36,943 nucleotides of DNA, from positions 1 through 36,943 of IMG/VR virus record IMGVR_UViG_3300002092_000016. One strand, written 5' to 3'. Below the pieces are notes generated by a model. It was not told the DNA's origin. It was given only the letters and a program-made list of their open reading frames with translations, and searched no databases. Made by a program: the position numbers and the translations under genes. This document shows, piece by piece, positions 1 to 36,943 of the stretch. This DNA is from a virus (taxonomy: Duplodnaviria > Caudoviricetes). Within the stretch, counting starts at the first letter, position 1. Each line of letters opens with the position of its first letter.

Positions 1-84
1 CTAGCAGAGACGTTAGACCTCAAGTTTTATGCTGCAAGGCACATTTCCTAACCCCCAACCGACCACGACCATGACCACCACCAC
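1..84 (+). repeat. Terminal direct repeat, left copy (circular assembly overlap)
   Basis: Bases 1-84 are identical to 36860-36943. Confidence 0.95.
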
Positions 85-460
85 CTACACCGATACGCAC
101 GAAGTCATTACCGAGCATTTCATGATGTTCTGGGCATATTCCGATGGGGGATTTTCCTTCCCCTGCACCCCCACTGGAGAGATTGAGGAACCAGCATCAC
201 CAGAGGGTCGAGCCAACCTCGGCAAGATCCTCAATGGGGAGATCACTTATACCCGTAAGGAAATTCAGACCGAGGTGCGTCGGTTTAGACTCTGCACTTG
301 TGGGAGTCGGAAAACATCGTACCCCTTGCACGATGCACGTGGGATTTACGTTGCCAGTGTTTGCCCCAAGTGCGAAGCCAAAGTTGCCTCCAAGTACCGT
401 GCAGCAATCTTTACCGACTCTGACTACGATTGTAATGAACTGGTCAGTGCTGATTACTAA
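71..460 (+). CDS. Early hypothetical protein with C-terminal Zn-binding motif
   Basis: CTCGS...DARGIY...VCPKC motif; start moved to ATG 71 because the upstream gene ends at TAA 49-51. Confidence 0.75.
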   Translation: MTTTTYTDTHEVITEHFMMFWAYSDGGFSFPCTPTGEIEEPASPEGRANLGKILNGEITYTRKEIQTEVRRFRLCTCGSRKTSYPLHDARGIYVASVCPKCEAKVASKYRAAIFTDSDYDCNELVSADY

Positions 461-473
461 CCCTCAACCGACC

Positions 474-680
474 ATGACCAAACGTAAAATCAACCGTGCC
501 ATTAAGCACCTCTATCTGGAGGTGCAGCACGAGAGGGGGGCAGGGTATTGCTACTTCACCGGACTTCACTCAGGGGATACCGTGGGGGAATCCGTGATGG
601 TGTGCTGCCTCAAGCATTACACCCTGCAAGAGTGGTTGGAAAAAGCAACTGATGCCTTGGAGCAAGGAGGGCACCTATGA
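474..680 (+). CDS. Early hypothetical protein (68 aa)
   Basis: ATG at 474 follows the same C/A-rich leader as the gene at 71; ATGA overlap with the next gene. Confidence 0.7.
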   Translation: MTKRKINRAIKHLYLEVQHERGAGYCYFTGLHSGDTVGESVMVCCLKHYTLQEWLEKATDALEQGGHL

Positions 681-868
681 AATCCCACGGAGGTAAACGA
701 AAGGGTGCAGGAAGACCCAAGGGAACCACTAACGAGGTCAAGGTGCCCCACAGGGTGGTCACCAAGTCGGTTTCCATGACTACCCCCAACTGGGATCGTT
801 TTGATGCCCAGAGGGGGGATCTCAGTCGTGGGGCATATATCGTATCGATCCTGCCCCAGAAACATTGA
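677..868 (+). CDS. Small DNA-binding protein (AT-hook-like GGKRKGAGRP plus ribbon-helix-helix-like region)
   Basis: HGGKRKGAGRPKG motif, then alternating strand TKSVSM and two short helices ending SRGAYI. Confidence 0.7.
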   Translation: MKSHGGKRKGAGRPKGTTNEVKVPHRVVTKSVSMTTPNWDRFDAQRGDLSRGAYIVSILPQKH

Positions 869-1313
869 TGTAGGCATTGGTTCGTACACTCATGCCTCCG
901 TTAATGCATTTTCTGGTAGTAGTCCGTTCTAGCCTTACCGGAGGCACAAAATCACCGTTCTGGTCGGCAATCTTGACGGTCAATATCAAACCATCAGGAA
1001 CTAGGTACAGGAACCCATAAAAGGGGACACATAGAGTTCTGGCTAGGGTGGCACCATGCACGATCTTTTCGTAGGTCACCAACCACTCATCCCCCCATTG
1101 ACAAAGTTGATCCCGTGTCATTTGTCGGCATTTGCTTTCAAAGCAGGAAGTGATCTGGTTGTTCCGAATCGTAAACCCGTCTACCTTGGCAGGGTTGTTT
1201 TTGGGGGTGTTGACAAACATGGAATCAGGAAAAGTGATCCGTAAAGAGTCTAGCATCTCCTGTTCCTCCCTTGCCGATTCCTGCCCCAGAGGTGTTAAAA
1301 TATCGAGCCTCAT
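822..1313 (-). CDS. PD-(D/E)xK-like nuclease-fold protein
   Basis: KVDGF...FESKCR motif; ATGA-coupled to the upstream ATPase. Confidence 0.6.
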   Translation of the reverse strand: MRLDILTPLGQESAREEQEMLDSLRITFPDSMFVNTPKNNPAKVDGFTIRNNQITSCFESKCRQMTRDQLCQWGDEWLVTYEKIVHGATLARTLCVPFYGFLYLVPDGLILTVKIADQNGDFVPPVRLERTTTRKCINGGMSVRTNAYINVSGAGSIRYMPHD

Positions 1314-1999
1314 AGTTTCACAATCGTTGAAAACTCTGCCAGTCTCCTGACGATAGCCTCACCCCTATCCTGAGAAAACATGGAGAGGAGTCCCTTGGCA
1401 TCTGAGTTGCTTGTCCAGAGGGTAGGGAGTCGGTGGGATGTCCGGTGCTCCAGAATGTCGTAGAGTTCGGCCTCTGCCCTGTCGGTCATGCGTCCCTTGC
1501 CGAGATCGTCCAAGAGGAACAAATCGGAACTCTTACAAAGTTTGAGTGCAGATTGGGCAATGACCTTGATGGCAGGGGAGTCGGCAAACTGGTTGGCAGC
1601 ATTGAGGGACAGATCCGGTGAGGTCAAAAAGAAGGTGTCCCTGCCCTCATCCTGCATCCGCTTTAACAGTTTGATTGCTGCCCTAGTCTTCCCAGCACCA
1701 GAGGTGCCGATGAAACCCAATCCCATTGGTTGGTATGTCCACGATACCACCGGAGTCGTTAAAGCCTCTGGGAGCCTTGTCAGATCCGTGTCGTGGTAGA
1801 TCGGAGGGATCATGAGGTTAAAACGATTTCTAGAGGCATCCTTGGCCTTTCTGGAGGGTTCCTCTTTCTGGTCTTTGGTGTATTTAAGGCAGCAGTCATC
1901 ACAGTTCCTTTGGACGTAGATGACCTTGTTGTTAAATTTTACGGGTTCGTGCTCAAAGGGAATCGAGCAGGTTTCACAGAGTGAGTGGATGGTCGTCAT
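1310..1999 (-). CDS. DnaC/IstB-like AAA+ helicase loader
   Basis: N-terminal CxxC...CxxC, Walker A GTSGAGKT, Walker B LFLLDDLG, LPTLWTSN, IVRRL; lies downstream of the initiator. Confidence 0.9.
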   Translation of the reverse strand: MTTIHSLCETCSIPFEHEPVKFNNKVIYVQRNCDDCCLKYTKDQKEEPSRKAKDASRNRFNLMIPPIYHDTDLTRLPEALTTPVVSWTYQPMGLGFIGTSGAGKTRAAIKLLKRMQDEGRDTFFLTSPDLSLNAANQFADSPAIKVIAQSALKLCKSSDLFLLDDLGKGRMTDRAEAELYDILEHRTSHRLPTLWTSNSDAKGLLSMFSQDRGEAIVRRLAEFSTIVKL

Positions 2000-2238
2000 T
2001 GGATTTCTTTTTTTATTCTTTCAAGTTCTGCCCAGAGAGCATGGTGCTCCGTGTATGCGACTCGTAACGTTGTCTCTATGCCGCTAATACCAGTCCTCAA
2101 CCTCTCAACCTCGGCCTCTGCTTTTTGAAAACGATCAACTGCAATGTCCAAGGGAGTTTTAACTCCTTGAGGTATATTGTTTAATCCTCCGCAATGGGGG
2201 CAGGTGTCGGTTCGCGGTGTTGTATCGGTGGTCATCAT
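1996..2238 (-). CDS. Hypothetical protein (CPHC, coiled coil)
   Basis: TAATG coupling at 2238 gives MMTTDTTPRTDTCPHCGG...; ATGA overlap downstream. Confidence 0.65.
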   Translation of the reverse strand: MMTTDTTPRTDTCPHCGGLNNIPQGVKTPLDIAVDRFQKAEAEVERLRTGISGIETTLRVAYTEHHALWAELERIKKEIQ

Positions 2239-2930
2239 TAGAATGCTGATGCGAATTTGGAGGTGTTGACCGTCATGGTTGGTTTGTTGCCATTTTGGTG
2301 AGGTGGAAAAATCCCCTGCCACCCGTTGCTGATCGTGAGACCGATTGCCGTGATTGCTGCCTGATGCCCCCATGCCTCCATCTCGTTGAGCTTTGCTTTG
2401 ACCGAGGAGGGCTTGAGGACAGAGAGACCTCTCTCCTTCCGGTAGTGCACGTAGTGCTCCCAATTAAGCCTAAAAGTCTCCGTATCCAGACCCTTGGGAA
2501 AAACTGGAGGTGCTGGCACCGACTTCTTCTTATCTGTATGAGTTATGAGTGATGAGTTATGAGTAGCAGTGCGTTCGCTGTGCGATCGCATAGCGATCGC
2601 ATAGCGTTCGCAAGATTTAGAACGACTTACGTGACTTGCCTTTGCCGACTCACGTGCTTTTTGGCTTTTTTGGTAGGTTTTCTCTAACTCCTTCTTGACC
2701 CGTGAATGCACCCATCCGGTCTCCGTGAGTTCAAAAAACTCGGAGAGGACGGTCTCAACTGCCGATGAGGTACACCTGACTCGACGTGCCAAATGGTCAA
2801 TCTGGTTGATGAGTGGCTTCTCGGTGTCATAGGACAAGTCCAGCAACCTCCGGTAGGCTAGATCCTCCTCGTTGGTGAGGTGTGCCGTTGCTGCCGTGTA
2901 ATCCCCGTGGAAGAAAGGATAGTAGATCAC
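2238..2930 (-). CDS. Replication initiator, YdaU/DUF1376 family
   Basis: YYPFFHGDY...HLTNEEDLAYRRLLDLSYDTEKPL N-terminus; C-terminal NGWQGIF motif; internal iterons. Confidence 0.85.
   Translation of the reverse strand: MIYYPFFHGDYTAATAHLTNEEDLAYRRLLDLSYDTEKPLINQIDHLARRVRCTSSAVETVLSEFFELTETGWVHSRVKKELEKTYQKSQKARESAKASHVSRSKSCERYAIAMRSHSERTATHNSSLITHTDKKKSVPAPPVFPKGLDTETFRLNWEHYVHYRKERGLSVLKPSSVKAKLNEMEAWGHQAAITAIGLTISNGWQGIFPPHQNGNKPTMTVNTSKFASAF
2537..2612. repeat. Probable replication origin: 4 x 7-bp (T/G)ATGAGT plus 4 x GCG(A/T)TCGC at 11-bp period
   Basis: 7-mers at 2537, 2544, 2551, 2558; 8-mers at 2571, 2582, 2593, 2604; inside the initiator gene as for lambda O. Confidence 0.8.
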
Positions 2931-3127
2931 AGGGAAGCCTCCACGGTCTCAATATCGACTTCCGTGCAGCACTGGGGGCACTCACAGGGGTCGGCTTCTG
3001 CTGATGAACCCTGCTCGGCATCTTCCCATCTCCCCCCCATTCCTCGATCTGGGGTGGCAGGGTAAAACTCTACCTCAAACTTGTGCTCACACTCCTCGTT
3101 GTCACATGTGTAGGGGATCTTCATCAA
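2927..3127 (-). CDS. Small acidic Zn-ribbon protein
   Basis: CDNEEC...CPQC; coupled overlaps on both sides. Confidence 0.7.
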   Translation of the reverse strand: MMKIPYTCDNEECEHKFEVEFYPATPDRGMGGRWEDAEQGSSAEADPCECPQCCTEVDIETVEASL

Positions 3128-3459
3128 AACTCCTCCTTATTCCAATTACCACCCTTTCGGGTGATCCCACGGAAGATAAAGTAAGGGAACATTTCTGCTG
3201 CCACCTTGATTTTGACCCGTGCATCGTCCTCCCAGAACCCCTTGGTTTCATGGAGTTCGACCCCCCCATCTTTCATGATGACCAAGAAATCCGGTGAGTA
3301 TGTTGTCCGGTCTGCCAACTTGAGCTTCACCCCCTCAAACTTGAAGGCATGGATTTCACCCACCTTGAGCAGTTGATCCAAATAACCAGCATAGGCTAAC
3401 TCCAACTTGTTCATGACCCCTGACGTGTAGGAGGTTCTCCCCCGTGCCTTAAACTTCAT
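3124..3459 (-). CDS. DUF1064-like PD-(D/E)xK endonuclease / resolvase
   Basis: MNKLE..Y, TYSPDFLV...HETKG motifs. Confidence 0.8.
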   Translation of the reverse strand: MKFKARGRTSYTSGVMNKLELAYAGYLDQLLKVGEIHAFKFEGVKLKLADRTTYSPDFLVIMKDGGVELHETKGFWEDDARVKIKVAAEMFPYFIFRGITRKGGNWNKEEF

Positions 3460-3656
3460 TCGACCTCCTCGTCAGTGACCTCTAAGAGGGCAACGTGGGA
3501 ACCCTCTGGGATGACCAGACGTAGCTCCGTGTCCATACAACCGTTGAGATACCCCCTGAGATACCTCTCCTCCGGTGTGGGCACCCTGTTGCCATCCTCA
3601 AGATGACGGATGCCCTCAGTTTCCCAACTCTCCCTAGCCATTTCAGTACTTGTCAT
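3456..3656 (-). CDS. Hypothetical protein
   Basis: ATG 3656 after an AACAAACCAAAACCAAACT leader; overlap with the next gene. Confidence 0.6.
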   Translation of the reverse strand: MTSTEMARESWETEGIRHLEDGNRVPTPEERYLRGYLNGCMDTELRLVIPEGSHVALLEVTDEEVE

Positions 3657-3686
3657 AGTTTGGTTTTGGTTTGTTGTTATATACAC

Positions 3687-4019
3687 CTATCGGCAAACGT
3701 CTCCACCTTGTGACCTCTTGGAGGCCGTGAAGGAACAGAACCCCACCATTCGTAGTCCTGACTCTAGCTCCTTCTCGGAGATTTCCACGGGGTCATATTT
3801 GAGCCACTGGTCAAATTCGGTAGCACGAGTGCTGCATGGGGTGCCCCCGAAAAAATCCCACCAAATGATCCGTGCCACGGAGGGACGTAGGAGTTCTGGA
3901 ACCTCCTTGAGATCCTCCACCCACTGGGCAGGGGACTTTTTCCTCAACTCACGGTAGTTGACCGTGGTGTCACTGGGGATCTTCCGTGTCCGGTTGATTG
4001 GGTCGAGTGGGATTCTCAT
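3687..4019 (-). CDS. Hypothetical protein
   Basis: ATGA-coupled to the exonuclease; ARIIWWDFF motif. Confidence 0.7.
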   Translation of the reverse strand: MRIPLDPINRTRKIPSDTTVNYRELRKKSPAQWVEDLKEVPELLRPSVARIIWWDFFGGTPCSTRATEFDQWLKYDPVEISEKELESGLRMVGFCSFTASKRSQGGDVCR

Positions 4020-4930
4020 TTGCGTACGAGTGAAACCGTGGGTGCCGAGATGGTCACGGGGAGGGGATCGGAGGTAAACTCACTCCATCGAGACTTGATT
4101 GCCTTGGTGTCAACCCTCTCCGACCCTTTACGAGTCTGGATGCTCCACCCTGCCACCGGAGTGCCCCCCACAATGGCATCCTTGACCAATTCCTTGACCT
4201 TGAGTGACTCAAACATGTCTTGGATTGCCTCCAGCATGATCAGTGCCGTCCCTGCATTGGCAGGGGACTCGGTGATCCACTCCTTGGTCAACTTCACCGG
4301 AGTATTTTCAACCAATGTCATTGCCCTTTCTGCTGGTGCCACCTTTGCTGGGCAGGTCGTGCGTTTAACGCACCACTTGCAGTACTGGTTCTCCCGTGGA
4401 GGTTCGGACTTGGCAGTTACACGATCAATGATCCCATCAATCATTGCCTTGGTGGGGAGCACATCAAACGTGGTCTCGTAATCCTTGCCAGTATCGATCC
4501 CGATAATGATGGAACGGCACGAGGTCTCCCCAGTGCTCTCCATGAGCATGAGGGCATACATACCCATCTGCTCGTGGTAGGAGGAGGGATCTGCCAACCT
4601 CCCTGATTTGTAGTCACAAAGGATCAACTGACCATCCGTGTACCCCCAAATGTCTGCCGTCCCAAAGTTGGTTTCCGACAAACCATCCTTGTAGTACTGG
4701 AGCTTGCTCTCACAACCCCGTATGTCTGTCACATAAGCCTTCACCCGTTCGTAGGCTGACTGGGCACCCTCGTCGGAGATGGGAACCCCCTTCTCGTGGT
4801 GCAGTTGGAGTTGCTTGTGGAGACCGTCTCCACGGATGGCAGCATCCCCGACCACCGGATCGGCCTTGAAGAGGGTGCAGAGGTTCAGCTTGGGGAAAGC
4901 ACTCGGAGAGAGTGTTGGGTGGTGACTCAT
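4016..4930 (-). CDS. Cas4-like/DUF2800 PD-(D/E)xK exonuclease
   Basis: LSPS...C, GTAD, DYKSG, QMGMYA, CKWC-x5-CP (Fe-S ligands); near ERF gene. Confidence 0.85.
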   Translation of the reverse strand: MSHHPTLSPSAFPKLNLCTLFKADPVVGDAAIRGDGLHKQLQLHHEKGVPISDEGAQSAYERVKAYVTDIRGCESKLQYYKDGLSETNFGTADIWGYTDGQLILCDYKSGRLADPSSYHEQMGMYALMLMESTGETSCRSIIIGIDTGKDYETTFDVLPTKAMIDGIIDRVTAKSEPPRENQYCKWCVKRTTCPAKVAPAERAMTLVENTPVKLTKEWITESPANAGTALIMLEAIQDMFESLKVKELVKDAIVGGTPVAGWSIQTRKGSERVDTKAIKSRWSEFTSDPLPVTISAPTVSLVRK

Positions 4931-5181
4931 CGTGCTCCCCCCGTGAAGAGGTTACGGAGGAACCCAAGAAGGGTGAATTTGCTCTCCAAGACCTCCTGCT
5001 CCTTGAGCTTGCGTTCCTTCCTACGGAGATACGATGCACGGTCATTCTGTGCCTTCCGTGCCCTCTTCCTACGTTCGGCTGACTTGGCTAGGATAGTCTC
5101 CCGATTGGCAGCATAGTAGGATCGTGCCCTCTCCTTCTGGGGGGTCACAAACTCCCGATCAAAAAGTGACGGGGTGCTCAT
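4927..5181 (-). CDS. Basic helical hypothetical protein
   Basis: YYAANRE and K/R-rich helix; coupled overlaps. Confidence 0.65.
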   Translation of the reverse strand: MSTPSLFDREFVTPQKERARSYYAANRETILAKSAERRKRARKAQNDRASYLRRKERKLKEQEVLESKFTLLGFLRNLFTGGAR

Positions 5182-5837
5182 GCTGCCACCTCCATGTTCG
5201 TAAAGGCAAACTCCACCACCTCAGGCCAAACCTCCGTCACCCTCTGGAGGAGGTTGACCGGAAGGTCTGGGATGTATTTCTTGGAGACCTTGGCACCCTT
5301 GGATTCAAAGAATAGGAAGATGTCCTTTTCGGAAACCTTGTCACGATCCATGAGTTCATTGACCTTCTTGAGCCAATCGATCTTTGGGGGAGGGGTTCCT
5401 GATGCTACCTTGGGAGGAGTGACGGACTTCACTATCTTTGGAGGAGTCACAGCAGTTGTCGTGCTACCATCAAGATCTTCTTCACTAGCAATCATCAGAA
5501 TACTGCTTGCAGAGTACCTTCTTGCATAAGTAAGTGCCCCTCCGACTCCGGTCGGTGATTGATCCTTTAGGGGTAGAAGTAGCAGGGACTCACGGGTCTC
5601 TCCACTGGTGTGCAGAATCCGAGTCAGGACTCCTGCCTTGCCCTCTTCAAACACAGGTTCCTGAGACAGGCACAACCCGTGCTTTGCCAGCACTGGACGT
5701 GCTGCATCAAGTACCACATCGAGTGTGGCGAAACGACTTTTGAAGTGTGGATTTGTTGCATTCTTCTGCACGTTGGAAAGTTCTCCGAGTGCAGCAACCA
5801 TTGCTGAGTTTAGTGTCGTGGTGGTGGTGTTGCTCAT
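5178..5837 (-). CDS. erf: ERF-family ssDNA annealing recombinase
   Basis: KNATNPHFKSRFATL and GGALTYARRYS...EEDLDG motifs. Confidence 0.9.
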   Translation of the reverse strand: MSNTTTTTLNSAMVAALGELSNVQKNATNPHFKSRFATLDVVLDAARPVLAKHGLCLSQEPVFEEGKAGVLTRILHTSGETRESLLLLPLKDQSPTGVGGALTYARRYSASSILMIASEEDLDGSTTTAVTPPKIVKSVTPPKVASGTPPPKIDWLKKVNELMDRDKVSEKDIFLFFESKGAKVSKKYIPDLPVNLLQRVTEVWPEVVEFAFTNMEVAA

Positions 5838-5845
5838 TTGTATTT

Positions 5846-5929
5846 TTAGCGGAGGTGATTAGAAATCCGTCCGATCAGGACGGAGACGAGGACAAGTGCC
5901 ACGAGGAGCACGATTTGGTATGGGGTCAT
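5846..5929 (-). CDS. 27-aa single-TM micro-protein (absent from ORF track)
   Basis: MTPYQIVLLVALVLVSVLIGRISNHLR*, preceded by a C/A-rich leader; fills the gap before erf. Confidence 0.65.
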   Translation of the reverse strand: MTPYQIVLLVALVLVSVLIGRISNHLR

Positions 5930-6072
5930 TTGGTGGTGTTGTTGGGGTTGGGTTTCTGCCCTTGGGATCTATACACCCTTGGGCAAAAGTTGGTTCCGAG
6001 TGGAAAGAGACGGAGTAGAAAGGGAGTCCAGTCGAGGAGGGGACGATCCCCGTGGTAGAGGTTCCTACGCAT
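5926..6072 (-). CDS. Possible 48-aa hypothetical protein
   Basis: ATG near the xis stop and ATGA overlap downstream, but composition is unconvincing. Confidence 0.3.
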   Translation of the reverse strand: MRRNLYHGDRPLLDWTPFLLRLFPLGTNFCPRVYRSQGQKPNPNNTTK

Positions 6073-6280
6073 TGCCTTCAACGAGTTGGTCAAGGTCAGC
6101 AACCTTGATGAGTCGGCAAGCACCAACCGTGTAACTCTTGAGAGATCCTGATTTCACCAGTTGGTAGATTTTTTCACGGGTAACAGAAATCCTCTGTGCT
6201 GCCTCCAAAGGTCGGATGTACTTGGGTTCGTTATAGACACCCGTAGGCACGGTTTTAGAACGGGTAGAGGTTGTGGACAT
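6065..6280 (-). CDS. Excisionase-like HTH_17 DNA-binding protein
   Basis: EAAQRISVTREKIYQLVKSGSLKSYTVGACRLIKVADLD; start at MSTT 6280 avoids overlapping the RHH gene. Confidence 0.85.
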   Translation of the reverse strand: MSTTSTRSKTVPTGVYNEPKYIRPLEAAQRISVTREKIYQLVKSGSLKSYTVGACRLIKVADLDQLVEGNA

Positions 6281-6284
6281 GGGT

Positions 6285-6467
6285 TTATTCACGGGTGCTG
6301 TTTGGGTATTTGTGTGGGTTCTTTCGGATTTCATCCTTGATGGGACGCTTCAAAAATTCAGAGACGGTCATGGAACGGAGGGTAGCAAGGTTGACGAGAA
6401 TTTGATCCTCCTCCTCGGTAACCCAAAAGGTTCTGAGCCTTTTTCCCTTGAGACGTTGATTGGCCAT
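6285..6467 (-). CDS. Ribbon-helix-helix (CopG/Arc-like) regulator, candidate repressor
   Basis: Strand LRTFWV, helix EEEDQILVNLA, helix MTVSEFLK. Confidence 0.75.
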   Translation of the reverse strand: MANQRLKGKRLRTFWVTEEEDQILVNLATLRSMTVSEFLKRPIKDEIRKNPHKYPNSTRE

Positions 6468-6474
6468 GAGGAAA

Positions 6475-6503
6475 AAGTTACATGACCTATAGACACCTGT
6501 CCA
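6475..6503 (-). promoter_or_regulatory. Sigma70-like promoter with operator in spacer; probably leaderless mRNA
   Basis: TGGACA-17 bp (GGTGTCTATAGGTCATG)-TAACTT, then 7 nt to the ATG at 6467. Confidence 0.65.
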
Positions 6504-6539
6504 TACATATTTGCACTGGTTGGCATTGGTCAGAAAAAA

Positions 6540-6689
6540 TTAAGCAGCAACTGGGTCTAAAACTCCTTCTGCAATTTCCACAATCTCAAGGATCGTGTCC
6601 CCGTCAATGTCTGGGTCTTCTTGCCCTAGTTGAACGAGTGTTTCCATTTGTTTTTTTGTCAGATGCATTGTGTACTGGGGATGTGCCAT
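6540..6689 (-). CDS. Small acidic hypothetical protein
   Basis: MAHPQYTMHL...DPVAA, between the integrase and the RHH gene. Confidence 0.55.
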   Translation of the reverse strand: MAHPQYTMHLTKKQMETLVQLGQEDPDIDGDTILEIVEIAEGVLDPVAA

Positions 6690-6755
6690 GACCCATGAGT
6701 AAGCATTTGTACCTATTGGGTGTCTATAACTTTTTATCAAAAAATAAATGCTTGC

Positions 6756-7787
6756 CTACAACTCCCACCAGAGTGATGCATCTCTACGTGTTACAGAGTT
6801 TGCGTAGGTCTCATAGATCAATTTTGCAGAAGCATGACCCATCTCAAATGCCGTCCTAGTCGGATCACGGAAATGTGCTAAATGGTAGGACGCAAAAGAA
6901 TGCCTGAGTGCATTCTGTGGAAATCTGTCAAGACCCAACTTTGCCTCACTCGGCATGCCTCGATGACATCTCCATTCTTTGCTTTCTCCGACCAAAGATC
7001 CTTCCCCTTTTGGTAAATGTCGCATCACTGCTGGTTGCAAAGTGATGCTTCTGGGACGCATTGCTTTCCCCTGCTTGGAGTGGTTTTTATTCACGTTGAT
7101 CTCCATGTACTTTGGGTCGGAATCAATGCAGTCATAGGACATCCTTGAGAGTTCGCATGTGCGTAGACCTGCAAACCCTCCCAAGACGATCTTGCACTTG
7201 ATCCAAGGCTCGACCTCCAGCTGGAGCAGATCCCTCATTTGAGTGGGGGTCAGGATCATTTTACGGGCATCTGCATCGTTCTTGGCAGGTGCCTTGATCA
7301 GGTCAAAAGGGGAGATAGGCATGATCCTCCGTACCAAGGTGGAGGAAAAGAATGTTCGCAAACAGGAAAAGTGATTCCAGACCGTCCTCTGGGCATAATT
7401 GAGGGTATCAATCCATGCATCGATATCGTCTGGGGTCACGTCCTTGATCCCCATGTCCCCGAAATGGTCGGTGAACCGTCTCAAGCAGACCTTGGACTGT
7501 GCCACCCCATTCTTTTCCAACCCCTCGACCTCTAGGGATGCCAAGTATACGGCAACCAGACCACCGACCTTTTCGGACGAGGATGCCTTCTTGATGCGAC
7601 TCTTGATGGTTTTAAGGGTCAAGGCACTGGTAAAAGACCCGATCCACCGGAATGCCTCCGGTTGGGTTTTGAAAAACTTTTGGCACCTGCTACCCCCATT
7701 CATGTCGGGGGGTACATCAATCACCCACCTTTGAGAGGATGCATAGAACCGTGGGGTGAGGCGTTTGGATCGTTGTAATTCACTCAC
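6756..7787 (-). CDS. int: Tyrosine integrase
   Basis: GFAGLRTCE (R), HSKQG (K), NALRHSFASY (HxxR variant), EMGH, YETY; adjacent attP. Confidence 0.95.
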   Translation of the reverse strand: MSELQRSKRLTPRFYASSQRWVIDVPPDMNGGSRCQKFFKTQPEAFRWIGSFTSALTLKTIKSRIKKASSSEKVGGLVAVYLASLEVEGLEKNGVAQSKVCLRRFTDHFGDMGIKDVTPDDIDAWIDTLNYAQRTVWNHFSCLRTFFSSTLVRRIMPISPFDLIKAPAKNDADARKMILTPTQMRDLLQLEVEPWIKCKIVLGGFAGLRTCELSRMSYDCIDSDPKYMEINVNKNHSKQGKAMRPRSITLQPAVMRHLPKGEGSLVGESKEWRCHRGMPSEAKLGLDRFPQNALRHSFASYHLAHFRDPTRTAFEMGHASAKLIYETYANSVTRRDASLWWEL

Positions 7788-7956
7788 AGTCCCTCACACT
7801 TCACATATTTGTGAATTGGTGTCAATGGGTCTGTTTACACTGATAAACAGGGGTTGTAGGGGTTTTTTGCTCTACAGAGTAAAATGGCGGTGAGACAGGG
7901 ATTCGAACCTAATTGTTGGACAGAGAGAAAGTGTGAGTGAAATCTATACAGTCACA
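7779..7956. promoter_or_regulatory. attP arm region (probable integrase arm-type sites)
   Basis: TTCACTCACA 7779-7788 and inverted copy TGTGAGTGAA 7932-7941 flank the core; more TCACA boxes near 7794, 7801, 7952; CTGTTTA/TAAACAG inverted repeat 7831-7850. Confidence 0.55.
7885..7909 (-). other. attP core = 3' 25 nt of a tRNA (Ser-type)
   Basis: Minus strand GGTTCGAATCCCTGTCTCACCGCCA: T-loop, 3' T-stem, acceptor TCTCACC, discriminator G, CCA; no 5' tRNA half. Confidence 0.88.
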
Positions 7957-8002
7957 GTTTGGGTGTATATGTCTGTGTCCGATTTTCCCTCAACCCTCGG
8001 TG

Positions 8003-8263
8003 TCAAGAATATATTCTTCTCCATCCATCAGACCATAACACCGATGCCATTCGTTGGGCAATCTTGGTGACAGTTTCCTCGTCGGCATCCTGCAAAATGC
8101 AGTGGGTCAGTTCGTGCAAAACGGTATCCAGACGTTGCTGGGAGGTCTGGTTGGGATCGATCTCAATGTGGGGGATCTTTCCGTGCCAACACAAGCCCAT
8201 TGCTTTTTCCTTCCCCAGTTTGCGTTCCGTGATGCGGATCGTTCGGGGGAGTGAAACCTTCAT
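8003..8263 (-). CDS. Small HExxH zincin-like protein
   Basis: GLC...IEIDP...LDTVLHELTH...EE motif. Confidence 0.75.
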   Translation of the reverse strand: MKVSLPRTIRITERKLGKEKAMGLCWHGKIPHIEIDPNQTSQQRLDTVLHELTHCILQDADEETVTKIAQRMASVLWSDGWRRIYS

Positions 8264-8793
8264 GCAAATGCCTTCAGTGCCTCGTTCCTATTGAGCCACC
8301 CCGAAAGGAATTTGGCACGTGATCCATGACCGATTTGCTCGTAGTGCTTTCTGCCAAGATCAATCAGTTTGAGGCACAGGTCGTGCTGGTCGGTCTGCCA
8401 AGATGCCCTAGTGGTATTTTCCCCCAGAATGCCATCCACCACGACATTGCCGAGTGCCGTCTGGAGGAGCTTGATGGCAGTCCCCTTGCCCATGTTGAGA
8501 CCGTAGTTGGCAACGATCTGAGCCACACTCGTGGGGAGCATTGCAAACGGTGCCCAGTACTTTCGGAAATACAACTCCACCACGTAGGTCACCGAGGGGG
8601 TACCAGTCATGACAAGACCATCCGACTGGGAGGTCAATCCAGCATACGTCCGTCCCTGACCGTCTGCTAGGTACTCATCCCGAATGTTTCCGAGAGGGTC
8701 GGTTTCCACCTCCCATTTGAGCATCAAGGCAAACCACTCACGGAAGGAAGCAGGTTTGTCTTGAGCAGCAACAATGAGGTCGGAGACTTTCAT
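8260..8793 (-). CDS. Endolysin, GH108-like with peptidoglycan-binding motif
   Basis: WE...GRTYAGLT, NMGKGTAIKLLQ, VDGILGENT, FLSGWLNR. Confidence 0.85.
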   Translation of the reverse strand: MKVSDLIVAAQDKPASFREWFALMLKWEVETDPLGNIRDEYLADGQGRTYAGLTSQSDGLVMTGTPSVTYVVELYFRKYWAPFAMLPTSVAQIVANYGLNMGKGTAIKLLQTALGNVVVDGILGENTTRASWQTDQHDLCLKLIDLGRKHYEQIGHGSRAKFLSGWLNRNEALKAFA

Positions 8794-9050
8794 TGTGGTG
8801 GCAGTTTGTCCTCACTGCTCTTTTGCCATGCCTTGGCACCTGCAAGAGATCCGGTGACTACGGACAGCAGGTTGGCAAGGTTGGGAGGACAGTCAAATGC
8901 CTCGTGATGGAGGGCATGACGCACCACGGTATAGACGACAAGGGCAACCACGGCACCGACTACGGCACCGAGTCCCAACCGGATAAACGAGGGTGACCCT
9001 CCGGTCTCGGAGAACGTCCTCTGCACCCAAGCAATGATCGAATGGATCAC
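8790..9050 (-). CDS. Holin-like two-TM protein
   Basis: GTGA-coupled start at 9050; two hydrophobic segments; directly upstream of the endolysin. Confidence 0.7.
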   Translation of the reverse strand: MIHSIIAWVQRTFSETGGSPSFIRLGLGAVVGAVVALVVYTVVRHALHHEAFDCPPNLANLLSVVTGSLAGAKAWQKSSEDKLPPQ

Positions 9051-9472
9051 GGGATGAAGTGGGCACACCACGTCAGAAGGAATCGTCCTGCTGTATAGGC
9101 AGCACCGAATCCTGCTATAAAACATCCAAACTCAATCACCCATTTCCACGGTGGGGTGAGGGGGATTTGAAAATCGTGGTATCGTGCCAGTAACCAGAAC
9201 CCAGAGATGATGCTGAAGAGATAGACGAGCACGTCCCGTTCCTTGGCATTCCTATGTGCTTCCACATGCCATTTGTTTGCACTTTCCGTCACTTTCTGTA
9301 GAGCAGCACCCTGCATCTGGAAATCTGCTTGGGCATGAACCAAAGCATCTTTGTTCTCCTGTTGGAGTTGACGCATATGATCCAAGGTTTTGAGGATGTC
9401 CCCCTTGGTGATCTCGGCATGACATGTCCATGCCGTGAACATGATGATCAGGACGTGTACAAGTTTTCTCAT
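9047..9472 (-). CDS. Signal peptide + coiled coil + two C-terminal TM helices (spanin-like inner-membrane partner)
   Basis: MRKLVHVLIIMFTAWTCHA|E signal, heptad-rich middle, two hydrophobic helices at the C-terminus. Confidence 0.65.
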   Translation of the reverse strand: MRKLVHVLIIMFTAWTCHAEITKGDILKTLDHMRQLQQENKDALVHAQADFQMQGAALQKVTESANKWHVEAHRNAKERDVLVYLFSIISGFWLLARYHDFQIPLTPPWKWVIEFGCFIAGFGAAYTAGRFLLTWCAHFIP

Positions 9473-9480
9473 TTTGTAGC

Positions 9481-9642
9481 TCAATGAGATTTCAGCCACT
9501 CGGTCACCACGACTGCTTTGGCATCTAGACGATCCGAGATCACTGCTGCCTTGGCTAGGTACTGGTCGGAGGTGGGGGCAATGGGAGAGACGGTGTGTAC
9601 ACACCCCGAAAGAAAAAGAGGGATAACGATGAGGAACCTCAT
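9481..9642 (-). CDS. 53-aa lipoprotein, o-spanin-like (absent from ORF track)
   Basis: MRFLIVIPLFLSG|CVHTVSPIAPTSDQYLAKAAVISDRLDAKAVVVTEWLKSH*; LSGC lipobox; ATGA-coupled. Confidence 0.8.
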   Translation of the reverse strand: MRFLIVIPLFLSGCVHTVSPIAPTSDQYLAKAAVISDRLDAKAVVVTEWLKSH

Positions 9643-9866
9643 TTGACTAGGTGAGATTGAATGGCAATCACGTCTGTCTGTAATCGATCAAGCATTTGCG
9701 TTTTGACCCCTGCCACGTAGACGGTAATGAAAATTTGGATGATTACTGCTGCCCCAATAGTACGGAGCAATGAGGCATTGCCTTGGGCAGCACGACCCCG
9801 TTCCTCAACAATGGCTCGGAGGGTGGCAATATCCTCCCTGAGAGCACTGACCTCGTCGGCACTCAC
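9639..9866 (-). CDS. Coiled-coil/single-TM lysis-cassette protein (holin or antiholin-like)
   Basis: Helix-TM-helix pattern; coupled on both sides. Confidence 0.65.
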   Translation of the reverse strand: MSADEVSALREDIATLRAIVEERGRAAQGNASLLRTIGAAVIIQIFITVYVAGVKTQMLDRLQTDVIAIQSHLVK

Positions 9867-10015
9867 GGGGCGACCTCCACGGAATCATTTGTTTGTGGTG
9901 CTGCTTTTTCCTGTGGTTCAAGAACCTCAACAGTTGTAACAGCAGTAACAGTGTAATTATTAGAATAAGCAGTGTAATCACCAATGACAACTTTTGTAAG
10001 TTTGCTATTTTTCAT
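9863..10015 (-). CDS. 50-aa hypothetical protein (absent from ORF track)
   Basis: MKNSKLTKVVIGDY...VEVAP*; ATGA overlap upstream and GTGA overlap downstream. Confidence 0.7.
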   Translation of the reverse strand: MKNSKLTKVVIGDYTAYSNNYTVTAVTTVEVLEPQEKAAPQTNDSVEVAP

Positions 10016-10851
10016 AGATTTGGGTATTTAGCAAGCAAGTATGCAGATATAGCACTTATTTCAGCACCGGACAATGCCCTGTCATAAACAAGGAGTTCTC
10101 TAATTTTACAGCTGGTGAAGAATTTATAATCTTGCTCAAAACCTGCACCTATTATAAGACCTTGGTTAATTGGAGTTGCTCCATAATTTGTGATGGAAGA
10201 AGAAGCGTTTAGAGACCCATTGAGGTAAAAGTAAGCATTTCCACTTGAGGATGGGTTTACTGACAACCCCAACACTGCTGCAGTAGGTGTTGCTGGAATT
10301 GCCGTAGTTCCGAAATTCTGTTCTCCAGTATAAGGTTTACCGATAACTGCCCCCCATTTAGGACTATAATAAAATGGAGATGTGGTTAATCCTGTTTCAA
10401 GTCCTGTTGCAGTTGCCCCCATGCTTGATACATAGGATTTTGTAGACACAATTAAACCTTTGCTATTTCCAAAAAGTTCAGTTCCAGAAACAGGGAATGT
10501 TGAATCTGCACTTATGTTTGCAATATAAGTAACTGGTGTGGTTTCGGATTGGGTAGTTGTAAAAATAGGAGGTGTAGCAAAAGCTGATGAACCATCAAAC
10601 TCAACTCCATCTCCTTGCTTGAGTGGGTATCCGTTCACTTTTACAGCATCAAAACCATTGCCGCTTAAATCTTTCCAAGTAATTACCGTACCTTCTACCT
10701 CAACATCTGCACCTGTTACATCCAATGTAGAAGAAGACAAAGAAGTTTCTAGCCACAACCTCAATCCAGACAAAGAGGAAGGGCTAAATGAGGTTGCCCC
10801 CAATGTCCTAGAAGCACACCCTAATCCCAAACTGAGTCCGAGTTGTGGCAT
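10012..10851 (-). CDS. LamG/concanavalin-like virion-associated lectin-fold protein
   Basis: SPSSLSGLRLWL, WKDLSGNG, FYLNG, IRELLVYDRALS...YLLAKY. Confidence 0.75.
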   Translation of the reverse strand: MPQLGLSLGLGCASRTLGATSFSPSSLSGLRLWLETSLSSSTLDVTGADVEVEGTVITWKDLSGNGFDAVKVNGYPLKQGDGVEFDGSSAFATPPIFTTTQSETTPVTYIANISADSTFPVSGTELFGNSKGLIVSTKSYVSSMGATATGLETGLTTSPFYYSPKWGAVIGKPYTGEQNFGTTAIPATPTAAVLGLSVNPSSSGNAYFYLNGSLNASSSITNYGATPINQGLIIGAGFEQDYKFFTSCKIRELLVYDRALSGAEISAISAYLLAKYPNL

Positions 10852-10857
10852 GGACTA

Positions 10858-11121
10858 CTATGTCTGATACGCAATGACCTTTCCAGAGACAAGGGTGAGA
10901 GTCGTAAAGACTCCGTAGAGTACCGTCCCTGCTGGAAACGTGACTCCAGTAAGGGAATCTCCAGTGAGGTTGCCAACGTACTTGGTTGAGTCCGTGACGT
11001 TGAGGACAGCATCAGCAATAACCTGCACGGCATAAAAATTGCCCGTGTAGGTATTGTTTCCAGAGATAAACTTGCCACCACCACCACCGGAATCAAACGG
11101 GTTACGGATATACATACTCAT
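10858..11121 (-). CDS. Small beta-rich structural protein
   Basis: GVTFPAGTVLYGVFTTLTLVSGKVIAY; tail-fibre region. Confidence 0.7.
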   Translation of the reverse strand: MSMYIRNPFDSGGGGGKFISGNNTYTGNFYAVQVIADAVLNVTDSTKYVGNLTGDSLTGVTFPAGTVLYGVFTTLTLVSGKVIAYQT

Positions 11122-11133
11122 AGTCGGGAGGGA

Positions 11134-11559
11134 TTAGGGGTTGGTGAGAGAGGACGGCAGCTTGCCCGAATAATCTTCCTTCTTGGTCTTTTGAGGCAGA
11201 CTCACGGAGGGATGATCGGTGGAATAGACTCCATCAATGGGGCACCCCAGATCGTTCCACCTACGGAGGATGTCGTTACTGGCATCCTTGGGGTATTTAG
11301 TGCTGACCGAGATGGCAGAGGTCGTGGGAACTGCTGCCGTGATTGCAATCGACGCACTGGTAACAATACCATCATTGGGGGTATCGGTCACCGTATAGGC
11401 ATTGGAGGCAAGGGTGGTTGCTACTCCGGTGGAAGTCACCACGGTTGCCACAATGAGATCAGCATCCTTAATGAAAGGGTAAGGGAAGGTGACAGTCTGA
11501 CCTGCCGTGTTTGTCCCCGTCACGAGGATCTGATTGTTAGGGAATGGATCTAATGACAT
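11134..11559 (-). CDS. Tail-fibre anchor-like domain protein
   Basis: TVTFPYPFIKDADLIV...YTVT resembles the N-terminus of the adjacent fibre (VVDFPFNLATELSV...FTVS). Confidence 0.6.
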   Translation of the reverse strand: MSLDPFPNNQILVTGTNTAGQTVTFPYPFIKDADLIVATVVTSTGVATTLASNAYTVTDTPNDGIVTSASIAITAAVPTTSAISVSTKYPKDASNDILRRWNDLGCPIDGVYSTDHPSVSLPQKTKKEDYSGKLPSSLTNP

Positions 11560-11577
11560 GGGGTTGTTGGGTTGGGG

Positions 11578-12942
11578 TTAATTGCCGTAAACGACAAGAC
11601 ATGCAGTGTTGGGGTTCTGTGCTGTTCCGGTTGAATCAACAAAATTTACCTCAACACTCGTGGTCTTCACGTAAGTTGCGGCTGCCCCTGCATTGATGAC
11701 TGCCAAGGCATTACTGGATGCCCCTTGTCCAGTGATCATCACGGCATAATTTGCGTCCGTCATGGGGGCAGAAAAATTGACTACAAAGTCCCCACCAGCA
11801 ACTTTTGCTACCGAGGATACGTTGTAGCTGCTTCTAATGGGGCATGCTTGGAACGTAATGGCATTGGCGTTGAGTGCCGTGGTTGCAACCGTGGTAATGG
11901 CAAACGTGGTGGTGGTTGGGGGTGGGCTTGCTAGGACAACATATGCCCCAGTTACGACACCGGACGTTGCGTAGACCGTGCTGCCAGCAATCAGTCCATG
12001 TGCCGTGGTTGTGGTGATCGTAGCAGTCGTTGTGCCAGCAGTACGGGATACCGTGGATGTTCCCCCTGCCCAAGATGCAACGGATGATCCATCAAAATTG
12101 ACCCATGCCTTGGAAGTGATCTTGGAAAGGGTGGAAGAAGTTTGAGGTGCTGTTGCCGTTGCTGAGTTGCCAGAACAAGTGGCAGCAGTGGTTGCCGTTG
12201 CTGAGTTGCCAGAACAAGTGGCAGCAGTGGTTGCTGTAGCAGCATTCCCAGAACAGGCAGCAGCAGTAGTTGCCGTGTCTGCATTGCCTGTGACATTCCC
12301 TGTGAGGGTGCCAGTGACATTCCCCGTCAAATTGCCGATGAACCCTGCAAGACCCGTTACGGCAGCAGCAAATGACCATCCCGTGCTAGTTGAGGTGGTC
12401 AGGTTGTAAGGGGCAATCGAGCCAGATCCAATGGATACCGTGGAGGGGTTGAGCCATTGCAAGGCACCAGATACTAGGGAAAGTGTCCAAGTACCCGTGG
12501 AAGGAGTGGAGGGCAAAGCAGAAATGTCTGCTGCCGTGTCAGACCCTCTGACGCACTTGCCAAGGCCACGTTTAAGCTGCTGGCAAAGTTGGGTGATCTT
12601 ATCAAAAGATGCCTCAATCGTAGCAGCAGGGAGACGATCTCCCGTGGTGTAGGAGGTGAGTTGGGTGTAATCAACGTTCCGAGCAATGGTCAATGTGGAG
12701 GTGGCAGGGACAGCATCGTAGACCGTGACTGACCCTGTGCTGCCACTACCCCCTGATACCGTGAACTTCCCCGTGGCAAGAGTGCTAGAGGTATAGGTCA
12801 GGGTGACCACGTTGGAACCGGAGTCGGTTGTGTAGACGGAGAGTTCCGTTGCAAGGTTGAACGGAAAGTCCACCACATAGGTTGCCCCAGCAGCAGCAGT
12901 GCCAGTGTAGGAATGGGAAGATATGTTGTTTGAAATGGACAT
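11578..12942 (-). CDS. Tail fibre protein
   Basis: T7 gp17-like anchor (TLTIAR...IEASFDKITQLCQQL), GNVTG and GNSATAT repeats, tip motifs AWVNFDG / IRSSYNVSSV / DANYAV. Confidence 0.85.
   Translation of the reverse strand: MSISNNISSHSYTGTAAAGATYVVDFPFNLATELSVYTTDSGSNVVTLTYTSSTLATGKFTVSGGSGSTGSVTVYDAVPATSTLTIARNVDYTQLTSYTTGDRLPAATIEASFDKITQLCQQLKRGLGKCVRGSDTAADISALPSTPSTGTWTLSLVSGALQWLNPSTVSIGSGSIAPYNLTTSTSTGWSFAAAVTGLAGFIGNLTGNVTGTLTGNVTGNADTATTAAACSGNAATATTAATCSGNSATATTAATCSGNSATATAPQTSSTLSKITSKAWVNFDGSSVASWAGGTSTVSRTAGTTTATITTTTAHGLIAGSTVYATSGVVTGAYVVLASPPPTTTTFAITTVATTALNANAITFQACPIRSSYNVSSVAKVAGGDFVVNFSAPMTDANYAVMITGQGASSNALAVINAGAAATYVKTTSVEVNFVDSTGTAQNPNTACLVVYGN
12152..12288. repeat. 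39-bp coding tandem repeat (13-aa TAATCSGNSATAT) in the fibre shaft
   Basis: Two identical units (12152-12190, 12191-12229), one degenerate (12230-12268), one partial. Confidence 0.9.
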
Positions 12943-12986
12943 CTCGTGGAATCTTTTAGTCTATATACACCCTTGACTCAAATTGT

Positions 12987-15900
12987 TTATTGGGGATTTT
13001 GCTCGTCTTCTACCGGATTAGAGACCGGATGATGCCCAGTCATGTGGTGGTATCTCCTGAGAATCTCTTTTTTACGTTCCACTGCTGCCTTGTACCTCTG
13101 TAAATCATCCTCATCCAAGGTCTTGACCCATTGCTTGTCTGTGGCACGAGACCCTGTGAATGGGTGATTAACGCTTGCCGTGAACCCTCTGGTGATCTCG
13201 TGGTGACTCATGCCTGACTCATCAAGGATCTTCATCTGCTTGGCAACGGATTCCTCGTTGGAATCCTCCAAAGCATACCGGAGTTGTTGGAACTTGGAGA
13301 CGGGGTAGGAACCCTTCTGGTCGTTCTCAGGGTAGTTTGCATGCACCCACTTTTTAGCCAAGGGGTACATGGTCGTGATTGGGGAGTACCGATGGATCTG
13401 AACCCCTGCCGAGGTGAGCATCTGTTCCCACCAAGAGATCGGGTTGGCTTTACCCGTTTGCGTCCATTGCCCCACCATTGATTGCATGCTCATGGGCACG
13501 ATCCCAGCAATGATGTCGGCAATGGCATTGCCCACGGTTGTGTGTTCCCCACGGTAATTGACCCCAAAGACCCCTTCCTGCACAAACCGTCCAAAGATCG
13601 GAGAGATACGTCCACCGATGAACCCTGTGGTATTGGTAGCCAACTTGTACATGTCCTCTGGAACTGACCGGAGACCGTAGTACTTGTTGCCAACACGGAT
13701 CTCAAAGGGGTGCTCCCACTCGTAATCGTCGTTGGTCAGTTTGTTGAAGATTCGTGCACCAACAAACTGAACGATGGCAAGGAACGCTAGTGCTTGGAGT
13801 TGCTCAGCACCAACTTTGCCCCCGACCAGACCCTTGGCAGCTTGAGCCACAAACCGACCACGTGCCTCAAGGAAATCAGGGGCAAGAAGGATGATCTGCA
13901 AAGCATGTCGGATCGTGGGGTTGTGCCCCATGTCGGTGTAGTTGAGGTGACCGTAGGCAGCATTGGACTGCCGTGCTGACAGGTTCTTGATCTGCCATTC
14001 GTCAACCGTGCCTTTGGCTAGGTCTTTCTTGTACCTGTCCATGTTCCTTTCCAAAATATGGGTGTAGGTCTGGAACTTGAGGGAAGGAATGTACTGGGAG
14101 AACAGGTAGTGCTGGTAGGCATCCACGGTGTCTGCTGCTTTTCCTCCCAATCCCCAACCAATTTTACGGAGTCCCATCGTGATGAGGTTGGAGTTGTTGT
14201 CCCCAACCCCCTCCATAAAGAGGGACTGACTCAACCGATCATGGGCAAGCATGAGTCCGTGATCAGCAGCATCCTTCATGTCAGGGTTGCGGAGATCGAT
14301 CTTGGGTAGACCAGCAAACGGGTTGATCCGGTGACCGATGGCATGGATGCCTTCCTGCACTTGGTGGAAGGGTGAGAAGGAAAGCATGGTGCCCTTGGCA
14401 TACCCTTGAGCCTTGAGTCCAAAGTTGGCGACAGATTTGGTCGCATTGAGGAAAGGGTTTCCCGTTTTGCTATTGATCCACCTCGTAATGGCAGAGGAGG
14501 AAAGTGCGTTATTGAGATGGGTAGCAATCTCAGGGTGAACAGCAAGGTCTCCTTTGGACAGGATCATGCTGCCGTCATCTGCCTTACCAGCAAACTTCCA
14601 ATCGTGCAGTGCTGGTTGGTCAAGTTTCTTGTAATCCTCGGTGCCCTCGTCAGCAGCATCAGGGTAGACCAAGTGGGTTGTTCCCTTGTCCGTTGTCGTG
14701 TCTTTGCCTGACCCTCTGCCTGAGAGAAGGGGTCTGCCATCTGATGCCTTGAGACCCCTCAATTCCTCCACAAACCTCCGTGAGTTGATGGCATTGGACA
14801 TGTCATTCATGTAGAGGCCGAGCAGCTTGGCAATATCCTTGGTCTCCGGTTGGTATCCGTTGGATTCCCCCTCGTGGTAGGTGTCAAAGGTTCTCTCTTG
14901 GGAGAACTTGAAAAACTCACTCAGTCTCTTGGGAGTGGAACCGGATGGTGCTTGTGGCTCGGTCTTGTAGACATGGGGCACATAGTTCTCCCGTGTACCC
15001 AAATCCAGACCCCACGAGTTGCCACGTTTGAGGAGGATGTCAAAGGTGCTCTTGATCTTATTGGCAAGTGCTTCTTGTTCTGGGGTGAAATTGAGTGCTG
15101 CCTCGTACCCTGCTTTGTATTTCTCAATAGCAGTCTTGGCACGGAGACGGAGCAGGGTTTTATCACCACCTGCTTCCAACCAGTTCGTGATGCCCTCACG
15201 GGTCACAAGGTTAGGGGCAACCTTTTCTACCTCGTGCTGTGCCCTTTCAATCTCGTTGGTGGATTGTTGGGATCTGCTTGACCACTTGAGGAGAGACTTC
15301 TTGAAAGGGGAGGCAGCAGGGAGATCCCTGATTGTCCTCTGGAGGTTACGGAGGGTTTCCTCACTCTTTTCACGGAGGGTGGGAGGGGGAGGGGTTTTCC
15401 CCGTGATGATGGGGGTATTCTTTTGGAAAAGAGTTTGCCCACCTTCAGAGATGGTCTGACGCATTTCTGGGGTGATTGAGACTTTCCAGATAGGGGTATG
15501 ATTTATTTCCTGCTCTGAAACCTCGTCGTATTTATCCCAAACTGAAATAGGAATGTCTTTGTCTTCCATTGCATCGACATATCCATTCTTTGAGAGCTTC
15601 TGGATAGAAATAGTTCCATCGTTTTCTTTCCATATTCTGTAAGCGTCATCGGGAGTTGACCATATTGTGCCACTACCTTTTATTTTTTGTTTGGCTTCTT
15701 CAATAGGCAATACTCCCTCCTCAACCTTTGCCCCCCACTTCTTGACATACTTGCCAATTTCGTTTGGAAGGATCTGGTCGTAGAAACCTTTCATACCTTC
15801 ACCACCAATCGTTAAGTCTTTGCCATTCAGTGTACCAGTGTCACCACCAGACATGATCTTTTCTGCCATCCCTTTCCCTATGACTTCATCCAAAGTCTTT

Positions 15901-18900
15901 CCCCCTGCTTGGGGATGGTTAGATGGAAACTTTCCATCAGTTCCTACCCTTCCAGCAAACGTACTTTTCCCCCGTTTAATGGCATTAACAAGAGTTGTTC
16001 CATCAGAAGATTTTGTCCATTCAATAGAATCAACGGATTGGCGAATAGAATCTTCATACCTATCCACTTGATCAATTCCCTTTGTCCACCCAATCCATTC
16101 CTTACCGGATGCTACTGCATCCCGTAAGGCACGTTTGAACATCTGGATGCTCCAGTCCTTACGGAAGGGGGCATCTGGGATACCTTCTGTTCCATGCACT
16201 CTAACATTGTAGTCTTTTTCAGTGTCTCTGTATTTTACTGCAAAATCTTGAGCCTCATCATGCGTCTTAAAATTTCCAAGCACCTCATCTCCTGTTCGCA
16301 CAGTAAAAGGATATTCTCCATTTTCTCCTGCATACCCTCTCTCTCTTCCTTTCTGATGCCTGTCAGACTGAATCTCTTCAATGAACAAACCATCCTTACC
16401 AGAGGCATCCTTGCGTTCGTCTAGCCTCATGTGGGCTACATAGTTGGGGATGTCGGAGAAGTGGGGGGAGGTGTAGGTGTTTCCGTTATCAGCTTTTTCT
16501 TTCTGTCTTTGGTCAAATGCTTTTTTAGCTTTCCAATAACTATTCTGGTTTAATAATTCTAATGCTTTGGCTGTAGCGATTTCAGGTGTTGACCAATATT
16601 GCCCCCCAAACCCTTGAGCATGTTTTTGTCCAGCTGGGATGATGCCAAATCCCTGCCCTTTATTCATTCCGTTTTGATCTTGAATAACGTACCAACCTTC
16701 TGGTAGTGCCGTGATCGTTGCAGGAGCTTGAAACTGTTCTAGGGGTTCAGTGTTTGCTGTAGGTAAAGTCAGCACTACCTCCCTGTAGTTCTCACCGTTG
16801 GGGAGTACCCATGTGGAGTGTTTGGGGTTATTCTCCCTGTTCTGTGCATCAGCAAGGTACTCACGAACTGCTTGATCGTATGCCGAATAATTTTCGGATA
16901 TTCGTGCCTCTTCTTTTAGAGATTCAAGGTCTTCTTGTGTCCACCTTTTTTTAACGCCACCCAGAACCTTCTCCTCAAACTTCACCGACCCCTCATTCTT
17001 GAGGTAGTCCAGCACCTCGGCCTTGGTGACGGTCTTTTTCCCCTCTAAAAACCCATCCAAGTTTGACCACTTGATCTCGTCAGGTTTGACCCCAGATCCC
17101 TTGGCAGGGTCAATGATGGCACGAATCTGCTCCACAGATGCCTTGTTGGGCATCTTGTCGGAGACGGTCTTCTGGAGTTGGGAATAGAAATCTTCCTTGG
17201 GATCATCTTTCTGGAAGAGTACACCGTGTTTCTTACTATAGAATCTTGGGTCTTGAGGAGTTGTGTATTTGGGGTTTTTAGCTAACACTAATCCACCCAC
17301 TTGAATCACCCTATCTGCACCAATAACAGGTTGACCTGTTTTGCGATCATAGAACCATGAGTGCCTTGCTGGATTCATTCCAAGCTGAACATAAGAGGGG
17401 TCTTTTATTGCTGCCTCTGCTTCAGTTTTTGCAGACGTGGGAGTTGATGCCTCCCATGCTCCAAGCATCCTTGCAAAACTATTTTTATGTAATTCATCAG
17501 TAGCAATCCCCAAGGCAGCATCTGGATTGGATATAAAAACCACATCATTTGCTATTGCCACAGGTTCATATCCAACAATCTTTCCTAATTTGACTCCGTT
17601 GGCATCATGCACTGATACAATCCAAACCCCATAATCACGATAAGCAGGTATATCCAAACGCAACCCAACCATATCTCCATCTTTAAGGTATTTTAATGCA
17701 TGACCAACTTGTTTTCTTTGATCATCTTTTAAGGATGACATCAATTCTGACTTGGTTGCTGGTTTTGGAACGGAGTCCATTTCCCTATAAGGCATGTATC
17801 TTTCAACCAACTTGATGTATTCTTCCTGTGATATCTTCTTATCACGGTAATCTTTAGCTGCCTTTACAACCTCTGGGATTTTCTTGGTGACATCCTTAAA
17901 GTCTACTTCATCTTTCTGGAACCGGATGTCGTTGCTCTCGGAGTTGAAGCGTTGGGAAAGGGGGATGACGTTGCCGTCAGAGTCACGGGTGATTGGGTCT
18001 GCTGATTTGATTTGAGAGGGGTGGGTCACTAGGATCTCGTCGCCATTTGCAAGAACATACCCATCATTTCCAAGTTGCTTTAGCCTTTCTAACCCCCTTT
18101 CTCCCTTTCCGTCATCCCAATCGGTTATGTCTCCCCCAAGATGCCGCCCAAGGGAATCCCAATTTTTCCCAACAAACGGGTTTTGAAAAACAATATATGC
18201 CCTTTTTCTGTATTTATTTTTCTCCCCTTCTGGCAAATGAGAGGAATGATTTTTGTCTGTGGAAAAAAACATACCCTTTATTGGCAAAAACCCTCCAGTA
18301 TTGCTCCCAGCTTTATCCATGTCATAGGAGCTAAACTCCGCGTTTGTTCCATGCCATGCCATGATTGCACCTGCCTCCTTTGCGGCCTCGTCCACCAACC
18401 GTTGCTGTGACTCTGTGTCACCGGATTTGACTGCTGCATCGTACTCATCGTCCCTCTGGAACTTATTGACCCCCATTGCATCATTGGCATCCGAGGGTTC
18501 CACCCGTTCACTGATTGCCCACTCGTGCAGGGTCTGGGCTAGAAGGTCACGTGCTTTCTCAAGGTCATTAAAGTGGGAGTTGCTCCCCATTTGATACCCA
18601 TGGAGTTTCTGGATGATCGTGTCAAGCCACTGCTTGATGGCACCAGCAACGGTCTTAAAAAGAGTCGGATCTGCTTTTTGCAACCGATCCCACATATCCT
18701 TGTTCCCAAGGTTGTTTCCAAGGAAGTCAGCAATGACTTCATCCACCCGTTCTTCCGGTTGGTAGAGACGTTTTTCCAAATCCACTCTCCCCATGTCCTT
18801 GATCATGGGCAAGAGTTGATCCTTTAGCTTCTTGGCAAGGTCAGGATACTGCTCTGACAAAGAGTGCCACAACTCGTGACCGAGAGTGAAAAGATGGGGA

Positions 18901-21344
18901 CGATCCCCATCGATGTTCAGAAACACATACCCCCGTAATTCAAAGGAGGTATTGATTAACCCATTCCCTGCATCCCCTGACTCTGTTTTGTAGAGGACGA
19001 GTTTCTGCCCAAAGATCCGAGCTATTCGGTCTGCGAATAGGTAGGATGGTTCCTTCCGTAGTTGATCAAGTTCCTCTCCGGTTGCGGCTCGAACCCTAGT
19101 GACCGTGCCCGTTCCATCTTTGCCACTTGCTTGAGATGCCAAGCTGCCATTGAGCTTGGTGATAGGTCTTTGTGCCTCGGCATTACTGACGGTGACGGTG
19201 AGTTGCTCATCAGGTGTCTTTATAGGATCACTTGAGGTATCCGTCAACTCCGGTACGTGGATGGTGACGGATGGGTCTGTGGGAGTCCTTCCCTCATCCA
19301 GAACCGTCTTGGCATCCTCACTGGTGGAGGTAGTCCAGTCATTGCCATCCCTCATTGTCCTTTCATGCTGGGCAATCAGGTGCTCCCTCATGGCATCCGT
19401 GTAGGCAGTTTCTGCTGCATCCCTGTCCGAAAAAGAGACCGTGTGGGTTTCTCCCTCTGGGGTTGTGGTGACCACGTGGAACGTGCCGTCGTAATTATTG
19501 ACCAACTTGGGGGCATCAGGGGAATTAATGATGTCGAGTACTTGCTGGTAGTTGTCCTTTCGGAGTTGTTCCCCTGCCTTGATGTCTTCCTCAGTGCGTT
19601 TTTTCCAACCGTCTGTGATTGCTTTCAGACGTTGATCTTCCGGTAGTTGGGAAATCCGAGTGGCCTCTTCATGGGAAAACCCTGCTTCCTTGAGCACCAT
19701 TGGGTCTGCTGCATTCTTGGCAGCTTGCTTGGCAACCTCTGGGTCAACCTTGCCACCACCGGAGAGGACATGCATGGCACCCCCCATGATTCCGAGTTGG
19801 ATGAAGAGGGAGGGAGTTTCCTTGAGAATGTTCCAATACTCCTGAGCAAAGTCCTCACCAGCATTGATGTCCTTGTTCCAAGCATGCTCCAACTGTGCGT
19901 ACAGGGTCTTGGCAAGGTTGCCAGCACTGAGCATCAACGTGGAACCTGCCGTGTGCTTGAGTACCCCGACAACCGTGGGTGCCACCTTGCCGAGCAGATG
20001 GATGCCCTTGGTGCCGACCACCGTATTGACGGCAGCAGGGACAAGGGATCTCCAGTTAGCTTCCGAGGCAGACATGTTGGGGTTCTCTGCCAACCTCTTG
20101 AGGGTTTCATTGGCAATCTCATTGGCACCAAATGCAATTTCACCCATGACCGGAACCAAGAACGGAACAACCTGTGGGATCAGACCTGCCAGACCCGTTG
20201 CCGTGTCGGACACAAACCCCTTCCATCCCTTGTGGACTGGGGGTGCATTAATGACACTCTGGTCAAAGGTTCTGACCTTTTGAGCCAAGAGGATGTCATT
20301 GTATTGGTCTTGGTACTTCTGCTTCTCCTCTGGGGTGGTGGCAGCATTCCGTGCTTTCTCCGCTTGCAGCAGGTTGCTGACTTCCCCGTACCGATTAAAA
20401 CTCTCGGCTGAGTTGACAAAGGCATTGTAGACCGATCCCAAGTTGCCCACTCCTTCCCCCATGTGGGTGGCCTTGACGTACTGCTGGGCAAGTCCCAAGA
20501 CCGTGTTGAGTTGGTCGTTTGGCAAACCACGGAGGTATGTCCGTGGGTCGGTGTAGGTGGGAAATTCCTTGGAGTAATTATTGGCCTTTGCTTCTGGGGT
20601 GTTCCCCGTCAAGGCATCAACAAACTTTTTCGCCAACTGTCCGTCTGGGGTATTGAAGGATGCTTGGGTGGGTTTGTAGACCGAGTTAAAGGCAGCAAGT
20701 TTGTCGGAATCAGACAACCCCTTGAGGGCATCCTGATGGGCAGATTGCCAGTCATTAAACCTTTTTAGGGGTGGCACGGACATCCCCTTCTCGGCATCTG
20801 AAAAGGCATCCTGCACTGCTTGGGTCTTGAGGGCATCGATGGCACCGGCACGGGAGTCGTGCTGCTCAAAGACCCCTTGGAGGTTCTTACGGAAGGTGCC
20901 GACATTGTCGGTGGGATCAAACTTGTAGTGTTTTTCCAGTTGGGCTTGATACCAACCGTAGTTATCAACCACATCACTCATTGCTGCTCCGGTCAAATGG
21001 GAGACGGCAGCATAGGCAGCAACCTGATCACGGTATCCTTGGGGATCTGTATTCTTTTGAGAATTTAAGACTGCCTGATCTGCCTGACCTCCGAGGTTGA
21101 CGGGGTCGTAGATCATTGCTTTGACCCGTTGCTCTTGGGATTGGTAGGCAGGGGTTGAGGTCAGATCGGTGCCAAAGGGTCTCTGGTTACCTCCGTTGTC
21201 TTGGATTGCCGTATCAACCTCCGGTGAGGAGGTGAGGTCATGGAACTTGTTTTCTAATCGGGCAACATACAACTGCCCTGCTGGATCGGGAGTTGATGGT
21301 GGTATTTCAGAAGAGGAGGGAGCATAGGTGAGGTTATCAGCCAT
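12987..21344 (-). CDS. Giant ejection (gp16-position) polyvalent protein: zincin peptidase, ADP-ribosyltransferase-like and other effector modules
   Basis: 2785 aa; third internal-virion gene, before the fibre; HELWH at aa 823-827; AWHGT...GMFFS...DEILV...QIKSA; FIEEIQSD module. Confidence 0.85.
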   Translation of the reverse strand: MADNLTYAPSSSEIPPSTPDPAGQLYVARLENKFHDLTSSPEVDTAIQDNGGNQRPFGTDLTSTPAYQSQEQRVKAMIYDPVNLGGQADQAVLNSQKNTDPQGYRDQVAAYAAVSHLTGAAMSDVVDNYGWYQAQLEKHYKFDPTDNVGTFRKNLQGVFEQHDSRAGAIDALKTQAVQDAFSDAEKGMSVPPLKRFNDWQSAHQDALKGLSDSDKLAAFNSVYKPTQASFNTPDGQLAKKFVDALTGNTPEAKANNYSKEFPTYTDPRTYLRGLPNDQLNTVLGLAQQYVKATHMGEGVGNLGSVYNAFVNSAESFNRYGEVSNLLQAEKARNAATTPEEKQKYQDQYNDILLAQKVRTFDQSVINAPPVHKGWKGFVSDTATGLAGLIPQVVPFLVPVMGEIAFGANEIANETLKRLAENPNMSASEANWRSLVPAAVNTVVGTKGIHLLGKVAPTVVGVLKHTAGSTLMLSAGNLAKTLYAQLEHAWNKDINAGEDFAQEYWNILKETPSLFIQLGIMGGAMHVLSGGGKVDPEVAKQAAKNAADPMVLKEAGFSHEEATRISQLPEDQRLKAITDGWKKRTEEDIKAGEQLRKDNYQQVLDIINSPDAPKLVNNYDGTFHVVTTTPEGETHTVSFSDRDAAETAYTDAMREHLIAQHERTMRDGNDWTTSTSEDAKTVLDEGRTPTDPSVTIHVPELTDTSSDPIKTPDEQLTVTVSNAEAQRPITKLNGSLASQASGKDGTGTVTRVRAATGEELDQLRKEPSYLFADRIARIFGQKLVLYKTESGDAGNGLINTSFELRGYVFLNIDGDRPHLFTLGHELWHSLSEQYPDLAKKLKDQLLPMIKDMGRVDLEKRLYQPEERVDEVIADFLGNNLGNKDMWDRLQKADPTLFKTVAGAIKQWLDTIIQKLHGYQMGSNSHFNDLEKARDLLAQTLHEWAISERVEPSDANDAMGVNKFQRDDEYDAAVKSGDTESQQRLVDEAAKEAGAIMAWHGTNAEFSSYDMDKAGSNTGGFLPIKGMFFSTDKNHSSHLPEGEKNKYRKRAYIVFQNPFVGKNWDSLGRHLGGDITDWDDGKGERGLERLKQLGNDGYVLANGDEILVTHPSQIKSADPITRDSDGNVIPLSQRFNSESNDIRFQKDEVDFKDVTKKIPEVVKAAKDYRDKKISQEEYIKLVERYMPYREMDSVPKPATKSELMSSLKDDQRKQVGHALKYLKDGDMVGLRLDIPAYRDYGVWIVSVHDANGVKLGKIVGYEPVAIANDVVFISNPDAALGIATDELHKNSFARMLGAWEASTPTSAKTEAEAAIKDPSYVQLGMNPARHSWFYDRKTGQPVIGADRVIQVGGLVLAKNPKYTTPQDPRFYSKKHGVLFQKDDPKEDFYSQLQKTVSDKMPNKASVEQIRAIIDPAKGSGVKPDEIKWSNLDGFLEGKKTVTKAEVLDYLKNEGSVKFEEKVLGGVKKRWTQEDLESLKEEARISENYSAYDQAVREYLADAQNRENNPKHSTWVLPNGENYREVVLTLPTANTEPLEQFQAPATITALPEGWYVIQDQNGMNKGQGFGIIPAGQKHAQGFGGQYWSTPEIATAKALELLNQNSYWKAKKAFDQRQKEKADNGNTYTSPHFSDIPNYVAHMRLDERKDASGKDGLFIEEIQSDRHQKGRERGYAGENGEYPFTVRTGDEVLGNFKTHDEAQDFAVKYRDTEKDYNVRVHGTEGIPDAPFRKDWSIQMFKRALRDAVASGKEWIGWTKGIDQVDRYEDSIRQSVDSIEWTKSSDGTTLVNAIKRGKSTFAGRVGTDGKFPSNHPQAGGKTLDEVIGKGMAEKIMSGGDTGTLNGKDLTIGGEGMKGFYDQILPNEIGKYVKKWGAKVEEGVLPIEEAKQKIKGSGTIWSTPDDAYRIWKENDGTISIQKLSKNGYVDAMEDKDIPISVWDKYDEVSEQEINHTPIWKVSITPEMRQTISEGGQTLFQKNTPIITGKTPPPPTLREKSEETLRNLQRTIRDLPAASPFKKSLLKWSSRSQQSTNEIERAQHEVEKVAPNLVTREGITNWLEAGGDKTLLRLRAKTAIEKYKAGYEAALNFTPEQEALANKIKSTFDILLKRGNSWGLDLGTRENYVPHVYKTEPQAPSGSTPKRLSEFFKFSQERTFDTYHEGESNGYQPETKDIAKLLGLYMNDMSNAINSRRFVEELRGLKASDGRPLLSGRGSGKDTTTDKGTTHLVYPDAADEGTEDYKKLDQPALHDWKFAGKADDGSMILSKGDLAVHPEIATHLNNALSSSAITRWINSKTGNPFLNATKSVANFGLKAQGYAKGTMLSFSPFHQVQEGIHAIGHRINPFAGLPKIDLRNPDMKDAADHGLMLAHDRLSQSLFMEGVGDNNSNLITMGLRKIGWGLGGKAADTVDAYQHYLFSQYIPSLKFQTYTHILERNMDRYKKDLAKGTVDEWQIKNLSARQSNAAYGHLNYTDMGHNPTIRHALQIILLAPDFLEARGRFVAQAAKGLVGGKVGAEQLQALAFLAIVQFVGARIFNKLTNDDYEWEHPFEIRVGNKYYGLRSVPEDMYKLATNTTGFIGGRISPIFGRFVQEGVFGVNYRGEHTTVGNAIADIIAGIVPMSMQSMVGQWTQTGKANPISWWEQMLTSAGVQIHRYSPITTMYPLAKKWVHANYPENDQKGSYPVSKFQQLRYALEDSNEESVAKQMKILDESGMSHHEITRGFTASVNHPFTGSRATDKQWVKTLDEDDLQRYKAAVERKKEILRRYHHMTGHHPVSNPVEDEQNPQ

Positions 21345-21347
21345 AAA

Positions 21348-23438
21348 TTAAGAATTGAGCATATTGATCTCTGCGTTCCTACGGTTCACGAGCAACGGGG
21401 AGTGTTTCCCTTCTACAGTGACCCACTTGTACTCAGCCATTTTCTTGGCTAGAGCACCCAAGTCACCTCGTGAGGCTTTAATGACCTTGGCACCTGCTCC
21501 CGTGTTGAAATCAAACGAGGTCAATGCCGTCTGCTGTGCTGGTGTCAAAGTCATGCCCACATCAGATGCTGCCTTCACCACATTGGATGTGTGGGTGGAG
21601 AGTTCTTGGGTCAGTCGTGCCGAGGCATCCTCCTCACTGATGGAAGACTCACCCTTCTTGGCATGGGTGCCGTAACCGATAGACCCCGTGTCTTTGTCAG
21701 AATCGGTGTAGGCATGTGCCGTGAATCCCTCTTGTTGCTTTACAAAGGCAACCGTCTCTTGACTTACGGAAGACGTATCATTGCTGACAACCGTGGGGTT
21801 GTTGGCAACATCACTAGATGTAGGGGTGGCATCCGAGGTCTTGCCCTTAGTGGAATTTGGGTGGAAGAAATTGTAGATAGCCCCGTGTGGGGGTGCCGTC
21901 TTGAGGGGAGTCATGGCATCCTGACCCTGTTGATATTTGGTCATGGCAGAATTGATTCTGTCTTGAGCCTCCTTCATCGAGGTGGGGGCACCCTCTGGGT
22001 ACTTGTCACGTCCGATCTGACCTCCCTGCATGACCTGCTCTTGAATACCTTGCAGCTTGTAGTAGGCAGCATTGTGGGCATCTGCCTCCTCAATGGAGGT
22101 AGGGGTTGCCACAAAATCACCAAAGTATCCACCCTTGAGGTTGGTATCCAGTTGCTTGCTCACAAACTGAGCAATCTTGGTTTCTGGCTTGAGGTTGCCG
22201 TTGTTGGCAGGGTCGGCAAGTTCTCCACGTCTCTTATCAAGTTGCTTGATTAGGTCATCCGTCTGGGGGGAGGGGACATTGCCCATGATCCAGAGTTTGC
22301 GATCCATGTACTGCTTGGCAACCGGATCGGCATTAGCACCCTTGTCAGGAAAGGTGCCGACCAGATTGTTCCCTTGGTTGAAATTAGCCTCTCCTTTAGC
22401 AGTCCCTGCCCACGGATTGGTCAGGTATTGACGGACGGCAGCTTGAGCATCCTTTCCTGTTGCATCATCAATGCCAGTGAGTGCTTTGAACTGGGGATCA
22501 TTTTCAAACTGGGATGCATCTTTGATGGTTCCAGCATCAATCTGGCTTTTGAAAAAACTGGCAGTCTTCCAGATGTTGTCATTTTTGACCACGTCCACGA
22601 CCCCTGCAATTTTTTTTACGTTTGCGGCATCAAGGTTGGGATACCCCTTGAGGGTAGTTCCGGTCTTGGATGCTGCTTGGAAGTCTTTGGCAATGGCTCC
22701 ATTGGGATTGGTCACGATCTCGGTGACGGCACCATTGTAATCAATGGAGACTTCTTTCTGTTTGTTAAGGGATAGCTGCTGCTCCTTGGAAAGGAGTCCC
22801 CGTCCATTGGCAGCATCGTACTGGGCATCAAATGCCTTCCAGTCACCTTTCTTTGCTGCTTCCTGTAGTCCGGTTAGGGCATCCACGGCATCGTCTTGGT
22901 GCTGCTGGGAGTAGGCTTGATTTGCTGCCGTTGCCATCCCCGTGTGGTATGTATGCATGACGTTATGCATCATAGCTCTCTGCTCCCAAGGGGTGAGTTG
23001 GTTCTGACCGTTGACCCCGTTGATCAGGTTGGCACCGTTTTCCCCTGCTGCATCTGCCCAAGCACTCGGCCACTGGGAGACGGGAAGTTGCGATTTCTTC
23101 TCGTCGTACATTTTAGAAACATCAGTCTGGTTCTGGTAAAACTTGAGTGTTCCGGTGTACTGGGCTTGCTCGTATGCCTTCTTTTTTTGCTCGGCATCGA
23201 TCTGCATGACCGTTCCTGCAACCTGTCCGGTAGCAGTGGAGATTTCTCGACCCAAGTGCATCTGGGCATCGTACTCAATCCCTGCCTTGGCAGGGTCTTG
23301 CATGGCACCTTGGAATCCACGTGCAATGTCACTTTTGGCCTGATCTCCCACACGGTCAGTGGGGAAACGGTAATCCGAGACAGGTGTAAAGACACCTGTG
23401 GGTGCGTTGGGAATGTCGGTGAGGGGGATGGTTGCCAT
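21348..23438 (-). CDS. Internal virion protein with C-terminal GH24 lysozyme domain
   Basis: Helical body; FVKQQEGF...AYTD...SIGYGT...FNTGAG...LVNRRNAE. Confidence 0.85.
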   Translation of the reverse strand: MATIPLTDIPNAPTGVFTPVSDYRFPTDRVGDQAKSDIARGFQGAMQDPAKAGIEYDAQMHLGREISTATGQVAGTVMQIDAEQKKKAYEQAQYTGTLKFYQNQTDVSKMYDEKKSQLPVSQWPSAWADAAGENGANLINGVNGQNQLTPWEQRAMMHNVMHTYHTGMATAANQAYSQQHQDDAVDALTGLQEAAKKGDWKAFDAQYDAANGRGLLSKEQQLSLNKQKEVSIDYNGAVTEIVTNPNGAIAKDFQAASKTGTTLKGYPNLDAANVKKIAGVVDVVKNDNIWKTASFFKSQIDAGTIKDASQFENDPQFKALTGIDDATGKDAQAAVRQYLTNPWAGTAKGEANFNQGNNLVGTFPDKGANADPVAKQYMDRKLWIMGNVPSPQTDDLIKQLDKRRGELADPANNGNLKPETKIAQFVSKQLDTNLKGGYFGDFVATPTSIEEADAHNAAYYKLQGIQEQVMQGGQIGRDKYPEGAPTSMKEAQDRINSAMTKYQQGQDAMTPLKTAPPHGAIYNFFHPNSTKGKTSDATPTSSDVANNPTVVSNDTSSVSQETVAFVKQQEGFTAHAYTDSDKDTGSIGYGTHAKKGESSISEEDASARLTQELSTHTSNVVKAASDVGMTLTPAQQTALTSFDFNTGAGAKVIKASRGDLGALAKKMAEYKWVTVEGKHSPLLVNRRNAEINMLNS

Positions 23439-23441
23439 AGG

Positions 23442-24251
23442 TCAACGAAGGGAAGTCCACGAGGTCATTTGCGGAGTGAACCCAATGGACGCATTAGCCT
23501 GACGTTGTGACCCTAGCATATTGGTATCCAGTAATGACGGTGCCTTGGAGGAGTAGTAGGAGGCAGTTCCGATGGCAGAGGCAGCAGCACCGATACCAGC
23601 AATGGCAGAGGAATACCCTTGGGTGACCGTTGCGTTGGCAGCATTGTTGGCTTGCTGCTGTTGGACTCCGACTCCAGCAATCCCTGCTGTTTGTGACCAA
23701 TCTGCCATTGCCCCAGCATACTCAAATTGCTTGGCAGTTTCACGGGTGAGTGCTGCTTGGTAGCTGCTCATGGAACCCTGCCAATCGGTGTTCATGGCAG
23801 TTAAATTGGTGTTGTAGGCAGCATCCATGCGTTGGAGTTGCTGGATGCCCCCTTGGTAGGCTTGAACGACCAGAGGACTGCCAGAATCAGCAGTGACACC
23901 GGAGGAGGCATAGGTGGCTTTAGTGGAGGAATTGGATTGCTCGGCTTGCATGACCATCCGGTTTTCCTGTTCAAATCCTGCCTTTTCCGTGCTCCGTGCC
24001 GACTGGTGGTAGATGGCAGCATTGGTGTCATACTGCTGTGCTTGAGCAATGGCAGTCTTGTAGTTCATGTCTGCCTGATATTTGGCAATCTCCGTCTGTG
24101 CCTCGATCTGCCTTTTAGAAAGGTAGGCATTGGAGGCAGCAGCACCACGTTGGGCACTGGCAGATTCTTGGGACGAATAGATGGAATACCCTGCCCCAGC
24201 AACGGCAGCAGCAGCAGTGACCCCTAGGGCAATGGTGCTTATTGGAAACAT
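23442..24251 (-). CDS. Internal virion (ejection) protein, gp14 position
   Basis: A/Q-rich; hydrophobic N-terminus; YASSGV...GSPL motif. Confidence 0.8.
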   Translation of the reverse strand: MFPISTIALGVTAAAAVAGAGYSIYSSQESASAQRGAAASNAYLSKRQIEAQTEIAKYQADMNYKTAIAQAQQYDTNAAIYHQSARSTEKAGFEQENRMVMQAEQSNSSTKATYASSGVTADSGSPLVVQAYQGGIQQLQRMDAAYNTNLTAMNTDWQGSMSSYQAALTRETAKQFEYAGAMADWSQTAGIAGVGVQQQQANNAANATVTQGYSSAIAGIGAAASAIGTASYYSSKAPSLLDTNMLGSQRQANASIGFTPQMTSWTSLR

Positions 24252-24694
24252 AGTGCCTCCTTGGTTAGGTATTGTTGACGGAATCCCTGTGGGAGCAGGT
24301 CGTTGTCACAATAGGTGATCTCCTCGGCAATCTTGTCTGGGTCAGTCTCATTGAAGGGATTGGCATGGATGGTCAGGAGGATTGAATCCTCGTGAAACAC
24401 AATGACCCGACACCGATTGGGGACAGTGATCTCCATGTGGGGTGCAGAAAGCATCACGTGCTCACCCTCCTCGTTGACTACCTCGATCCGTCCCTTGATC
24501 AGGAGGAACGGGTGGGTGGTCTTATGGGTTCTGGTGCACCACAACTGACCAGCAGGGACGTTTCCCTGACGGACATACAAACCCTCGGTAAAGTGGTGGA
24601 TCATCTCAAAATCTGCTTGGGGTAAGAGGGCACATTCCTTTGCAAGAACGTCCATCTTTCTCTTATGCGTCAGATGATTTGAAAGGTGATCCAT
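24239..24694 (-). CDS. Cupin-fold protein
   Basis: HHFTEGLYVR...PAG...HKTTHPFLLIKG...TIHAN. Confidence 0.75.
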   Translation of the reverse strand: MDHLSNHLTHKRKMDVLAKECALLPQADFEMIHHFTEGLYVRQGNVPAGQLWCTRTHKTTHPFLLIKGRIEVVNEEGEHVMLSAPHMEITVPNRCRVIVFHEDSILLTIHANPFNETDPDKIAEEITYCDNDLLPQGFRQQYLTKEALCFQ

Positions 24695-24736
24695 TAGGGG
24701 AGGTGTATATCAGTAACAAAGTGCTTTCACAAAAAG

Positions 24737-27394
24737 TTATTGACCTGACTCGGAACTTTCCCAAGTGGCAACAATGGCAGCAATGGTCAGGGGGATTGGA
24801 AGGGACTGACGGAAGTAGAGATCCACTCCATCCTTCCAGTTGGAGGAAAGACTCACCCTTTCATAACCAAAGAAAGCAGGGGGTGAAGCATCCATGACAT
24901 CCGTGGTGTGACGGGATGGAAGTCCGAACCAGTTGGTGCCATCGGTAGAGTATTCCCCTGCAATGGAATTGAAGACCTTGACGTTCATTTTTGCGATCCT
25001 CATGCGTCTACCTGCACTCGTGCCGTCTTGCAGATCCCTTTGAAGCATTTCTGGGACAAGGGTTGAGGTGTAGGGAATACCTACCAAGGCATAATTGACA
25101 GGTGTCTGAAGGGTGATGGAACCACCGGAAACCGTGGTATTGATGACAGGGTTGACCACTCCGTAGGTGGTGGTGCCGTTGTTGGTGACTCCACCCCAGA
25201 CCGATACGGTCTGACCATTAAGGTGAGTAAGTCCAGTGACCGTGGTGGTTGCCGAGGCACTGGTGAATGTCTTCCCTGCATCAACGTACCACCAGTTGGC
25301 TTTATCGGCTGAATCCAGTGCCAGACGCATCCCTGTCTTGAAGCGTTCAATGTATCGGACGGTAGATCCGCTAATCGTCCGGTTAACGAGCAACCAGACC
25401 TCATCCTCTCCGGTGGTGGAACCGATGGTGGCGACAGACTCCACCGTGCCACTGGTGATTTGACGGGATGAACCACAGACTTGCTGCTCCCGTTCATAGG
25501 TCAGGGAAACGAGTTGTCCGTCTGATCGAACCATCCAGAGGATGGCATCAGGGGATCGTTGGAAGGCAGTCTCCACAATGGTGGGACGGGTGATGTGCTC
25601 GGCAAGGGAAGTCAAGTCGGCTGAGACCCATGTTTCCGAGGAATAGTCATAGATGAGTTCCCTGACCTTCCGTGCCATCCTTTGGATGTACAAAATCGTG
25701 TCATTGACGATGGATGCCATGCCACCTGCACTTCCGTAGTTGGAGTGACGTTTTGCCACCACGTTGGTCGGGGTGAGGGGACGAGTTCCGTCTGCCGATC
25801 CGAGTGACCATTCACCTTGGGTCGTTCCGATAATTAGGAGGGTCTTGGGCAGAAGCCACTGGATCAAACCACCGGAGGCAGCAGACAAGGTGAACAGGTA
25901 GGAATCGGCATCGTAGGCACCCTGCTTGAAGTTCTGAAAGTCGTTGGAATAACTTCCCCAGATGGTGGATGGTAGTAAGGAGGTGCCAGCAAAGACCAAC
26001 CGACTCTCATGCATGGTGCATGCATTGGGATAACCTTGGACGGCAGAAAATGCTCCTTCCCTCCAAATGGGAGTGGCATTAGTGGAGGCCAAGGAACCGA
26101 TGACCGTGGCAGAGGCATAGTTGGCAAAGGATGCCGTGATGCCGGTGCCTGTTCCGGTAGCTGCTACCGTGAGCACAAAGGTCGTGGAATTGGTGATGGA
26201 GGCAATGGCAGCACCGGAGGGGATGTTGGTGCCAGAAACCCCCATGCCGACGAGCAGGTTGGTTGTGGAGGTTGTGGTGACGGTTGTGGTCGAGTTGGTG
26301 GCAATGACCAAGGTGGCAGGGGTGGTGACGTTGGTGATTTTGACAAGTCCCTTCACGACTGGGTCAATGGCTTGAAGCATGGCACGTGGTGCCACGGAAG
26401 CACCTGTGGTGCTGCTGCTGGTGGTCACAAACCGGAAGTAGGTCAGGATGGAAGTCGTGCCTGTGGTCGAGGCATTGTAGTCGTTGTTGGAATAGAACGT
26501 CCTGAGTGTTGACCAGTTGACGTTGTCGGTGGAGTACTGCAAAGCAATGTTGGCAGTCCAAATACCAAAGGTCTGCAAGTTCCAAGCACCCAAAATCTGG
26601 ATGGTGGAGGAGGTCGTGTTGGTCAGTAAACTCTGGGACAGGTAGTTAGTCCCGTTGGGGTGATTGATTTCCCAGTAGGCACCCGTGTGACCAGAGGCAC
26701 CCGTCAGGAACGTGGTAAAGGCCGAGGAGGTGACCGTGATATCACCACTGGTGGCAGAGGGGGTGACCGTGGATGCCGTAAAGTTCTGATCCAGCATGGG
26801 TGCCCATTTCCAAGGGACTTCTCCCACGGTAAAGGGAGGGTTGTAGGAATTGACACCCCAATACGACACCCTCATGGGTGGGTAACTTGGGTGGGTCAAA
26901 TAGACAACATTGTTAATTTGGATCAGGTTGATTCCACGGAGGTCTGCTTCTTGGTAGGGAACAGGGGTTCCGACACTACCGGAGGAGGCAGCATAGACAG
27001 GCACCGTGTTGGTGGAGGCATAGGTCAGTCCGACTGCTTCCACTGGGTCACTGGTAGCATGGGATACCCCGTTCCACGTCTTGGTTGAACCGTAGTAGTT
27101 GCCGTAGGTCAGGAGGGCACCGTTCTGCCAGAAACGAATATACCCCACCCCGATTTCCATCACGATTCGGTTGGCATCGGACAAGTTCAGCCCAAAGAGA
27201 CGACAACGGGTGGAAGAGGATTTTGCAGCACCCAAGTACTCGGTGCCACTCCTCCTATTGGCAGACCCGTAGGGGGTGATGAGGTAGTTTTCTAACTTTT
27301 TGCAACCGGAACGGTATTTGTCAATGGAGGTACGTGACTCCATGTAGGGACTCAACTCCCCAGCATTGAAGGAGGAGATGATGTCGTTGATCAT
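24737..27394 (-). CDS. Tail tubular protein B / nozzle (T7 gp12-like)
   Basis: SFNAGELSP, GSANRRSGT, GYP...HESRLVFAG, YVDAG, GIPYTS motifs. Confidence 0.9.
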   Translation of the reverse strand: MINDIISSFNAGELSPYMESRTSIDKYRSGCKKLENYLITPYGSANRRSGTEYLGAAKSSSTRCRLFGLNLSDANRIVMEIGVGYIRFWQNGALLTYGNYYGSTKTWNGVSHATSDPVEAVGLTYASTNTVPVYAASSGSVGTPVPYQEADLRGINLIQINNVVYLTHPSYPPMRVSYWGVNSYNPPFTVGEVPWKWAPMLDQNFTASTVTPSATSGDITVTSSAFTTFLTGASGHTGAYWEINHPNGTNYLSQSLLTNTTSSTIQILGAWNLQTFGIWTANIALQYSTDNVNWSTLRTFYSNNDYNASTTGTTSILTYFRFVTTSSSTTGASVAPRAMLQAIDPVVKGLVKITNVTTPATLVIATNSTTTVTTTSTTNLLVGMGVSGTNIPSGAAIASITNSTTFVLTVAATGTGTGITASFANYASATVIGSLASTNATPIWREGAFSAVQGYPNACTMHESRLVFAGTSLLPSTIWGSYSNDFQNFKQGAYDADSYLFTLSAASGGLIQWLLPKTLLIIGTTQGEWSLGSADGTRPLTPTNVVAKRHSNYGSAGGMASIVNDTILYIQRMARKVRELIYDYSSETWVSADLTSLAEHITRPTIVETAFQRSPDAILWMVRSDGQLVSLTYEREQQVCGSSRQITSGTVESVATIGSTTGEDEVWLLVNRTISGSTVRYIERFKTGMRLALDSADKANWWYVDAGKTFTSASATTTVTGLTHLNGQTVSVWGGVTNNGTTTYGVVNPVINTTVSGGSITLQTPVNYALVGIPYTSTLVPEMLQRDLQDGTSAGRRMRIAKMNVKVFNSIAGEYSTDGTNWFGLPSRHTTDVMDASPPAFFGYERVSLSSNWKDGVDLYFRQSLPIPLTIAAIVATWESSESGQ

Positions 27395-27984
27395 GGAAGG
27401 GAACCGGAGAACCTAGATTGGACGAGGGGGGAATTGACCCATGCCATGACCTTCTTGGGTTTGCTCTGGTTGGCATCAATGCGTCCTGCCTCGGCAATGG
27501 ACAACTTGAACTGCTGGAGGAGTTGGTTCTTTAGGTTCAGATCCCCTGCAAGTGGCTTGCACAGGTCACTGGCAAGTTTGAGTGCCACCACTTCCACGAA
27601 TGTTGTGGAAAAGATACTGGGGTCAGGAGTGCTGGAAACGTAGTAGATGTTGGCATAGGTCTCATCCGTGAGGAGGGTTGTCCCTTGGATCTCAAAGACT
27701 GCCGTCATATCGACGTAACCATAGTTATTGAAAGCGACGATTTTACCAAAATCGGAAGGCAACTGGTAGGAATATGACCAGTTGAAAGATGGTGCCGTAG
27801 AGTTCTGGGCTAGGACGGCAGAGGTTGTAGCAAACCCCCAAGTGTTGAGCATGAGGCATTCCTTGACGACTACGGGATAGAGCAGGTTGCAGAACCGTGC
27901 CTCCATAGAACCGTCTGTCAGGGAGGTGATGGATTGGTCTCCGAGCTTGGCAAGAGCCAAATTGCAGATGGTGATGGAATCCAT
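27391..27984 (-). CDS. Tail tubular protein A / adaptor (T7 gp11-like)
   Basis: ICNLALAKLG...ITSL...WGFA...YQLPSD. Confidence 0.9.
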   Translation of the reverse strand: MDSITICNLALAKLGDQSITSLTDGSMEARFCNLLYPVVVKECLMLNTWGFATTSAVLAQNSTAPSFNWSYSYQLPSDFGKIVAFNNYGYVDMTAVFEIQGTTLLTDETYANIYYVSSTPDPSIFSTTFVEVVALKLASDLCKPLAGDLNLKNQLLQQFKLSIAEAGRIDANQSKPKKVMAWVNSPLVQSRFSGSLP

Positions 27985-28002
27985 ACTTAAAAGAAATTTG
28001 GT

Positions 28003-28042
28003 AAAAGAAAGGGGTGGAGTCCCCGTAAAGAGACCCCACCCC
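28003..28042 (-). terminator. Intrinsic terminator after the capsid gene
   Basis: Minus strand GGGGTGGGGTCTC/GGGACTCCACCCC hairpin followed by TTTCTTTT. Confidence 0.85.
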
Positions 28043-28056
28043 CGACTTGTGAATAA

Positions 28057-29001
28057 TTACTGCTTGGACGTGTCGGTCAGGATCGTGACCACACCCGTGT
28101 CAAGTAGACGTGTGGCACCGATGACTGCCGTGGAACGAATGACCAGACCGTGAGAGAGGTCAGGACGGATGTCCATGTAGGTCTTGCGTCCACCGTCAAC
28201 CACCACGAGGGCATTCTTCTGGTAGCAGAAGCAAGTCCTAGTGTTGGAAGCAACCGTGAGACCCTCGTACCGGACGATCTTGAACCCAAGGAAGGTGTCG
28301 ATCTGTCCTGCCACAAGTGCTGCCACCTGTGAGTAGAGGGTGTTGGTGACTTCCGTGGTGCTCAAGAGGTCAGCAATTTCAGCAGCACTCACCACGAGGA
28401 TACGATCCTCAACGGGAGCCTCTGCCTTATCGAGCTTGTACTTGGCATACCGAACCTTGTCGATGGTCAGACCGGAACTAACTGCCGTTCCACCAAACGG
28501 AACACGATCCTTTGCGATCTGCTGGTTGGTGGTGTCGTAGGAAACGGACTGGGTGACTTGGATACCAGAGGCACTGGATGCCGTGGATGTGGCCGATCCG
28601 GTAGCTGCCGTGTTGATGATGGCATCGACCTGACGGTTGTAGGCAGCAACCTGACTCTGCATGATGTCAGAGGAGGGGTTGCTGACGTTGCCGAGGAAGA
28701 GGTCATCAAACTCGTCCACGATGTTTGCGACATCGTAGGGAGTAGGATAAGCCCAACGGGTAGGCAGATCAAAGTCTGTGGTCGGGGTGGAAGCGTTCTT
28801 GGTAGAAACGGCTGCCATGTTGAGCAGACCCATCTGGTTGAAGCGAACGGCAGCACCGTTAGCTTGGACGAGTTTGCAACGATCTTTCAGACGACTGTCC
28901 AACTGTTGGAGCAAAAGCTGCCAACTGTTCTGGTACATGATCTGATAGTGCTGTGGGATGACGGTCAAGTTCTGACCGGCAGCAGGAGAGTTAAAAGCCA
29001 T
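28057..29001 (-). CDS. Major capsid protein
   Basis: Between scaffold and tail tube A; LLQQLDSRL, AYNRQVD, ALVAGQIDTFLGFK, GATRL..TGVV; followed by a terminator. Confidence 0.9.
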   Translation of the reverse strand: MAFNSPAAGQNLTVIPQHYQIMYQNSWQLLLQQLDSRLKDRCKLVQANGAAVRFNQMGLLNMAAVSTKNASTPTTDFDLPTRWAYPTPYDVANIVDEFDDLFLGNVSNPSSDIMQSQVAAYNRQVDAIINTAATGSATSTASSASGIQVTQSVSYDTTNQQIAKDRVPFGGTAVSSGLTIDKVRYAKYKLDKAEAPVEDRILVVSAAEIADLLSTTEVTNTLYSQVAALVAGQIDTFLGFKIVRYEGLTVASNTRTCFCYQKNALVVVDGGRKTYMDIRPDLSHGLVIRSTAVIGATRLLDTGVVTILTDTSKQ

Positions 29002-29145
29002 AGGATTGAGTAGTTGGGTTCCCTTGGGGTTGGTTGGGGAACCATGTGGAGTTGATGACCAGTTTCCTCTGATTGTCCCAATCGGGGTCAGGTTCTCTCT
29101 GGGTCAAATCCAACTACTCAGGCCGAGGATCGGTTATCTCTCGTT
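29002..29145 (-). ncRNA. Candidate structured 5' leader of the capsid mRNA
   Basis: Nested and alternative helices: 29007-17 with 29110-20, 29050-62 with 29099-115, 29017-23 with 29037-43, 29069-79 with 29084-91. Confidence 0.5.
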
Positions 29146-29160
29146 GGGTTTGTGACTGTT

Positions 29161-29189
29161 GGTTTACAACGGGTGTATATACTGGTCAA
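29161..29189 (-). promoter_or_regulatory. Putative capsid promoter with operator in spacer
   Basis: TTGACC-17 bp (AGTATATACACCCGTTG)-TAAACC. Confidence 0.55.
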
Positions 29190-29345
29190 CACGTTTTAAT
29201 CTGGACATCTCACTTTTTTTACCCCCTCCGAAAGAAAGAGTGGGTAGTTTTTCTTCCAATAACTCGGCTTTATCCCTGCAAATGTTTACCTTGGGTAATG
29301 ATATTCCACTATGAGGGGAATATCTGCACCCCCCATAAACAACCC

Positions 29346-29379
29346 AAAAAACCCCCACCCCGATGACAAGGGTGAGGGT
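29346..29379 (-). terminator. Intrinsic terminator after the scaffold gene
   Basis: ACCCTCACCCT-TGTCATC-GGGGTGGGGGT hairpin followed by a T run. Confidence 0.75.
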
Positions 29380-29402
29380 TTCTCAAGGGAACGGACGAGC
29401 AA

Positions 29403-30353
29403 CTATCCGTTCTTGATCAAATCTGCCACCATGCTCACGACCTCACGGTCACCTGCCACAAACCTCGTGTGGTATGGGTTCTGGGGGTTTCTCATGATGT
29501 CGATGCCACGTGCCTGTCCTGCCATGAAGGTTGCCGTGGAATCGGAGGAAACGATCTTGTCGTCACTCACCATCCGAGAAAACCTCTCCAGTGCCACGAT
29601 GATGTTGGGATCACTGAGTCCCTTGGAGTTGGGGTCGAGTCCGGTGACCTGACAGGCACGTTTGACGACTGCCATGTTGGTCTCGTACTTATCACCCCAT
29701 GCCTGTTCCAGTGCCTTTTGCCCCTCGGTGTATTCCTTTTGGAGCACTTGAGCCTGTTCTTGGGCACGTGCTGCCTCCAAGGTTGCGTAGTACTTGACTG
29801 CCTCGGATGCTTGGGAGGGAGTCAGTCCGTTCTTGTGGGCAACCTCGTTGAATCCTTTGATGACATTGGGGTCTAGGGTGACTCCTTCTGGGATGCCATC
29901 CACCTTGGTAGGGTACTTGTCGGCACTCTCAGGGACTCCCCTCTTGGCATTGAATGCTGCCCATTCCTCCGGTGAGGACTTTTCATTCGGCATGATGATG
30001 GCATCTGCCTTCTTCCCCATGAGTCTCTGAAGGTTGATATACGACTTTGCCAGTGCCTCATTGTTCTTAAATTGACCGAGGATCTGCTTGTCTTGGGCAA
30101 ACTCCGGTGGGAGTCGGTCTAGCCAACCCTCACTAAATTCACCCTTTTCGTTGAGTGCCCACGGGTTATCCGTTGAGGTCGGACTCGTCGGGGAGGTAGT
30201 CCCTCCAGTTGCGTCGAGCAAACTTCCGGTTGCGGTGGGGGTTGATGTCGTCGTGCTCGTCGTGATCGGGTTCTCTGCTGCTTCCTGTGCTGAGAGCAGT
30301 GCGTTGCCGTCTACGGGAGTCACCGAGACTCCTTCTCCTGTGATGATGCTCAT
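29403..30353 (-). CDS. Capsid scaffolding protein
   Basis: LAKSYINLQRLMG, LGxP-like RGVPES...Y, AHKNGLTPSQA, LEQAWG; between portal and capsid. Confidence 0.85.
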   Translation of the reverse strand: MSIITGEGVSVTPVDGNALLSAQEAAENPITTSTTTSTPTATGSLLDATGGTTSPTSPTSTDNPWALNEKGEFSEGWLDRLPPEFAQDKQILGQFKNNEALAKSYINLQRLMGKKADAIIMPNEKSSPEEWAAFNAKRGVPESADKYPTKVDGIPEGVTLDPNVIKGFNEVAHKNGLTPSQASEAVKYYATLEAARAQEQAQVLQKEYTEGQKALEQAWGDKYETNMAVVKRACQVTGLDPNSKGLSDPNIIVALERFSRMVSDDKIVSSDSTATFMAGQARGIDIMRNPQNPYHTRFVAGDREVVSMVADLIKNG

Positions 30354-30553
30354 TAGGTTTCATGGGGTTGTGGGTTGTCTGCAATGACCAAGGGTGTATT
30401 GACACCTCTGGACAAAAATTCACTGTGCTCCACGGGGGAATGGTTTTCCTTGTGCCACCGGATGTATTCGGGGGTTTGGGTCACATCAACGGGATCAACC
30501 ACCAACGGGGGATCACTACTCTCGTTTTGCTTTCGTTTTCTTTGGTGCTTCAT
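30353..30553 (-). CDS. Possible small hypothetical protein
   Basis: TAATG coupling to the scaffold; TPEYIRWH motif; start uncertain. Confidence 0.4.
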   Translation of the reverse strand: MKHQRKRKQNESSDPPLVVDPVDVTQTPEYIRWHKENHSPVEHSEFLSRGVNTPLVIADNPQPHET

Positions 30554-30776
30554 GAGTGGCCTTGTGAGCAAAAGATTTCATGTGGAGGTAGACCTGACGT
30601 TGACCGTCCCGTATTGCCGCTTTGATGGGGTCAAACGTCCCATCCGCATTGGGAACAAAGGCAGGGGCATTGATCCCAAAGATTTTTTCCAAGTGCTCCA
30701 TGAGGGTGATGCCACTCTCGGTGGTTAAAATGCCGTATGCCTTGGTTTCCTTGCTGATTGCCACAAACTCACTCAT
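30516..30776 (-). CDS. Bbp19-like protein
   Basis: G..LMEHLEK...AAIRDGQRQV immediately after the portal. Confidence 0.75.
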   Translation of the reverse strand: MSEFVAISKETKAYGILTTESGITLMEHLEKIFGINAPAFVPNADGTFDPIKAAIRDGQRQVYLHMKSFAHKATHEAPKKTKAKRE

Positions 30777-32542
30777 TGCTGCATGCCCCGTTGTAGTTGC
30801 TGCCCTACGGCACTCTGGGGATTAACACTTCCCAACTGCTGGGCAACCTGTGCCCCGTGTGCTTGAGCTTGCTGTTGTTGAGCCTGTGCCTGTGCTTGGG
30901 CACGTTGCTGCCTCCTCTGGGCAATTTCCTCCTCACTTCTCAGGAAGTCTGGGTCACCTCCGTTGGCAAGGGCTTTTTGCCTGACGATCTTGTCAAAGTT
31001 GAAGTTGTCTAGAAGTGACTGGTCTTGGGTGACCTGCACGGTCTGGAGGGACTGAGTGACTGCCTCATCGATGGCACTGACACTCCGTGTGGCAATGGCA
31101 ATGGACATCTTGTTGTTGAAGATGACTTGGGGTTCTGGAAGGAACGCTTCCCCACTTGCCGTGTACTGGATGAGTGCCTTGGGTGGAGTTGGAAAGAGTC
31201 CCCGACGTGCAAGGATGCCGTAGACCCTCTTGATGGTTGGAATCAGGAGTTCCGTGGTCAGCCGTGAGTAGGTCGGAGAAAGCATGGTCAACTTTTCACT
31301 CTCCATTGCCCTGACTTGGGTTGCCGTGATGGGAGATCCTTTGGATGCCATTTCCTCTTGGGCAAACATCTGGAACATGGGGACGTTGAAGGCATCCTCA
31401 ATGTGCTGCTGCTTCATTCGGATACGATCTAGACCCACGTCATACCGACCTCCTGTTGCCCATTCCCTTGGGAGGGCAGAGGGATCGGTGGCGTTGAAGT
31501 AGGTGATGCCTCCTGCCGTCAAATCCGGTTCACCGTTCATCCCCTCTGGGACAAGGAGACGTGGGAAGGCAGTCAGTTCTGCCAGAGCATCCATCTGTTT
31601 CTGGAGGAAATTGACCTGCTTGGCATCTGGGAGTGCCACCCATGATGGTGACCACCCGTAGACCCCGTGCTGCCACTTGAGGAACCGAGTAATGAAGAAA
31701 GGTTGCTCGTCGTAACCGGAATCTCTCAGGACATGCTTGGAAGAGCATTCCACATGCACGGAGGCAATGGGTTTGTTCTGCCCATCCTTCTTGCCCTTGT
31801 CCCTCTGATCTTCTGTCCTTGGGTAGATGGCATGGATCATGTCCACCTTGTGCTCGTAGTTCTTGCCGTCACCGGACTCGTACATCTTCCTGACCTGCTC
31901 GGAGACGTTTTCAATACCGTACTCTTCCACCAGTTGCCTGACGGTCATCTCCTTACGGATAAAGATCACGTCACAATACCCCTCGTTGTTTTCCGAGGCA
32001 GCAAAGGTTCCAAGGTCAAAGGTCTTGAAGAGTAGGGGGCAATAGGCACCGGAATCCACGTAGAGGGCAGCAGTACCGAATGCACCCCGATCCAGATGGC
32101 ATTCATGGATCGTGTTGTAGAAATTACTTCGTGCCAGTTCCTCTAGGACGACCTCCGTGCAATCGGCAAAGTATTCACTGACTCCTTCTCCATCCTCCAA
32201 ATTCTCCGGTGCTGCCAGTTGGCACCAAGCACTCCCTGCATCGTTGCAATAGGACATGATCCCTGCTGCCATTGTCTGGTTGGCTCGGACGGCAGTCGTA
32301 TCAAAGAGTTGGGTTTCTCGGTCTAGGTTGGGGGAATACTGCTTGTTGAGGATATAACTCTTCCGAGGCATGACGTAGGTGGCAAGTTGCTGCCACATGC
32401 TCATCCAGTAGTTGCGTTCAACATCAAGGGATGCCCACCGTGCCATGATTGAGGATGCCAGATCCGTCTTGCCCATCTTCTTGCCCTTGGAAGGTGTTGG
32501 TGTATTTACACCCTTGGGTGCAGTGAGTGGGGTGTCTGCCAT
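30773..32542 (-). CDS. Portal / head-tail connector (T7 gp8/BPP-1 type)
   Basis: LFDTTA, SNFY, AFGTA, YGWSP...ALPD, TATQV...EK, RLTTELLIP. Confidence 0.95.
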   Translation of the reverse strand: MADTPLTAPKGVNTPTPSKGKKMGKTDLASSIMARWASLDVERNYWMSMWQQLATYVMPRKSYILNKQYSPNLDRETQLFDTTAVRANQTMAAGIMSYCNDAGSAWCQLAAPENLEDGEGVSEYFADCTEVVLEELARSNFYNTIHECHLDRGAFGTAALYVDSGAYCPLLFKTFDLGTFAASENNEGYCDVIFIRKEMTVRQLVEEYGIENVSEQVRKMYESGDGKNYEHKVDMIHAIYPRTEDQRDKGKKDGQNKPIASVHVECSSKHVLRDSGYDEQPFFITRFLKWQHGVYGWSPSWVALPDAKQVNFLQKQMDALAELTAFPRLLVPEGMNGEPDLTAGGITYFNATDPSALPREWATGGRYDVGLDRIRMKQQHIEDAFNVPMFQMFAQEEMASKGSPITATQVRAMESEKLTMLSPTYSRLTTELLIPTIKRVYGILARRGLFPTPPKALIQYTASGEAFLPEPQVIFNNKMSIAIATRSVSAIDEAVTQSLQTVQVTQDQSLLDNFNFDKIVRQKALANGGDPDFLRSEEEIAQRRQQRAQAQAQAQQQQAQAHGAQVAQQLGSVNPQSAVGQQLQRGMQQ

Positions 32543-32553
32543 AGTGGGTGGGG

Positions 32554-32928
32554 TTACTTACCGAGGAGGGAACCGGAAGCAGGTGCTTGGTTCCGTGTGT
32601 CGGCATTGCTCTGGAGGAGGGATGCTTTCATACCGAATCCTTGTGCTGCCTGTGCCCCTGCCATTTGCTGGGCAACGGCAATGTCTAGGGAAGAGGCCGA
32701 GGGTGGAGGAGGTGGCACTGGAGCCTTGGGCATGGGTGGCAAAATAAAGGTGGGTGCTGGGGGAGGGGATGGAATCGATGGGGTTCCACCACCTCCCTTG
32801 AAGTTAGCAAGGATGGGCTTCTTGGGTTCAAAGGAAGGGAACCGGACACCTCCAACTGCCCCTGCTAGTGCCATCTCTGGAAATAGGAACGAGATCGACC
32901 GAGCAAAGAATGCTATAACGTCATGCAT
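32554..32928 (-). CDS. Pro-rich small virion-associated protein upstream of the portal
   Basis: FKGGGG, poly-Pro, C-terminal ASLL...SLLG; start uncertain. Confidence 0.65.
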   Translation of the reverse strand: MHDVIAFFARSISFLFPEMALAGAVGGVRFPSFEPKKPILANFKGGGGTPSIPSPPPAPTFILPPMPKAPVPPPPPSASSLDIAVAQQMAGAQAAQGFGMKASLLQSNADTRNQAPASGSLLGK

Positions 32929-33257
32929 GGGGTGTGTATAGACACCCACGGGTAGATTCTCAACTTGTTTTTTCGCTCAAATGACACAAAGGGTAAGGGG
33001 TAGGGAGCACAGGCAAAGGCATCCCTAAGATGTCCACTATACAGGTACAAGTGCCAGCAGTCTGGATCGGCATACGTGACCCACGGGTTGGTGATCCTCT
33101 CATACGTGTCCCCCTGACTCACCGGACGTGCCATCAGGAAAAGGTCATCGTTGCTGACCACGACCCCATAAAGCAAGTGTGCCTCCAGATCGTCCTTAAA
33201 TGTCCTTGGGCAATACTCCCTGTGGTAGACCTCTGCTGCCCTTTGGACGGGTCTCAT
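32913..33257 (-). CDS. Hypothetical protein
   Basis: Globular composition; abuts the upstream gene. Confidence 0.7.
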   Translation of the reverse strand: MRPVQRAAEVYHREYCPRTFKDDLEAHLLYGVVVSNDDLFLMARPVSQGDTYERITNPWVTYADPDCWHLYLYSGHLRDAFACAPYPLPFVSFERKNKLRIYPWVSIHTPCMTL

Positions 33258-33782
33258 CTAATTGGTCGTGTAACTCTTGAGGTGATAATCCACAGGGAAG
33301 ACTTTGAAGTTGGACATGGGAGAGATCACGGATTGGGGGATGAACCAAGCAGCACCCCTGCCACTTGGATCTCTTTTGAATCGGTCATCCTTGGTATGCT
33401 CCCCATACATCCATCCGAGCAAGGTCACCCCGTCTGTCCGGTCACAATGTGCTAGAACGACCCGTCTGCCATTAACCATGTCTGCTGGTCGTACAATCAT
33501 GGAGTCATTCATGTGGTTGATGGTACGGACATCCACGTCCTCAAAGCAGTCAGCCTCATCATGGAAGACATCGAGCTTGGGAGATCCCCACCGACCTGAC
33601 CATTTCTGGTAGGCCACTTCTCCCATCACCCCGATGATTTCGTTATTGAGTGCCAAGAGACTATTGATGGGAGCACCAAATTGCCTGTGGGTGGACTTCC
33701 TACAGGAAATCTTCCGTTGCAGCACGGCAGTCATGACCACGTTGCAAAATTCTAGCATGGTGATGGGAACCCAGACGTGCAT
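33258..33782 (-). CDS. Restriction-endonuclease-fold-like hypothetical protein
   Basis: GVMGEVA...ADC...VDVRT, LLGW motifs; TGATG-coupled to TerL. Confidence 0.6.
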   Translation of the reverse strand: MHVWVPITMLEFCNVVMTAVLQRKISCRKSTHRQFGAPINSLLALNNEIIGVMGEVAYQKWSGRWGSPKLDVFHDEADCFEDVDVRTINHMNDSMIVRPADMVNGRRVVLAHCDRTDGVTLLGWMYGEHTKDDRFKRDPSGRGAAWFIPQSVISPMSNFKVFPVDYHLKSYTTN

Positions 33783-35149
33783 CAGTTGCCCTTAAACCCC
33801 ATCTTGGCATGAGTGGGTCTCTGCACTTGATACCCGTAGTTGATCCGTGTGGGCATCTGACTCCGGTCAATGACTGCCCCTGCCTTGATTGCTTGGAAAG
33901 CAATGGAAAATGCATCACTGGCATGGGAGGAATGGTCATGCACTGGCACCTGCTTGATGGTGATGCCGTCACTTTCTTCTTTGGAGTGGTAGAGATCCAA
34001 GGCATCCAGACCCAGTTGGCAGGTGTCCTCCTTGAAACTCACCCGTGGAAAGGCATCAAGTGCTAGATTGATACCGTCCCAGACGGAATTTTGCCTCTGG
34101 ACTGCCACCACATTGGTAAGTCCTGCCGTCTGTAAGTTGGGTTGCCAGAGAGAACCATTGATGGCAGCAGCATCGTGGGGAAGGAAGTGAGACGCATACC
34201 TGTAGGGACGATCTAAGAGACGTTTGACCCAGTCTGCTGGGGTGGAGCAGTCGGCATCACCGAATAACGACTCAAGGAAGACAATCCGGTCACCGAGGAT
34301 TTGCCACAACCACACCCTGACATTGAGGGGGGCACCCACGTCCCACGAGGAGTAGACCGGAGATTCCTTGTGCCATTGGATATTATTGGAGATCCGTGAC
34401 TGCACCCGTGCATCCTCCAGCACCCGTGAATAGATACTCCCTGCCCTTCCTACGGAAAAGTTGCACTCAAATTCTTGGGCATAGACCCGTTCCGGTGTCC
34501 CTGCCTTGATCGAGGCCAACTCCTCCGGTGGGATCAGGTTGCTCTCAGATGCTCTGAGGATCATCGTGAACCACTCAGGATCATCCAGTGCATCCTTCCA
34601 GAGTCTCCAGAACCCGTTACGACCTGCTGGAGTTCCGATGAAGGTGGCTCGGCCTTGATAGTCTGCCAGTGCAGGACGGATGACTGCCAACCATGCCTGT
34701 GGGTCAAGGTTCGCATACTCATCCAACACCACGTAATCAAAATAAAGACCCCTCATGCGTTCGTAGGAATCACCCGAATAGAGTCGGATCATGGCACCGT
34801 TGTTGAGGGTCACCATGAGATCCTGCTCGTTGATCTTCACTTCCGGTAAGTCACTCACAAATCGCTTCAGCATTGCCCATGCAATGTCCTTGGATTGATC
34901 CCGTGTGGGGGCAATGTAGGCATACCTCCGTGGAGGGTTCACCCGTGTATCGGTATGTGCCTTTTGGAGGAGGTCTTGGATGCAGGCAACGGTCTTCCCT
35001 GCCCTCCGGTGGCACACAAGACATGCCCATCGTTGTTTCCGTTCTAAAAAGGGACGGAATTGCCTCCGTGGTCGTGCCACAAGCACCACCTCCTGCTCAG
35101 TTTCTGGAGGGAGTGGGTTCACACGTAATGCACAACTCGGTTGCTGCAT
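33782..35149 (-). CDS. terL: Terminase large subunit
   Basis: CHRRAGKT Walker A, YIAPT, RGLYFDYVVLDEY Walker B, IGTPAG, QEFEC, WDVG, HDHSSHASDAF; true start may be GTG 35122 or later. Confidence 0.95.
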   Translation of the reverse strand: MQQPSCALRVNPLPPETEQEVVLVARPRRQFRPFLERKQRWACLVCHRRAGKTVACIQDLLQKAHTDTRVNPPRRYAYIAPTRDQSKDIAWAMLKRFVSDLPEVKINEQDLMVTLNNGAMIRLYSGDSYERMRGLYFDYVVLDEYANLDPQAWLAVIRPALADYQGRATFIGTPAGRNGFWRLWKDALDDPEWFTMILRASESNLIPPEELASIKAGTPERVYAQEFECNFSVGRAGSIYSRVLEDARVQSRISNNIQWHKESPVYSSWDVGAPLNVRVWLWQILGDRIVFLESLFGDADCSTPADWVKRLLDRPYRYASHFLPHDAAAINGSLWQPNLQTAGLTNVVAVQRQNSVWDGINLALDAFPRVSFKEDTCQLGLDALDLYHSKEESDGITIKQVPVHDHSSHASDAFSIAFQAIKAGAVIDRSQMPTRINYGYQVQRPTHAKMGFKGN

Positions 35150-35240
35150 CCACCGGAGCTTTCTTGAGGCACTTTTTGCAGGTGGGAAGGGTCACCACGT
35201 TCCCAAATCCGATCTGCTTGACCATGACCTTGGTCTTCAA
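35097..35240 (-). CDS. 47-aa CxxC...CxxC protein (absent from ORF track)
   Basis: TTGA-coupled to the TerS stop; MKTKVMVKQIGFGNVVTLPTCKKCLKKAPVDAATELCITCEPTPSRN*. Confidence 0.6.
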   Translation of the reverse strand: MKTKVMVKQIGFGNVVTLPTCKKCLKKAPVDAATELCITCEPTPSRN

Positions 35241-35728
35241 TTCACGTCCCCCCCGATTTCAAAGACCACCTTGGTCTTGCCAGTATGCTCAACCTCAACC
35301 CGATCCCCATATTTCTTGGGGGCAAGTTTTCCCATGACCCACTTGAGGGTGTCCACCCGTAGTCTCGACCTCTGAACATGCTCGGCATTGAGCACGATCC
35401 GGTCTTGTCCGTTTCTCTCGGCCTCCAGAACCTCCCAGTCATTGCGTCCATCGTGGGCAATGTCCTTGATTTGCTCCAAAAGGGCATCTGCTTGCTTCAC
35501 CCGTGCACGTGCGTAGTGCTCCCGAAAAAGTGTATTCTCAGGAGCATCCAACCACCGATAGATCATTGATTGGCTAGGCATGTGCTCAAGAAGGGTTATG
35601 TGACGGATCGATTCCCCATCGGCAACCCTCTGGCAAATCTCCAAAGCAATCTCGTCCGAGTAAGAAGACGGTCTTCCGAGCTTCTTTTCACTCAGGACAA
35701 GTGCCGTGGATGCCTTCTTTGTAGCCAT
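35237..35728 (-). CDS. terS: Terminase small subunit (Sf6-like HTH)
   Basis: GRPSSYSDEIALEIC...GES...MPS...RWL...RSRLRVDTLKW...KLAPKKYGD. Confidence 0.9.
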   Translation of the reverse strand: MATKKASTALVLSEKKLGRPSSYSDEIALEICQRVADGESIRHITLLEHMPSQSMIYRWLDAPENTLFREHYARARVKQADALLEQIKDIAHDGRNDWEVLEAERNGQDRIVLNAEHVQRSRLRVDTLKWVMGKLAPKKYGDRVEVEHTGKTKVVFEIGGDVN

Positions 35729-35940
35729 TACTTGGTCAACTCGGTGATTTCTCGGTCAATGAACCATCGTGCCTTTTTGAGGTCTTCAATCTCTGTTTCT
35801 CCATCACCTTTTTTCCCTGCACGGTAGATGTACTTGATAGCTGCCCCCCGTGTGAACGGGAGGTGCCCTATCATGTCAATGAGCTCGATGCCACGGGGAT
35901 TATCCGTGTAGTGGGAGGGATGGTTGACCGGATCGCTCAT
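35728..35940 (-). CDS. DUF3310 protein (T7 gp1.7 nucleotide-kinase-like family)
   Basis: DPVNHPSHY...IKYIYRAGKK...EDLKKARWF; alternative start at 35982. Confidence 0.85.
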   Translation of the reverse strand: MSDPVNHPSHYTDNPRGIELIDMIGHLPFTRGAAIKYIYRAGKKGDGETEIEDLKKARWFIDREITELTK

Positions 35941-35978
35941 GGTCGGTGGTTGTGGCGGTAGTCCGTAATACGTCCACA

Positions 35979-36308
35979 TCAAAACGGAATATCGTCGCCC
36001 TCGGTGGATAGTGGGTGTGGTTCCACCGTCCTCTGGGGTGCGTATCCGTTGCCCTTATCCACAGTGTGCTGGGACATTTGGGGTCTACCGGCACCCAGAG
36101 TCTTCCAGTTGCCCAAGATCGGCAGCTTCATACCGGATGCCCTTTCATCCTTGGAAAGGGATTGGGTGAGGAACCCCTCGTTACCATGCTCATCGACCCT
36201 GTCAAAGGTCACCAGATCAAGGAACATTGCCTGTTCACCGTTCTTACGGGTGACGGATTTGAGACGGGATTTGTCAATTTTGAGAACGTCGATTTGTAGG
36301 GATAACAT
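35979..36308 (-). CDS. Putative ssDNA-binding protein
   Basis: IDVLKIDKSRL...FLDL...PILGN core with SSB-type DDIPF tail. Confidence 0.7.
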   Translation of the reverse strand: MLSLQIDVLKIDKSRLKSVTRKNGEQAMFLDLVTFDRVDEHGNEGFLTQSLSKDERASGMKLPILGNWKTLGAGRPQMSQHTVDKGNGYAPQRTVEPHPLSTEGDDIPF

Positions 36309-36478
36309 TAGTTGTAGGTGGTTATGGTTCTGGTTGCTTTCTTGAGCCTGACCTCTCCGTAGGGAGGTCGGTCAGACTTGAGATTGGGAAAGTTGTTACG
36401 GAAGACAGTAAAGTTGTCTCGACGGGCATCTCCTTTGCCGACTCGTTTCTCGGAGTGTTGTGTTCTTAAAACAGACAT
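36308..36478 (-). CDS. 56-aa basic protein (absent from ORF track)
   Basis: MSVLRTQHSEKRVGKGDARRDNF...TYN*; TAATG-coupled; first gene after the leftward promoter. Confidence 0.65.
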   Translation of the reverse strand: MSVLRTQHSEKRVGKGDARRDNFTVFRNNFPNLKSDRPPYGEVRLKKATRTITTYN

Positions 36479-36499
36479 AGTTGCCTTGGAAGTGGGGGG

Positions 36500-36549
36500 A
36501 TGGTATCGGGGTGTCTATATTTGTGGCAAGCAGATTCGTATATACACCC
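36500..36549 (-). promoter_or_regulatory. Leftward promoter with two inverted operator half-sites
   Basis: TTGCCA-18 bp-TACCAT (36529 to 36500); GGTGTCTATA at 36510 and TATATACACC at 36539. Confidence 0.65.
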
Positions 36550-36640
36550 ACGGCTAAATTTTATGCCTTCTCCTTGGTATCCCTACAACCAGTGTTCATG
36601 TGCCTCTACAAACTTTCTTTGCCTACTTGAAAATACATCG

Positions 36641-36669
36641 TTGACAAAGAATCAAGATGTTGATAGAGT
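36641..36669 (+). promoter_or_regulatory. Rightward early sigma70 promoter
   Basis: TTGACA-17 bp-TAGAGT with extended TG. Confidence 0.75.
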
Positions 36670-36715
36670 GCTTGTAGATGAGGCAATCATGCCGAGTCAC
36701 AACCAACATAACCAC

Positions 36716-36910
36716 ATGACAAACAAGTTCGAAGCACCACAAGCAGTTCTTTCCGATGACGGCACCCAAGTTGCAAGTTGGGTGGTATGGTATCTCCATG
36801 AAAAAGCAAAAATTGAACAGGTACTAGGTGACTGCAATCGTGCGGCAGTTTTGAAAAAACTAGCAGAGACGTTAGACCTCAAGTTTTATGCTGCAAGGCA
36901 CATTTCCTAA
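36716..36910 (+). CDS. First early hypothetical protein (64 aa)
   Basis: ATG 36716 after a CACAACCAACATAACCAC leader, downstream of the promoter. Confidence 0.7.
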   Translation: MTNKFEAPQAVLSDDGTQVASWVVWYLHEKAKIEQVLGDCNRAAVLKKLAETLDLKFYAARHIS

Positions 36911-36943
36911 CCCCCAACCGACCACGACCATGACCACCACCAC
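36860..36943 (+). repeat. Terminal direct repeat, right copy
   Basis: Identical to bases 1-84. Confidence 0.95.

Follow-up and report, generated by a model that had tools for sequence, protein, structure and literature searches.

The window analysed here, the whole 36,943-nucleotide stretch of a Caudoviricetes virus record (IMGVR_UViG_3300002092_000016), encodes a 2785-residue protein in which four short words of the form FQ[KR][DN] are, on balance, probably self-cleavage sites that double as swap points. In the proposed mechanism, a likely virion-packed ejection protein whose two terminal scaffolds stay constant while its middle part is exchanged would carry its own predicted zincin-like peptidase (aa 751-948), which would recognise the four words and cut there, yielding a scaffold-plus-protease piece, three cargo proteins and the C-terminal scaffold. 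We infer the cut, the zincin as the cutter, the position of the cut within the word and its timing, which might be ahead of packaging, inside the head or once the protein has been injected. As the repeated words are also short stretches of DNA homology, loss or gain of a module could preserve the reading frame and leave a usable site at each flank.

Architecture of the polyvalent protein

The features of the gene, all on the minus strand, are as follows, with related proteins given by their L and P numbers:

12987..21344, minus strand: polyvalent protein gene, open reading frame of 2785 aa
19245..21344, minus strand: N-terminal scaffold, aa 1-700, 83-88% identical in L001, P0002 and P0003
18501..19094, minus strand: predicted zincin-like peptidase, aa 751-948, residues H823, E824, H827 and E869
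18450..18461, minus strand: junction 1, FQRD, aa 962-965, a homology break; a loose contig ends at 18448
17922..18449, minus strand: module 1, ADP-ribosyltransferase of polyvalent proteins (Pfam PF18760, 43.3 bits, cut-off 31.2)
17910..17921, minus strand: junction 2, FQKD, aa 1142-1145; P0003 homology stops at 1144
17217..17909, minus strand: module 2, mobile alpha/beta domain with the lowest GC3, from homologues and model
17205..17216, minus strand: junction 3, FQKD, aa 1377-1380; P0002 homology restarts at 1377
15429..17204, minus strand: module 3, mobile, 590 aa, conserved blocks interspersed with variable inserts, from homologues
15417..15428, minus strand: junction 4, FQKN, aa 1973-1976; L001 and P0003 homology restarts at 1967/1968 and 1973
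12990..15416, minus strand: C-terminal scaffold, aa 1977-2785, 92-95% identical in the three nearest relatives

The gene is situated in the virion gene block of a terminase-portal phage, where it comes after the genes for the tail tube, for an internal virion protein (phrog_418) and for a 696-aa protein that bears a lysozyme, and is followed by a tail fibre gene. Its product is a polyvalent protein, likely the last of three ejection proteins, and gene order suggests that it is likely packed in the virion and injected. Several unrelated domains are joined in this single chain, and the architecture varies among relatives: in three close relatives both protein ends are kept, while whole modules are gained, lost or replaced between them. 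The C-terminal scaffold has 119 homologues, the N-terminal scaffold matched no family profile above the cut-off, and Pfam detected no RNA polymerase domain in the protein; a second homologue search returned 4 proteins only. The original prediction had given the protein length and the positions of the HELWH motif (aa 823-827) and of the words at F962, F1142, F1377 and F1973 exactly. It had further described the module interiors as AT-rich, and although its figures for 60-nt samples are correct (30.0, 36.7 and 60.0% GC), these samples are extreme relative to the whole modules, of which 1, 2 and 3 have 48, 41 and 45% GC against 53% in the protein ends, with third-codon GC of 0.51, 0.32 and 0.43 against 0.60 and 0.62. 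The contrast is small in the relative L001 (0.42 versus 0.48 and 0.50), and because of this weakness AT-richness was dropped as a general module marker.

The HELWH motif (18878..18864) is the sole HExxH in the protein, and E869 corresponds to the downstream glutamate candidate suggested earlier; H823, E824, H827 and E869 are all retained in 153 of the 160 related domains that cover them. The AlphaFold model of the domain (pLDDT 86) places H823, E824 and H827 within a helix at model positions 66-82 and E869 within another at 113-128, and its order of elements fits that of the zincin fold (N-terminal helix, three-stranded sheet, two helices). Comparison with solved structures gave no match at E 0.001, with weak rows only (IrrE, PPEP-3, CapP and others), and a fold search of solved structures had its best Z, 5.9, on unrelated chains; the model matched 12 predicted viral structures, several of them named polyvalent proteins. 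Searches with the domain found no match in the Pfam library or among cultured phages, and its relatives comprise 1884 representatives. The zincin of L001 is 65% identical, versus 83% and 93% for the scaffolds, and the domain itself is exchangeable between lineages. When the zincin was predicted in complex with zinc and a 32-residue peptide from junction 2, without controls, the score was 0.00.

Module 1 is an ART-PolyVal domain (PF18760), with a profile score over the curated cut-off. The active site of this family is an H-Y-D triad (PMC5512222 section 9), for which the candidates picked by eye, unaligned to a solved enzyme, are H998, F1026-F1027 replacing the tyrosine, and D1102/E1103; from family knowledge, module 1 would ADP-ribosylate a host target. 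Module 2 has 398 relatives within other long proteins and is missing from the P0002 lineage. Its model (core aa 1152-1371, pTM 0.80) had no match in either of two solved-structure searches, which is not proof of a new fold; the Atlas search gave no usable match, and similarity to PF25735 was weak and under the cut-off. Module 3 occurs at 57 viral loci and in 8 of the 39 other listed proteins (P0002, P0005, P0011, P0015, P0018, P0019, P0023 and P0024). No family or solved relative was recovered for it by Pfam, NCBIfam or sequence searches of solved structures, and the Atlas returned unnamed viral clusters only, under 0.9. It may resemble a GNAT acetyltransferase, and no GNAT profile or structure match was found in Pfam, NCBIfam or, at the sequence level, solved structures. 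Sequence searches of solved structures gave nothing usable. In Pelagibacter phage HTVC028P module 3 forms part of a separate gene that lacks such words, and can hence exist apart. Because modules 2 and 3 have no family match above cut-off, we only infer that they are effectors.

Junction words and exchange borders

When relatives were aligned and structures predicted, as had been proposed, module gain and loss mapped to the FQ junctions, the predicted domain edges fell at the words, and module content proved variable rather than invariant. In three close relatives the borders of module gain, loss or replacement lie within 7 residues of an FQ[KR][DN] word; such windows of ±7 residues make up 4.6% of aa 700-2000, and the six exchange borders are not mutually independent. 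Near F962, for instance, homology stops at 965 in P0002, at 969 in P0003 and at 967 in L001. Homology also breaks inside modules, away from the words (1111; 1458, 1624, 1671, 1722 and 1754). At least three matches to the pattern, which was picked post hoc, occurred in 0 of 5000 shuffles and two matches in 8. The pattern is present in no other real protein of this phage, its capsid, portal and scaffold proteins included. Residues 957-965, spanning junction 1, have a pLDDT below 50, and junction 3 falls where the flank of the model for module 2 has low confidence; with three of the four modelled, the words lie in predicted flexible linkers.

Word type and the resident zincin

The words vary from one host protein to another. 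The ART tail ends in DIR-, followed by FQK, FSK, YSF or FMP depending on the host protein; the module 2 tail reads FQK in the window versus FMP in 60%-identical relatives, and module 3 tails across hosts carry FQK, FSL, FST, FQQ, FQA and YAKGG. When pairs of junctions within a protein are compared, the residue following the aromatic agrees in 17 of 24 (null 9.2, p 0.0008); with the window's cluster left out, it agrees in 12 of 18 (null 7.9, p 0.01). The zincins of the FQ type group in a single clade (support 0.98), though their scaffolds are only 51-57% alike. In the module 3 tree P0002 (FQK) is sister to P0011 (FSL) with support 1.0, and P0011 and P0015 have in common an EExxH-type zincin and R-F-S, yet their modules lie apart. 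Judging from these sequence comparisons, word type tracks the resident zincin clade, not the cargo.

Close relatives provide a natural contrast. P0005 has a zincin and FQ borders, whereas its sister phage P0004 has neither, although their C-terminal scaffolds are 96.7% identical and their head and tail DNA 93-94%; the zincin profile found no match on the 93%-complete record of P0004, with 2 of 2 controls positive. A cargo shared at 86% identity has YQKD and FQRD at its borders in L001 and different words in P0004. More broadly, 69 of 139 independent proteins have [FY][SQ] in the 40 residues that follow the zincin, versus 22.5% of random windows, and 28 of 128 have it before the zincin; it is missing right behind the other 70 of the 139 related zincins, and exact FQ[KR][DN] follows none of the 139 other zincins. 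FQ[KR][DN] is local to the window's clade, the general form being an aromatic plus a lineage-specific word. In Microcystis phage Mel-JY33, a cultured relative, a protein of 4012 aa combines LFQ/LYQ words with one HExxH. Since the tag varies with zincin type and is mostly absent where the zincin is absent, it likely marks self-cutting sites.

There are exceptions. P0021 has no recognisable zincin, yet bears YFQA at its last border; P0017 and P0098, whose zincins are divergent, lack a word of this kind; an imported internal YSIQ junction of the other type is present in P0003, and P0269 and P0295 mix FS and FQ. L035 and L028, considered as counter-examples for having words without a profile match, were set aside on EExxH strings seen upstream by eye. 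An unbiased test of words repeated after the zincin within a protein gave 2.12 versus 2.00 at random in 117 proteins (p 0.93). A matrix derived from unrelated proteins scored the last border in 11 of 21 proteins with a zincin and in 0 of 7 without one; 4 of its 11 hits lie off the junction, and F962 and F1973 were missed. Part of the zincin-word match could stem from block co-inheritance and from crossovers in conserved module tails.

We tentatively suggest, as a possibility we hold short of even, that a lock-and-key code may make polyvalent proteins polyproteins in the true sense. The zincin of each lineage would read a short aromatic-led word of its own, incoming cargo would be refitted with the resident word, and in lineages losing the zincin release would pass to a different device, a helical element of 60 residues with ExGxI-like words on its flanks, as present in P0004.

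Alternative readings and known systems

The original prediction had left it open whether the words are cleavage sites, recombination joints or both, and each part has gained ground: the first through selection at the peptide level, the second through a DNA swap point in one case. That they are joints only, offering short in-frame DNA homology for module swaps without a peptide role, seems unlikely. Junctions 2 and 3 do have 14 bases in common; in 2 of 4 runs (one study) contigs leave out a stretch of 705 bases that is exactly module 2, the 14 letters at the joint fitting either side, and a junction of L001 matches the window's junction 1 at 17 of 18 bases. In these contigs the words evidently served as a DNA swap point for module 2 in one lineage. 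Against a role in DNA alone, at the junction positions of 11 genes the same amino acid has the same codon in 45 of 98 cases, where 45.8 are expected from codon usage; as the codons are no more alike than usage predicts, the tag is kept as a peptide. The variation of the words with zincin type, and their absence in most cases where the zincin is absent, likewise speak against it.

Also improbable, if marginally less so, is cutting by another enzyme, a phage head or host protease, with the zincin directed at a host protein or the cell wall. Such targets have been proposed for related domains in three sources (10.64898/2026.04.10.717836; 10.1101/2020.03.07.982082; PMC5512222 section 8), P0021 retains its word without a zincin, and a 316-aa gene located between those for portal and capsid has a match to a PHROG with the label protease (E 2e-11). 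The 316-aa protein, however, occupies the place of the scaffold, and the PHROG that it matches best has no known function; moreover, the word differs between sister phages whose portal-scaffold DNA is 94% identical, and no capsid, portal or scaffold protein has it. Peptide-level conservation and linker position fit equally well with docking or unfolding signals that are bound uncut, as in head packing or one-by-one threading through the ejection channel, and the N4 virion RNA polymerase, which cannot be packaged without its peptidase region, nevertheless enters the particle in one piece (PMC5512222 section 8). We consider this reading, too, unlikely in view of the retained catalytic residues (153 of 160 domains) and the wordless module 3 gene of HTVC028P. 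Chance or leftover linker composition is very improbable: the post hoc choice of pattern and the blank unbiased test would favour it, but the shuffles, the enrichment after unrelated zincins and the precise DNA joint speak against it, and the mapping of exchange borders to words has already largely refuted it.

Iyer et al. 2017 described phage polyvalent proteins with a zincin-like MPTase, and proposed self-processing and the viral-polyprotein analogy (PMC5512222 sections 8, 34). As in the proteins of that work, a large protein of the virion block here combines an HExxH motif, ART-PolyVal and uncharacterised domains, and its relatives carry LPD1, LPD5 and RadC, as polyvalent proteins do; the accessible parts of that paper describe no junction word, cut site or protease-word matching, and its main text uses 'linker' 0 times. 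The DdrB protein of phage P1, a virion protein with an MPTase, is processed before packaging, its cutter and site not being established and no repeated tags described in those parts of the paper (PMC5512222 section 8). The N4 virion RNA polymerase has an MPTase domain and is packaged uncut, and in the same section is described with no repeated tags, unlike the window protein. The crAss-like zincin/RNA polymerase polyproteins (10.1101/2020.03.07.982082) and phi24B gp47 (10.64898/2026.04.10.717836) are giant podophage virion proteins with a metallopeptidase domain and proposed ejection, for which cleavage is suggested or a cell-wall role preferred, with no junction code in the accessible text. 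A literature search for such a code found no paper, most subscription papers lying outside its scope. The self-processing proposal dates from 2017, and the matching of protease and tag is the addition of this locus.

Whether and where the zincins of polyvalent proteins cut has been a standing question since 2017, for which this locus offers four possible cut sites and a catalytic residue, together with close relatives in which the zincin has naturally been swapped or lost. If self-cleavage at the words is true, the tags would delimit the mature proteins that are injected, among them a widespread module without a matching solved fold, and would explain how cargo is exchanged without breaking the ejection scaffold. 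Should the lock-and-key code also hold, borders and mature products would be readable from sequence in thousands of phage proteins, and the zincins would constitute a family of small sequence-specific proteases. In RNA virus polyproteins an embedded protease cuts one chain at a repeated short junction consensus. Unlike these, the window protein belongs to a DNA phage, and has a predicted metalloprotease, exchangeable cargo and putative cleavage; like them, it is one chain with a repeated junction consensus and an embedded predicted protease, an analogy also drawn in PMC5512222 (section 34).

The polyprotein gene and its parts

The window, a complete 36,943-base virus record with near-identical DNA in freshwater runs, carries a single minus-strand block encoding terminase, portal, capsid, two tail tube proteins, an internal virion protein, a 696-aa lysozyme-bearing protein, the 2785-aa polyvalent protein considered here and a tail fibre. 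Since this is the gene order of podophage ejection genes, we infer from position that the 2785-aa product is an ejection protein. An integrase-like gene matches below the cut-off. The features discussed are:

12987..21344, minus strand: gene for the 2785-aa protein, with N (aa 1-700) and C (aa 1977-2785) scaffolds
aa 751-948: predicted zincin peptidase, HELWH at aa 823-827
F962, F1142, F1377, F1973: FQ[KR][DN] words at junctions 1-4
between junctions 1 and 2: module 1 (ART)
17217..17909, minus strand: module 2
15429..17204, minus strand: module 3

The HELWH motif and the four words are present as originally described, and the three hand-counted GC samples were reproduced. Whole modules have a GC of 41-48% against 53% for the ends of the gene, and third-codon GC falls from about 0.6 outside to 0.51, 0.32 and 0.43 in modules 1, 2 and 3; these reductions suggest imported DNA. 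The contrast is weak in the related locus L001.

All four catalytic or metal-binding residues of the zincin are retained in 153 of 160 domains. Its model presents the elements in the expected order and matches predicted viral protein structures, several of them named polyvalent, with no clear match among solved structures. Module 1 scores above the cut-off as ART-PolyVal. Module 2 gave no family above the cut-off. This mobile domain occurs widely, has a confidently predicted fold unmatched among solved structures, and never varies at its RLDIPAY, W, H and QxG positions; it is a candidate enzyme. Module 3, with no match in Pfam, NCBIfam or solved-structure searches, may resemble GNAT enzymes. 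Thus, calling the modules anti-host effectors rests on what is known of the family in the case of module 1 and is guesswork for the other two. In Pelagibacter phage HTVC028P, module 3 lies in a separate 954-aa gene between ejection genes (gp34; L080 6029-8893), where pattern searches found neither HExxH nor FS/FQ words.

Elsewhere in the window, the laminin-G-like gene (10012-10851; GC3 0.27 versus 0.51-0.67 in 15 other genes measured) is likely a recent import into the tail region. The 151-aa gene (24239-24694) is swapped between conserved neighbours: its identity is 44% to L005, the nearest relative, yet 84% to the more distant L006. In a related lineage 490 different bases replace a 580-base part (21245-21826) of the lysozyme-bearing gene.

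Module exchange at the junctions

As had been proposed, module gain and loss map to the FQ junctions: in the segment comparisons for the window and for P0002, a close relative, high-identity segments stop or restart at 965, 969, 1144, 1377, 1968 and 1973. Predicted domain borders likewise fall at the three words covered by models, F962, F1142 and F1377 being placed in low-confidence flanks of well-folded domains. L001 retains window aa 1-967 (74.5% identity) and 1967-2785 (93%) around an unrelated middle. YQKD borders this middle on one side, and on the other stand two words, FQRD with FQKG 13 residues away; this latter pair (aa 1586-1602 of its protein) resembles an emptied cassette slot. In P0002 module 1 is replaced apart from its tail, module 2 is missing and module 3 is retained in some version, while P0003, another close relative, has the order different cargo, ART, C scaffold. 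Segments also end inside modules, at 1111 and at five positions within module 3, and in one case at 2009; the modules are thus themselves mosaics. In two of four runs, both from one study, contigs pass directly from 17202 to 17908. The 705 bases left out amount to 235 codons and correspond to module 2, and 14 letters at the joint fit either side; as the loose end of these contigs at 18448 reads as P0002 sequence, they represent that lineage and not an independent event.

The wording of the junctions is lineage-specific. Other long proteins contain 398 relatives of module 2. The module's tail is followed by FQK in the window and, among the 120 relatives examined, by FMP in the closest ones and by FS(K/R)RQ, FSP, FQAP or a YAKGG-type word elsewhere; the preceding word is often the same as that after. 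The ART and module 3 tails show the same pattern of changing words. Mechanically defined anchors were present in 204 of 388 proteins, 28 of which had at least two, making 19 clusters. The residue after the aromatic was common to both junctions in 17 of 24 pairs (9.2 by permutation), a count in which the post-zincin anchor, being the first [FY][SQ], permits just two letters; the figure was 12 of 18 (7.9) minus the window's cluster and 7 of 11 (2.6) for cargo-only anchors. Many polyvalent proteins (P0134-P0168, P0223-P0239, L053, L056) have a further junction class, [YF][AK]xGG, at the borders of these same two modules, 2 and 3.

Peptidase type and junction word

The 28 close family members comprise 15 with an HELWH-type domain, six with an EExxH-type and seven with neither. 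By eye, an [FY][SQ] word stands at the last border in 19 of the 21 zincin-bearing members; among the seven others, such a word is clearly kept in P0021, and in P0004 RFSS lies immediately ahead of a different word. On trees, FQ-type zincins cluster together (support 0.98) across unlike scaffolds, and module 3 sequences do not cluster by word (FastTree, midpoint root, without clade test). The phages of P0004 and P0005 share head and tail DNA at 93-94% and C scaffolds at 96.7% identity, yet the zincin and the FQ borders are present in P0005 and absent from P0004. Directly behind the zincin, [FY][SQ] is enriched (69 of 139 independent zincin proteins). Against a match of protease and word stand P0017, P0098, P0021, P0003, P0269 and P0295, a noisy test of a matrix trained on unrelated proteins, and an unbiased test for words repeated after the zincin within each of 117 proteins, which came out blank.

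In 16 of 388 proteins (P0004, at aa 736-795 and 1461-1518; P0006; P0012; 13 more) cargo is bordered by a probably helical 60-residue element with [EQN]xG[FSA][IV]-like flanking words. None has either zincin profile, and three have other HExxH strings; the element may be a second release device. The zincin-less P0008, P0010, P0021 and L020 contain a RadC-like JAB domain (Pfam evidence for the three P proteins), and their cargo mostly ends in V/L-R/Q/N-E-E/N-like words.

Mechanism and relation to known systems

The word-bordered architecture is a real feature; cleavage itself is putative. We moderately favour a reading in which the predicted zincin would cut at or beside every word, so that the C scaffold and each of the three cargo modules become separate proteins, and the recurring word would additionally ease in-frame exchange of modules. 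That the words are cut by another enzyme we regard as unlikely. About equally unlikely is a role in recombination only: codons were identical at 45 of 98 same-amino-acid junction positions, against 45.8 expected (11 genes with DNA; sites chosen by per-gene patterns written after the borders had been seen; L035 left out as a near copy of L032, and L057 with a single site). The words are thus not generally DNA repeats, junctions 2 and 3 being an exception, one repeat that was used as one. Binding of the words without cutting would agree with their position in domain flanks, and we think it similarly unlikely. Chance, on whose side the blank unbiased test stands, is very improbable beside the exchange borders that fall on the words.

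Literature searches, which took in passages of PMC5512222, 10.1101/2020.03.07.982082, 10.64898/2026.04.10.717836 and PMC9503650, showed no description of a junction code; the supplementary alignments of PMC5512222 may show the word. PMC5512222 describes the polyvalent protein class and proposes self-processing. The present locus opens that existing proposal to a direct test, and its relatives contribute naturally occurring swaps and losses of the protease.
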